Source of the DNA: Escherichia coli
Lineage (GTDB): Bacteria; Pseudomonadota; Gammaproteobacteria; Enterobacterales; Enterobacteriaceae
Assembly (NCBI RefSeq): GCF_051903065.1
Contig: NZ_CP178438.1
Reading direction: 5' to 3' (one strand)
DNA: 64,000 nt
Both the position numbers and the translations under genes were made by a program. The first letter of the stretch is position 1. Every line of letters begins with the position of its first letter. Below are positions 1-64,000 of the stretch, piece by piece. A model generated the notes under the pieces. The model had not been told where the DNA came from and did no database searches. It worked only from the letters and a program-made list of their open reading frames with translations.

Positions 1-2271
1 ATGGCCGTTAAAGCCTCCGGGCGTTTTGTCCCTCCGTCAGCATTTGCCGCAGGCACCGGTAAGGCGTTTACCGGTGCTTATGCATGGAACGCGCCACGCG
101 AGGCTGTAGGGCGCGAAAGACCTCTTACACGTGACGAGATGCGTCAGGTGCAAGGTGTTTTATCCACGATTAATCGCCTGCCTTACTTTTTGCGTTCGCT
201 GTTTACTTCACGCTATGACTACATCCGGCGCAATAAAAGCCCGGTGCACGGGTTTTATTTTCTCACATCCACTTTTCAGCGTCGTTTATGGCCGCGCATT
301 GAGCGTGTGAATCAGCGCCATGAAATGAACACCGACGCGTCGTTGCTGTTTCTGGCAGAGCGTGACCACTATGCGCGCCTGCCTGGAATGAATGACAAGG
401 AGCTGAAAAAGTTTGCCGCCCGTATTTCATCGCAGCTTTTCATGATGTATGAGGAACTCAGCGATGCCTGGGTGGATGCGCATGGCGAAAAAGAATCGCT
501 GTTTACGGATGAGGCGCAGGCTCACCTCTATGGTCATGTTGCTGGCGCTGCACGTGCTTTCAATATTTCCCCTCTCTACTGGAAAAAATACCGTAAAGGG
601 CAGATGACCACGAGGCAGGCATATTCTGCCATTGCCCGTCTGTTTAACGATGAGTGGTGGACTCATCAGCTTAAAGGCCAGCGTATGCGCTGGCATGAAG
701 CGTTACTGATAGCTGTCGGGGAGGTCAATAAAGACCGTTCTCCTTATGCCAGTAAACACGCCATTCGTGATGTGCGTGCGCGCCGCCAGGCAAATCTGGA
801 ATTTCTTAAATCGTGTGACCTTGAAAACAGGGAAACCGGCGAGCGCATCGACCTTATCAGTAAGGTGATGGGCAGTATTTCTAATCCTGAAATTCGCCGG
901 ATGGAGCTGATGAACACCATTGCCGGTATTGAGCGTTACGCCGCCGCAGAGGGTGATGTGGGGATGTTTATCACGCTGACCGCGCCGTCAAAGTATCACC
1001 CGACTCGTCAGGTCAGAAAAGGCGAAAGTAAAACCGTTCAGCTTAATCACGGCTGGAACGATGAGGCATTTAATCCAAAGGATGCGCAGCGTTATCTCTG
1101 CCGCATCTGGAGCCTGATGCGCACGGCATTCAAGGATAATGATTTACAGGTCTACGGTTTGCGTGTCGTCGAGCCACACCACGACGGAACGCCACACTGG
1201 CATATGATGCTTTTTTGTAATCCACGCCAGCGTAACCAGATTATCGAAATCATGCGTCGCTATGCGCTCAAAGAGGATGGTGACGAAAGAGGAGCCGCGC
1301 GAAACCGTTTTCAGGCAAAGCACCTTAACCGGGGCGGTGCTGCGGGATATATCGCGAAATACATTTCAAAAAATATCGACGGCTATGCACTGGATGGTCA
1401 GCTCGATAACGATACCGGCAGACCGCTGAAAGACACTGCTGCGGCTGTTACCGCATGGGCGTCAACGTGGCGCATCCCACAATTTAAAACGGTTGGACTG
1501 CCGACAATGGGGGCTTACCGTGAACTACGCAAATTGCCTCGCGGCGTCAGTATTGCTGATGAGTTTGACGAACGCGTCGAGGCTGCTCGCGCTGCCGCAG
1601 ACAGTGGTGATTTTGCGTTGTATATCAGCGCGCAGGGTGGGGCAAATGTCCCGCGCGATTGTCAGACTGTCAGGGTTGCCCGTAGCCCGTCGGATGACGT
1701 TAACGAGTACGAGGAAGAAGTCGAGAGAGTGGTCGGCATTTACGCGCCGCATCTCGGCGCGCGTCATATTCATATCACCAGAACGACGGACTGGCGCATT
1801 GTGCCGAAAGTTCCGGTCGTTGAGCCTTTGACTTTAAAAAGCGGAATCGCCGCGCCTCGGAGTCCTGTCAATAACTGTGGAAAGCTCACCGGTGGTGATA
1901 CTTCGTTACCGGCTCCCACACCTTCTGAACACGCCGCAGCAGTGCTTAATCTGGTTGATGACGGTGTTATCGAATGGAATGACCAGGAGGTCGTGAGGGC
2001 GCTCAGAAGCGCATTAAAACACGGCCTGAGAAGACCAAACCGTCAGCAAAGAAACGGAAGTCCGTTAAAACCGCATGAAATAGCGCCATCGGCCAGACTG
2101 ACCAGGTCGGAACGAATGCAAATTACCCGTATCCGTGTTGACCTTGCTCAGAACGGTATCAGGCCGCAGCGATGGGAGATTGAGACGCTGGCGCGTGGCG
2201 CGACCGTAAATTATGGCGGGAAAGGATTCACGTATCCGGTCGCTGATGAGTGGCCGGAATTTGTAGTATAA
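1..2271 (+). CDS. A: P2-type replication initiation endonuclease gpA (rolling-circle, HUH family)
   Basis: 756-aa ORF starting at position 1; N-terminus MAVKASGRFVPPSAF matches my recollection of P2 gpA; HxH-like motif HWHMMLF and Tyr-rich YIAKYISK segment; followed by cos and Q/P as in P2 prophage order. Confidence 0.9.
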   Translation: MAVKASGRFVPPSAFAAGTGKAFTGAYAWNAPREAVGRERPLTRDEMRQVQGVLSTINRLPYFLRSLFTSRYDYIRRNKSPVHGFYFLTSTFQRRLWPRIERVNQRHEMNTDASLLFLAERDHYARLPGMNDKELKKFAARISSQLFMMYEELSDAWVDAHGEKESLFTDEAQAHLYGHVAGAARAFNISPLYWKKYRKGQMTTRQAYSAIARLFNDEWWTHQLKGQRMRWHEALLIAVGEVNKDRSPYASKHAIRDVRARRQANLEFLKSCDLENRETGERIDLISKVMGSISNPEIRRMELMNTIAGIERYAAAEGDVGMFITLTAPSKYHPTRQVRKGESKTVQLNHGWNDEAFNPKDAQRYLCRIWSLMRTAFKDNDLQVYGLRVVEPHHDGTPHWHMMLFCNPRQRNQIIEIMRRYALKEDGDERGAARNRFQAKHLNRGGAAGYIAKYISKNIDGYALDGQLDNDTGRPLKDTAAAVTAWASTWRIPQFKTVGLPTMGAYRELRKLPRGVSIADEFDERVEAARAAADSGDFALYISAQGGANVPRDCQTVRVARSPSDDVNEYEEEVERVVGIYAPHLGARHIHITRTTDWRIVPKVPVVEPLTLKSGIAAPRSPVNNCGKLTGGDTSLPAPTPSEHAAAVLNLVDDGVIEWNDQEVVRALRSALKHGLRRPNRQQRNGSPLKPHEIAPSARLTRSERMQITRIRVDLAQNGIRPQRWEIETLARGATVNYGGKGFTYPVADEWPEFVV

Positions 2272-2510
2272 GATAGCGCTTCAGGCTGTAATGCATTGTT
2301 TTGTATAGCATACTACATTTTTTGTAACATCTGTTCATGTTTTCTTTTCTATGCGTCATACTACGGCTATGGGTGGTCAGAGAAACAGGTTGCTGCTTAA
2401 ATGTATAAAAAGAGATGCTTTCATTTTTGATGAGATTTGCCATAACGTGGAGTATATATGGTAAAACTTATGAGACATAACATTTATACTATTATTAAAA
2501 AGGAGATTAT

Positions 2511-4178
2511 ATGCTGAGAACTTTTACAGGACAAAATTATAAAGCATACGAAAGCTTTAAGTTAGATTTAAAGCCATTGACAATATTGTTAGGTGCAAAT
2601 AGTTGTGGAAAAAGTGCACTAATTAACTCTTTGTTGATGTTTTCTCAGACAGTTGATTCAATGTCATTGTCTGACTCTGCTCTACGGCTGAATGGACCTA
2701 AAGTGGGAATGGGGGAAGCATTAAATATTATAAAAAATAAAGATGACTCCAAAACACTTAACTTTAGCTTTGATTTTTCTGATAATAGCGTAGTTAAAAA
2801 TGGCATTGATACTCTGAGAAGAGAAACTTTAGAATCATTTGCTATGATTATGCGATTCACTATACAGACAGTAAAAAATAATGATGAGTTGGTCGCGAAG
2901 GCCAATAATTTGATAAATGAATCTTTGAATGCTATTGTTAATTTTGATGAGTTTGAGGAGGCTAAATTAAATATTATTGCTGATAAATTGTGCCAGTTGA
3001 TTATGCTTTTTAGAGATGCTGGCAATAATATTATGTTTAGCCGGGCTACCTCAGAAAACTTACGCAGATTTATATATGAATGCCCATTGAAGAGAATCAA
3101 AGATTGCCTAACTAAAGTTGTTTCTATTTCAGGAAATAAATTGTCTGCATCTAAAATAAGTTATGACTTCAGATATGATAAAAATAAAGGTGTGGTAAAG
3201 GTTTCGAGATTTGTTCTTCTAAATAAGAATGATGAAAGAATAGTTGAACTGTTACCCAAAAAGAATAATGTCGTTGTATTGTCGGATGTTATCCCTCAAG
3301 AAGTATTTAGAGGATGTAAGTCTGATATCTTAGAAATCATGAATCCTTATTCTTTGGGGCTATTCCCTGTCAATGAAGGACGTGGTTTTTATGTTTTTTT
3401 TGGAAATTCCTACAACCCTGTTGTTAACTTTTTGTCACATGTTGTTTCTCTGGGAGTATTAATGCTTTCAAAAATGTTTGATGGCGAAAATGTTAATCAT
3501 GTCAGCCCGTTGAGGGCATTTCCTCAGCGTTATTATTTATTAGATAAAACAGTCAATCATGCTCAGTTAAATTCTGCTGATGGCTCTGAGTTGGCGGAGA
3601 TTCTGAAGAAAAATACAAAAATAACAGAAAACATAAACCTTCTTCTCGCTGAATTTAACTTAGCGGTTGATATAGTTAGAGTTAATGACATAATTCATAA
3701 GATAGTTATAAACCAAGATGCTGTTAATTTAGAATTGACAGATGTAGGGTTTGGAATATCACAAGTGTTGCCTGTCTTGGTTCAAGCTTATTTGTCACCA
3801 AAGGGCTCGATTACAATAATAGAACAACCAGAAATACATTTGCATCCTAAAATGCAGGCATGGTTAACTGACGCATTAATTAAAATATCTATGCAAGAAA
3901 AGAAAATTTTTATTATTGAAACACATAGTGATGCATTAGTTAGACGGATTAGATTAAGAATTGTTGATGAATCAAGCGAACTTACTGAGGACCATGTGGC
4001 AATCTATCATCTTGAGCGAGATGAAGAGGGAACATCAACCTTACTAAATAGAGTGGCTGTGAATTCTGATGGAGATATCACATGGCCAAATGAGTTTATG
4101 GATGTTGAGATTCAGGATACAATTAGAATACAGGAATTAAAGATACAAAAAATAATGAACTCAAAGGGAGTTCATTGA
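2511..4178 (+). CDS. ABC/OLD-type (AAA_15/AAA_21-like) ATPase, cargo gene 1 of A-Q hotspot; candidate defence ATPase (AriA/AbiLi/PtuA-like)
   Basis: 555 aa; Walker A GANSCGKS near N-terminus; Walker B/D-loop-like IIEQPEIHLHP and H-loop-like ETHSD near C-terminus with ~400-aa insertion between; very AT-rich; strong RBS AGGAG upstream. Confidence 0.75.
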   Translation: MLRTFTGQNYKAYESFKLDLKPLTILLGANSCGKSALINSLLMFSQTVDSMSLSDSALRLNGPKVGMGEALNIIKNKDDSKTLNFSFDFSDNSVVKNGIDTLRRETLESFAMIMRFTIQTVKNNDELVAKANNLINESLNAIVNFDEFEEAKLNIIADKLCQLIMLFRDAGNNIMFSRATSENLRRFIYECPLKRIKDCLTKVVSISGNKLSASKISYDFRYDKNKGVVKVSRFVLLNKNDERIVELLPKKNNVVVLSDVIPQEVFRGCKSDILEIMNPYSLGLFPVNEGRGFYVFFGNSYNPVVNFLSHVVSLGVLMLSKMFDGENVNHVSPLRAFPQRYYLLDKTVNHAQLNSADGSELAEILKKNTKITENINLLLAEFNLAVDIVRVNDIIHKIVINQDAVNLELTDVGFGISQVLPVLVQAYLSPKGSITIIEQPEIHLHPKMQAWLTDALIKISMQEKKIFIIETHSDALVRRIRLRIVDESSELTEDHVAIYHLERDEEGTSTLLNRVAVNSDGDITWPNEFMDVEIQDTIRIQELKIQKIMNSKGVH

Positions 4179-4179
4179 T

Positions 4180-5181
4180 ATGCTTTGTGCTGTTTGTTTG
4201 TGTCCTGAATTTGTTGCTGCTAATATTTCTGATGTTAAAGTTTTTAGCGGTTTTTTTATTGAAACCATTGTTAATGGTGAAAATGAGTTGATTCTTGATG
4301 CTGATGGAAAAATTCGCTTAGGTTATTTAAAGTCTTGCGGAAACAACAAGGATTCTTTTTTGTTTTTTAAGAAGTGGGAGTCTGAGTTATCTAAAGCTCC
4401 TTCAGGCAAGATATTGCGTACACCAGTGCCGAATAGTTCTGAGGATATTAAGGATATAGTTGTTTGTGCAGTTGCTAATGCAGCCACTACTTTTGATAAG
4501 CATATCGTAGTGTTAGATAATAATAGTTACTCTGGATATATTGATGAATTAATCAGGCAAAGGATTAATTTGTTAAATCTTAATAGTATAAGCTTAATAT
4601 CAAAGGATGGTCGAGTGCAGCGTCCTTTGAATTTTATAAAGTTTGATAGTGATTTATCTTGGGTGCTTCAAAGATTGGGGCGTCGCTCTGCTAAAGGATA
4701 TGGTGAAGATGATTTTAATGATTTTATACGGGATATGTTATTAGCTAAGAATTATGAGGTAAAAGATCAAACTAGAGAGGGAGAGTCTCAATCTGGTAAA
4801 AGTGCGGGTGAATTAGATCTTGTTATTGAAGATAAAGGAAATCTATTTGCTATAATAGAAGCATTGATTTTAAAATCTCTAGATCAAGCTAACATATTAA
4901 AGCATTATTCAAAGCTAATTAGTAACTATAATCCTATTAATGTTAAACGCTTGTTTTTAATTGCTTATTATACTGGTGCAAAATTTGATGCTTGGTGTGA
5001 GAGATACATTGATTATCTAAAAGAGATTACTCCGGTAGATATTGGTGTAGAATCTCATGAGATAGTTGGGATTAAAGAAGTGGAGACTCCATATATAGGT
5101 TTGAGAAAAATTGAACATCATTTTAGATATGCGGGAGAACATTATTTTTGTGTTCATTATGCAGTCAAGATGGCTCGGTGA
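4180..5181 (+). CDS. Partner protein of hotspot ATPase, putative nuclease effector (PD-(D/E)xK-like or TOPRIM/DUF4435-like)
   Basis: 333 aa; ATG 1 nt after upstream TGA (translational coupling); motifs GELDLVIEDKG (D-x3-E-x-K) and IETIV..LDADG (E...DxD); AT-rich. Confidence 0.6.
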   Translation: MLCAVCLCPEFVAANISDVKVFSGFFIETIVNGENELILDADGKIRLGYLKSCGNNKDSFLFFKKWESELSKAPSGKILRTPVPNSSEDIKDIVVCAVANAATTFDKHIVVLDNNSYSGYIDELIRQRINLLNLNSISLISKDGRVQRPLNFIKFDSDLSWVLQRLGRRSAKGYGEDDFNDFIRDMLLAKNYEVKDQTREGESQSGKSAGELDLVIEDKGNLFAIIEALILKSLDQANILKHYSKLISNYNPINVKRLFLIAYYTGAKFDAWCERYIDYLKEITPVDIGVESHEIVGIKEVETPYIGLRKIEHHFRYAGEHYFCVHYAVKMAR

Positions 5182-5193
5182 TGTTTAATATGA

Positions 5194-5218
5194 ATGCACC
5201 TATAGGGTGCATCATTTT
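5194..5218 (+). terminator. Putative terminator of the hotspot operon
   Basis: Hairpin ATGCACC-TATA-GGGTGCAT followed by CATTTTG directly after the stop at 5181. Confidence 0.45.
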
Positions 5219-5318
5219 GCATGTTTAAATACGTTCTCTATGTATGTGCGCTAGGCTTGACTGGCGCGCTTGTACTATGTTTATGCAACTGCATTAAAAC
5301 CGACCCATGAAGCGGGCG

Positions 5319-5337
5319 GGCGAGGCGGGGAAAGCAC
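5319..5337. other. cos: P2-type cos site (19-nt cohesive end sequence)
   Basis: GGCGAGGCGGGGAAAGCAC matches the P2 cohesive-end sequence as I recall it; lies between the A-side cargo and portal gene Q, where P2 cos sits. Confidence 0.6.
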
Positions 5338-5478
5338 TGCGCGCTGGCGGTGGTGCTGATTTTATTTTTTCAGCGTCTGAGCGCGTCGTGATGGCGTTTA
5401 GTCGGCCTGCCGGGGCGTTGGTGTGTCTGCGGGGTGTTTTGTACAGTGGCGAACGTGTGAGGGCGTGATGACGGGGTG

Positions 5479-5501
5479 TAAAAAAGCCGCCCGCAGGCGG
5501 C
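5479..5501 (-). terminator. Rho-independent terminator downstream of Q (minus strand)
   Basis: Minus-strand hairpin GCCGCC-TGCG-GGCGGC followed by a T-run, immediately 3' of the Q stop. Confidence 0.5.
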
Positions 5502-5506
5502 GATGT

Positions 5507-6541
5507 TCAGCCGTTGTCAGTGTCCAGTGAGTAGTTTTTAAATCGGATGACCTCCTGACCGAGCCAGCCGTTTATCTCGCGGATCCTGTCCTGTAACGGG
5601 ATAAGCTCATTGCGGACAAAGACCTTTGCTACTTTCTCAATATCGCCCAGCGACCCGACGTTCTCCGGCTTGCCGCCCATCAACTGAAAGGGGATGCGGT
5701 GCGCGTCCAGCAGGTCTGCGGCACTGGCTTTTTTGATATTAAAAAAATCGTCCTTCGTCGCCACTTCACTGAGCGGGATAATTTTAATGCCGTCGGCTTT
5801 TCCCTGCGGGGCATAGAGAAACAGGTTTTTAAAGTTGTTGCGGCCTTTCGACTTCACCATGTTTTCGCGAAGCATTTCGATATCGTTGCGATCCTGCACG
5901 GCATCCGTGACGTACATGATGTATCCGGCATGTGCGCCGTTTTCGTAATACTTGCGGCGGAACAGAGTGGCCGACTCATTCAGCCAGGCAGAGTTAAGGG
6001 CGCTGAGATATTCCGGCAGGCCGTACAGCTCCTGATTAATATCCGGCTCCAGCAGGTGAAACACGGAGCCGGGCGCGAAAGGTGTCGGCTCGTTGAAGGA
6101 CGGCACCCACCAGTAAACATCCTCTTCCACGCCACGGCGGGTATATTTTGCCGGTGAGGTTTCCAGTCTGATGACCTTACCGGTGGTGCTGTAACGCTTT
6201 TCCAGAAACGCATTGCCGAACACCAGAAAATCCAGCACAAAGCGGCTGAAATCCTGCTGGGAAAGCCACGGGTGCGGAATAAACGTTGAAGCCAGAATAT
6301 TACGTTTGACGTAAATCGGTGAGCTGTGATGTACGGCAGCACGCAGGCTTTTTGCCAGACCGGTAAAGCTGACCGGTGGCTCATACCATCTGCCGTTACT
6401 GATGCACTCGACGTAATCCAGAATGTCACGGCGGTCGAGTACCGGCACCGGTTCACCAAAGGTGAATGCCTCCATTTTCGGGGCGCTGGCGGTCATTTTT
6501 TTTGCCGCTAGTCGCGGTGTTTTCCCTTTTTTCTTGCTCAT
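5507..6541 (-). CDS. Q: Portal protein gpQ
   Basis: 344 aa, size and sequence character of P2 Q; overlaps start of P; conserved position next to cos. Confidence 0.9.
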   Translation of the reverse strand: MSKKKGKTPRLAAKKMTASAPKMEAFTFGEPVPVLDRRDILDYVECISNGRWYEPPVSFTGLAKSLRAAVHHSSPIYVKRNILASTFIPHPWLSQQDFSRFVLDFLVFGNAFLEKRYSTTGKVIRLETSPAKYTRRGVEEDVYWWVPSFNEPTPFAPGSVFHLLEPDINQELYGLPEYLSALNSAWLNESATLFRRKYYENGAHAGYIMYVTDAVQDRNDIEMLRENMVKSKGRNNFKNLFLYAPQGKADGIKIIPLSEVATKDDFFNIKKASAADLLDAHRIPFQLMGGKPENVGSLGDIEKVAKVFVRNELIPLQDRIREINGWLGQEVIRFKNYSLDTDNG

Positions 6542-8313
6542 CAGTAAAACTCCAGAATGGTGGATGTCAGCGGAGTGCTGATACCCGCGGTGAGTGGCTC
6601 ATTTAACAGGGCGTGCATGGTCGCCCAGGCGAGGTCGGCGTGGCTGGCTTCCTCGCTGCGGCTGGCCTCATAGGTGGCACTGCGTCCGCTGCTGGTCATG
6701 GTCTTGCGGATAGCCATAAACGAGCTGGTGATGTCGGTGGCGCTGACGTCGTATTCCAGACAGCCACGGCGGATGACGTCTTTTGCCTTGAGCACCATTG
6801 CGGTTTTCATTTCCGGCGTGTAGCGGATGTCGCGCGCGGCGGGATAGAACGAGCGCACGAGCTGGAACACGCCGACACCGAGGCCGGTGGCATCAATACC
6901 GATGTATTCGACGTTGTATTTTTCGGTGAGTTTGCGGATGGATTCAGCCTGGGTGGCAAAGTCCATGCCTTTCCACTGGTGACGCTCAAGTATTCTGAAT
7001 TTGCCACCGGCCACCACCGGCGGTGCCAGCACCACGCATCCGGCACTGTCGCCACGGTGTGACGGGTCGTAACCAATCCAGACCGGGCGGGAGCCGAACG
7101 GATTCGCGGCAAACGGCGTATAGTCTTCCCATTCTTCCAGCGTGTCGACCATGCAGCGTTGCAGCTCCTCGAACGGGAATACCGACGCCTTGTCGTCAAC
7201 AAATTCACACATGAACAGGTTTTTAAAATCGTCGGCGCTGTTTTCGCGTTTAAGCTGCTCAATGTCGAACAGCGTGCAGCCACCTTTCAGGGCGTCCTCA
7301 ATGGTGACAATCTGCCGCCACTGGCCGTCCGCACAGAGAAGCCCACCGGCAAGGGCGTTATGACTGACGTCGATTTCCACGCGTTCGGCGGCGCTGGCGC
7401 GTCCCCGGTTGAACAGTTCACCCGACCAGAACGGATAGGCGTCGTGCGCCAGCGTGGACGGGGTGGAGAAATAGGTCGAGCGCAGGTGACTCTGTGAGGC
7501 CATACCTGATGCCACCTTACGCAGTACCTGAAAATTCGGGATCCAGAAAATCTCATCGACGTACAGGTCGCCGTTATGGCTCTGCGCGGTGTTGGAGTTG
7601 GTGCCGAGAAAAATCAGTTTTGCGCCGTTATTGCCCAGGACAATCGGGTCACCGGTCAGGTCAACGTCAACCAGCCGGGCAAAGGCGATGATGTATTCGC
7701 GGAACACATACGCCTGCGTTTTACTGGCCGACAGAAAAATCTGGTTATGACCGGTTTTCAGGGCGCGCAGCAGCGCCTCGCGGGAAAAATAAAACGTCGC
7801 GCCAATCTGGCGGGATTTCAGGATATCGCGGATGCGGTGCTCAAGCCCGGCGCGATACCAGTGCAACTGATAGTCGAAAGACTGCTCAAAGAAAATCTGC
7901 TCCAGCTTTTCGATGGCCTCGTCACTGAAAAAATTCTTTTTCGGTTTGCGACGCCCGCCTTTGTTGCGGTTAGCGACGTTCGGATTAAGGTCTGCCTCGT
8001 TGCCGGTCTGACTGTAGCGGTTGACCCGCGCCAGCCGTTCAATCTGGCGTCCCAGCAGGTCAATTTCCTTGAAGTCACCGCCGGTTTTCTGCGGTTTGAT
8101 GATGAGCTGGGTCAGCCGCGCTTCCAGACTCATTTCGACACGGCTGATGGGGGCAACGCTGTCCCAGCCGTCGCGCTGTTTCCAGCTCTGCACCGTCGGG
8201 CGTTTCATCTGCAACATGGCGGCAATCTGCGGCACGGAAAACCCCTGCCAGTACAGCAGCGCCGCCTGACGACGCGGGTCGTGTAAAAGAGTGGTGTCTG
8301 TGGTGATGGTCAT
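6541..8313 (-). CDS. P: Terminase large (ATPase) subunit gpP
   Basis: ORF 6541..8343; start taken at MTITTDTTLL (ATG at 8311-8313 on minus strand) as in P2 gpP; divergent from O. Confidence 0.88.
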   Translation of the reverse strand: MTITTDTTLLHDPRRQAALLYWQGFSVPQIAAMLQMKRPTVQSWKQRDGWDSVAPISRVEMSLEARLTQLIIKPQKTGGDFKEIDLLGRQIERLARVNRYSQTGNEADLNPNVANRNKGGRRKPKKNFFSDEAIEKLEQIFFEQSFDYQLHWYRAGLEHRIRDILKSRQIGATFYFSREALLRALKTGHNQIFLSASKTQAYVFREYIIAFARLVDVDLTGDPIVLGNNGAKLIFLGTNSNTAQSHNGDLYVDEIFWIPNFQVLRKVASGMASQSHLRSTYFSTPSTLAHDAYPFWSGELFNRGRASAAERVEIDVSHNALAGGLLCADGQWRQIVTIEDALKGGCTLFDIEQLKRENSADDFKNLFMCEFVDDKASVFPFEELQRCMVDTLEEWEDYTPFAANPFGSRPVWIGYDPSHRGDSAGCVVLAPPVVAGGKFRILERHQWKGMDFATQAESIRKLTEKYNVEYIGIDATGLGVGVFQLVRSFYPAARDIRYTPEMKTAMVLKAKDVIRRGCLEYDVSATDITSSFMAIRKTMTSSGRSATYEASRSEEASHADLAWATMHALLNEPLTAGISTPLTSTILEFY

Positions 8314-8379
8314 GAATACCTCGCCGTGATGAATACACGGCAAGGCTACTGAGTCGCGCCCTGCGATTCGCTAAGGTGC

Positions 8380-8389
8380 TGTTGTGTCA
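8380..8389 (+). promoter_or_regulatory. Late-promoter-associated motif TGTTGTGTCA upstream of O (P_O region; Ogr-dependent by analogy)
   Basis: Motif about 100 bp upstream of O start; same decamer family recurs upstream of V and FI. Confidence 0.45.
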
Positions 8390-8486
8390 GTGATAAGCCA
8401 TCCGGGACTGATGGCGGAGGATGCGCATCGTCGGGAAACTGATGCCGACATGTGACTCCTCTAATCACTATTCAGGACTCCTGACA

Positions 8487-9341
8487 ATGGCAAAAAAAGT
8501 CTCAAAATTCTTTCGTATCGGCGTTGAGGGTGACACCTGTGACGGGCGTGTCATCAGTGCGCAGGATATTCAGGAAATGGCCGAAACCTTTGACCCGCGT
8601 GTCTATGGTTGCCGCATTAACCTGGAACATCTGCGCGGCATCCTGCCTGACGGCATTTTTAAACGTTATGGCGATGTGGCCGAACTGAAGGCCGAAAAGA
8701 TTGATGACGATTCGGCGCTGAAAGGCAAATGGGCGCTGTTTGCGAAAATCACCCCGACCGATGACCTTATCGCGATGAACAAGGCCGCGCAGAAGGTCTA
8801 TACCTCAATGGAAATTCAGCCGAACTTTGCCAATACCGGCAAATGTTATCTGGTGGGGCTGGCCGTCACCGATGACCCGGCAAGCCTTGGCACGGAATAC
8901 CTGGAATTCTGCCGCACGGCAAAACACAATCCCCTGAACCGCTTCAAATTAAGCCCTGAAAATCTGATTTCAGTGGCAACGCCCGTTGAGCTGGAATTTG
9001 AAGACCTGCCTGAAACCGTGTTCACCGCCCTGACCGAAAAGGTGAAGTCCATTTTTGGCCGCAAACAGGCCAGCGATGATGCCCGTCTGAATGACGTGCA
9101 TGAAGCGGTGACCGCTGTTGCTGAACATGTGCAGGAAAAACTGAGCGCCACTGAGCAGCGCCTCGCTGAGATGGAAACCGCCTTTTCCGCACTTAAGCAG
9201 GAGGTGACTGACAGGGCGGATGAAACCAGCCAGGCATTCACCCGCCTGAAAAACAGCCTCGACCACACCGAAAGTCTGACCCAGCAGCGCCGCAGCAAGG
9301 CCACCGGCGGTGGCGGTGACGCCCTGATGACGAACTGCTGA
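8487..9341 (+). CDS. O: Capsid scaffolding protein gpO
   Basis: Start at MAKKVSKFFRIG (ATG 8487) inside ORF 8421..9341; 284 aa as P2 gpO. Confidence 0.88.
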   Translation: MAKKVSKFFRIGVEGDTCDGRVISAQDIQEMAETFDPRVYGCRINLEHLRGILPDGIFKRYGDVAELKAEKIDDDSALKGKWALFAKITPTDDLIAMNKAAQKVYTSMEIQPNFANTGKCYLVGLAVTDDPASLGTEYLEFCRTAKHNPLNRFKLSPENLISVATPVELEFEDLPETVFTALTEKVKSIFGRKQASDDARLNDVHEAVTAVAEHVQEKLSATEQRLAEMETAFSALKQEVTDRADETSQAFTRLKNSLDHTESLTQQRRSKATGGGGDALMTNC

Positions 9342-9400
9342 CCGGCGTCAGTCAGTCCGGGAAAACCTTCACGATTAACCCTTAATTTTCAGGAAAAACT

Positions 9401-10474
9401 ATGCGCCAGGAAACCCGCTTTAAATTTAATGCTTACCTGTCCCGTGTTGCCGAATTGAACGGCATCGACGCCGGTGATGTGTCGAAAAAATTCACCGTTG
9501 AACCGTCGGTCACCCAGACCCTGATGAACACCATGCAGGAGTCCTCTGACTTTCTGACCCGCATCAACATTGTGCCGGTCAGCGAAATGAAAGGGGAAAA
9601 AATTGGTATTGGTGTCACCGGCTCCATCGCCAGCACCACCGACACCGCCGGTGGCACCGAGCGTCAGCCGAAGGACTTCTCGAAGCTGGCGTCAAACAAG
9701 TACGAATGCGACCAGATTAACTTCGATTTTTATATCCGCTACAAAACGCTGGACCTGTGGGCGCGTTATCAGGATTTCCAGCTCCGTGTCCGTAACGCCA
9801 TTATCAAACGCCAGTCCCTTGATTTAATCATGGCCGGTTTTAACGGCGTGAGGCGTGCCGAAACCTCTGACCGCAGCAGTAACCCGATGCTGCAGGATGT
9901 GGCGGTCGGCTGGCTGCAGAAATACCGCAATGAAGCTCCGGCGCGCGTGATGAGCAAGGTCACTGACGAGGAAGGGCACACCACCTCTGAGGTCATCCGC
10001 GTGGGTAAGGGCGGTGATTATGCCAGCCTTGATGCACTGGTGATGGATGCGACCAACAACCTGATTGAGCCGTGGTATCAGGAAGACCCTGACCTTGTGG
10101 TGATTGTGGGACGTCAGCTACTGGCGGACAAGTATTTTCCCATCGTCAACAAGGAGCAGGACAACAGCGAAATGCTGGCCGCTGACGTCATCATCAGCCA
10201 GAAACGCATCGGCAACCTGCCAGCGGTACGCGTCCCGTACTTCCCGGCTGATGCGATGCTCATCACGAAGCTGGAAAACCTGTCCATCTACTACATGGAT
10301 GACAGCCATCGCCGCGTGATTGAGGAAAACCCGAAACTCGATCGCGTGGAGAACTACGAGTCAATGAACATTGATTACGTGGTGGAGGACTACGCCGCCG
10401 GTTGTCTGGTGGAAAAAATTAAGGTCGGTGATTTCTCCACACCGGCTAAAGCGACCGCAGAGCCGGGAGCGTAA
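9401..10474 (+). CDS. N: Major capsid protein gpN
   Basis: 357 aa, P2 gpN size and position. Confidence 0.9.
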   Translation: MRQETRFKFNAYLSRVAELNGIDAGDVSKKFTVEPSVTQTLMNTMQESSDFLTRINIVPVSEMKGEKIGIGVTGSIASTTDTAGGTERQPKDFSKLASNKYECDQINFDFYIRYKTLDLWARYQDFQLRVRNAIIKRQSLDLIMAGFNGVRRAETSDRSSNPMLQDVAVGWLQKYRNEAPARVMSKVTDEEGHTTSEVIRVGKGGDYASLDALVMDATNNLIEPWYQEDPDLVVIVGRQLLADKYFPIVNKEQDNSEMLAADVIISQKRIGNLPAVRVPYFPADAMLITKLENLSIYYMDDSHRRVIEENPKLDRVENYESMNIDYVVEDYAAGCLVEKIKVGDFSTPAKATAEPGA

Positions 10475-10477
10475 CCG

Positions 10478-11221
10478 ATGACGAGTCCCGCACAGCGCCA
10501 CATGATGCGGGTCTCGGCAGCGATGACCGCGCAGCGGGAAGCCGCCCCGCTGCGACATGCAACTGTCTATGAGCAGATGCTGGTTAAGCTGGCCGCAGAC
10601 CAGCGCACACTGAAAGCGATTTATTCAAAAGAGCTGAAGGCCGCGAAAAAACGCGAACTGCTGCCGTTCTGGTTGCCGTGGGTGAACGGCGTGCTGGAGC
10701 AGGGCAAAGGTGCACAGGATGACATTCTGATGACGGTCATGCTGTGGCGTCTGGATACCGGCGATATTGGCGGTGCGCTGGAGATTGCCCGTTATGCCCT
10801 GAAGTACGGTCTGACCATGCCGGGTAAACACCGCCGTACCCCGCCGTACATGTTCACCGAGGAGGTGGCGCTCGCGGCCATGCGCGCCCACGCTGCCGGT
10901 GAGTCTGTGGATACCCGCCTGCTGACGGAGACCCTTGAACTGACCGCCACGGCTGACATGCCTGATGAAGTGCGCGCAAAGCTGCACAAAATCACCGGTC
11001 TGCTTCTGCGTGATGGTGGTGATGCCGCCGGTGCGCTGGCTCACCTGCAACGTGCGACACAGCTCGACTGTCAGGCAGGTGTCAAAAAAGAGATTGAACG
11101 ACTGGAGCGGGAGCTGAAACCGAAGCCGGAGCCGCAGCCCAAAGCGGCCACCCGCGCCCCGCGTAAGACCCGGAGCGTGACACCGGCAAAACGTGGACGC
11201 CCGAAAAAGAAAGCCAGTTAA
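10478..11221 (+). CDS. M: Terminase small (endonuclease) subunit gpM
   Basis: 247 aa, position after N, basic C-terminus. Confidence 0.88.
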   Translation: MTSPAQRHMMRVSAAMTAQREAAPLRHATVYEQMLVKLAADQRTLKAIYSKELKAAKKRELLPFWLPWVNGVLEQGKGAQDDILMTVMLWRLDTGDIGGALEIARYALKYGLTMPGKHRRTPPYMFTEEVALAAMRAHAAGESVDTRLLTETLELTATADMPDEVRAKLHKITGLLLRDGGDAAGALAHLQRATQLDCQAGVKKEIERLERELKPKPEPQPKAATRAPRKTRSVTPAKRGRPKKKAS

Positions 11222-11320
11222 CAACCGAATGCGCCCCGCGCCAGGGCGGCACGCCGGTCAGTGTGGGTGAATCACCTGACACTGTACCGGCGTCCACCGC
11301 CCGACTTTTCTGAGGTAGTC

Positions 11321-11830
11321 ATGATGACGCTGATTATTCCGCGAAAGGAGGCTCCCGTGTCCGGTGAGGGTACGGTGGTCATCCCGCAACCGGCAGGCGA
11401 CGAGCCGGTGATTAAAAACACGTTCTTTTTTCCCGATATCGACCCGAAGCGCGTCCGGGAACGTATGCGCCTTGAGCAGACCGTCGCCCCCGCCCGTCTG
11501 CGTGAGGCCATCAAGTCAGGCATGGCGGAGACGAATGCGGAGCTGTACGAGTACCGCGAACAGAAAATTGCCGCCGGTTTTACGCGTCTGGCTGACGTCC
11601 CGGCAGACGATATCGACGGTGAAAGCATCAAGGTTTTTTACTACGAGCGCGCCGTGTGTGCGATGGCGACCGCGTCGCTTTATGAGCGTTATCGCGGCGT
11701 GGATGCCAGTGCGAAAGGCGACAAGAAGGCCGACAGCATTGACAGCACCATTGATGAACTGTGGCGGGATATGCGCTGGGCGGTGGCGCGTATCCAGGAC
11801 AAGCCGCGCTGCATCGTGAGTCAAATCTGA
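11321..11830 (+). CDS. L: Head completion/stabilisation protein gpL
   Basis: Start at MMTLIIPRKEAP (ATG 11321) inside ORF 11261..11830; 169 aa. Confidence 0.85.
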   Translation: MMTLIIPRKEAPVSGEGTVVIPQPAGDEPVIKNTFFFPDIDPKRVRERMRLEQTVAPARLREAIKSGMAETNAELYEYREQKIAAGFTRLADVPADDIDGESIKVFYYERAVCAMATASLYERYRGVDASAKGDKKADSIDSTIDELWRDMRWAVARIQDKPRCIVSQI

Positions 11831-12033
11831 TGAAGACCTTTGCGCTACAGGGCGACACGCTCGACGCCATTTGTGTCCGGTATTACGGGCGCACTGAGGG
11901 CGTGGTCGAGGCCGTGCTCGCCGCAAATCCGGGACTGGCTGAACTGGGCGCGGTGCTGCCACACGGCACCGCCGTCGAACTGCCCGACGTTCAGACCGCG
12001 CCCGTGGCTGAAACTGTCAATCTGTGGGAGTAA
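11830..12033 (+). CDS. X: Tail protein gpX
   Basis: 67 aa MKTFALQGDTLDAI; ATG overlaps L stop. Confidence 0.8.
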   Translation: MKTFALQGDTLDAICVRYYGRTEGVVEAVLAANPGLAELGAVLPHGTAVELPDVQTAPVAETVNLWE

Positions 12034-12036
12034 CGC

Positions 12037-12318
12037 ATGACAGCAGAAGAAAAAAGCGTCCTGTCGCTTTTCATGATTGGGGTGCTGATTGTTGTCGGCA
12101 AGGTGCTTGCCGGTGGTGAACCCATCACCCCGCGTCTGTTTATCGGGCGCATGTTGCTCGGTGGTTTTGTCTCGATGGTTGCCGGTGTTGTTCTGGTGCA
12201 GTTTCCTGACCTGTCACTGCCTGCGGTGTGCGGCATCGGCTCCATGCTGGGTATCGCCGGTTATCAGGTGATTGAGATTGCCATTCAGCGCCGCTTTAAG
12301 GGCAGGGGGAAACCGTAA
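12037..12318 (+). CDS. Y: Holin gpY
   Basis: 93 aa with hydrophobic transmembrane segments, directly precedes endolysin. Confidence 0.85.
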   Translation: MTAEEKSVLSLFMIGVLIVVGKVLAGGEPITPRLFIGRMLLGGFVSMVAGVVLVQFPDLSLPAVCGIGSMLGIAGYQVIEIAIQRRFKGRGKP

Positions 12319-12815
12319 TGCCGGTTATTAACACGCATCAGAATATCGCCGCCTTTCTCGACATGCTGGCCGTGTCCGAAGGGACGGCGAACCATCCGCT
12401 GACGAAAAACCGGGGCTATGACGTGATAGTCACCGGACTGGACGGAAAGCCGGAAATTTTCACCGACTACAGTGACCACCCGTTCGCACATGGCCGACCG
12501 GCGAAAGTGTTTAACCGTCGCGGTGAAAAATCCACGGCATCCGGTCGCTATCAGCAGCTTTACCTGTTCTGGCCGCACTACCGCAAACAGCTTGCCCTGC
12601 CGGATTTCAGTCCGTTGTCACAGGACAGACTCGCCATTCAGTTGATCCGCGAACGCGGTGCACTGGATGACATCCGGGCGGGACGCATTGAGCGCGCCAT
12701 TTCACGCTGTCGCAATATCTGGGCGTCCCTGCCGGGTGCCGGTTACGGTCAGCGTGAGCATTCACTGGAAAAACTGGTCACCGTCTGGCGTACCGCTGGC
12801 GGCGTACCGGCTTAA
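12318..12815 (+). CDS. K: Endolysin (lysozyme) gpK
   Basis: 165 aa, P2 K-like sequence. Confidence 0.88.
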   Translation: MPVINTHQNIAAFLDMLAVSEGTANHPLTKNRGYDVIVTGLDGKPEIFTDYSDHPFAHGRPAKVFNRRGEKSTASGRYQQLYLFWPHYRKQLALPDFSPLSQDRLAIQLIRERGALDDIRAGRIERAISRCRNIWASLPGAGYGQREHSLEKLVTVWRTAGGVPA

Positions 12816-12829
12816 ACGGAGTAAACACC

Positions 12830-13255
12830 ATGAAGAAATTATCCCTTTCACTGATGCTGAACGTGTCGCTGGCGCTGATGCTGGCACTGTCCCTGATTTA
12901 CCCGCAGAGCGTGGCCGTCAGTTTTGTCGCCACCTGGGCGATTCTGGCGACGGTTATCTGTGTGGTTGCCTGTGGTGTCGGCGTGTATGCCACTGAGTAT
13001 GTACTGGAGCGCTACGGGCGGGAGCTGCCGCCGGAATCGATGGTCGTGAAGATTGTCACGTCGCTGTTTTTGCAGCCGGTGCTGTGGCGCAGACGGGCGG
13101 TGGGTCTGGTGGTGATGGTGGCGACGTTTATCTCGCTGGTCGCTGCCGGGTGGATTTTTACCGCACTGATTTATCTCGTGGCATCGCTGTTTTTCCGGCT
13201 GATACGTAAAGCCTGTCGTCAGCGTCTTGAGGGGCGGGAACTATGTCAAAGCTGA
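12830..13255 (+). CDS. lysA: Lysis accessory membrane protein LysA
   Basis: 141 aa, multiple hydrophobic helices, position after K. Confidence 0.8.
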   Translation: MKKLSLSLMLNVSLALMLALSLIYPQSVAVSFVATWAILATVICVVACGVGVYATEYVLERYGRELPPESMVVKIVTSLFLQPVLWRRRAVGLVVMVATFISLVAAGWIFTALIYLVASLFFRLIRKACRQRLEGRELCQS

Positions 13256-13668
13256 TGATTGTGCTGGTCGTGTTGTTATCGCTGGCGGTGACCGGTCTGT
13301 TTCTGGTGAAACACAAAAATGCCAGCCTGCGCGCCTCGCTGGACAGGGCGAACAACGTCGCCAGCGGTCAGCAGACGACCATCACCATGCTGAAAAACCA
13401 GCTTCATGTTGCCCTTACCAGGGCAGACAAAAACGAGCTGGCGCAGGTGGCACTGCGTCAGGAGCTGGAGAACGCCGCGAAGCGTGAAGCACAGCGCGAG
13501 AAAACCATCACGAGGTTACTCAATGAAAACGAAGATTTTCGCCGCTGGTACGGTGCTGACCTGCCTGATGCTGTGCGCCGGTTGCACCAGCGCCCGGCCT
13601 GCGCCGACGCCAGTGATTGTCCACAACGCCTGCCCGAAAGTGAGTCTTTGCCCGATGCCGGGCAGTGA
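13243..13668 (+). CDS. lysB: i-spanin LysB (Rz-like)
   Basis: 141 aa, N-terminal TM helix then coiled-coil-like region. Confidence 0.8.
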   Translation: MSKLMIVLVVLLSLAVTGLFLVKHKNASLRASLDRANNVASGQQTTITMLKNQLHVALTRADKNELAQVALRQELENAAKREAQREKTITRLLNENEDFRRWYGADLPDAVRRLHQRPACADASDCPQRLPESESLPDAGQ

Positions 13669-13813
13669 CCCAGAGAAGAACGGCGATTTAAGTGCCGATA
13701 TCCGGCAGCTTGAGAACGCGCTGGCACACTGTGCCAGCCAGATAAAAATGATTAAACACTGTCAGGACGAAAACGATGCTCAAACCCGACAGCCTGCGCA
13801 GGGCGCTGACTGA
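13523..13813 (+). CDS. lysC: o-spanin lipoprotein LysC (Rz1-like), embedded/overlapping in lysB in +1 frame
   Basis: MKTKIFAAGTVLTCLMLCAGC: signal peptide with lipobox LCAGC; overlaps lysB 3' end in a different frame. Confidence 0.75.
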   Translation: MKTKIFAAGTVLTCLMLCAGCTSARPAPTPVIVHNACPKVSLCPMPGSDPEKNGDLSADIRQLENALAHCASQIKMIKHCQDENDAQTRQPAQGAD

Positions 13814-14243
13814 TGCCGTCACGGTGCTGAAAACCAGTCCAGAGATGCTGCGGATATTCGTGGATAACGGGAGTATTGCTTCCACACTGGCGACGTCGCT
13901 GTCATTCGAAAAGCGTTACACGCTCAATGTGATTGTGACCGACTTTACCGGTGATTTTGACCTGCTCATCGTGCCGGTGCTGGCGTGGCTGCGGGAAAAT
14001 CAGCCCGACATCATGACCACCGACGAAGGCCAGAAAAAGGGCTTCACGTTTTATGCAGACATCAACAATGACAGCAGCTTTGATATCAGTATCAGCCTGA
14101 TGCTGACCGAGCGCACGCTGGTCAGTGAGGTTGACGGTGCGCTGCATGTGAAGAATATCCCGGAACCTCCGCCGCCGGAGCCGGTCACCCGCCCGGTGGA
14201 GCTTTATATCAATGGCGAACTGGTGAGCAAGTGGGATGAATGA
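13776..14243 (+). CDS. R: Tail completion protein gpR
   Basis: 155 aa, P2 gpR size and position. Confidence 0.85.
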   Translation: MLKPDSLRRALTDAVTVLKTSPEMLRIFVDNGSIASTLATSLSFEKRYTLNVIVTDFTGDFDLLIVPVLAWLRENQPDIMTTDEGQKKGFTFYADINNDSSFDISISLMLTERTLVSEVDGALHVKNIPEPPPPEPVTRPVELYINGELVSKWDE

Positions 14244-14694
14244 GTTTAAGCGTTTTGAAGACCGGCTGACCGGACTGATTGAATCGCTGTCACCGTCAGG
14301 GCGTCGGCGACTGAGCGCCGAACTGGCGAAACGTCTGCGGCAGAGTCAGCAGCAGCGAATTAAATTACAAAAAGGCCCGGATGGTACGCCGTATGTACCG
14401 AGAAAAAACCAGCCAGTGCGAAATAAGAAAGGCCGGATAAAGCGGGAAATGTTTGTGAAATTACGCACTAACCGGTTTATGAAAGCAACAGGTAGCGAGA
14501 GTGCGGCGGTGGTGGAGTTTGCCAGCGGAGTGCAACGAATTGCGCGAGTACATCAATTAGGGCTTAAGGATAAGCCGGGGCGTAATAGTGCTGTGGTGGA
14601 ATATCCTGTTCGTGAGTTATTTGGTTTTGACAAGGAATCTATACAATTGATAGAAAGGGAGTTATTAGTGATTCTATCGAAAGATGTTATATGA
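14236..14694 (+). CDS. S: Tail completion protein gpS (3' end AT-rich, possibly chimeric)
   Basis: 152 aa; N-terminus MNEFKRFEDRLTGL P2 S-like; last ~35 codons are AT-rich and join the downstream cargo gene. Confidence 0.8.
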   Translation: MNEFKRFEDRLTGLIESLSPSGRRRLSAELAKRLRQSQQQRIKLQKGPDGTPYVPRKNQPVRNKKGRIKREMFVKLRTNRFMKATGSESAAVVEFASGVQRIARVHQLGLKDKPGRNSAVVEYPVRELFGFDKESIQLIERELLVILSKDVI

Positions 14695-15446
14695 GACGGG
14701 TGTTTATGGATGAAAAGTTTACTATTTTGAGAAAAAGAGTAAAGCACTCTCAAAAGAAAGTTATGGATTGTATTATTGCTGACCATAATGCTGATATATG
14801 TGTGTTATGCGGGAGTCCTGACGATATTACTCGTGAGCACATTATTCCTCAGTGGGCCTTTGAGTCAAATGCTGAAAAATCTTTAATTAATAAAAAGAAT
14901 AATCAGTCAACTCATTACATTAAAGCCACTGTACCAGCATGCAGAGTGTGCAATTCTGATTTGCTGGGAGTGTTTGAGTATAACCTGAAGAAATTTCTTA
15001 CGGAAAAGAGGGGAGAGGAGTTAACAGATTATGAGTATGATTGCATCATATGGTGGTTGCAATACATGGGTTTTAAGTTGCAATTAATGGATTTGCGGAA
15101 CCGCTTTCTCAGGTATAAAGGTGGTGATTATATCCCGTTCCTTGCAAACTTCCCGGTTGCAATGTTTTGGGGGAATGTCGATACGACGCCGGGGGATGTC
15201 TTCAGGATTATACGAAAATCGCGACGCAATCTGATGTCGAAATGGAAGGATAAAAAACATAATTCTTTGATGGTTTTTGAAACATCAAACAAGAGTTTTC
15301 ATTTCTTTCATAAGGTTGATGAATTTATTTTTATTGAAATGCCTCTGGTTAAGAAGGCGTTTTTCTTCTTTTTTAATAAAGAATTTGACAGCCATGATTT
15401 AGCTCATGAGGAGTGTATGAAGATTATAGAGAAGTGCTACAACTAA
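14691..15446 (+). CDS. HNH-motif nuclease-like cargo protein between S and V (P2 orf30 position); candidate defence or accessory gene
   Basis: 251 aa; CVLCGSPDDITREHIIPQW ... PACRVCNSD (CxxC...H...CxxCN His-Me finger pattern); strongly AT-rich; start may instead be ATG at 14706. Confidence 0.6.
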   Translation: MRRVFMDEKFTILRKRVKHSQKKVMDCIIADHNADICVLCGSPDDITREHIIPQWAFESNAEKSLINKKNNQSTHYIKATVPACRVCNSDLLGVFEYNLKKFLTEKRGEELTDYEYDCIIWWLQYMGFKLQLMDLRNRFLRYKGGDYIPFLANFPVAMFWGNVDTTPGDVFRIIRKSRRNLMSKWKDKKHNSLMVFETSNKSFHFFHKVDEFIFIEMPLVKKAFFFFFNKEFDSHDLAHEECMKIIEKCYN

Positions 15447-15455
15447 TATTTATTA

Positions 15456-15465
15456 TGTTGTGTCA
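15456..15465 (+). promoter_or_regulatory. Late-promoter-associated motif TGTTGTGTCA upstream of V (P_V region), part of palindrome TGTCACAGCTGACA
   Basis: ~68 bp upstream of V start; same motif as upstream of O and FI. Confidence 0.45.
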
Positions 15466-15523
15466 CAGCTGACAGAATCCTCCATGATTGCTGCTGGTAT
15501 CGTCCAGCGGCATCCTTCCCGTT

Positions 15524-16159
15524 ATGAACACTCTCGCAAATATTCAGGAACTCGCGCGCGCACTGCGCAACATGATTCGTACCGGCCTTGTCGTCGAAAC
15601 CAACCTTAAAGCCGGTCGCTGCCGTGTGCAGACCGGCGGCATGTGCACCGACTGGCTTCAGTGGCTGACCCATCGCGCCGGACGTTCGTGCACATGGTGG
15701 GCACCTTCCGTGGGGGAGCAGGTGCTGATTCTGGCCGTGGGCGGTGAACTTGACACGGCGTTTGTTCTGCCGGGGATTTATTCCGGCGATAACCCTCCGC
15801 CGTCTGCGTCGGCGGATGCCCTGCATATCCGTTTCCCTGACGGGGCGGTGATTGAGTATGAACCCGAAACCAGTGCACTTACGGTAAGCGGAATTAAAAC
15901 GGCCAGCGTGACGGCTTCTGATTCTGTTACCGCCACGGTGCCGGTGGTCATGGTGAAAGCATCAACCCGCGTCACCCTGGACACACCGGAGGTGGTCTGC
16001 ACCAACAGGCTGATTACCGGCACGCTGGAAGTGCAGAAGGGCGGGACGATGCGCGGCAACATTGAACACACCGGCGGTGAACTCTCATCAAACGGTAAGG
16101 TACTTCATACCCATAAACACCCCGGCGACAGCGGCGGCACAACAGGGGGACCTCTATGA
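15524..16159 (+). CDS. V: Baseplate spike/assembly protein gpV
   Basis: Start at MNTLANIQELARALRNM (ATG 15524) inside ORF 15488..16159. Confidence 0.88.
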   Translation: MNTLANIQELARALRNMIRTGLVVETNLKAGRCRVQTGGMCTDWLQWLTHRAGRSCTWWAPSVGEQVLILAVGGELDTAFVLPGIYSGDNPPPSASADALHIRFPDGAVIEYEPETSALTVSGIKTASVTASDSVTATVPVVMVKASTRVTLDTPEVVCTNRLITGTLEVQKGGTMRGNIEHTGGELSSNGKVLHTHKHPGDSGGTTGGPL

Positions 16160-16503
16160 CTGCGCGTTATCTCGGAATGAATCGCAGTGATGGCCTGACT
16201 GTCACTGACCTTGAGCATATCAGCCAGAGTATCGGCGATATCCTGCGCACACCGGTCGGCTCGCGGGTGATGCGTCGTGATTACGGCTCGTTGCTGGCGT
16301 CAATGATTGACCAGCCGCAGACCCCGGCGCTTGAGTTGCAGATTAAGGTCGCCTGTTACATGGCGGTGCTGAAATGGGAACCCCGCGTCACCCTGTCATC
16401 CGTCACCACTGAGCGCAGTTTTGACGGGCGAATGACGGTCACGTTAACCGGCCAGCACAACGACACCGGCCAGCCACTTTCGTTAACCATTCCTGTGAGT
16501 TGA
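16156..16503 (+). CDS. W: Baseplate protein gpW
   Basis: 115 aa, position. Confidence 0.88.
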   Translation: MTARYLGMNRSDGLTVTDLEHISQSIGDILRTPVGSRVMRRDYGSLLASMIDQPQTPALELQIKVACYMAVLKWEPRVTLSSVTTERSFDGRMTVTLTGQHNDTGQPLSLTIPVS

Positions 16504-16507
16504 AACC

Positions 16508-17416
16508 ATGCCGATTATCGACCTGAACCAGCTACCCGCACCGGATGTGGTTGAGGAGCTGGACTTTGAAACCATTCTTGCCGAACGCAAGGCGACACTG
16601 ATTTCCCTTTACCCGGAAGACCAGCAGGAGGCGGTCGCCCGTACCCTGACGCTGGAATCTGAGCCTCTCGTCAAACTGCTGGAGGAAAATGCTTATCGTG
16701 AGCTTATCTGGCGTCAGCGTGTGAATGAGGCCGCACGGGCGGTGATGCTGGCCTGTGCTGCCGGTAATGACCTTGATGTGATTGGTGCCAATTACAACAC
16801 CACGCGCCTGATTATCACCCTGGAAGATGATTCGACCATCCCGCCGACACCGGCAGTGATGGAATCTGACACGGATTATCGTCTGCGTATTCAGCAGGCG
16901 TTTGAAGGTTTAAGCGTCGCCGGGTCGGTGGGGGCCTATCAGTATCATGGTCGCAGTGCCGACGGGCGTGTCGCGGATATTTCTGTAACCAGTCCGTCTC
17001 CGGCCTGCGTCACCATCTCTGTGCTGTCACGTGAAAATAACGGCGTCGCATCCGAAGACCTGCTGGCCGTGGTGCGTAACGCCCTTAATGGTGAGGACGT
17101 CAGACCGGTGGCCGACCGCGTGACCGTGCAGTCTGCCGCCATCGTTGAATACCAGATAAACGCCACGCTTTACCTTTACCCTGGTCCCGAAAGCGAACCC
17201 ATACGCGCTGCTGCCGTGAAAAAACTGGAAGCGTACATCACGGCACAGCACCGGCTGGGGCGCGACATCCGTCTGTCTGCCATTTATGCCGCTTTGCATG
17301 TGGAAGGCGTGCAGCGTGTCGAACTGACTGCACCGCTGGCCGACATCGTGCTCAACAGTACGCAGGCGTCTTTCTGTACCGAATACCGCGTCGTGACCGG
17401 AGGCTCGGATGAGTGA
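16508..17416 (+). CDS. J: Baseplate protein gpJ
   Basis: 302 aa, position. Confidence 0.88.
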   Translation: MPIIDLNQLPAPDVVEELDFETILAERKATLISLYPEDQQEAVARTLTLESEPLVKLLEENAYRELIWRQRVNEAARAVMLACAAGNDLDVIGANYNTTRLIITLEDDSTIPPTPAVMESDTDYRLRIQQAFEGLSVAGSVGAYQYHGRSADGRVADISVTSPSPACVTISVLSRENNGVASEDLLAVVRNALNGEDVRPVADRVTVQSAAIVEYQINATLYLYPGPESEPIRAAAVKKLEAYITAQHRLGRDIRLSAIYAALHVEGVQRVELTAPLADIVLNSTQASFCTEYRVVTGGSDE

Positions 17417-17939
17417 TTCGCGACTGCTGCCGACCGGCTCATCACCGCTTGAAGTTGCCGCCGCAAAAGCCTGTGCGGAAATTGAAAAAACGCCGGTCAG
17501 GATTCGTGAACTGTGGAACCCGGATACCTGTCCGGCAAATCTGCTGCCGTGGCTGGCGTGGGCGTTTTCGGTCGACAGGTGGGATGAAAAGTGGCCGGAA
17601 GCGACAAAACGCGCCGTTATCCGCGATGCCTATTTCATCCACTGTCATAAGGGCACTATCGGTGCAATCCGGCGTGTGGTGGAGCCGCTCGGCTATCTCA
17701 TCAACGTGACGGAGTGGTGGGAAAACAGTGACCCGCCCGGCACCTTCCGGCTTGATATTGGTGTACTGGAAAGTGGCATCACAGAGGCAATGTATCAGGA
17801 AATGGAACGGCTGATTGCTGATGCCAAACCTGCAAGCCGTCATCTTATTGGCCTGAACATTACCCGGGACATTCCCGGCTACCTGTTCGCCGGTGGTGTG
17901 GCTTACGACGGCGATGTAATTACGGTTTACCCCGGATAA
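17409..17939 (+). CDS. I: Baseplate protein gpI
   Basis: 176 aa, position. Confidence 0.85.
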   Translation: MSDSRLLPTGSSPLEVAAAKACAEIEKTPVRIRELWNPDTCPANLLPWLAWAFSVDRWDEKWPEATKRAVIRDAYFIHCHKGTIGAIRRVVEPLGYLINVTEWWENSDPPGTFRLDIGVLESGITEAMYQEMERLIADAKPASRHLIGLNITRDIPGYLFAGGVAYDGDVITVYPG

Positions 17940-17949
17940 GTGAGGAATA

Positions 17950-19827
17950 ATGAGCACAAAATTCAAAACCGTTATCACCACTGCCGGTGCAGCAAAGCTG
18001 GCAGCGGCAACCGCACCGGGAGGGCGGAAGGTCAACATTACCACGATGGCCGTCGGGGATGGCGGTGGTAAATTGCCTGTCCCGGATGCCGGACAGACCG
18101 GGCTTATCCACGAAGTCTGGCGACATACGCTGAACAAAATCAGCCAGGACAAACGAAACAGTAATTATATTATCGCAGAGCTGGTTATTCCGCCGGAGGT
18201 GGGCGGTTTCTGGATGCGTGAGCTTGGCCTGTACGATGATGCGGGAACGTTAATTGCCGTGGCGAACATGGCCGAAAGTTATAAGCCTGCCCTTGCCGAA
18301 GGCTCAGGGCGTTCGCAGACCTGCCGCATGGTCATCATCGTCAGCAGTGTGGCCTCAGTGGCGCTGACCATTGACACCACAACGGTGATGGCAACGCAGG
18401 ATTACGTTGATGACAAAATTGCAGAACATGAACAGTCACGACGTCACCCTGACGCCTCGCTGACCGCAAAAGGTTTTACTCAGTTAAGCAGTGCGACCAA
18501 CAGCACGTCTGAAACGCTCGCCGCAACACCAAAAGCTGTTAAGACGGTAATGGATGAAGCGAACAAAAAAGCGCCATTAAACAGCCCTGCACTGACCGGA
18601 ACGCCAACGACGCCAACTGCGCGACAGGGAACGAATAATACTCAGATCGCAAACACGGCTTTCGTTATGGCCGCGATTGCCGCCCTTGTAGACTCGTCGC
18701 CTGACGCACTGAATACGCTGAACGAGCTGGCGGCGGCGCTGGGCAATGACCCGAATTTTGCTACCTCCATGACTAATGCGCTTGCGGGTAAGCAACCGAA
18801 AGATGCCACTCTGACGGCGCTGGCGGGGCTTGCTACTGCGGCAGACAGCTTTCCGTATTTTACGGGGAATGATGTTGCCAGTTTGGCAACCCTGACAAAA
18901 GTCGGGCGGGATATTCTGGCTAAAGCGACCATTGCTGCCGTTATCGAATACCTCGGTTTGCAGGAAACGGTAAACAGGGCCAGGAACGCGGTGCAAAAGA
19001 ATGGCGATACCTTGTCCGGCGGGATTACTTTTGAAAACGACTCAATCCTTGCCTGGATTCGAAATACTGACTGGGCGAAGATTGGATTTAAAAATGATGC
19101 CGATGGTGACGCTGATTCATACATGTGGTTTGAAACGGGGGATAACGGCAATGAATATTTCAAATGGAGAAGCCGCCAGAGTACCACAACAAAAGACCTG
19201 ATGACGCTGAAATGGGATGCACTAAATATTCTTGTTAATGCCGTCATTAATGGCTGTCTTGGAGTTGGTACGACGAATGCACTAGGTGGTAGCTCTATTG
19301 TCCTTGGTGATAATGATACCGGATTTAAACAGAATGGAGACGGTATTCTTGATGTTTATGCTAACAGTCAGCGTGTATTCCGTTTTCAGAATGGAGTGGC
19401 TATTGCTTTTAAAAATATTCAGGCAGGGGATAGTAAAAAGTTCTCGCTATCCAGCTCTAACACATCCACGAAGAATATTATCTTTAATTTATGGGGTGCT
19501 TCCAACCGTCCAGTGGTTGCAGAGTTAGGCGATGAGTCCGGATGGCATTTCTATAGCCAGCGAAATACAGATAACTCGGTAATATTTGCTGTTAACGGTC
19601 AGATGCAACCCAGCAACTGGGGGAATTTTGATTCCCGCTATGTGAAAGATGTTCGCCTGGGTACGCGAGTTGTTCAATTGATGGCGCGAGGTGGTCGTTA
19701 TGAAAAAGCCGGACACACGATTACCGGATTAAGAATCATTGGTGAAGTAGATGGCGATGATGAGGCCATCTTCAGGCCGATACAAAAATACATCAATGGC
19801 ACATGGTATAACGTTGCGCAGGTGTAA
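17950..19827 (+). CDS. H: Tail fibre protein gpH
   Basis: 625 aa; MSTKFKTVITTAGAAKLAAATAPG N-terminus as recalled for P2 H; C-terminal part AT-richer. Confidence 0.88.
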   Translation: MSTKFKTVITTAGAAKLAAATAPGGRKVNITTMAVGDGGGKLPVPDAGQTGLIHEVWRHTLNKISQDKRNSNYIIAELVIPPEVGGFWMRELGLYDDAGTLIAVANMAESYKPALAEGSGRSQTCRMVIIVSSVASVALTIDTTTVMATQDYVDDKIAEHEQSRRHPDASLTAKGFTQLSSATNSTSETLAATPKAVKTVMDEANKKAPLNSPALTGTPTTPTARQGTNNTQIANTAFVMAAIAALVDSSPDALNTLNELAAALGNDPNFATSMTNALAGKQPKDATLTALAGLATAADSFPYFTGNDVASLATLTKVGRDILAKATIAAVIEYLGLQETVNRARNAVQKNGDTLSGGITFENDSILAWIRNTDWAKIGFKNDADGDADSYMWFETGDNGNEYFKWRSRQSTTTKDLMTLKWDALNILVNAVINGCLGVGTTNALGGSSIVLGDNDTGFKQNGDGILDVYANSQRVFRFQNGVAIAFKNIQAGDSKKFSLSSSNTSTKNIIFNLWGASNRPVVAELGDESGWHFYSQRNTDNSVIFAVNGQMQPSNWGNFDSRYVKDVRLGTRVVQLMARGGRYEKAGHTITGLRIIGEVDGDDEAIFRPIQKYINGTWYNVAQV

Positions 19828-19830
19828 GTA

Positions 19831-20358
19831 ATGCAGCATTTAAAGAACATTAAGTCAGGTAATCCAAAAACAAAAGAGCAATATCAGCTAACAAAGAATT
19901 TTGATGTTATCTGGTTATGGTCCGAAGACGGAAAAAACTGGTATGAGGAAGTAAGTAATTTTCAGCCAGACACAATAAAGATTGTTTACGATGAAAATAA
20001 TATTATTGTCGCCATCACCAGAGATGCTTCAACGCTTAATCCTGAAGGTTTTAGCGTCGTTGAGGTTCCTGATATTACTGCCAACCGGCGTGCTGATGAC
20101 TCAGGTAAATGGATGTTTAAGGATGGTGCCGTGATTAAGCGGATTTATACGGCAGACGAACAGCAGAAACTGGCGGAATTACATAAGGCAGCTTTGCTTT
20201 CCGAAGCTGAATCCGTGATTTTGCCGCTGGAGCGCGCGGTCAGGCTGAATATGGCAACAGATGAGGAGCGTAGTCGACTGGAGGCATGGGAACGCTATAG
20301 TGTTCTGGTCAGTCGTGTGGATCCTGCAAATCCTGAATGGCCGGAAATGCCGCAATAA
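19831..20358 (+). CDS. G: Tail fibre assembly chaperone gpG
   Basis: 175 aa [21 protein letters not shown]2 G-like. Confidence 0.88.
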
Positions 20359-20457
20359 GTTGTATGAGCTCTGGTGTGAGCTTACATATCTATGGCACAG
20401 AGTAAAGCCTAATCTGACAGTCCGTTCTGTGCCAGTAGCGGACGTTTGAATAAATTA

Positions 20458-20486
20458 TTGACTAACTAAAGTTTTTGGCATTAAAT
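20458..20486 (+). promoter_or_regulatory. Putative sigma70 promoter for the HEPN-motif cargo gene
   Basis: TTGACT, 17-bp spacer, TTAAAT; ~35 bp upstream of GGAG RBS and ATG 20527. Confidence 0.35.
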
Positions 20487-20526
20487 TTTCAATTAAAATG
20501 TTCGCATTGATTTATTGGAGTAAATA

Positions 20527-21480
20527 ATGGATATACATGCAAAAAGAGTTGGCAGTCCACTTTATAAAATTATTATGTACTTAAATAAGTATGAAGAAGA
20601 TACACTGGAAGACATAAAACTTCAGTTTCTTTTAAAAAATTTAAAAACTCATTTCAAGAAACTGTTTTATATGATTACTTACATTAATAAAATTCAAAAA
20701 GATGCTGAGTTCATCAGAAAACATGATGCAACATCAATTGTCAGCATTAGTGCTATTGAGTATTGCTATTATAAAATCAGCACGATATGGGATATTGCAT
20801 ATCAGATAGCTGATAAATTAATTTTCCCAACTAAAAAAAATGGCAATAAATATGATTACCTTGAAAATCATTTCCAGCAATATGCACAGGAATTTCCAGA
20901 TTTGAATTTAAAATGGTATAAGGACTTTAATAAAATAAGAAATAAGATAGTTCATGGAGGGATAACAGTAAATCCTTATTATGTCAACGATGATAATATT
21001 AAAACAAAGATTTGTTTCCAAGCATATGACTCTGATCTAAACGATCTGATTCAACCTCATATGATGTATTCAAATAGATTCAATAACAATATTAATTTTG
21101 CTGATTACTATTTTACCTTTTATACTCATCTTCTCTATTCATATCTTTTTGATTTTTTTGATTTTGTACTTCTTGAGCTAAACAAAGATAAATCACATGA
21201 TTTAGACAATCTTATTCTTGATGATATACCGCACAAATTGTTTGGTGCTCATCATGAAACATGGTTGTTATCTGATGTTGATCAATTTATGAAAATTACA
21301 AGAGAAATGATTTCCCTACAAATAGCTGATGGTTGTTTAAATAAAATTGAGAAAATACCCTCAAGTGATATTGAACATTTTTTTAACAACTTTCCATTTT
21401 GTCTTATGACAAAGGTTAGCTCCGGAGATTGGGTATTGGTTGAGGATAAAGCGGCTGAAACAAAGTCATCGGACACTTAA
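20527..21480 (+). CDS. HEPN-motif (Rx4H) protein, Abi-like candidate, cargo in the G-FI (Z/fun) hotspot
   Basis: 317 aa; very AT-rich, Lys/Asn/Tyr/Phe-rich; motif RNKIVHGG (R-x4-H); own promoter-like elements. Confidence 0.55.
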   Translation: MDIHAKRVGSPLYKIIMYLNKYEEDTLEDIKLQFLLKNLKTHFKKLFYMITYINKIQKDAEFIRKHDATSIVSISAIEYCYYKISTIWDIAYQIADKLIFPTKKNGNKYDYLENHFQQYAQEFPDLNLKWYKDFNKIRNKIVHGGITVNPYYVNDDNIKTKICFQAYDSDLNDLIQPHMMYSNRFNNNINFADYYFTFYTHLLYSYLFDFFDFVLLELNKDKSHDLDNLILDDIPHKLFGAHHETWLLSDVDQFMKITREMISLQIADGCLNKIEKIPSSDIEHFFNNFPFCLMTKVSSGDWVLVEDKAAETKSSDT

Positions 21481-21774
21481 ATTTTTTTTGTGCCAAAGTC
21501 TACTCCTCGCTCGTCACAGGCTTTGGCATTCGTTTCAACAACCAAGTGATAGCATATATTGTGACCTGCACCCCGTTGATTCATACATCCTCGATGTAAG
21601 CAATCCCTTGAGAACGTCCACTCCTCGCTCTTAGCAGATCACACGGTTCTTCAAACGATCCGCTTCGTACCAGAAACGAACTTTTATCTCAAATTTGAAC
21701 CTTTTAGTGGATGACGACGTTTGTGTCTTCAAGTAGTCTTAAAAGCATGCGGATAGTGCATAGGAAAAGCAGAA

Positions 21775-22611
21775 GTGATCGATGACCCACTACCAGAAAA
21801 CTGGCAAGACCTCCAGACAGGGGTCCAACGTATATTCCGTAATGTTGGCTTGTTTGCAGAAGTCGAGGTCGATTTAGAAACCCCGCGTGGCTCGGTGAAT
21901 GTGGATGTTCTTGCTACAGATGTTAGGAGCGTGGACAAAATCAGATACATTGTGGAATGCAAAAACTGGGGTAGTTCTATACCACAGACGGTGGTCCATT
22001 CGTTCACCACGGTAATGCATGAAACCGGGGCTAATATTGGATTTATTATTTCAAAGCACGGGCTTCAGCAGGGTGCTAAACAGTACACTCAAAACACCAA
22101 TATTATTGGGATGACATACCTTGAGTTCCAAAAAAGGTATTTTGAGGCTTGGTGGAATAGATACTTTTGTCCACGTATCGGTGATGCTGCAGACGAACCG
22201 CTTCAGTACGTCGAACCAATCAACTCTAAACGAGATCGCGAATACGCCAAGCTAAGCCTTCAAGCACAAGAGAAGTTCGATCAGTTAAGGCAAGAGAAAG
22301 GTGTATCAGTAGTGGTTCTCTCTATGCTCAATTACAAGTTTATGTCGAAAGCATTAAACACTGGTAACTTGCTGGAAGTCCCAAATAATCTGGATGATTT
22401 TAAGAACAGAGTTCTCTCCCGAATATGTCCTCACATTGAATGGCATTGTGATACGTACAGAGAGCTGCTAGAGCTCATCTTGCAATACTTATCAGTCACA
22501 AAAGCAGAGTTTGATGCAATATTTGGTCGGGCCATCTTTGAACCGCCAAGTAGTATCACGGGGGTTACGGCTGAAGGTCCCCCTTTAGACGATGGTATTT
22601 ATCATCATTAG
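21775..22611 (+). CDS. PD-(D/E)xK restriction-endonuclease-like (Mrr_cat-like) protein, cargo in the G-FI hotspot
   Basis: 278 aa, GTG start; N-terminal VNVDVLATD ... YIVECKNW (D ... E-x-K nuclease signature). Confidence 0.55.
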   Translation: MIDDPLPENWQDLQTGVQRIFRNVGLFAEVEVDLETPRGSVNVDVLATDVRSVDKIRYIVECKNWGSSIPQTVVHSFTTVMHETGANIGFIISKHGLQQGAKQYTQNTNIIGMTYLEFQKRYFEAWWNRYFCPRIGDAADEPLQYVEPINSKRDREYAKLSLQAQEKFDQLRQEKGVSVVVLSMLNYKFMSKALNTGNLLEVPNNLDDFKNRVLSRICPHIEWHCDTYRELLELILQYLSVTKAEFDAIFGRAIFEPPSSITGVTAEGPPLDDGIYHH

Positions 22612-22732
22612 TTTCATACATAAACCATGCTCCCGCATGTCCGCATTTCGCTCAAAGCAGACTGTCAGATTTGATAGCGTTTGGGCTATGTAAACTGTCA
22701 GTCGGAAAATGAGTGTGTGCAAATCAGGACAG

Positions 22733-22760
22733 GCGGGCGAATTGCCCGCATTTTCTTTAT
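22733..22760 (+). terminator. Rho-independent terminator after the G-FI cargo genes
   Basis: GCGGGC-GAATT-GCCCGC followed by TTTTCTTTAT. Confidence 0.6.
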
Positions 22761-22762
22761 CT

Positions 22763-22772
22763 GTTGTTTCAT
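22763..22772 (+). promoter_or_regulatory. Late-promoter-associated motif TGTTGTTTCA upstream of FI (P_F region)
   Basis: ~92 bp upstream of FI start; third copy of the TGTTGT(G/T)TCA motif. Confidence 0.45.
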
Positions 22773-22854
22773 CCACTGACCAGCCAGGTCAAATGGCGTC
22801 TCATGCACTGCCCAACAGAAAATAGTTGCACCCATTAACCACGGAGTTAAACGG

Positions 22855-24045
22855 ATGAGCGACTATCATCATGGCGTGCAGGTGCTGGAGATTAACGACG
22901 GCACCCGCGTCATTTCCACCGTATCCACTGCCATTGTCGGCATGGTCTGCACGGCCAGCGATGCGGATGCGGAAATCTTCCCCCTCAATAAACCGGTGCT
23001 GATTACCAATGTGCAGAGCGCAATTGCAAAGGCCGGTAAAAAAGGCACGCTGGCGGCATCGTTGCAGGCCATCGCCGACCAGTCAAAACCGGTCACAGTT
23101 GTCGTGCGCGTGGAAGACGGCACCGGCGATGACGAAGAAACGAAACTCGCGCAGACCGTTTCCAATATCATCGGCACCACCGACGAAAACGGTCAGTACA
23201 CCGGACTGAAAGCCCTGCTGGCGGCGGAGTCGGTAACCGGTGTTAAACCGCGTATTCTCGGCGTGCCGGGACTGGACACCAAAGAGGTGGCTGTTGCACT
23301 GGCATCAGTCTGTCAGAAGCTGCGCGCTTTCGGGTATATCAGCGCATGGGGCTGTAAAACCATTTCCGAGGTGAAAGCCTACCGTCAGAATTTCAGCCAG
23401 CGTGAGCTGATGGTCATCTGGCCGGATTTCCTCGCATGGGATACGGTCAGCAGCACCACCGCCACCGCGTATGCCACCGCCCGTGCGCTGGGTCTGCGCG
23501 CTAAAATCGACCAGGAGCAGGGCTGGCATAAAACGCTGTCCAATGTCGGGGTAAACGGTGTTACCGGCATCAGTGCTTCTGTATTCTGGGATTTGCAGGA
23601 GTCCGGCACCGATGCTGACCTGCTTAACGAGTCAGGCGTCACTACGCTGATTCGTCGCGACGGTTTCCGATTCTGGGGTAACCGTACCTGCTCTGATGAC
23701 CCGCTGTTCCTCTTTGAAAACTACACCCGCACCGCGCAGGTGCTGGCCGACACGATGGCTGAGGCGCACATGTGGGCGGTGGACAAGCCCATCACCGCAA
23801 CGCTGATTCGCGACATCGTTGACGGCATCAATGCCAAATTCCGTGAGCTGAAAACAAACGGCTATATCGTGGATGCGACCTGCTGGTTCAGCGAAGAATC
23901 CAACGATGCGGAAACCCTCAAGGCCGGAAAACTGTATATCGACTACGACTATACACCGGTGCCTCCTCTCGAAAACCTGACCCTGCGCCAGCGTATTACC
24001 GATAAATACCTGGCAAATCTGGTCACCTCGGTTAACAGCAATTAA
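22855..24045 (+). CDS. FI: Tail sheath protein FI
   Basis: 396 aa, P2 FI-like. Confidence 0.9.
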   Translation: MSDYHHGVQVLEINDGTRVISTVSTAIVGMVCTASDADAEIFPLNKPVLITNVQSAIAKAGKKGTLAASLQAIADQSKPVTVVVRVEDGTGDDEETKLAQTVSNIIGTTDENGQYTGLKALLAAESVTGVKPRILGVPGLDTKEVAVALASVCQKLRAFGYISAWGCKTISEVKAYRQNFSQRELMVIWPDFLAWDTVSSTTATAYATARALGLRAKIDQEQGWHKTLSNVGVNGVTGISASVFWDLQESGTDADLLNESGVTTLIRRDGFRFWGNRTCSDDPLFLFENYTRTAQVLADTMAEAHMWAVDKPITATLIRDIVDGINAKFRELKTNGYIVDATCWFSEESNDAETLKAGKLYIDYDYTPVPPLENLTLRQRITDKYLANLVTSVNSN

Positions 24046-24057
24046 GGAGCCTGACCG

Positions 24058-24576
24058 ATGGCAATGCCGCGCAAACTCAAGTTAATGAACGTCTTTCTGA
24101 ACGGCTACAGCTATCAGGGCGTTGCAAAGTCCGTCACGCTGCCAAAACTGACCCGTAAGCTCGAAAACTATCGCGGTGCGGGGATGAACGGCAGCGCACC
24201 GGTAGACCTCGGCCTTGATGATGATGCGCTGTCAATGGAGTGGTCGCTCGGGGGCTTCCCGGATTCGGTTATCTGGGAGCTTTACGCCGCAACCGGCGTG
24301 GATGCCGTGCCGATTCGTTTTGCAGGCTCTTACCAGCGCGACGATACCGGCGAAACGGTGGCCGTCGAAGTGGTCATGCGTGGACGTCAGAAAGAAATCG
24401 ACACCGGCGAGGGCAAACAGGGAGAAGACACCGAGTCGAAAATCTCCGTGGTCTGCACCTATTTCCGGCTGACGATGGACGGTAAGGAGCTGGTCGAAAT
24501 CGACACCATCAACATGATTGAGAAGGTGAACGGCGTCGACCGGCTGGAGCAACACCGCCGCAATATCGGCCTGTGA
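24058..24576 (+). CDS. FII: Tail tube protein FII
   Basis: 172 aa, follows sheath. Confidence 0.9.
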   Translation: MAMPRKLKLMNVFLNGYSYQGVAKSVTLPKLTRKLENYRGAGMNGSAPVDLGLDDDALSMEWSLGGFPDSVIWELYAATGVDAVPIRFAGSYQRDDTGETVAVEVVMRGRQKEIDTGEGKQGEDTESKISVVCTYFRLTMDGKELVEIDTINMIEKVNGVDRLEQHRRNIGL

Positions 24577-24632
24577 TTTTCATCCGGTCAGCCTGGCTGA
24601 CCGGTTAACCCCGATTCAGAAGAGAGAAAACC

Positions 24633-24908
24633 ATGAACAAAGAAAATGTGATTACCCTGGACAATCCGGTCAAGCGTGGTGAGCAGGTTATCGAACAGGT
24701 CACGCTGATGAAACCCAATGCCGGGACGCTGCGCGGTGTCAGTCTGGCTGCGGTCGCGAACTCTGAAGTCGATGCACTGATTAAGGTGCTGCCGCGCATG
24801 ACGGCACCGATGCTGACCGAGCAGGAAGTCGCCGCGCTGGAACTGCCTGACCTTGTGGCGCTGGCCGGTAAGGTGGTCGGTTTTTTGTCGCCGAACTCGG
24901 TGCAGTGA
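24633..24908 (+). CDS. E: Tail assembly chaperone gpE
   Basis: 91 aa; ends just after slippery TTTTTTG. Confidence 0.85.
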   Translation: MNKENVITLDNPVKRGEQVIEQVTLMKPNAGTLRGVSLAAVANSEVDALIKVLPRMTAPMLTEQEVAALELPDLVALAGKVVGFLSPNSVQ

Positions 24909-25060
24909 CGTTTCCGAAAAATCTCTCGGTCGATGACCTGATGGCAGATGTGGCTGTGATATTTCACTGGCCGCCATCAGAACTGTATCCCATGAGCCTG
25001 ACCGAACTCATCACATGGCGCGAAAAGGCGCTCCGGCGAAGCGGAAACACGAATGAGTAA
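24633..25060 (+). CDS. E': Tail assembly chaperone E+E' made by programmed -1 frameshift at TTTTTTG (24881-24887)
   Basis: -1 frame stays open from the slippery site to TAA at 25058-25060, giving ~142 aa; overlaps the T start. Confidence 0.7.
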
Positions 25061-27500
25061 CAATGTAAAATTACAGGTATTGCTCAGGGCTGTTGACCAG
25101 GCATCCCGCCCGTTTAAATCCATCCGTACAGCGAGCAAGTCGCTGTCGGGGGATATCCGGGAAACACAAAAATCACTGCGCGAGCTGAACGGTCAGGCGT
25201 TCCGTATTGAGGGATTTCGCAAGACCAGTGCGCAGCTCGCCGTGACTGGTCATGCACTTGAAAAGGCTCGGCAGGAAGCCGAAGCCCTTGCCACACAGTT
25301 TAAAAACACCGAACGTCCGACCCGTGCTCAGGCGAAAGTGCTGGAATCCGCAAAGCGTGCGGCGGAGGACTTACAGGCGAAATATAACCGCCTGACGGAT
25401 TCCGTTAAGCGCCAGCAGCGGGAACTGGCCGCTGTGGGAATTAATACCCGCAATCTTGCACATGATGAGCAGGGGCTGAAAAACCGTATCAGTGAAACCA
25501 CCGCACAGCTTAACCGTCAGCGCGACGCACTGGCGCGTGTCAGTGCACAACAGGCAAAACTTAACGCAGTAAAACAGCGTTATCAGGCCGGAAAGGAACT
25601 GGCAGGAAATATGGCCTCAGTGGGCGCTGCCGGTGTGGGGATTGCTGCTGCGGGAACGATGGCCGGTGTTAAGCTGCTGATGCCCGGTTATGAGTTTGCG
25701 CAGAAAAACTCAGAATTGCAGGCTGTGCTCGGTGTGGCAAAAGACTCCGCCGAAATGGCCGCATTACGCAAACAGGCGCGCCAGCTCGGCGACAATACCG
25801 CCGCCTCGGCAGATGATGCAGCCGGTGCGCAGATTATTATTGCGAAAGCCGGTGGGGATGTTGATGCCATTCAGGCGGCAACGCCGGTCACGCTGAACAT
25901 GGCGCTGGCGAACCGCCGCACGATGGAAGAAAACGCCGCCCTGCTGATGGGGATGAAATCCGCCTTTCAGCTTTCAAACGATAAGGTCGCTCATATCGGG
26001 GATGTTCTCTCCATGACGATGAACAAAACCGCCGCCGATTTTGACGGCATGAGCGATGCGCTGACCTATGCCGCACCTGTGGCAAAAAATGCCGGTGTCA
26101 GCATTGAAGAAACCGCCGCAATGGTCGGGGCGCTGCATGATGCAAAAATTACAGGCTCAATGGCGGGGACGGGAAGCCGTGCCGTGTTAAGTCGCCTGCA
26201 GGCACCAACGGGAAAAGCATGGGATGCACTCAAAGAGCTTGGCGTGAAAACCTCAGACAGCAAGGGAAACACCCGGCCAATATTTACCATTCTGAAAGAA
26301 ATGCAGGCCAGTTTTGAGAAAAACCGGCTCGGTACTGCCCAGCAGGCTGAATACATGAAAACTATTTTCGGGGAGGAGGCCAGCTCAGCCGCCGCCGTGC
26401 TGATGACTGCCGCCTCAACCGGAAAGCTGGACAAACTGACCGCTGCGTTTAAAGCCTCAGACGGGAAGACTGCCGAGCTGGTAAATATCATGCAGGACAA
26501 CCTCGGCGGTGACTTTAAGGAGTTTCAGTCCGCTTATGAGGCGGTAGGGACAGACCTGTTTGACCAGCAGGAAGGCGCACTGCGTAAGCTCACACAGACG
26601 GCCACAAAGTATGTGTTAAAACTCGACGGCTGGATACAGAAAAACAAATCACTGGCGTCAACCATTGGCATCATTGCCGGTGGCGCGCTGGCGCTTACTG
26701 GCATCATCGGTGCCATTGGTCTTGTAGCCTGGCCGGTTATCACCGGCATCAATGCCATCATCGCTGCAGCAGGCGCAATGGGGGCAATTTTCACGACGGT
26801 TGGCAGTGCCGTTATGACGGCCATCGGGGCGATTAGCTGGCCGGTAGTGGCCGTGGTGGCCGCCATTGTCGCCGGAGCGTTACTTATCCGTAAATACTGG
26901 GAGCCTGTCAGCGCATTCTTTGGCGGTGTGGTTGAAGGGCTGAAAGCGGCATTTGCGCCGGTGGGGGAGCTGTTCACGCCACTGAAACCGGTGTTTGACT
27001 GGCTGGGCGAAAAGTTACAGGCCGCGTGGCAGTGGTTTAAAAACCTGATTGCCCCGGTTAAAGCCACCCAGGACACCCTGAACCGTTGCCGTGACACGGG
27101 CGTCATGTTCGGGCAGGCACTGGCTGACGCGCTGATGCTGCCGCTTAATGCGTTCAACAAACTGCGCAGCGGTATTGACTGGGTACTGGAAAAACTCGGT
27201 GTTATCAACAAAGAGTCAGACACACTTGACCAGACCGCCGCCAGAACTCAAGCCGCCACGTATGGCAGCGTTGGTTATATTCCGGCGACCAGCTCTTATG
27301 CAGGCTATCAGGCTTATCAGCCGGTTACGGCACCGGCTGGCCGCTCTTATGTAGACCAGAGTAAAAACGAATATCACATTAACCTGACGGGTGGTTCTGC
27401 GCCGGGAACACAGCTTGACCGCCAGTTACAGGATGCGCTCGAAAAATACGAGCGGGATAAACGTGCGCGCGCCCGTGCCAGCATGATGCATGACGGTTAA
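25053..27500 (+). CDS. T: Tail tape measure protein gpT
   Basis: 815 aa, coiled-coil N-terminus and Gly/Ala-rich hydrophobic middle region. Confidence 0.9.
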   Translation: MSNNVKLQVLLRAVDQASRPFKSIRTASKSLSGDIRETQKSLRELNGQAFRIEGFRKTSAQLAVTGHALEKARQEAEALATQFKNTERPTRAQAKVLESAKRAAEDLQAKYNRLTDSVKRQQRELAAVGINTRNLAHDEQGLKNRISETTAQLNRQRDALARVSAQQAKLNAVKQRYQAGKELAGNMASVGAAGVGIAAAGTMAGVKLLMPGYEFAQKNSELQAVLGVAKDSAEMAALRKQARQLGDNTAASADDAAGAQIIIAKAGGDVDAIQAATPVTLNMALANRRTMEENAALLMGMKSAFQLSNDKVAHIGDVLSMTMNKTAADFDGMSDALTYAAPVAKNAGVSIEETAAMVGALHDAKITGSMAGTGSRAVLSRLQAPTGKAWDALKELGVKTSDSKGNTRPIFTILKEMQASFEKNRLGTAQQAEYMKTIFGEEASSAAAVLMTAASTGKLDKLTAAFKASDGKTAELVNIMQDNLGGDFKEFQSAYEAVGTDLFDQQEGALRKLTQTATKYVLKLDGWIQKNKSLASTIGIIAGGALALTGIIGAIGLVAWPVITGINAIIAAAGAMGAIFTTVGSAVMTAIGAISWPVVAVVAAIVAGALLIRKYWEPVSAFFGGVVEGLKAAFAPVGELFTPLKPVFDWLGEKLQAAWQWFKNLIAPVKATQDTLNRCRDTGVMFGQALADALMLPLNAFNKLRSGIDWVLEKLGVINKESDTLDQTAARTQAATYGSVGYIPATSSYAGYQAYQPVTAPAGRSYVDQSKNEYHINLTGGSAPGTQLDRQLQDALEKYERDKRARARASMMHDG

Positions 27501-27514
27501 GGAGGTGACGAAAA

Positions 27515-27994
27515 ATGATGCTCGCGTTAGGTATGTTTGTTTTTATGCGCCAGACGCTGCCACACCAGACCATGCAGCGTGAATCAGATTATCGCTGGCC
27601 GTCAAATTCCCGTATCGGTAAACGGGATGCCTACCAGTTTCTCGGTGTGGGTGAGGAAAACATGACGCTGGCCGGTGTGCTTTATCCCGAACTGACCGGC
27701 GGCAAGCTGACGATGACCACGCTCAGGCTGATGGCAGAGGAAGGCCGGGCGTGGCCGTTGCTGGATGGCACCGGCATGATTTACGGCATGTATGTCATCA
27801 GCAGGGTGAATGAAACAGGGAGTATTTTCTTTGCAGACGGCACACCCCGGAAAATTGATTTTACGCTGTCGCTCACCCGCGTTGATGAATCACTGGCCGC
27901 GCTTTATGGCGATATCGGTAAACAGGCGGAATCGCTCATCGGTAAGGCCGGTAGTCTGGCGACCAGATTCACGGGGATGACGGAGGCGGGATAA
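27515..27994 (+). CDS. U: Tail protein gpU
   Basis: 159 aa, position. Confidence 0.88.
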   Translation: MMLALGMFVFMRQTLPHQTMQRESDYRWPSNSRIGKRDAYQFLGVGEENMTLAGVLYPELTGGKLTMTTLRLMAEEGRAWPLLDGTGMIYGMYVISRVNETGSIFFADGTPRKIDFTLSLTRVDESLAALYGDIGKQAESLIGKAGSLATRFTGMTEAG

Positions 27995-29157
27995 TGCTGG
28001 ATGCGCTGACATTTGATGCAGGCAGTACGCTGACGCCGGATTACATGCTGATGCTCGACAGCAGGGATATTACCGGTAATATCAGCGACCGTCTGATGAG
28101 CATGACCCTGACGGATAACCGGGGCTTTGAGGCTGACCAGCTTGATATTGAACTGAACGATGCCGACGGGCAGGTCGGGCTGCCGGTTCGTGGCGCTGTC
28201 CTGACGGTGTATATCGGCTGGAAAGGTTTTGCTCTGGTATGCAAAGGGAAATTTACCGTTGATGAGGTAGAACACCGGGGCGCGCCGGATGTGGTCACCA
28301 TCCGCGCCAGGAGTGCAGATTTTCGCGGGACGCTCAATTCCCGCCGTGAAGGCTCCTGGCATGACACCACGCTCGGTGCGATTGTTGAGGCGATAGCCTC
28401 CCGTAACAGGCTGGAAGCCAGTGTCGCTCCGTCACTGGCCGGAATTAAAATCCCGCACATCGACCAGTCACAGGAGTCTGATGCAAAATTCCTGACCCGC
28501 CTTGCTGAACGCAACGGCGGTGAGGTGTCGGTAAAAATGGGAAAACTGCTGTTTCTCAAAGCGGGGCAGGGGGTGACGGCCAGCGGTAAAAAAATCCCGC
28601 AGATTACCATCACCCGCAGCGACGGCGACCGTCATCATTTTGCGATTGCTGACCGTGGAGCCTACACCGGCGTAACGGCAAAGTGGTTACACACCAAAGA
28701 CCCGAAGCCGCAAAAGCAGAAGGTAAAACTGAAACGCAAAAAGAAAGAAAAACACCTGCGCGCACTGGAGCACCCGAAAGCAAAACCGGTCAGGCAGAAG
28801 AAAGCGCCAAAAGTACCGGAAGCGCGCGAAGGTGAATACATGGCCGGTGAGGCTGACAACGTTTTTGCCCTGACCACGGTATATGCCACGAAAGCACAGG
28901 CCATGCGTGCCGCTCAGGCGAAGTGGGATAAACTGCAACGGGGCGTTGCGGAGTTCTCCATCAGCCTGGCTACCGGTCGTGCTGATATTTACACGGAAAC
29001 ACCGGTTAAAGTATCAGGCTTTAAGCGCGTCATAGACGAGCAGGGCTGGACAATCACTAAGGTGACACATTTTCTGAATAATAGCGGCTTCACGACGTCC
29101 TTAGAGCTTGAGGTCAGGCTTTCTGATGTGGAGTACGAAACAGAAGATGATGAGTGA
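27994..29157 (+). CDS. D: Tail protein gpD (late gene control D)
   Basis: 387 aa, position. Confidence 0.88.
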   Translation: MLDALTFDAGSTLTPDYMLMLDSRDITGNISDRLMSMTLTDNRGFEADQLDIELNDADGQVGLPVRGAVLTVYIGWKGFALVCKGKFTVDEVEHRGAPDVVTIRARSADFRGTLNSRREGSWHDTTLGAIVEAIASRNRLEASVAPSLAGIKIPHIDQSQESDAKFLTRLAERNGGEVSVKMGKLLFLKAGQGVTASGKKIPQITITRSDGDRHHFAIADRGAYTGVTAKWLHTKDPKPQKQKVKLKRKKKEKHLRALEHPKAKPVRQKKAPKVPEAREGEYMAGEADNVFALTTVYATKAQAMRAAQAKWDKLQRGVAEFSISLATGRADIYTETPVKVSGFKRVIDEQGWTITKVTHFLNNSGFTTSLELEVRLSDVEYETEDDE

Positions 29158-29238
29158 TGTTTTTATTTTATCTGTTTGTTTTATAAGGATAAATTAACTA
29201 AAATGGCACCATCAACAAAACCGGAAGAGGTGCTCGCG

Positions 29239-29457
29239 ATGTTTCATTGTCCTTTATGCCAGCATGCCGCACATGCGCGTACAAGCCGCTATATCACTGA
29301 CACGACAAAAGAGCGTTATCACCAGTGTCAGAACGTGAATTGCAGCGCCACATTCATCACTTATGAGTCGGTACAGCGATACATCGTGAAGCCGGGAGAA
29401 GTCCACGCCGTAAGACCGCACCCGTTGCCGTCAGGGCAGCAAATTATGTGGATGTAA
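29239..29457 (+). CDS. ogr: Late transcription activator Ogr (zinc finger)
   Basis: 72 aa from MFHCPLCQH; Cys pairs CPLC ... CQNVNC; ORF track's longer upstream start not used. Confidence 0.85.
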   Translation: MFHCPLCQHAAHARTSRYITDTTKERYHQCQNVNCSATFITYESVQRYIVKPGEVHAVRPHPLPSGQQIMWM

Positions 29458-29465
29458 TTACAAAC

Positions 29466-29496
29466 AGGAAGCCCCTCAGTCGAGGGGCTTTTTTGT
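29466..29496 (+). terminator. Rho-independent terminator after ogr
   Basis: GAAGCCCCTC-AGTC-GAGGGGCTTTTTTG. Confidence 0.75.
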
Positions 29497-29695
29497 CGAT
29501 GTGGTCAATGTGTGGACGTGACCAGAAATAAATCCTTTTATTTCATGTGATTAGATATCAAAAAATGTCACCAATAACTGACATTGCGGTGTTTCTCCAG
29601 ATGTGGCCCATCTGAGGCCGTGTTGGTGCGCAGCTCGAAGGCTACGTCGAGTCTGTTTTGGCAGTCACCTTAAAGTATAGATAGCTGACAAAAAA

Positions 29696-29738
29696 GGCTC
29701 TCGTGCTAAAAAAGGCCCCACTTTCGTGGAGCCTTTAT
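29696..29738 (-). terminator. Rho-independent terminator of pflB
   Basis: Minus-strand hairpin GGCTCCACGAAAGTGGGGCC followed by TTTTTT, just 3' of the pflB stop. Confidence 0.6.
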
Positions 29739-29775
29739 TGTACGCTTTTTACTGTACGATTTCAGTCAAATCTAA

Positions 29776-32058
<2,283 letters not shown>

Positions 32059-32112
32059 GTAACACCTACCTTCTTAAGTGGATTTTTTATTTACTGCGTA
32101 CTTCGACAACCA

Positions 32113-32970
32113 TTAATGGTGATCGTTTTCACGCAGGTAAATGACCCAGTATGTCAACCCAACCAACAAACCACCGCCGATAATATTACCGATCGTAACC
32201 GGAATCAGGTTATCAGTGATGAAGTTCATCACGGTCAGGTGAGAAAAATTTTCCGGTGCAGAACCGACAGCGGTCCAGAATTCCGGAGATGCGAAGTCGC
32301 GGATTACAATACCCATCGGGATCATAAACATGTTTGCGATACTGTGCTCAAAACCGCTGGCAACAAACATCGCGACCGGCAGCACCATAATAAACGCTTT
32401 GTCCATCAGGCTGCGGCCAGAATAACTCATCCATACTGCCAGACATACCATCAGGTTTGCCAGGATACCAAGGCAGACGGCCTCAATAAAAGTATGGTGC
32501 ACTTTGTGGTCGGCGGTTTGTAGGACGTTTAGTCCCCATTGACCATTTGCGGTCATATACTCGCCGGAAAGCCACATTAAAAGTACAAACAGCAGTGCGC
32601 CGACCAGGTTGCCAAAATAGACATTTAGCCAGTTTTTAGCCAACTGACCCCAGGTGATGCGCCCACTCGCCTTAGCAACAACAATCAACACTGTGGAAGT
32701 AAAGAGATCGGCTCCGCAGACAACACAAAGAATCAGCCCCAGAGAGAAGCAAATGCCGCCAACCAGTTTTGCCATGCCGAAGGGCATTGTGCCTGTGCCA
32801 GTGGTTGCTGTGATATAGAAGACGAATGCGATTGAGATGAAAACACCGGCGGTAATCGCCAGATAGAAAGTCTTAAGCGGATGTTTCGTTGCTTTATAGA
32901 CACCCGCCTCTTCGGCCACTTTGGCCATTGCAGCAGGAAGTAAAAGATCAAAAGGGTTGTCAGCTTTCAC
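32113..32970 (-). CDS. focA: Formate channel FocA
   Basis: 285 aa from GTG start (VKADNPFDLL); ORF-track N-terminal extension is not coding. Confidence 0.93.
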   Translation of the reverse strand: MKADNPFDLLLPAAMAKVAEEAGVYKATKHPLKTFYLAITAGVFISIAFVFYITATTGTGTMPFGMAKLVGGICFSLGLILCVVCGADLFTSTVLIVVAKASGRITWGQLAKNWLNVYFGNLVGALLFVLLMWLSGEYMTANGQWGLNVLQTADHKVHHTFIEAVCLGILANLMVCLAVWMSYSGRSLMDKAFIMVLPVAMFVASGFEHSIANMFMIPMGIVIRDFASPEFWTAVGSAPENFSHLTVMNFITDNLIPVTIGNIIGGGLLVGLTYWVIYLRENDHH

Positions 32971-33375
32971 ACTAACTCTCTCTTTATTAAGTCGGCGACG
33001 AGATACTAACAAAGCATTATAGATGAGAAATTGATATAGATCATATCTCGCCTGGCTTATAGGCCCGTAACTCGCATGGTTTTTATGCAAATACGGAGTA
33101 AATATTTGATTATCCAAATAAAAATAAATTTTAAAAATTAACAAATGAGTTGAATTTTTTCCGCATCCTCCGCTAAAACAGTTAATTAAAAGGGAGCACC
33201 AGGCGAATAAAGTAACAATATCGATCGTATTTATTAAATACAAATTACCGATATTTAACCTTATAATTACAATTATTTTATTAATGCAAATATATGTAAA
33301 GCGGGGCATTAAAAAAACGCCCCGTAATATAACTCAGACGAATCATTAAGCCTACATTGCGTAGGCTATTTGATT

Positions 33376-35136
33376 TTATTTTGCCCAGAATGCTGCTTTG
33401 GCGCGCTGCAGCTTTTCGTAGGCCTTCAACAGCGACTGATGTGCAGCAAACGCGTGCAGATCGCTATCTACTGGTTGCAAGCCATAAAACGCCGCTTCGC
33501 CGCTCATTGCCGCACTGGCGGCTTCCACGGCATCTGCGCCGTACATGCGAACAAACGCATTCAGATATTGCAGCGGCTGGCGATCTTCTTCCTGTGCCAG
33601 TAATAACAACGTTTGCAGGCAGCGATAATAGTTGGCGCGTTCCGGGCTGAATACCGATGAGTTAAACTCCATCGTCCATTCGGTCCAGACCAGAGCCTGT
33701 TCCAGATCGCCACCAGCCAGCGCCAGCATGGCTTTTAATTCACCGATACGCAGGGTGTACCAACCGTTATCCGACCCGGTCGCCAGACCCAACAGCTCAC
33801 GCACGCGGGTAAAGTCATCAAAACCTTCTTCATCCAGTTGCTCGATGAGGTTCAGGTAATCTTCTTTTTCCCACTCGCTGCCTGGTAGCGAAAGAATCGT
33901 TTCACGTAAATGGCTGCCCATACTGTTATTCGCGAGCCACAGATCTTCAGCCGGATAAATATCGGACATGCCAGGCACGATAATACGGCAAGCATAAACG
34001 CCCAGATGCTCGTAATCGGCAATATAAACTTCTTTATCTTCTTTGTTGAAGATAGCCATCAGCGTAGCAAACTCTTCTTCCGTGGTGCCGGAGAAATTCC
34101 AGTCCACAAACGGATAATCGGCATCCTGCTTGAACAGGTCCCAGGAGATTAAACCGCTGGAATCGATAAAGTGCGTTTCGAGGTTGGTATGTTCAGCGAC
34201 TTCTTCATCATCGAAGGTTGGCGGAGTAAACACATCCAAATCTTTCAGGCCACGACCTTGCAGCAGCTCGGTCACTGTACGTTCCAGTGCTACGCCAAAA
34301 TCAGGATGCGCACCGAAAGAGGCAAAGCAGGTGCCGTTAGCAGGATTAAACAGTACCACGCAAATCACCGGATACTGGCCGCCAAGGGAACCATCATATG
34401 CGAAGATCGGGAAACCTTCTGCTTCCAGTGTTTCGATCGCTTCAACCACCGCTGGGTAACGCGCCAGCACGTCTGCCGGGATTTCCGGCAAGCTGATGCT
34501 TTCAGCAATAATGCGGTTTTTCACGTAGCGTTCGAAAACTTCGGACAACCCCTGAACGCGTGCTTCGTTACGGGTATTGCCAGCAGACATACCGTTAGAA
34601 ACGTACAGGTTACCAATGATATTCATCGGAATATAAACGGTCTGATTGTCGGACTGGCGCGTAAACGGCAGACCGCAAATACCACGATCTTCGTTACCGG
34701 ATTGTAGGTCAATCAGCATACTGCCGGTCAATTCATTCTCCGGATCGTAAAATGCGCGCAGACGGTCATCGAGCAGCCCTTCTGGCACATCGTCATTTTC
34801 GGTCAGTGGGAACCATTTTTCGTTGGGATAATGCACAAATGGACCGTTGGCGATGGTTTCGCCCAGCCAGAAATCAGCAAAAAAGTAGTTGGTTGAGAGA
34901 CGCTCGAAATATTCACCGAGTGCAGAAGCCAGCGCCGCTTTCTTGGTTGCGCCTTTACCGTTGGTAAAACACAGTGCGCACTCTTTGTCGCGAATATGTA
35001 CAGACCAGACGTTAGGCACGGGATTCAGCCAGGAGGCCTCTTCAATCTGAAAGCCGAGGTCTGAAAGTTTTTGCTGGAAGCGAGCGATGGAATCTTCCAG
35101 TGCGGCATCTTTGCCGGGGATAAATGTTTGCGTCAT
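33376..35136 (-). CDS. ycaO: YcaO-domain protein (RimO accessory factor)
   Basis: 586 aa from MTQTFIPGKDAALED. Confidence 0.92.
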   Translation of the reverse strand: MTQTFIPGKDAALEDSIARFQQKLSDLGFQIEEASWLNPVPNVWSVHIRDKECALCFTNGKGATKKAALASALGEYFERLSTNYFFADFWLGETIANGPFVHYPNEKWFPLTENDDVPEGLLDDRLRAFYDPENELTGSMLIDLQSGNEDRGICGLPFTRQSDNQTVYIPMNIIGNLYVSNGMSAGNTRNEARVQGLSEVFERYVKNRIIAESISLPEIPADVLARYPAVVEAIETLEAEGFPIFAYDGSLGGQYPVICVVLFNPANGTCFASFGAHPDFGVALERTVTELLQGRGLKDLDVFTPPTFDDEEVAEHTNLETHFIDSSGLISWDLFKQDADYPFVDWNFSGTTEEEFATLMAIFNKEDKEVYIADYEHLGVYACRIIVPGMSDIYPAEDLWLANNSMGSHLRETILSLPGSEWEKEDYLNLIEQLDEEGFDDFTRVRELLGLATGSDNGWYTLRIGELKAMLALAGGDLEQALVWTEWTMEFNSSVFSPERANYYRCLQTLLLLAQEEDRQPLQYLNAFVRMYGADAVEAASAAMSGEAAFYGLQPVDSDLHAFAAHQSLLKAYEKLQRAKAAFWAK

Positions 35137-35265
35137 GAAAATCACTTTAGTCGTACGGAAAGCGCGCAATAATACGGGTTTTATCTCAAAGGCGCTATCA
35201 CCGCCGCCATGCCGATGAACTGTTGACTATGCTTTTAGCGGATAAACCACGTTAAGAGCATAAAA

Positions 35266-35958
35266 ATGAAGGCGTTCGATCTCCACCGTATGGCATTTGA
35301 TAAAGTGCCTTTTGATTTCCTTGGCGAAGTTGCACTACGTAGTCTGTATACCTTTGTACTGGTTTTTTTGTTCCTCAAAATGACCGGAAGACGCGGAGTG
35401 CGGCAGATGTCGCTGTTTGAAGTGTTAATCATTCTGACGCTGGGGTCAGCGGCGGGAGATGTGGCGTTTTATGATGATGTGCCGATGGTCCCGGTACTTA
35501 TCGTCTTTATTACTCTGGCGTTGTTATACCGCCTGGTAATGTGGTTGATGGCACACAGTGAAAAACTGGAAGATCTTCTGGAAGGTAAGCCGGTTGTCAT
35601 TATTGAAGATGGCGAGCTGGCCTGGTCGAAACTCAATAACTCCAACATGACGGAATTTGAGTTCTTTATGGAGCTACGATTGCGCGGTGTAGAGCAGTTG
35701 GGGCAAGTACGTCTGGCGATTCTCGAAACCAACGGGCAAATCAGTGTCTATTTCTTTGAAGATGACAAGGTGAAACCGGGTTTACTTATTTTACCCAGTG
35801 ATTGTACGCAGCGTTACAAAGTGGTGCCGGAGTCGGCGGACTATGCCTGTATTCGTTGTAGTGAAATCATTCATATGAAAGCGGGGGAAAAACAATTATG
35901 TCCGCGCTGTGCAAATCCAGAATGGACGAAGGCAAGTCGGGCAAAACGGGTGACCTGA
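35266..35958 (+). CDS. ycaP: DUF421 inner membrane protein YcaP
   Basis: 230 aa, conserved neighbour of serC. Confidence 0.9.
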   Translation: MKAFDLHRMAFDKVPFDFLGEVALRSLYTFVLVFLFLKMTGRRGVRQMSLFEVLIILTLGSAAGDVAFYDDVPMVPVLIVFITLALLYRLVMWLMAHSEKLEDLLEGKPVVIIEDGELAWSKLNNSNMTEFEFFMELRLRGVEQLGQVRLAILETNGQISVYFFEDDKVKPGLLILPSDCTQRYKVVPESADYACIRCSEIIHMKAGEKQLCPRCANPEWTKASRAKRVT

Positions 35959-36156
35959 CAGTAAAAACATCGGCTTTTTGCTAATAATCCGAGAGATTCT
36001 TTTGTGTGATGCAAGCCACATTTTTGCCCTCCACGGTTTTACTCATTGCGATGTGTGTCACTGAATGATAAAACCGATAGCCACAGGAATAATGTATTAC
36101 CTGTGGTCGCAATCGATTGACCGCGGGTTAATAGCAACGCAACGTGGTGAGGGGAA

Positions 36157-37245
36157 ATGGCTCAAATCTTCAATTTTAGTTCTGGTCCGGCAATGCTACC
36201 GGCAGAGGTGCTTAAACAGGCTCAACAGGAACTGCGCGACTGGAACGGTCTTGGTACGTCGGTGATGGAAGTGAGTCACCGTGGCAAAGAGTTCATTCAG
36301 GTTGCAGAGGAAGCCGAGAAGGATTTTCGCGATCTTCTTAATGTCCCCTCCAACTACAAGGTATTATTCTGCCATGGCGGTGGTCGCGGTCAGTTTGCTG
36401 CGGTACCGCTGAATATTCTCGGTGATAAAACCACCGCAGATTATGTTGATGCCGGTTACTGGGCGGCAAGTGCCATTAAAGAAGCGAAAAAATACTGCAC
36501 GCCTAATGTCTTTGACGCCAAAGTGACTGTTGATGGTCTGCGCGCGGTTAAGCCAATGCGTGAATGGCAACTCTCTGATAATGCTGCTTATATGCATTAC
36601 TGCCCGAATGAAACCATCGACGGTATCGCCATCGACGAAACGCCAGACTTCGGCAAAGATGTGGTGGTTGCCGCCGACTTCTCTTCAACCATTCTTTCCC
36701 GTCCGATTGACGTCAGCCGTTATGGCGTGATTTACGCTGGCGCGCAGAAAAATATCGGCCCGGCAGGCCTGACAATCGTCATCGTCCGTGAAGATTTGCT
36801 GGGCAAAGCGAATGTCGCGTGTCCGTCGATTCTGGATTATTCCATCCTCAACGATAATGGCTCCATGTTTAACACGCCGCCGACATTTGCCTGGTATCTG
36901 TCTGGTCTGGTCTTTAAATGGCTGAAAGCGAACGGCGGTGTAGCTGAAATGGATAAAATCAATCATCAAAAAGCAGAACTGCTATATGGGGTGATTGATA
37001 ACAGCGATTTCTACCGCAATGACGTGGCGAAAGCTAACCGTTCGCGGATGAACGTGCCGTTCCAGTTGGCGGACAGTGCGCTTGACAAATTGTTCCTTGA
37101 AGAGTCTTTTGCTGCAGGCCTTCATGCACTGAAAGGTCACCGTGTGGTCGGCGGAATGCGCGCGTCTATTTATAATGCCATGCCGCTGGAAGGCGTTAAA
37201 GCGCTGACAGACTTCATGGTTGAGTTCGAACGCCGTCACGGTTAA
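36157..37245 (+). CDS. serC: Phosphoserine aminotransferase
   Basis: 362 aa [15 protein letters not shown]. Confidence 0.97.
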
Positions 37246-37263
37246 TGCCGAAATTTTGCTTAA

Positions 37264-37296
37264 TCCCCACAGCCAGCCTGTGGGGTTTTTATTTCT
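37264..37296 (+). terminator. Terminator/attenuator between serC and aroA
   Basis: CCCCACAG-CCAGC-CTGTGGGG followed by TTTTTATTT. Confidence 0.6.
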
Positions 37297-37315
37297 GTTG
37301 TAGAGAGTTGAGTTC

Positions 37316-38599
37316 ATGGAATCCCTGACGTTACAACCCATCGCTCGTGTCGATGGCACTATTAATCTGCCCGGTTCCAAGAGCGTTTCTAACCGCGCTT
37401 TATTGCTGGCGGCATTAGCACACGGCAAAACAGTATTAACCAATCTGCTGGATAGCGATGACGTGCGCCATATGCTGAATGCATTAACAGCGTTAGGGGT
37501 AAGCTATACGCTTTCAGCCGATCGTACACGTTGCGAAATTATCGGTAACGGCGGTCCATTACACGCAGAAGGTGCCCTGGAGTTGTTCCTCGGTAACGCC
37601 GGAACGGCAATGCGTCCGCTGGCGGCAGCTCTTTGTCTGGGTAGCAATGATATTGTGCTGACCGGTGAGCCGCGTATGAAAGAGCGCCCGATTGGTCATC
37701 TGGTGGATGCGCTGCGCCTGGGCGGGGCGAAGATCACTTACCTGGAACAAGAAAATTATCCGCCGTTGCGTTTACAGGGCGGCTTTACTGGCGGCAACGT
37801 TGACGTTGATGGCTCCGTTTCCAGCCAATTCCTCACCGCACTGTTAATGACTGCGCCTCTTGCGCCGGAAGATACGGTGATTCGTATTAAAGGCGATCTG
37901 GTTTCTAAACCTTATATCGACATCACACTCAATCTGATGAAGACGTTTGGTGTTGAAATTGAAAATCAGCACTATCAACAATTTGTCGTAAAAGGCGGGC
38001 AGTCTTATCAGTCTCCGGGTACTTATTTGGTCGAAGGCGATGCATCTTCGGCTTCTTACTTTCTGGCAGCAGCAGCAATCAAAGGCGGCACTGTAAAAGT
38101 GACCGGTATTGGACGTAACAGTATGCAGGGTGATATTCGCTTTGCTGATGTGCTGGAAAAAATGGGCGCGACCATTTGCTGGGGCGATGATTATATTTCC
38201 TGTACGCGTGGTGAACTGAACGCTATTGATATGGATATGAACCATATTCCCGATGCGGCGATGACCATTGCCACCGCGGCGTTATTTGCAAAAGGCACCA
38301 CCACGCTGCGCAATATCTATAACTGGCGTGTTAAAGAGACCGATCGCCTGTTTGCGATGGCAACAGAACTGCGTAAAGTCGGTGCGGAAGTAGAAGAGGG
38401 GCACGATTACATTCGTATCACTCCACCGGAAAAACTGAACTTTGCCGAGATCGCGACATACAATGATCACCGGATGGCGATGTGTTTTTCGCTGGTGGCG
38501 TTGTCAGATACACCAGTGACGATTCTTGATCCCAAATGTACGGCCAAAACATTTCCGGATTATTTCGAGCAGCTGGCGCGGATTAGCCAGGCAGCCTGA
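37316..38599 (+). CDS. aroA: 3-phosphoshikimate 1-carboxyvinyltransferase (EPSP synthase)
   Basis: 427 aa [23 protein letters not shown]. Confidence 0.97.
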
Positions 38600-38640
38600 A
38601 TGAGCAACGGGCAATAAATAGCCAAATCTTTCTTTATCAA

Positions 38641-38672
38641 AACGCCGGCACATTGCCGGCGTTTTTTTTCGG
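38641..38672 (+). terminator. Rho-independent terminator after aroA
   Basis: GCCGGC-ACATT-GCCGGC followed by TTTTTTTT. Confidence 0.75.
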
Positions 38673-38767
38673 ACCTTGTGAGTCATTTTGATTAATGGTA
38701 GCGTCGCTTGTCAATGTAAGTTGTTGATACATAATATTTATATATGATTAATCAACGGATGATTCAC

Positions 38768-39532
38768 ATGAAGAATACTAAATTACTGCTGGCGATTGCG
38801 ACCTCTGCAGCATTACTGACAGGGTGTCAAAATACCCACGGTATTGATACCAATATGGCTATCAGCTCCGGTTTAAATGCCTATAAAGCAGCAACGTTAA
38901 GCGATGCCGATGCAAAAGCGATTGCCAATCAGGGCTGTGCCGAAATGGACAGCGGCAATCAAGTCGCAAGTAAATCCAGCAAGTACGGTAAACGTCTGGC
39001 AAAAATCGCCAAAGCATTGGGTAACAATATTAATGGCACGCCGGTCAACTATAAGGTTTATATGACCAGCGACGTCAACGCATGGGCGATGGCGAACGGC
39101 TGTGTTCGTGTTTACAGTGGCCTGATGGACATGATGAACGATAACGAAATTGAAGGCGTTCTGGGCCATGAACTGGGCCACGTCGCGTTGGGTCACTCGC
39201 TGGCTGAAATGAAAGCTTCTTATGCGATCGTTGCCGCACGCGATGCCATTTCAGCTACCAGCGGTGTGGCTTCCCAGCTTTCCCGCTCACAATTAGGCGA
39301 TATCGCAGAAGGCGCTATCAATGCTAAATACTCCCGTGATAAAGAGTCCGAAGCAGATGATTTCTCCTTTGATCTGTTGAAGAAACGTGGCATCAGCACC
39401 CAGGGGCTGGTTGGCAGCTTTGAAAAACTGGCTAGCCTGGATGGCGGTCGCACCCAGTCCATGTTTGACTCTCACCCACCATCAACAGAGCGTGCGCAAC
39501 ACATCCGTGATCGTATCGCCTCTGGTAAGTAA
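38768..39532 (+). CDS. ycaL: M48-family metalloprotease lipoprotein YcaL
   Basis: 254 aa from MKNTKLLLAIATSAALLTGC (lipobox); HELGH zinc motif. Confidence 0.92.
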   Translation: MKNTKLLLAIATSAALLTGCQNTHGIDTNMAISSGLNAYKAATLSDADAKAIANQGCAEMDSGNQVASKSSKYGKRLAKIAKALGNNINGTPVNYKVYMTSDVNAWAMANGCVRVYSGLMDMMNDNEIEGVLGHELGHVALGHSLAEMKASYAIVAARDAISATSGVASQLSRSQLGDIAEGAINAKYSRDKESEADDFSFDLLKKRGISTQGLVGSFEKLASLDGGRTQSMFDSHPPSTERAQHIRDRIASGK

Positions 39533-39704
39533 ATCATTGTCATCTTTCGGGCTGGTCTTCTGCCAGCCCGCTATAATTGCGCAATAAATCCCCATCTGAA
39601 TACAGACAAAACTGGTTTTTGCACACAACGTTAACGATTTGTGGCGTCGGCGCGTATAATGCGCGCGGTTATGTTAACGGTACGCCTGTTTTAAGGAGAT
39701 AAAG

Positions 39705-40388
39705 ATGACGGCAATTGCCCCGGTTATTACCATTGATGGCCCAAGCGGTGCAGGGAAAGGCACCTTGTGTAAGGCTATGGCGGAAGCGTTGCAATGGCAT
39801 CTGCTGGACTCGGGTGCAATTTATCGCGTACTGGCACTAGCGGCATTACATCACCATGTTGATGTTGCTTCGGAAGATGCGCTGGTGCCGCTGGCATCCC
39901 ATCTGGATGTACGTTTTGTGTCGACCAATGGCAATCTGGAAGTGATCCTCGAAGGGGAAGATGTCAGCGGCGAAATTCGTACTCAGGAAGTGGCGAATGC
40001 TGCTTCACAAGTCGCGGCATTCCCACGCGTTCGTGAAGCATTATTGCGTCGCCAACGCGCGTTTCGCGAATTACCAGGCCTGATTGCCGATGGCCGCGAC
40101 ATGGGAACGGTGGTATTCCCTGATGCGCCAGTGAAAATTTTCCTTGACGCCTCCTCGGAAGAACGTGCGCATCGCCGCATGCTACAGTTGCAGGAGAAGG
40201 GCTTTAGTGTTAACTTTGAGCGCCTTTTGGCCGAGATCAAAGAACGCGACGACCGCGATCGTAACCGAGCGGTAGCGCCACTGGTTCCGGCAGCCGATGC
40301 TTTAGTGTTGGATTCCACCACCTTAAGCATTGAGCAAGTGATTGAAAAAACGCTACAATACGCGCGCCAGAAATTGGCTCTCGCATAA
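39705..40388 (+). CDS. cmk: Cytidylate kinase
   Basis: 227 aa; P-loop GPSGAGKGT. Confidence 0.96.
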
Positions 40389-40498
40389 GCGACCGAATTT
40401 GCAGTACCCCCGTTGCAATGGAATGACAGCGGGTATGTTAAACAACCCCATCCGGCATGGAGCCAGGTGGACGTTAAATATAAACCTGAAGATTAAAC

Positions 40499-42172
40499 AT
40501 GACTGAATCTTTTGCTCAACTCTTTGAAGAGTCCTTAAAAGAAATCGAAACCCGCCCGGGTTCTATCGTTCGTGGCGTTGTTGTTGCTATCGACAAAGAT
40601 GTAGTACTGGTTGACGCTGGTCTGAAATCTGAGTCCGCCATCCCGGCTGAGCAGTTCAAAAACGCCCAGGGCGAGCTGGAAATCCAGGTAGGTGACGAAG
40701 TTGACGTTGCTCTGGACGCAGTAGAAGACGGCTTCGGTGAAACTCTGCTGTCCCGTGAGAAAGCTAAACGTCACGAAGCCTGGATCACGCTGGAAAAAGC
40801 TTACGAAGATGCTGAAACTGTTACCGGTGTTATCAACGGCAAAGTTAAGGGCGGCTTCACTGTTGAGCTGAACGGTATTCGTGCGTTCCTGCCAGGTTCT
40901 CTGGTAGACGTTCGTCCGGTGCGTGACACTCTGCACCTGGAAGGCAAAGAGCTTGAATTTAAAGTAATCAAGCTGGATCAGAAGCGCAACAACGTTGTTG
41001 TTTCTCGTCGTGCCGTTATCGAATCCGAAAACAGCGCAGAGCGCGATCAGCTGCTGGAAAACCTGCAGGAAGGCATGGAAGTTAAAGGTATCGTTAAGAA
41101 CCTCACTGACTACGGTGCATTCGTTGATCTGGGCGGCGTTGACGGCCTGCTGCACATCACTGACATGGCCTGGAAACGCGTTAAGCATCCGAGCGAAATC
41201 GTCAACGTGGGCGACGAAATCACTGTTAAAGTGCTGAAGTTCGACCGCGAACGTACCCGTGTATCCCTGGGCCTGAAACAGCTGGGCGAAGATCCGTGGG
41301 TAGCTATCGCTAAACGTTATCCGGAAGGTACCAAACTGACTGGTCGCGTGACCAACCTGACCGACTACGGCTGCTTCGTTGAAATCGAAGAAGGCGTTGA
41401 AGGCCTGGTACACGTTTCCGAAATGGATTGGACCAACAAAAACATCCACCCGTCCAAAGTTGTTAACGTTGGCGATGTAGTGGAAGTTATGGTTCTGGAT
41501 ATCGACGAAGAACGTCGTCGTATCTCCCTGGGTCTGAAACAGTGCAAAGCTAACCCGTGGCAGCAGTTCGCGGAAACCCACAATAAGGGCGACCGTGTTG
41601 AAGGTAAAATCAAGTCTATCACTGACTTCGGTATCTTCATCGGCCTGGACGGCGGCATCGACGGCCTGGTTCACCTGTCTGACATCTCCTGGAACGTTGC
41701 AGGCGAAGAAGCAGTTCGTGAATACAAAAAAGGCGACGAAATCGCTGCAGTTGTTCTGCAGGTTGACGCAGAACGTGAACGTATCTCCCTGGGCGTTAAA
41801 CAGCTCGCAGAAGATCCGTTCAACAACTGGGTTGCTCTGAACAAGAAAGGCGCTATCGTAACCGGTAAAGTAACTGCAGTTGACGCTAAAGGCGCAACCG
41901 TAGAACTGGCTGACGGCGTTGAAGGTTACCTGCGTGCTTCTGAAGCATCCCGTGACCGCGTTGAAGACGCTACCCTGGTTCTGAGCGTTGGCGACGAAGT
42001 TGAAGCTAAATTCACCGGCGTTGATCGTAAAAACCGTGCAATCAGCCTGTCTGTTCGTGCGAAAGACGAAGCTGACGAGAAAGATGCAATCGCAACTGTT
42101 AACAAACAGGAAGATGCAAACTTCTCCAACAACGCAATGGCTGAAGCTTTCAAAGCAGCTAAAGGCGAGTAA
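40499..42172 (+). CDS. rpsA: 30S ribosomal protein S1
   Basis: 557 aa, repeated S1 domains. Confidence 0.98.
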
Positions 42173-42331
42173 TTCTCTGACTCTTCGGGATTTTTATTCC
42201 GAAGTTTGTTGAGTTTACTTGACAGATTGCAGGTTTCGTCCTGTAATCAAGCACTAAGGGCGGCTACGGCCGCCCTTAATCAATGCAGCAACAGCAGCCG
42301 CTTAATTTGCCTTTAAGGAACCGGAGGAATC

Positions 42332-42616
42332 ATGACCAAGTCAGAATTGATAGAAAGACTTGCCACCCAGCAATCGCACATTCCCGCCAAGACGGTTGAA
42401 GATGCAGTAAAAGAGATGCTGGAGCATATGGCCTCGACTCTTGCGCAGGGCGAGCGTATTGAAATCCGCGGTTTCGGCAGTTTCTCTTTGCACTACCGCG
42501 CACCACGTACCGGACGTAATCCGAAGACTGGCGATAAAGTAGAACTGGAAGGAAAATACGTTCCTCACTTTAAACCAGGTAAAGAACTGCGCGATCGCGC
42601 CAATATTTACGGTTAA
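42332..42616 (+). CDS. ihfB: Integration host factor beta subunit
   Basis: 94 aa [11 protein letters not shown]. Confidence 0.97.
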
Positions 42617-42641
42617 GTTTTTACTCAAACTTGAACGCGAG

Positions 42642-42668
42642 AAAAGCACCTGTCGGGTGCTTTTTTCA
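42642..42668 (+). terminator. Rho-independent terminator after ihfB
   Basis: AGCACC-TGTC-GGGTGCT followed by TTTTTTC. Confidence 0.7.
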
Positions 42669-42822
42669 TTTCTCTAATCAGGAACTGGAAGCTGCCTCGC
42701 AGAGTTTTGAGCAGTTTTCACCCTTTCGTTAAATTCTTCTGAATGTGCCTCGGGGAACGCAAAATTCCCACCAGACAACCGCTCAACAAAGTTGCACACT
42801 TTCCATAAACAGGGAGGGGTGC

Positions 42823-45087
42823 ATGAAAATAACGACAGTCGGCGTATGCATAATTTGCGGAATTTTTCCGTTGCTGATTTTGCCCCAATTGCCTGGGACA
42901 TTAACCCTTGCGTTTCTGACTCTCTTCGCCTGCGTACTGGCATTTATCCCTGTTAAAACCGTCCGTTATATCGCGCTGACGTTGCTGTTTTTCGTTTGGG
43001 GCATATTATCAGCAAAGCAAATTTTGTTGGCAGGAGAAACCTTAACTGGCGCGACGCAGGATGCAATTGTTGAGATCACTGCTACTGACGGCATGACCAC
43101 TCATTACGGTCAAATTACTTATCTACAAGGTCGACGTATATTCCCTGCGCCAGGCCTTGTGCTGTATGGCGAATATCTTCCGCAAGCGGTTTGTGCCGGA
43201 CAACTGTGGTCAATGAAACTCAAAGTTCGTGCCGTTCATGGTCAACTTAATGATGGCGGCTTTGATAGCCAGCGTTATGCCATTGCCCAGCATCAGCCGC
43301 TCACCGGCCGCTTTCTGCAGGCAAGTGTTATTGAACCGAATTGTAGCCTGCGTGCACAGTATCTGGCGTCACTACAAACAACGCTGCAACCCTATCCGTG
43401 GAATGCGGTTATTCTTGGTTTAGGTATGGGGGAACGGTTATCCGTCCCTAAAGAAATCAAAAATATCATGCGTGATACTGGAACGGCGCATTTAATGGCG
43501 ATATCGGGATTGCACATCGCTTTTGCGGCGTTGCTGGCTGCCGGACTCATTCGCAGTGGACAAATTTTTCTGCCTGGGCGCTGGATCCACTGGCAAATGC
43601 CATTAATTGGCGGAATCTGCTGTGCTGCTTTTTATGCCTGGCTGACGGGAATGCAACCTCCTGCATTGCGTACCGTTGTGGCGCTTGCTACGTGGGGAAT
43701 GCTTAAGTTAAGTGGGCGACAGTGGAGTGGCTGGGATGTATGGATATGTTGTCTGGCGGCAATTTTGCTGATGGATCCTGTTGCCATTCTCTCGCAAAGT
43801 TTATGGCTCTCTGCCGCTGCGGTCGCGGCATTGATATTTTGGTATCAGTGGTTTCCCTGTCCTGAGTGGCAACTGCCGCCGGTATTGCGTGCAGTTGTTT
43901 CCCTCATTCATTTGCAACTGGGAATCACACTTCTGCTTATGCCCGTGCAAATCGTCATATTTCATGGCATTAGTCTGACCTCGTTTATTGCAAATCTATT
44001 AGCAATTCCCTTGGTGACATTTATCACGGTTCCGTTGATCCTCGCCGCGATGGTTGTGCATTTAAGCGGGCCGTTAATCCTGGAGCAAGGGTTATGGTTT
44101 CTTGCCGACCGGTCTTTGGCTTTACTTTTCTGGGGGTTAAAGAGTTTGCCAGAAGGGTGGATCAACATTGCTGAACGTTGACAATGGCTATCATTTTCCC
44201 CATGGTTCTTACTGGTGGTATGGCGATTAAACGCCTGGCGAACGTTGCCAGCAATGTGTGTGGCTGTAGGCTTGCTGATGTGCTGGCCGCTGTGGCAAAA
44301 ACCTCGACCTGACGAGTGGCAAGTGTACATGCTTGATGTCGGGCAAGGGCTGGCAATGGTGATAGCCAGAAACGGCAAAGCGATTCTCTATGACACGGGA
44401 CTGGCCTGGCCCGAAGGGGATAGTGGGCAACAACTGATTATCCCCTGGCTCCACTGGCATAATCTTGAACCGGAAGGCGTTATTCTGAGCCATGAACATC
44501 TGGATCACCGGGGAGGGCTGGACTCAATATTACACACATGGCCGATGTTATGGATCAGAAGTCCGTTAAACTGGGAACATCATCAGCCCTGTGTGCGTGG
44601 CGAAGTGTGGCAATGGCAAGGATTGCGTTTCAGCGCGCACTGGCCTTTACAAGGTAGCAACGATAAAGGAAATAACCATTCCTGTGTGGTTAAGGTTGAT
44701 GACGGGACGAATAGCATTCTTCTAACCGGTGATATTGAAGCCCCAGCTGAACAAAAGATGCTAAGCCGTTACTGGCAGCAAGTGCAGGCAACATTGCTTC
44801 AGGTACCTCACCATGGCAGTAATACCTCATCATCGTTGCCATTAATTCAGCGAGTGAATGGAAAAGTGGCACTCGCATCGGCATCGCGCTATAACGCATG
44901 GCGACTGCCCTCTAACAAAGTTAAGCATCGCTATCAACAACAAGGTTATACGTGGCTTGATACTCCTCATCAGGGGCAAGTAACGGTCGATTTTTCAGCG
45001 CAAGGCTGGCGGATTAGCAGCCTCAGGGAGCAAATTTTACCTCGTTGGTATCATCAGTGGTTTGGCGTGCCAGTGGATAACGGGTAG
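42823..45087 (+). pseudogene. ycaI: ComEC/Rec2-family inner membrane protein YcaI, interrupted by an in-frame TGA at 44179-44181
   Basis: ORFs 42745..44181 and 44215..45087 are in the same frame, separated only by one TGA; total span from MKITTVG is 755 codons; C-terminal part has metallo-beta-lactamase motif HEHLDHRGG. Confidence 0.7.
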
Positions 45088-45123
45088 AATATGCGGCTAT
45101 TTCAACAAATGCTGGTTTTTTGA

Positions 45124-46872
45124 ATGCATAACGACAAAGATCTCTCTACGTGGCAGACATTCCGCCGACTGTGGCCAACCATTGCGCCTTTTAAAGCGGG
45201 TCTGATCGTGGCGGGCGTAGCGTTAATCCTCAACGCAGCCAGCGATACCTTCATGTTATCGCTCCTTAAGCCACTTCTTGATGATGGCTTTGGTAAAACA
45301 GATCGCTCCGTGCTGGTGTGGATGCCGCTGGTGGTGATCGGGCTGATGATTTTGCGTGGTATCACCAGCTATGTCTCCAGCTACTGTATCTCCTGGGTAT
45401 CAGGAAAGGTGGTAATGACCATGCGTCGCCGCCTGTTTGGTCACATGATGGGAATGCCGGTTTCATTCTTTGACAAACAGTCAACGGGTACGCTGTTGTC
45501 ACGTATCACCTACGATTCCGAACAGGTTGCTTCTTCCTCTTCCGGCGCACTGATTACTGTTGTGCGTGAAGGTGCGTCGATCATCGGCCTGTTCATCATG
45601 ATGTTCTATTACAGTTGGCAATTGTCGATCATTTTGATTGTGCTGGCACCGATTGTTTCGATTGCGATTCGCGTAGTATCGAAGCGTTTTCGCAACATCA
45701 GTAAAAACATGCAGAACACCATGGGGCAGGTGACCACCAGCGCTGAACAAATGCTGAAAGGCCATAAAGAAGTATTGATTTTCGGTGGTCAGGAAGTGGA
45801 AACGAAACGCTTCGATAAAGTCAGCAACCGAATGCGTCTTCAGGGGATGAAAATGGTTTCAGCCTCTTCCATCTCTGATCCGATCATTCAGCTGATCGCC
45901 TCTTTGGCGCTGGCGTTTGTTCTGTATGCGGCGAGCTTCCCAAGTGTCATGGATAGCCTGACTGCCGGTACGATTACCGTTGTTTTCTCTTCAATGATTG
46001 CACTGATGCGTCCGCTGAAATCGCTGACTAACGTTAACGCCCAGTTCCAGCGCGGTATGGCGGCTTGTCAGACGCTGTTTACCATTCTGGACAGTGAGCA
46101 GGAGAAAGACGAAGGTAAGCGCGTGATCGAGCGTGCGACTGGCGACGTGGAATTCCGCAATGTCACCTTTACTTATCCGGGACGTGACGTACCCGCCTTG
46201 CGTAACATCAACCTGAAAATTCCGGCAGGGAAGACGGTTGCTCTGGTTGGACGCTCTGGTTCAGGTAAATCAACCATCGCCAGCCTGATCACGCGTTTTT
46301 ACGATATTGATGAAGGCGAAATCCTGATGGATGGTCACGATCTGCGCGAGTATACCCTGGCGTCGTTACGTAACCAGGTTGCTCTGGTGTCGCAGAATGT
46401 CCATCTGTTTAACGATACGGTTGCTAACAACATTGCTTACGCACGGACTGAACAGTACAGCCGTGAGCAAATTGAAGAAGCGGCGCGTATGGCCTACGCC
46501 ATGGACTTCATCAATAAGATGGATAACGGTCTCGATACAGTGATTGGTGAAAACGGCGTGCTGCTCTCTGGCGGTCAGCGTCAGCGTATTGCTATCGCTC
46601 GAGCCTTGCTGCGTGATAGCCCGATTCTGATTATGGATGAAGCTACCTCGGCTCTGGATACCGAATCCGAACGTGCGATTCAGGCGGCACTGGATGAGTT
46701 GCAGAAAAACCGTACCTCTCTGGTGATTGCCCACCGCTTGTCTACCATTGAAAAGGCAGACGAAATCGTGGTCGTCGAGGATGGTGTCATTGTGGAACGC
46801 GGTACGCATAACGATTTGCTTGAGCACCGCGGCGTTTACGCGCAACTTCACAAAATGCAGTTTGGCCAATGA
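45124..46872 (+). CDS. msbA: Lipid A export ABC transporter (permease/ATPase)
   Basis: 582 aa; Walker [10 protein letters not shown] and ABC signature LSGGQRQR. Confidence 0.97.
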
Positions 46873-47855
46873 TCGAAAAAATCTGGTCTGGTGAATCCCC
46901 TTTGTGGCGGCTATTGCTGCCACTCTCCTGGTTGTATGGCCTGGTGAGTGGCGCGATCCGTCTTTGCTATAAACTAAAACTGAAGCGCGCCTGGCGTGCC
47001 CCCGTACCGGTTGTCGTGGTTGGTAATCTCACCGCAGGCGGCAACGGAAAAACCCCGGTCGTTGTCTGGCTGGTGGAACAGTTGCAACAGCGCGGTATTC
47101 GCGTGGGGGTCGTATCGCGGGGATATGGTGGTAAGGCTGAATCTTATCCGCTGTTATTGTCGGCAGATACCACCACAGCACAGGCGGGTGATGAACCTGT
47201 GTTGATTTATCAACGCACTGATGCGCCTGTTGCGGTTTCTCCCGTTCGTTCTGATGCGGTAAAAGCCATTCTGGCGCAACACCCTGATGTGCAGATCATC
47301 GTAACCGACGACGGTTTACAGCATTACCGTCTGGCGCGTGATGTGGAAATTGTCGTTATTGATGGTGTGCGTCGCTTTGGCAATGGCTGGTGGTTGCCGG
47401 CGGGGCCAATGCGTGAGCGAGCGGGGCGCTTAAAGTCAGTTGATGCGGTAATCGTCAACGGCGGTGTCCCCCGCAGCGGTGAAATCCCCATGCATCTGCT
47501 GCCGGGTCAGGCGGTGAATTTACGTACCGGTACGCGTTGTGACGTTGCTCAGCTTGAACATGTGGTGGCGATGGCAGGGATTGGGCATCCGCCGCGCTTT
47601 TTTGCCACGCTGAAGATGTGCGGCGTACAACCGGAAAAATGTGTACCGCTGGCCGATCATCAGTCTTTGAACCATGCGGATGTCAGCGCGTTGGTAAGCA
47701 CCGGGCAAACGCTGGTAATGACTGAAAAAGATGCGGTGAAATGCCGGGCCTTTGCAGAAGAAAATTGGTGGTATTTGCCCGTTGACGCACAGCTTTCAGG
47801 TGATGAACCAGCGAAACTGCTTGCGCAACTAACCTCGCTGGCTTCTGGCAACTAG
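46869..47855 (+). CDS. lpxK: Tetraacyldisaccharide 4'-kinase
   Basis: 328 aa; overlaps msbA stop; P-loop [11 protein letters not shown]. Confidence 0.95.
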
Positions 47856-47891
47856 TTACGCCGCGGCAGCGTTCGATTGATGGAGTCATGA

Positions 47892-49124
47892 ATGTCGCTG
47901 CCGCACCTCTCCCTTGCTGATGCGCGTAATCTTCACCTTGCCGCGCAAGGCCTGTTAAACAAACCCCGCCGTCGAGCGTCGTTGGAGGATATTCCGGCAA
48001 CGATCTCCCGCATGTCCTTGCTGCAAATCGATACCATTAATATTGTTGCCCGTAGTCCATATCTGGTGCTTTTCAGTCGTCTGGGAAATTATCCTGCCCA
48101 GTGGCTGGATGAGTCTCTGGCGCGTGGCGAATTAATGGAATACTGGGCGCATGAAGCCTGCTTTATGCCACGCAGCGACTTTCGTCTTATTCGCCACCGC
48201 ATGCTGGCACCTGAAAAAATGGGCTGGAAATACAAAGACGCCTGGATGCAGGAACATGAGGCGGAAATTGCACAGTTAATTCAGCATATTCATGATAAGG
48301 GGCCGGTACGTTCAGCCGATTTTGAGCATCCTCGTAAAGGTGCAAGCGGCTGGTGGGAATGGAAGCCGCATAAACGGCATCTGGAAGGTTTATTTACTGC
48401 CGGAAAGGTGATGGTGATTGAACGGCGCAACTTCCAGCGCGTTTATGATTTAACCCACCGTGTCATGCCTGACTGGGATGATGAGCGCGATCTCGTTTCG
48501 CAAACAGAAGCAGAAATCATCATGCTGGATAACAGTGCGCGTAGCCTGGGAATATTCCGCGAACAGTGGCTGGCAGATTACTATCGGCTGAAACGTCCGG
48601 CACTGGCAGCGTGGCGCGAAGCGAGGGCTGAACAGCGGCAAATCATTGCTGTGCATGTTGAAAAATTGGGCAATCTTTGGCTGCATGCTGATTTGCTGCC
48701 GCTACTCGAGCGAGCGCTGGCCGGAAAGCTCACTGCAACGCACAGCGCGGTACTTTCGCCTTTTGATCCTGTTGTCTGGGATCGCAAACGCGCAGAGCAG
48801 CTTTTTGATTTTAGCTACCGGCTGGAGTGCTATACCCCAGCGCCGAAACGCCAGTATGGCTATTTTGTACTGCCGTTATTACATCGTGGGCAATTAGTTG
48901 GGCGAATGGATGCCAAAATGCATCGCCAGACAGGCATCCTTGAAGTTATCTCTCTGTGGTTACAGGAAGGTATTAAACCAACGACAACGCTGCAAAAAGG
49001 GTTACGTCAGGCGATTACTGATTTCGCTAACTGGCAGCAGGCAACGCGGGTGACATTAGGACACTGCCCGCAAGGTCTCTTTACGGATTGCCGCACCGGC
49101 TGGGAAATAGACCCCGTCGCATAA
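47892..49124 (+). CDS. ycaQ: Winged-helix DNA-glycosylase-like protein YcaQ
   Basis: 410 aa, conserved synteny. Confidence 0.88.
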   Translation: MSLPHLSLADARNLHLAAQGLLNKPRRRASLEDIPATISRMSLLQIDTINIVARSPYLVLFSRLGNYPAQWLDESLARGELMEYWAHEACFMPRSDFRLIRHRMLAPEKMGWKYKDAWMQEHEAEIAQLIQHIHDKGPVRSADFEHPRKGASGWWEWKPHKRHLEGLFTAGKVMVIERRNFQRVYDLTHRVMPDWDDERDLVSQTEAEIIMLDNSARSLGIFREQWLADYYRLKRPALAAWREARAEQRQIIAVHVEKLGNLWLHADLLPLLERALAGKLTATHSAVLSPFDPVVWDRKRAEQLFDFSYRLECYTPAPKRQYGYFVLPLLHRGQLVGRMDAKMHRQTGILEVISLWLQEGIKPTTTLQKGLRQAITDFANWQQATRVTLGHCPQGLFTDCRTGWEIDPVA

Positions 49125-49175
49125 ATGATTATGATAAGATTTATGCATTCATAACCCGATCCATCTGGAGGAACT

Positions 49176-50101
<926 letters not shown>

Positions 50102-50254
50102 TTTCACTTCACGACACTCCAGCCAATTTTGGGAGGAGTGTCGTACCGTTACGATTTTCCTCAATTTTTCTTTTCAACAATTGATCTCATTCAGGTGACA
50201 TCTTTTATATTGGCGCTCATTATGAAAGCAGTAGCTTTTATGAGGGTAATCTGA

Positions 50255-51148
50255 ATGGAACAGCTGCGTGCCGAATTAAGCCATTTACTGGGCGAAAAAC
50301 TCAGTCGTATTGAGTGCGTCAATGAAAAAGCGGATACGGCGTTGTGGGCTTTGTATGACAGCCAGGGAAACCCAATGCCGCTAATGGCAAGAAGCTTTAG
50401 TACGCCCGGAAAAGCCCGACAACTGGCATGGAAAACCACCATGCTGGCAAGAAGTGGGACTGTCCGTATGCCGACTATTTATGGTGTGATGACGCATGAA
50501 GAACACCCCGGCCCTGATGTCCTGCTACTGGAGCGGATGCGTGGTGTTTCGGTGGAGGCACCAGCCCGAACACCAGAACGCTGGGAACAGCTCAAAGACC
50601 AAATCGTTGAAGCCTTACTGGCCTGGCACCGTCAGGACAGTCGCGGTTGCGTCGGCGCGGTCGACAATACTCAGGAAAATTTCTGGCCCTCATGGTACCG
50701 GCAACATGTTGAAGTGCTATGGACCACGCTCAATCAGTTCAATAACACCGGTCTGACGATGCAGGATAAGCGGATCCTGTTTCGCACTCGCGAATGTCTC
50801 CCGGCATTATTTGAAGGCTTTAACGACAATTGTGTGTTGATTCACGGTAACTTCTGTTTACGCAGCATGCTGAAAGATTCGCGCAGCGATCAGTTACTGG
50901 CGATGGTCGGGCCGGGACTAATGCTTTGGGCACCGCGAGAATACGAACTGTTCCGACTAATGGATAATTCTCTGGCGGAAGATTTGCTCTGGAGTTACCT
51001 GCAACGCGCGCCAGTGGCGGAGTCGTTCATCTGGCGGCGTTGGTTGTATGTGTTATGGGATGAAGTTGCGCAACTGGTTAATACCGGACGATTTAGTCGG
51101 CGCAACTTCGATCTGGCATCAAAATCACTCTTGCCGTGGCTCGCCTGA
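50255..51148 (+). CDS. ycbJ: Phosphotransferase-family protein YcbJ
   Basis: 297 aa, synteny. Confidence 0.85.
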   Translation: MEQLRAELSHLLGEKLSRIECVNEKADTALWALYDSQGNPMPLMARSFSTPGKARQLAWKTTMLARSGTVRMPTIYGVMTHEEHPGPDVLLLERMRGVSVEAPARTPERWEQLKDQIVEALLAWHRQDSRGCVGAVDNTQENFWPSWYRQHVEVLWTTLNQFNNTGLTMQDKRILFRTRECLPALFEGFNDNCVLIHGNFCLRSMLKDSRSDQLLAMVGPGLMLWAPREYELFRLMDNSLAEDLLWSYLQRAPVAESFIWRRWLYVLWDEVAQLVNTGRFSRRNFDLASKSLLPWLA

Positions 51149-51904
51149 CGGACCTTTCAGCCACTGCCAGATGCGGCCAAGCGTTTCATAGCCAACACGA
51201 TCGCTATGCATCAGCCAGACCGGAGAAGGGATTGCCCGTTCCCACGGATTAAGCGGCGAGTCGATGGCCAACTGATTCGCCGGGGCTGGTAGCGGATTTA
51301 ACCCTTCCTGCTGAAAAAAGATCATCGCCCGCGGCAGATGTGATGCGGAGGTCACCAGCAGGAAAGGGGCGTCACCAATCGCCTGTTTCACTGCCGCAGC
51401 TTCTTCTTCGGTATCTTTTGGCAAATCCAGGGTGATAATTTGCTCGCGCGGTACGCCCAGCGATTGCGCAACTCTGGCACCTACTTCCGCTGTACTCACC
51501 GTATTGGTTTTTGCTACGCCTCCCGTGAAGATCAGTTTTGAACCCGGATTATCGCGCCATAAACGGATACCCTCATTCAGGCGTGGCAGACTGTTATTGA
51601 TTAAATTAGAGCTCGGTGCCCACTGCGGGTTCCAGGTATAACCACCTCCGAGCACCACGATATAGTCCACTTTTTGCGAATTATTCCATGTCGGATAGGT
51701 GCTTTCGATGGGACGCAGCAGGCGGTCGGCTACCGGTTGCAAACTCAATAACAAGAGTGACAGCCACCCAATGCTAATAAAAATCTTCCCGGTTTTTTGA
51801 AAACGGCTAAACCACAGCAGCGCCAGGCCAGCGCCAATAATTAACAACATCAGCGGAAGTGGCAGCAACATATTGCCAATCACTTTTTTCAGTGTAAAAA
51901 GCAT
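51125..51904 (-). CDS. elyC: Envelope biogenesis factor ElyC (YcbC, DUF218)
   Basis: 259 aa, N-terminal TM helices. Confidence 0.88.
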   Translation of the reverse strand: MLFTLKKVIGNMLLPLPLMLLIIGAGLALLWFSRFQKTGKIFISIGWLSLLLLSLQPVADRLLRPIESTYPTWNNSQKVDYIVVLGGGYTWNPQWAPSSNLINNSLPRLNEGIRLWRDNPGSKLIFTGGVAKTNTVSTAEVGARVAQSLGVPREQIITLDLPKDTEEEAAAVKQAIGDAPFLLVTSASHLPRAMIFFQQEGLNPLPAPANQLAIDSPLNPWERAIPSPVWLMHSDRVGYETLGRIWQWLKGPSGEPRQE

Positions 51905-52039
51905 CCTTTCTGGTTCCTTTTTTAACCATATAGCAAGGGATCGCCAGCGATATTACACCAGACGGGTTCATTCTCGCCGTGGCTGTGACAAAATAGCGTC
52001 TTTATCAGAAAACGTCTTAGCCAACCGGTGGAGAAAGCA

Positions 52040-52825
52040 ATGCAGGATCGCAATTTTGATGATATTGCGGAAAAGTTTTCCCGTAACATTTACGGCACCA
52101 CCAAAGGGCAGCTTCGACAGGCTATTCTGTGGCAGGATCTCGATCGCGTGCTGGCGGAAATGGGTCCGCAAAAACTGCGTGTGCTGGATGCGGGCGGTGG
52201 AGAAGGGCAGACCGCAATCAAAATGGCCGAGCGCGGGCATCAGGTCATTTTATGCGATCTTTCTGCGCAGATGATCGACCGCGCAAAACAGGCGGCAGAA
52301 GCAAAAGGTGTGAGCGACAACATGCAATTTATACATTGCGCCGCTCAGGATGTTGCTTCGCATTTGGAAACGCCCGTTGATCTGATATTGTTCCATGCGG
52401 TGCTCGAGTGGGTGGCTGATCCCCGCAGCGTATTGCAGACCCTGTGGTCAGTGTTGCTTCCAGGCGGCGTGTTGTCGTTAATGTTCTACAATGCGCATGG
52501 TTTGTTGATGCATAACATGGTCGCCGGGAATTTTGATTACGTGCAGGCGGGAATGCCGAAAAAGAAAAAACGGACGCTTTCGCCAGATTATCCACGCGAC
52601 CCGGCGCAGGTTTATCTGTGGCTGGAAGAAGCTGGTTGGCAAATTATGGGTAAGACAGGCGTTCGCGTGTTTCATGATTATCTGCGCGAGAAGCACCAGC
52701 AGCGCGACTGCTATGAAGCATTACTTGAATTAGAAACGCGTTATTGCCGTCAGGAACCGTATATTACCCTGGGGCGTTATATTCATGTCACCGCGCGCAA
52801 ACCGCAGAGCAAGGATAAAGTATGA
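52040..52825 (+). CDS. cmoM: SAM-dependent methyltransferase (tRNA cmo5U methyltransferase, SmtA)
   Basis: 261 aa from MQDRNFDD; SAM motif VLDAGGGEG. Confidence 0.9.
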
Positions 52826-54144
52826 GTGAATTTTCCCAGACAGTCCCCGAACTGGTTGCCTGGGCCAGAAAAAATGACTTCTCCATCTCGCTGCCGGTAG
52901 ACCGACTCTCTTTTCTGCTGGCGGTTGCCACGCTGAACGGCGAGCGTCTGGATGGTGAGATGAGTGAAGGCGAGCTGGTGGATGCATTCCGCCATGTGAG
53001 TGATGCGTTTGAGCAAACCAGCGAAACCATCGGCGTGCGCGCCAATAACGCGATCAACGACATGGTGCGTCAACGTCTGCTGAACCGCTTTACCAGCGAG
53101 CAGGCAGAAGGGAACGCAATTTACCGTCTGACGCCGCTCGGCATCGGCATTACTGACTATTACATCCGTCAGCGCGAGTTTTCTACGCTGCGCCTTTCTA
53201 TGCAGTTGTCGATTGTGGCGGGTGAGCTCAAACGCGCAGCAGATGCCGCCGAAGAGGGCGGTGATGAATTTCACTGGCACCGTAATGTCTATGCGCCACT
53301 GAAATATTCGGTAGCAGAAATTTTCGACAGTATCGACCTGACGCAACGTCTGATGGACGAACAGCAGCAGCAGGTGAAGGACGATATCGCCCAGTTGCTG
53401 AACAAAGACTGGCGGGCGGCGATTTCCAGCTGTGAATTGTTGCTTTCGGAAACTTCCGGAACGCTGCGTGAATTGCAGGATACACTGGAAGCGGCAGGCG
53501 ACAAATTGCAGGCTAATCTGTTGCGCATTCAGGATGCGACGATGACTCATGACGATCTGCATTTTGTCGATCGTCTGGTGTTCGATCTGCAGAGCAAACT
53601 CGACCGTATTATCAGTTGGGGCCAGCAATCCATCGACTTGTGGATTGGCTACGACCGCCACGTACACAAATTTATTCGTACCGCGATCGATATGGATAAA
53701 AACCGCGTCTTTGCTCAGCGGTTACGTCAGTCGGTACAAACCTATTTTGATGAGCCGTGGGCGCTAACTTATGCCAATGCCGATCGTCTGCTGGATATGC
53801 GTGACGAAGAGATGGCACTGCGCGATGAAGAAGTGACTGGGGAACTTCCTGAGGATCTGGAATACGAAGAGTTTAACGAGATCCGCGAACAGCTGGCGGC
53901 GATCATCGAAGAACAACTTGCTGTGTACAAAACCAGACAAGTGCCGCTGGATCTTGGTCTGGTGGTACGCGAATATCTGTCACAGTATCCGCGTGCACGT
54001 CACTTTGACGTTGCGCGCATTGTTATTGATCAGGCGGTACGTCTTGGCGTAGCGCAAGCAGATTTCACCGGACTGCCAGCGAAATGGCAGCCGATTAATG
54101 ATTACGGAGCCAAGGTACAGGCGCATGTCATCGACAAATATTGA
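52822..54144 (+). CDS. mukF: Condensin kleisin subunit MukF
   Basis: 440 aa [20 protein letters not shown]. Confidence 0.96.
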
Positions 54145-54829
54145 ACAAGTGATGCCGGTTAAGCTGGCGCAGGCGCTGGCGAATCCGTTATTTCCGGCGC
54201 TGGACAGCGCCTTACGTTCAGGCCGCCATATTGGCCTCGACGAACTGGATAATCATGCATTCCTGATGGATTTTCAGGAATATCTGGAAGAGTTTTACGC
54301 GCGTTATAACGTTGAGCTTATTCGTGCACCGGAAGGGTTCTTCTATTTACGTCCACGTTCCACCACGCTGATCCCTCGTTCCGTCTTGTCGGAACTGGAT
54401 ATGATGGTCGGGAAAATCCTCTGCTATCTCTATCTCAGCCCGGAACGGCTGGCGAATGAGGGGATTTTTACTCAACAGGAACTGTACGACGAACTGCTCA
54501 CCTTGGCCGATGAAGCGAAACTGCTGAAACTGGTGAACAACCGTTCAACCGGTTCAGACGTTGACCGTCAGAAGTTGCAGGAAAAAGTACGTTCTTCGCT
54601 CAACCGTCTGCGTCGTTTAGGCATGGTGTGGTTTATGGGCCACGACAGCAGCAAGTTCCGCATTACCGAATCGGTGTTCCGCTTCGGAGCCGATGTGCGT
54701 GCTGGCGACGATCCCCGTGAAGCACAGCGTCGCCTGATTCGTGATGGCGAAGCAATGCCGATTGAAAATCATCTGCAACTCAACGATGAAACCGAAGAGA
54801 ATCAGCCAGATAGCGGAGAGGAAGAATAA
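54125..54829 (+). CDS. mukE: Condensin subunit MukE
   Basis: 234 aa from [16 protein letters not shown]; overlaps mukF 3' end. Confidence 0.93.
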
Positions 54830-57800
54830 TGATTGAACGCGGTAAATTTCGCTCACTGACGCTGATTAACTGGAACGGCTTTTTTGCCCGAACTTTTGAC
54901 CTTGACGAGCTGGTCACGACGCTTTCTGGCGGTAACGGGGCGGGTAAATCCACCACCATGGCGGCGTTCGTTACGGCGCTGATCCCCGACCTGACCCTGC
55001 TGCATTTCCGTAACACTACGGAAGCCGGGGCCACCAGCGGTTCGCGCGATAAAGGTCTGCACGGTAAGCTGAAAGCAGGTGTCTGTTATTCGATGCTCGA
55101 CACCATTAACTCGCGCCACCAGCGCGTGGTGGTCGGTGTGCGTCTGCAACAGGTTGCCGGACGCGATCGTAAAGTGGATATCAAACCATTTGCCATTCAG
55201 GGACTGCCGATGTCGGTGCAGCCGACACAGCTGGTGACCGAAACTCTGAACGAACGCCAGGCGCGCGTGCTGCCGCTTAACGAGCTGAAAGACAAGCTCG
55301 AGGCGATGGAAGGCGTGCAGTTTAAACAGTTCAACTCCATTACCGATTACCACTCGCTGATGTTCGATCTGGGCATCATCGCGCGTCGTCTGCGCTCCGC
55401 ATCTGACCGTAGCAAATTCTATCGTCTGATCGAAGCTTCGCTGTATGGCGGGATCTCCAGTGCCATTACCCGTTCTCTGCGCGACTACCTGTTGCCGGAA
55501 AACAGCGGCGTGCGTAAAGCGTTCCAGGACATGGAAGCGGCGCTGCGTGAAAACCGCATGACGCTGGAAGCGATTCGTGTCACCCAATCGGACCGTGACC
55601 TGTTTAAGCATCTGATCAGCGAAGCTACCAACTACGTGGCGGCGGACTACATGCGTCACGCCAACGAGCGCCGTGTCCATCTCGACAAAGCGCTGGAGTT
55701 TCGTCGCGAGCTACATACTTCGCGTCAGCAACTGGCGGCTGAGCAGTACAAACACGTCGATATGGCGCGTGAGCTGGCAGAGCACAACGGTGCCGAAGGC
55801 GATCTGGAAGCGGATTATCAGGCGGCCAGCGATCACCTGAACCTGGTGCAAACCGCACTGCGTCAGCAGGAGAAGATCGAACGCTACGAAGCGGATCTCG
55901 ATGAGCTGCAGATCCGTCTGGAAGAGCAAAACGAAGTGGTGGCAGAAGCCATCGAACGCCAGGAAGAGAACGAGGCTCGTGCGGAAGCTGCCGAACTGGA
56001 AGTGGACGAGCTGAAAAGCCAGCTTGCTGACTACCAGCAGGCGCTGGACGTCCAGCAAACGCGCGCGATCCAGTATAACCAGGCGATTGCTGCGCTTAAT
56101 CGTGCCAAAGAACTGTGCCATCTGCCGGACTTAACCGCCGACAGCGCCGCCGAATGGCTGGAAACCTTCCAGGCGAAAGAGCTGGAAGCGACTGAAAAAA
56201 TGCTCTCTCTTGAGCAGAAAATGAGCATGGCGCAAACCGCGCACAGCCAGTTTGAGCAGGCTTATCAGCTGGTGGTGGCAATCAACGGCCCGCTGGCGCG
56301 TAACGAGGCGTGGGATGTCGCCCGCGAACTGCTGCGCGAAGGGGTCGAGCAGCGTCACCTGGCAGATCAGGTTCAACCGTTGCGGATGCGCTTAAGTGAA
56401 CTGGAACAGCGTCTGCGCGAGCAGCAAGAAGCCGAACGCCTGCTGGCAGATTTCTGCAAACGTCAGGGCAAGAATTTTGATATCGACGAACTGGAAGCCC
56501 TGCATCAGGAGCTGGAAGCGCGTATTGCCTCTCTTTCCGATAGCGTGTCTAACGCCCGCGAAGAGCGTATGGCACTGCGCCAGGAGCAGGAACAGCTGCA
56601 GTCTCGCATTCAGAGTTTGATGCAGCGTGCACCGGTTTGGCTGGCAGCGCAAAACAGTCTCAACCAGTTGAGTGAACAGTGCGGCGAAGAGTTCTCCTCC
56701 AGCCAGGACGTCACTGAATATCTGCAACAGTTGCTGGAGCGTGAGCGCGAGGCGATTGTTGAACGCGATGAAGTAGGCGCGCGCAAAAACGCCGTCGATG
56801 AAGAGATCGAACGTTTAAGCCAGCCTGGCGGCTCTGAAGATCAGCGTCTGAACGCGCTGGCGGAGCGTTTTGGTGGTGTGCTGCTGTCAGAAATTTATGA
56901 TGACGTTAGCCTGGAAGATGCGCCGTACTTCTCAGCGCTGTATGGCCCGTCACGCCACGCCATCGTGGTGCCAGATCTATCACAGGTAACTGAACACCTG
57001 GAGGGCTTGACCGATTGCCCGGAAGATCTCTATTTGATCGAAGGGGATCCGCAGTCATTCGATGACAGCGTGTTCAGCGTTGATGAGCTGGAAAAAGCGG
57101 TGGTGGTGAAAATCGCCGATCGTCAGTGGCGTTATTCACGTTTCCCGGAAGTGCCGCTGTTTGGTCGTGCTGCGCGTGAAAGCCGTATTGAAAGCCTCCA
57201 TGCCGAGCGTGAAGTGCTTTCCGAACGCTTCGCCACGCTCTCCTTTGATGTACAGAAAACTCAGCGTCTGCATCAGGCGTTCAGCCGCTTTATCGGCAGT
57301 CATCTGGCGGTGGCGTTTGAGTCTGACCCGGAAGCAGAAATCCGTCAACTGAACAGCCGTCGCGTCGAACTGGAGCGGGCGTTGAGTAATCATGAAAATG
57401 ATAACCAGCAGCAGCGTATTCAGTTTGAGCAGGCGAAAGAGGGCGTTACGGCGCTGAACCGCATTCTGCCGCGTCTCAACCTGTTGGCTGATGACAGCCT
57501 GGCGGATCGCGTCGATGAAATCCGCGAACGTCTGGATGAAGCCCAGGAAGCCGCGCGTTTTGTTCAGCAGTTTGGCAATCAACTGGCGAAACTGGAACCG
57601 ATCGTTTCGGTATTGCAGAGCGACCCGGAACAGTTCGAACAGTTAAAAGAAGATTACGCGTACTCTCAGCAGATGCAGCGCGATGCCCGTCAGCAGGCGT
57701 TTGCCCTGACGGAAGTGGTGCAGCGTCGTGCGCACTTTAGCTATTCTGACTCGGCAGAAATGCTTAGCGGTAACAGCGATCTCAACGAAAAACTGCGTGA

Positions 57801-59289
57801 ACGTCTGGAACAGGCGGAAGCGGAGCGTACCCGCGCTCGCGAAGCGTTGCGCGGTCACGCAGCGCAGTTGAGTCAGTACAACCAGGTGCTGGCTTCGCTG
57901 AAAAGTTCTTACGACACCAAAAAAGAGCTACTCAACGATCTGCAACGTGAATTGCAGGATATCGGCGTGCGTGCTGATAGCGGGGCAGAAGAGCGGGCAC
58001 GTATTCGCCGTGACGAGCTGCATGCACAACTGAGCAATAACCGTTCGCGCCGCAATCAACTGGAAAAAGCGCTCACCTTCTGCGAAGCGGAGATGGACAA
58101 CCTGACCCGCAAACTGCGCAAGCTGGAGCGTGATTACTTTGAGATGCGCGAGCAGGTAGTGACCGCGAAAGCGGGCTGGTGTGCAGTCATGCGCATGGTG
58201 AAAGATAACGGCGTTGAACGCCGCTTACACCGTCGTGAGCTGGCTTATCTCTCCGCTGATGATTTGCGTTCCATGTCGGATAAGGCGTTAGGTGCGCTGC
58301 GTCTGGCGGTGGCGGATAACGAACATCTGCGCGACGTGCTGCGCATGTCGGAAGATCCGAAACGTCCGGAGCGTAAAATTCAGTTCTTCGTGGCGGTTTA
58401 TCAGCATCTGCGTGAACGTATTCGTCAGGATATTATTCGTACCGATGATCCGGTGGAAGCTATCGAACAGATGGAGATCGAACTTAGCCGTCTGACCGAA
58501 GAATTAACCTCCCGTGAACAGAAACTGGCGATCAGTTCCCGCAGCGTGGCGAACATCATTCGCAAAACCATTCAGCGCGAGCAGAACCGTATCCGTATGC
58601 TCAACCAGGGGTTGCAGAACGTATCGTTTGGTCAGGTGAACAGCGTGCGCCTCAACGTGAACGTGCGTGAAACACACGCCATGCTGCTGGATGTGCTCTC
58701 TGAACAGCATGAGCAGCATCAGGATCTGTTTAACAGCAACCGTCTGACCTTCTCGGAAGCGCTGGCGAAATTGTATCAGCGTCTTAATCCGCAGATTGAT
58801 ATGGGGCAGCGCACGCCGCAGACCATTGGCGAAGAACTGCTGGATTACCGCAACTATCTGGAAATGGAAGTTGAGGTTAACCGTGGTTCCGATGGCTGGT
58901 TGCGCGCAGAGTCTGGTGCATTGTCGACCGGTGAGGCGATTGGTACCGGTATGTCGATTCTGGTGATGGTGGTACAAAGCTGGGAAGATGAATCTCGCCG
59001 CCTGCGCGGTAAAGATATCTCTCCTTGCCGCCTGCTGTTCCTCGATGAAGCAGCGCGACTGGATGCTCGTTCTATCGCCACGCTGTTTGAATTGTGTGAA
59101 CGTTTGCAAATGCAGCTCATCATCGCAGCGCCGGAAAATATCAGCCCGGAGAAAGGCACCACCTATAAACTGGTGCGTAAAGTCTTCCAGAATACCGAAC
59201 ACGTTCACGTCGTCGGCCTGCGAGGATTTGCGCCGCAACTCCCTGAAACGCTTCCAGGAAGTGACGAAGCGCCTTCTCAGGCGAGTTAA
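54829..59289 (+). CDS. mukB: Condensin SMC-like ATPase MukB
   Basis: 1486 aa; Walker [10 protein letters not shown]; long coiled coils. Confidence 0.98.
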
Positions 59290-59290
59290 A

Positions 59291-59325
59291 ATTAAGGCGG
59301 CAGCAATGCCGCCTTTTCTTTTTCC
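59291..59325 (+). terminator. Rho-independent terminator after mukB
   Basis: GGCGGCA-GCAA-TGCCGCC followed by TTTTCTTTTT. Confidence 0.7.
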
Positions 59326-59549
59326 GAAAACTCCGTTTCTGCACTAAAAAAGTGGCACATTACGGCGCGCTTTTCTTTAAACTTCTTTACATTAGGTTAT
59401 GTAAAAACGTATCGGCGTTTATATACTGAAGATAAGCCTGATGAGTAACAGGCTTGCTCGTCATACTTTCGTGAGTATTGGCGTTGTACAGGCAAGTCGT
59501 AAAATAACAGCCTGGCTATTCAGAGTATGATAAAAACAGGGGGCAAGGG

Positions 59550-61397
59550 ATGTTGCTTAATATGATGTGTGGTCGTCGGCTGTCGGCAATCAGTTTGTGC
59601 CTGGCCGTAACATTCGCTCCACTGTTCAATGCGCAGGCCGATGAGCCTGAAGTAATCCCTGGCGACAGCCCGGTGGCTGTCAGTGAACAGGGCGAGGCAC
59701 TGCCGCAGGCGCAAGCCACGGCAATAATGGCGGGGATCCTGCCATTGCCTGAAGGTGCGGCAGAAAAAGCCCGCACGCAAATCGAATCTCAATTACCCGC
59801 AGGTTACAAGCCGGTTTATCTTAACCAGCTTCAACTGTTGTATGCCGCACGCGATATGCAACCCATGTGGGAAAACCGTGATGCTGTTAAAGCCTTCCAG
59901 CAACAGCTGGCAGAGGTGGCGATTGCCGGTTTCCAGCCGCAGTTTAATAAATGGGTAGAGTTACTGACCGATCCTGGTGTTAACGGGATGGCACGCGACG
60001 TGGTGCTCTCTGATGCGATGATGGGCTATCTCCATTTCATTGCAAATATTCCGGTCAAAGGCACTCGCTGGCTATATAGCAGTAAACCTTATGCGCTTGC
60101 AACGCCGCCGCTTTCGGTGATTAACCAATGGCAGCAGGCGCTGGATAAAGGTCAATTGCCTACGTTTGTTGCAGGACTGGCACCGCAGCATCCGCAATAT
60201 GCGGCGATGCATGAATCGTTACTGGCCTTACTCAGTGACACCAAACCGTGGCCCCAACTGACCGGCAAAGCAACGTTGCGCCCAGGGCAGTGGAGTAACG
60301 ACGTACCGGCGTTGCGTGAAATATTGCAACGCACAGGCATGTTGGACGGGGGGCCGAAAATTACTCTACCTGGCGATGACACGCCAACTGACGCGGTAGT
60401 CAGCCCATCCGCTGTTACTGTTGAAACAGCAGAAACTAAGCCGATGGACAAGCAAACGACGTCTCGTAGTAAACCTGCGCCTGCCGTTCGTGCCGCCTAC
60501 GATAATGAACTGGTGGAAGCCGTTAAACGTTTTCAGGCATGGCAAGGATTGGGGGCAGATGGTGCTATTGGCCCGGCAACGCGGGACTGGTTAAACGTAA
60601 CGCCCGCCCAGCGTGCTGGCGTGTTGGCACTCAACATCCAGCGATTGCGCTTGCTGCCAACAGAGCTTTCTACCGGGATCATGGTTAACATTCCGGCCTA
60701 TTCGCTGGTCTACTATCAGAACGGCAATCAGGTGCTGGATTCGCGAGTCATTGTCGGTCGCCCCGATCGCAAAACGCCGATGATGAGCAGTGCCCTTAAC
60801 AACGTAGTGGTAAACCCGCCGTGGAACGTACCACCAACTCTGGCACGCAAAGATATTCTGCCGAAAGTGCGCAACGATCCGGGATATCTCGAAAGCCATG
60901 GCTATACGGTGATGCGCGGCTGGAACAGCAGTGAAGCGATTGACCCATGGCAGGTTGACTGGTCTACAATCACGGCCTCGAATTTACCGTTTCGCTTCCA
61001 GCAGGCTCCAGGCCCACGGAACTCGCTGGGGCGCTATAAATTCAATATGCCGAGTTCAGAGGCCATTTATTTGCATGACACGCCGAACCACAATCTGTTC
61101 AAGCGTGATACACGCGCATTGAGCTCAGGCTGTGTACGAGTGAATAAAGCTTCCGATCTGGCGAATATGCTGTTGCAGGATGCAGGCTGGAATGACAAAC
61201 GTATTTCTGATGCGCTGAAGCAGGGTGATACACGTTACGTCAATATTCGGCAGTCGATTCCGGTGAATCTCTACTACCTGACGGCCTTTGTTGGTGCAGA
61301 TGGTCGTACCCAGTATCGTACAGATATTTACAATTATGATCTGCCTGCGCGATCCAGCTCGCAAATCGTATCGAAAGCGGAACAATTAATCAGGTAA
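59550..61397 (+). CDS. ldtD: L,D-transpeptidase LdtD (YcbB)
   Basis: 615 aa, signal peptide, YkuD-type catalytic region near C-terminus (HDTP ... SSGCVR). Confidence 0.93.
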
Positions 61398-61577
61398 ATG
61401 AAGTAGTTCGGGGAAATCAGTTGTCGTAATAATTAGCATGATTGGGGACAATTCTCTGCAGCCCCCGTCACTGCTGGGGTTGAGTCATCTTGACGTCTGC
61501 TTTACGGGCGGTTAAGGTGCCTCTTGTGCGCCAGAAGTGCATATAAACGATAACATTGACCTGTAGACTTGATTATC

Positions 61578-62126
61578 ATGGACAAATTCGACGCTAATCG
61601 CCGCAAATTGCTGGCGCTTGGTGGCGTTGCACTCGGTGCCGCCATCCTGCCGACCCCTGCGTTTGCAACACTCTCTACCCCACGCCCGCGCATTTTGACA
61701 CTCAATAATCTTCATACCGGAGAGTCAATCAAAGCGGAGTTTTTCGATGGCAGAGGCTATATTCAGGAAGAATTGGCAAAACTTAACCATTTTTTCCGCG
61801 ATTACCGCGCGAACAAAATAAAGTCCATCGACCCAGGATTATTCGACCAGTTGTATCGCCTGCAAGGGTTGTTAGGCACGCGCAAACCGGTGCAACTCAT
61901 TTCCGGTTATCGTTCCATTGATACCAACAATGAACTACGCGCCCGCAGCCGTGGAGTAGCGAAGAAAAGCTATCACACTAAAGGCCAGGCGATGGATTTC
62001 CATATTGAAGGTATCGCGTTAAGCAATATTCGCAAAGCCGCGTTATCTATGCGCGCAGGTGGTGTAGGATATTACCCACGTAGTAACTTTGTGCATATTG
62101 ATACCGGGCCAGCACGGCACTGGTAG
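61578..62126 (+). CDS. mepK: Tat-exported M15 peptidase MepK (YcbK)
   Basis: 182 aa from MDKFDANRRKLLALGG (twin-arginine signal). Confidence 0.9.
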   Translation: MDKFDANRRKLLALGGVALGAAILPTPAFATLSTPRPRILTLNNLHTGESIKAEFFDGRGYIQEELAKLNHFFRDYRANKIKSIDPGLFDQLYRLQGLLGTRKPVQLISGYRSIDTNNELRARSRGVAKKSYHTKGQAMDFHIEGIALSNIRKAALSMRAGGVGYYPRSNFVHIDTGPARHW

Positions 62127-62152
62127 TAATTGCTTAACGAAACAGGGGCAGT

Positions 62153-62800
62153 ATGAACTATCGTATTATTCCGGTCACCGCATTCTCCCAGAACTGTTCA
62201 TTGATCTGGTGTGAACAAACCCGCCTGGCCGCACTGGTCGATCCTGGCGGCGATGCGGAAAAAATCAAACAGGAAGTTGATGACAGCGGCCTGACACTGA
62301 TGCAGATCCTGCTGACGCATGGTCATCTGGACCACGTTGGCGCAGCGGCGGAACTGGCGCAACATTACGGCGTGCCGGTTTTTGGTCCGGAAAAAGAAGA
62401 TGAGTTCTGGCTGCAAGGCTTGCCTGCGCAAAGTCGTATGTTTGGTCTGGAAGAGTGCCAGCCGCTGACGCCAGATCGTTGGCTGAACGAAGGCGATACC
62501 ATCAGCATAGGGAATGTGACTTTACAGGTGTTACATTGCCCTGGGCATACGCCGGGTCATGTCGTGTTTTTTGATGATCGGGCAAAGCTGCTGATTTCTG
62601 GCGATGTTATTTTCAAAGGCGGAGTAGGGCGCAGTGACTTCCCGCGTGGCGATCATAATCAACTGATTTCTTCAATCAAAGATAAGTTGCTGCCACTGGG
62701 GGATGACGTGACATTTATTCCGGGTCACGGACCATTATCCACACTTGGTTATGAGCGCCTGCATAATCCCTTCCTGCAAGACGAAATGCCCGTCTGGTAA
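62153..62800 (+). CDS. gloC: Hydroxyacylglutathione hydrolase GloC (YcbL), MBL fold
   Basis: 215 aa; THGHLDH motif. Confidence 0.92.
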
Positions 62801-62809
62801 AGGCGCATA

Positions 62810-62845
62810 AAAAAGCCCGCTTTTCAGCGGGCTTCATTGTTTTTA
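62810..62845. terminator. Bidirectional terminator between gloC and aspC
   Basis: AAAAAAGCCCGC-TTTTCA-GCGGGCTTCATTGTTTTT. Confidence 0.7.
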
Positions 62846-62849
62846 ACGC

Positions 62850-64000
62850 TTACAGCACTGCCACAATCGCTTCGCACAGCGGAGCCATATTATCTGGTGT
62901 CATCCCGGCCACGTTTACGCGACCAGAAGCAACAGCATACACGCCAAACTCTTCGCGCAGACGCAGCACTTGTTCTTTTGTCAGGCCACTGAAGGAGAAC
63001 ATGCCGTTCTGTTTGATGATAAAGCTGAAGTCGCGGTTTGCGCCTTTTTCCTGCAGCGTATTGACGAACAACTGACGCATACGCTGAATACGCTGGCGCA
63101 TATCAGTCAGCTCTTGTTCCCAAATCGCACGTAACGCATCGTTGCTCAGGATGGTGGCAACAACAGAAGCGCCGTGTGCTGGTGGGTTAGAGTAGTTAGC
63201 GCGAATCGCCGCTTTCATTTGGCTGAATGCGCGATCAACGGTTTCACTGTCGGCAGCAACCAGAGTACAAGCGCCAACACGCTCGTTGTACAGGCCAAAG
63301 TTTTTAGAGTAGGAACTGGCAACAATCAGCTCTTTATGCATAGCCGCGAAAGCGCGCAGTCCTTCAGCATCTTCTTCCAGACCACGGGCAAAACCCTGGT
63401 AAGCGAAGTCAAACAGCGGTAACCAGCCTTTCTCAACGGAGAGTTGTGCCAGTGTCTGCCATTGTTCCAGCGTAGGGTCGATACCGGTTGGGTTGTGGCA
63501 GCAGCCATGGAACAGCACTACGTCGCCAGCCTGAGCTTCGTTCAGGCTGTTAATCAGTGCATCGAAGTCAAGGGTGTGGTTTTCCGCATCATAATAAGCG
63601 TATTCACGAACTTCCAGACCTGCAGAGTTAAAGACGCTCTTATGGTTCGGCCAGCTTGGGTTGCTCACCCACACTCGCTTAACGCTGGTATTTTTTGCCA
63701 GGAAATCGGCAGCTACGCGTAGTGCGCCAGTGCCACCCGGAGTCTGTGCCGTGCGAGCACGTTTGTCATTGATCAGGGCGCTACCTTTACCAAACAGCAG
63801 TTCCTGAGTGCAGCGACCAAATTCAGGGATGCCGTCAATGCCGAGGTAATTTTTGGTGGTTTCATTTTCGAGCAGATACTGTTCAGCCTTTTTCACGCTG
63901 GTCAGTACCGGGGTTTTGCCCGTCTCATCTTTATAGACACCAATCCCGAGGTTAATTTTGCCGGGACGTTCATCGGCACGAAACAGATCGGCCAGGCCCA
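62850..64000 (-). CDS. aspC: Aspartate aminotransferase (partial; N-terminus beyond window end)
   Basis: C-terminal ~383 aa of AspC ending ...CEAIVAVL; reading frame open to window edge. Confidence 0.95.

Follow-up and report, generated by a model that had tools for sequence, protein, structure and literature searches.

The ycaI locus and its internal stop codon

The window, meaning the whole 64,000-nucleotide stretch of Escherichia coli DNA that was analysed, carries the genes rpsA-ihfB-ycaI-msbA-lpxK in the standard E. coli arrangement. Within this series, ycaI, a gene of the ComEC/Rec2 family, is interrupted by one premature stop codon. The features relevant to this interruption are as follows.

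42823..45087, plus strand: pseudogene ycaI of the ComEC/Rec2 family, with 754 codons, a terminal TAG and one interruption; coordinates are those of the PGAP feature in strain 23CRST027
42823..44178, plus strand: truncated ORF that is translated, 452 aa (product P0001), with the OB-fold (DUF4131) and the greater part of the Competence transmembrane domain; NF008580 profile positions 3-455
44179..44181, plus strand: premature stop TGA at codon 453, ancestral TGG (Trp), next base C (TGA-C)
44181..44181, plus strand: mutated base, a G>A transition at gene nucleotide 1359, third base of the Trp codon, identified by allele comparison
44182..45084, plus strand: rest of the frame, 301 codons, not reached by translation from the ycaI start; Pfam Lactamase_B, NCBIfam profile positions 469-758
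44215 (GTG, codon 465), 44254 (ATG) and 44278 (ATG, codon 486), plus strand: in-frame restart candidates
44491..44508, plus strand: HEHLDH (HxHxDH) metal-binding motif of the MBL (metallo-beta-lactamase) domain, residues 557-562, 3' of the stop
44532..44532, plus strand: sub-lineage substitution G>A, TTG>TTA, L570L (synonymous), downstream of the stop
44606..44606, plus strand: sub-lineage substitution C>T, GCG>GTG, A595V, downstream of the stop; present in the 269-aa ORF product P0016
45124..46872, plus strand: msbA (essential lipid A flippase), intact, starting 942 nt past the premature stop

The original prediction was that a single in-frame TGA splits the host ycaI into two ORFs, and this is true, with codon 453 being the sole internal stop. 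The reading around it is ...ATT GCT GAA CGT TGA CAA TGG CTA TCA..., where TGA occupies 44179-44181. From MKITTVG to the end, the span comprises 755 codons including the terminal stop (2265 nt), which matches the full-length gene as had been expected. The two ORFs proposed at 42745..44181 and 44215..45087 do share one reading frame, but their limits require adjustment. The annotated start is the ATG at 42823 rather than the GTG at 42745, and the frame is open from 44182 onwards, with 44215 representing only its first in-frame GTG. The assignment to the ComEC family is also borne out, as the halves jointly cover one 754-aa protein of that family (NCBIfam NF008580, profile positions 3-455 and 469-758). 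Since this coverage runs from end to end, chance is not an issue.

The base change and the ancestral state

The nearest intact alleles, those of strains D8 (Panama) and DSM 103246 (Germany), which encode WP_000705688.1, differ from the window allele at 3 nt over 2265 nt, and position 44181 is among these three differences. The K-12 W3110 allele lies 50 nt away. All of the compared ycaI alleles are 2265 nt long and free of indels, and codon 453 is TGG (Trp) in D8, DSM 103246, K-12 W3110 and E2865. A sense codon is thus found in close relatives, while the rest of the gene is collinear and of equal length, which is the pattern of a pseudogene created by a nonsense change. Of the two replaced codons that had been considered, TGG and CGA, K-12 and the nearest intact alleles have the former, and the suspected nonsense point mutation can be specified as TGG (Trp453) to TGA, G>A at 44181.

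As to a mutational hotspot created by sequence context, inspection places position 44181 in neither a Dcm (CCWGG) nor a Dam (GATC) site. An origin by template switching was also considered and is not supported, likewise by inspection, because the G>A change weakens a 6-bp inverted repeat (CATTGC...GCAATG) instead of perfecting it.

Distribution of the stop codon among E. coli genomes

Carriers were sought with a 55-mer query in which the mutated base stands at position 28, so that each 28-nt megablast seed must include that base. With this seed-forced query, the A allele was found in 4 of 5,426 complete E. coli genomes. A 2.5-kb query spanning ycaI matches 5,425 of the same 5,426 genomes, and codon 453 is TGG in 5,421 of the 5,425 that have the locus. 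Two of the carriers, 23CRST027 and 23CRST031, come from human faeces in Ecuador and have a ycaI identical to that of the window; ECNB21-M121, from meat in China, differs from it by 2 nt; Z1323CEC0019 was obtained from chicken in South Korea. PGAP labels ycaI in all four as a pseudogene with an 'internal stop', and the pseudogenes AC6IZ1_RS06310 (23CRST027) and LA372_RS14695 (ECNB21-M121) have the same TGA and the same neighbours as in the window. The W453* allele is therefore already known and ordinary, as RefSeq/PGAP annotates the identical allele as a pseudogene.

In wider public collections, the exact 452-aa truncated product is encoded on 99 contigs, including independent assemblies of Illumina runs, and the exact 269-aa product of the downstream ORF, which carries A595V, on 23 contigs, compared with 527 contigs for the intact D8-type protein. 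Many 'partial' ycaI entries in the protein collection are contig-end artefacts. The TGA was verified base by base in GCA_949766195, SRR30333299, SRR21142187 and SRR33365938. Two carriers, ECNB21-M121 and GCA_949766195, have the TGA without L570L and A595V and differ from the D8/DSM 103246 allele at 44181 only. All three changes occur together in the window, 23CRST027, 23CRST031 and three SRR (Logan) assemblies.

These data bear directly on whether the stop could have been produced by a sequencing or assembly error in the window, an option that the original prediction had left standing. A single-base difference from an intact allele is the kind of change that an error could give, but four complete genomes, sequenced independently and originating from three countries, have the identical base, as do GCA_949766195 and at least four independent Logan run assemblies, and the TGA is nested in a lineage bearing further linked substitutions. 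An error is next to impossible under these circumstances. The term 'strain-specific' proves too narrow as well, because the 452-aa product on 99 contigs makes the stop a lineage marker. The W453* stop is real, heritable and lineage-wide, and it is not specific to one strain.

The window and 23CRST027 are not the same genome. Only 29564-50000 of the window is collinear with 23CRST027, with 3 mismatches in 20.4 kb, and the left 29.5 kb of the window holds a P2-like prophage at pflA. This prophage is absent at that site from 23CRST027, and the window must therefore derive from another strain that shares the ycaI allele.

Consequences for the YcaI protein

The intact allele encodes DUF4131 at residues 27-157 (E 1.8e-5), Competence at 201-467 (4e-53) and Lactamase_B at 505-686 (2e-23). 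The same three-domain ComEC/Rec2 architecture (PF13567 + PF03772 + PF00753) is encoded by the window DNA if it is read across the stop. Against NCBIfam NF008580, whose curated equivalog cut-off is 969, the intact allele scores 1313.9 bits, while the two pieces in the window reach 722.3 bits (profile 3-455) and 543.1 bits (469-758), both below the cut-off. Judged by the profiles NF008580 and TIGR00361, the window locus is ComEC by descent, yet no single predicted product qualifies as such. Intact YcaI proteins (K-12 WP_000705764.1; D8/DSM 103246 WP_000705688.1) correspond to it in locus, length and domains, but have the full 754 aa as opposed to 452 in the window.

The stop at codon 453 deletes 302 of 754 residues (40%). 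The lost part includes the C-terminal portion of Competence, the last hydrophobic segment (LPAMCVAVGLLMCWPLW) and, with HEHLDH, all of the metallo-beta-lactamase nuclease domain, which is periplasmic; the HxHxDH motif is present in the window DNA, but 3' of the premature stop. In Bacillus subtilis, the C-terminal MBL domain of ComEC is an extracellular Mn-dependent nuclease, and its inactivation severely inhibits transformation (PMC8579336). By inference from this domain content, the 452-aa product would be unable to carry out coupled strand degradation and would probably fall short of a complete channel. The solved ComEC/Rec2 structures PDB 9vc9, 9vcb and 9vcf (also 30bt, 9vc6 and 9ic4) are homologous to YcaI residues 62-747, with E = 8e-78 to 4e-75. 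They represent full-length proteins of other organisms, and the alignment takes in both the channel and the MBL domains. The 9vc9 alignment shows no conservation of YcaI Trp453, which indicates that the effect of W453* is truncation and not the loss of a key residue.

Among intact ycaI alleles, dN/dS is 0.15-0.26. This indicates that intact ycaI is normally under purifying selection and that W453* is a true loss rather than drift of a gene already dead. The window allele has two further substitutions, both downstream of the stop (the synonymous L570L, and A595V) and none upstream, and this number is too small to show relaxed selection.

The most probable explanation

In the most probable history, a spontaneous G:C>A:T transition at 44181 changed the Trp codon 453 of the chromosomal ycaI from TGG to TGA, and the mutation has since been inherited vertically in one lineage of E. 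coli. Translation that begins at the ycaI start is predicted to halt after 452 residues, with the OB-fold and most of the channel kept, and ycaI would thereby have lost its function or, at best, persist as a severe hypomorph. This nonsense explanation is very probably correct. The truncated protein would be non-functional, its loss would be near-neutral, and productive re-initiation downstream is not expected.

Inactivation of ycaI was without effect on natural plasmid transformation (PMC6135910), and in one recent study a nonsense mutant of ycaI is reported to show reduced artificial transformation (PMC12844161). The terms ycaI and rec2 are absent from Sinha & Redfield 2012. As ycaI has a poorly defined role in E. 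coli, its loss of function is tied to no known phenotype.

Readthrough of the stop codon

Instead of abolishing YcaI, the TGA-C stop might be leaky, with near-cognate Trp-tRNA-Trp inserting the original Trp so that a small amount of wild-type YcaI retains function. The stop context is indeed TGA-C. Bacterial termination is inefficient when C occupies the +4 position, particularly at UGA, and tRNA-Trp misreads UGA (PMC5289835); in a K-12 BW25113 reporter, UGA readthrough was ~2% at 37 C and ~4% at 25 C, reflecting competition between Trp-tRNA-Trp and RF2 (PMC10570021). Both reports speak for the leaky stop, as does the occurrence of the same W453* on three allele backgrounds. As the ancestral residue is Trp, any readthrough by tRNA-Trp would restore wild-type YcaI.

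Several observations weaken this reading nevertheless. C follows 22 of the 40 TGG codons of ycaI, which means that the context of codon 453 is not special. The Z1323CEC0019 allele contains a second stop, TAA at codon 224, that is not leaky in this way, and non-leaky nonsense alleles persist too, namely W529* as TAG and Q278* as TAA. The RF2 variant of K-12 terminates poorly and exaggerates UGA readthrough, and less of it is expected in natural isolates; the K-12 reporter figures thus probably overstate readthrough for natural isolates. A leaky stop that preserves function is, on balance, unlikely.

Its stronger form, in which W453* is a 'self-correcting' hypomorph whose readthrough regenerates wild-type YcaI at a low, condition-dependent level, is more doubtful still. 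If it were true, TGG>TGA changes would be the nonsense alleles likeliest to escape purifying selection, and W453* would be among the least harmful nonsense alleles possible, hence its persistence and recurrence. It would also explain the presence of W453* on three backgrounds and its spread to about 100 sequenced isolates.

Recurrence of W453* and other nonsense alleles

W453* also occurs outside the lineage of the window. The ycaI allele of Z1323CEC0019 is 47 nt from that of the window. Compared with the widespread intact allele WP_000705700.1 (found, e.g., in E2865 and W2-5), it has exactly two differences, both nonsense: TTA>TAA at codon 224 (L224*) and TGG>TGA at codon 453. This W453* allele therefore holds a second stop. 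ERR12423038 (product P0015) represents a third background with TGA at codon 453, at distances of 44 nt to the window allele and 20 nt to that of Z1323CEC0019. The two other W453* alleles are thus ~2% divergent from that of the window. Because the 347-377 nt flanking codon 453 are invariant among the W453* alleles and offer no informative sites, independent mutation and short-tract recombination or gene conversion of one original event cannot be separated as sources of the three backgrounds.

Other stops occur in the same gene. At least 469 contigs carry Q278* (CAA>TAA), as do 9 complete genomes, several or most of them O157:H7, and W529* is seen as both TGA and TAG, in different assemblies. 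Compared with W453*, Q278* cuts the protein earlier, within the channel domain, and W529* later, within the MBL domain. The Q278*, W529* and L224* + W453* alleles resemble that of the window in that each stop arises by a single-base nonsense change, the rest of the frame is intact and gene callers give two ORFs. A survey of E. coli strains distinguished three ComEC domain profiles, in 177, 13 and 9 strains (PMC6299819). The collected alleles indicate that ycaI decays repeatedly, by several independent nonsense alleles, in different E. coli lineages.

Such recurrence could be taken as a sign of adaptive convergent inactivation, in which some niches favour the loss of ComEC, or specifically its truncation at residue 453. 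The three allele backgrounds with W453*, 20-47 nt apart, would fit this idea, as would the fact that both differences of Z1323CEC0019 from its intact parent allele are nonsense and that the W453* carrier lineage is found on at least 99 contigs from several countries. On the other hand, carriers are rare (4 of 5,426 complete genomes), and purifying selection acts on intact ycaI alleles. There are 40 TGG codons in the intact gene (5.3% Trp), and its 6,786 possible single-base substitutions include 328 nonsense changes, 136 of them transitions; with so many routes, very large collections can be expected to contain some repeats. Trp codon 529 has likewise been mutated twice, and the short-tract transfer of one original W453* mutation, compatible with the invariant flanks, would yield the same distribution. 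Adaptive inactivation is accordingly very unlikely, and on present evidence the recurrence of W453* is not remarkable.

Restart downstream of the stop and recoding

A further alternative is a functional split gene, in which an N-terminal channel and a separately initiated C-terminal nuclease cooperate. The downstream frame stays open with its MBL motif intact, it offers an in-frame GTG at 44215, 36 nt past the stop, and gene callers place the start of a 269-aa Lactamase_B ORF at the ATG of 44278. However, the 20 nt before the GTG at 44215 (TTTCCCCATGGTTCTTACTG) contain no AGGAG-type Shine-Dalgarno sequence, and the ATG at 44278 lies inside the last hydrophobic segment (MCWPLW...), giving a product that would have neither a membrane anchor nor an export signal. 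These two properties make a working two-piece ComEC unlikely, the more so as the MBL domain acts outside the cytoplasm (the CTD is extracellular according to PMC8579336). Moreover, each fragment scores below the curated cut-off of the family, about one mutation separates the split from intact alleles, and 5,422 of 5,426 complete genomes do not have it. Cooperation between two separate products is highly improbable.

Programmed recoding at the TGA, either as selenocysteine or as regulated readthrough, can safely be dismissed: although the TGA is in-frame and inside a conserved reading frame, the 72 nt 3' of it contain no SECIS-type stem-loop and fold no better than shuffled sequences (MFE -16.4 kcal/mol vs shuffle mean -16.8, z = 0.13), no Rfam family matches 43900-44500 at E <= 1, the ancestral residue is Trp and not Cys, and the in-frame UGA is not conserved, being present in 4 of 5,426 complete genomes with TGG elsewhere, which in itself excludes selenocysteine or programmed recoding.

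Possible effects on msbA

Under the preferred reading of a truncating nonsense allele, the 942 nt left untranslated before the essential msbA could in principle give rise to Rho-dependent polarity. A sigma-70-like site is present at 45062-45090, just 5' of msbA, although it is weak, with a 9/12 match; it is the single match, promoter-like sites in total are below the shuffle expectation, and the result speaks neither for nor against an internal promoter for msbA.

Carriers of the stop are viable, and other lineages have earlier stops in ycaI.

Significance

For annotators, the two ORFs should be treated as one pseudogene with a genuine inherited stop, and the base is not to be 'fixed'. As a natural knock-down, the carrier lineage might help to study phenotypes that depend on ycaI, such as DNA uptake and the use of DNA as a nutrient. 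The finding is mildly relevant to the role of cryptic competence genes in E. coli and matters little overall. W453* constitutes one more documented allele in the repeated loss of the ComEC homologue in E. coli lineages, which takes place despite purifying selection on the intact alleles.

Nonsense alleles of ycaI

Another carrier of the W453* stop, the complete genome of Z1323CEC0019, harbors ycaI in the following position of locus L006:

1670-3934, ycaI of Z1323CEC0019

Relative to the common intact allele encoding WP_000705700.1, this gene differs at only two bases, and both differences create stops, namely L224* (TAA) and W453* (TGA). That two of two changes are nonsense is odd; the double stop could mean that an already inactivated gene was hit again, that selection was at work, or that assembly quality is at fault.

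Codon 452/453 is also the precise point at which two metagenome scaffolds (L013 and L014) stop. Because the scaffolds end there, their 452-aa 'products' are artefacts of the contig ends and do not prove a stop allele, and the breaks may reflect strain polymorphism at this codon within those samples.

Other lesions affect ycaI elsewhere. At the Trp codon 529, a stop is created by TGG>TGA in ERR13868084 and by TGG>TAG in a metagenome scaffold (loci L019 and L020), both leaving an identical truncated YcaI of 528 aa; these two hits are independent. When a 55-mer centred on W529* was used as the query, GF131 (H117) and EC19 (H118) were matched over just 50 record bases at 90.9% identity, which suggests a 5-nt deletion or a similar lesion around this codon. 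Another allele, Q278* (CAA>TAA at codon 278; locus L018 and genome matches H109-H116), splits the gene into ORFs of 277 and 462 aa, and the 462-aa product occurs in at least 469 contigs. This allele is found in 9 complete genomes, several of them labelled O157:H7, with one further match, in 2013C-4282, having a somewhat different local sequence.

The P2-like prophage at pflA and its cargo

The prophage and the genes discussed here occupy the following window positions:

1-29563, P2-like (Peduovirus) prophage, right junction about 29560-29586
1-2271, P2-type replication gene
2511-5181, + strand, two cargo ORFs between the replication and portal genes
5507-6541, - strand, portal gene
20527-22611, two more cargo ORFs (317 and 278 aa) between the tail-fibre assembly and tail sheath genes
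29204-29458, ogr

Phages R18C, HQ103 and P2 show about 97% identity to this prophage, their matches covering 74-79% of the initial 25 kb. Its right end adjoins the first five codons of pflA (MSVIG, then DIF*). The same arrangement is present in LD93-1, where the annotation gives the far-side pflA a length of 265 aa rather than 246, its N-terminus being phage-supplied (MSNLTNCNTTENTATAGATK-SVIGRIH...). A junction-spanning query is at least 80% covered in at least 196 complete genomes. The prophage is missing from the pflA site in 23CRST027, a carrier of the window's ycaI allele.

For the 317-aa and 278-aa pair, the sole PADLOC match is a weak one of the 278-aa ORF to PDC-S02 (3e-5); the LD93-1 equivalents are annotated as 'hypothetical protein' and 'restriction endonuclease'.

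The cargo at 2511-5181 lies at the position that old occupies in P2, a spot at which LD93-1 carries different cargo, a 2.2-kb AAA ATPase gene on the opposite strand. The 555-aa protein encoded in the window is itself an AAA ATPase with strong PADLOC matches to NsnB (2e-51), HEC-03B (5e-43), PDC-M55A (5e-41) and AriA (3e-28); its 333-aa partner has no PADLOC match. The two ORFs probably constitute an anti-phage defence pair.
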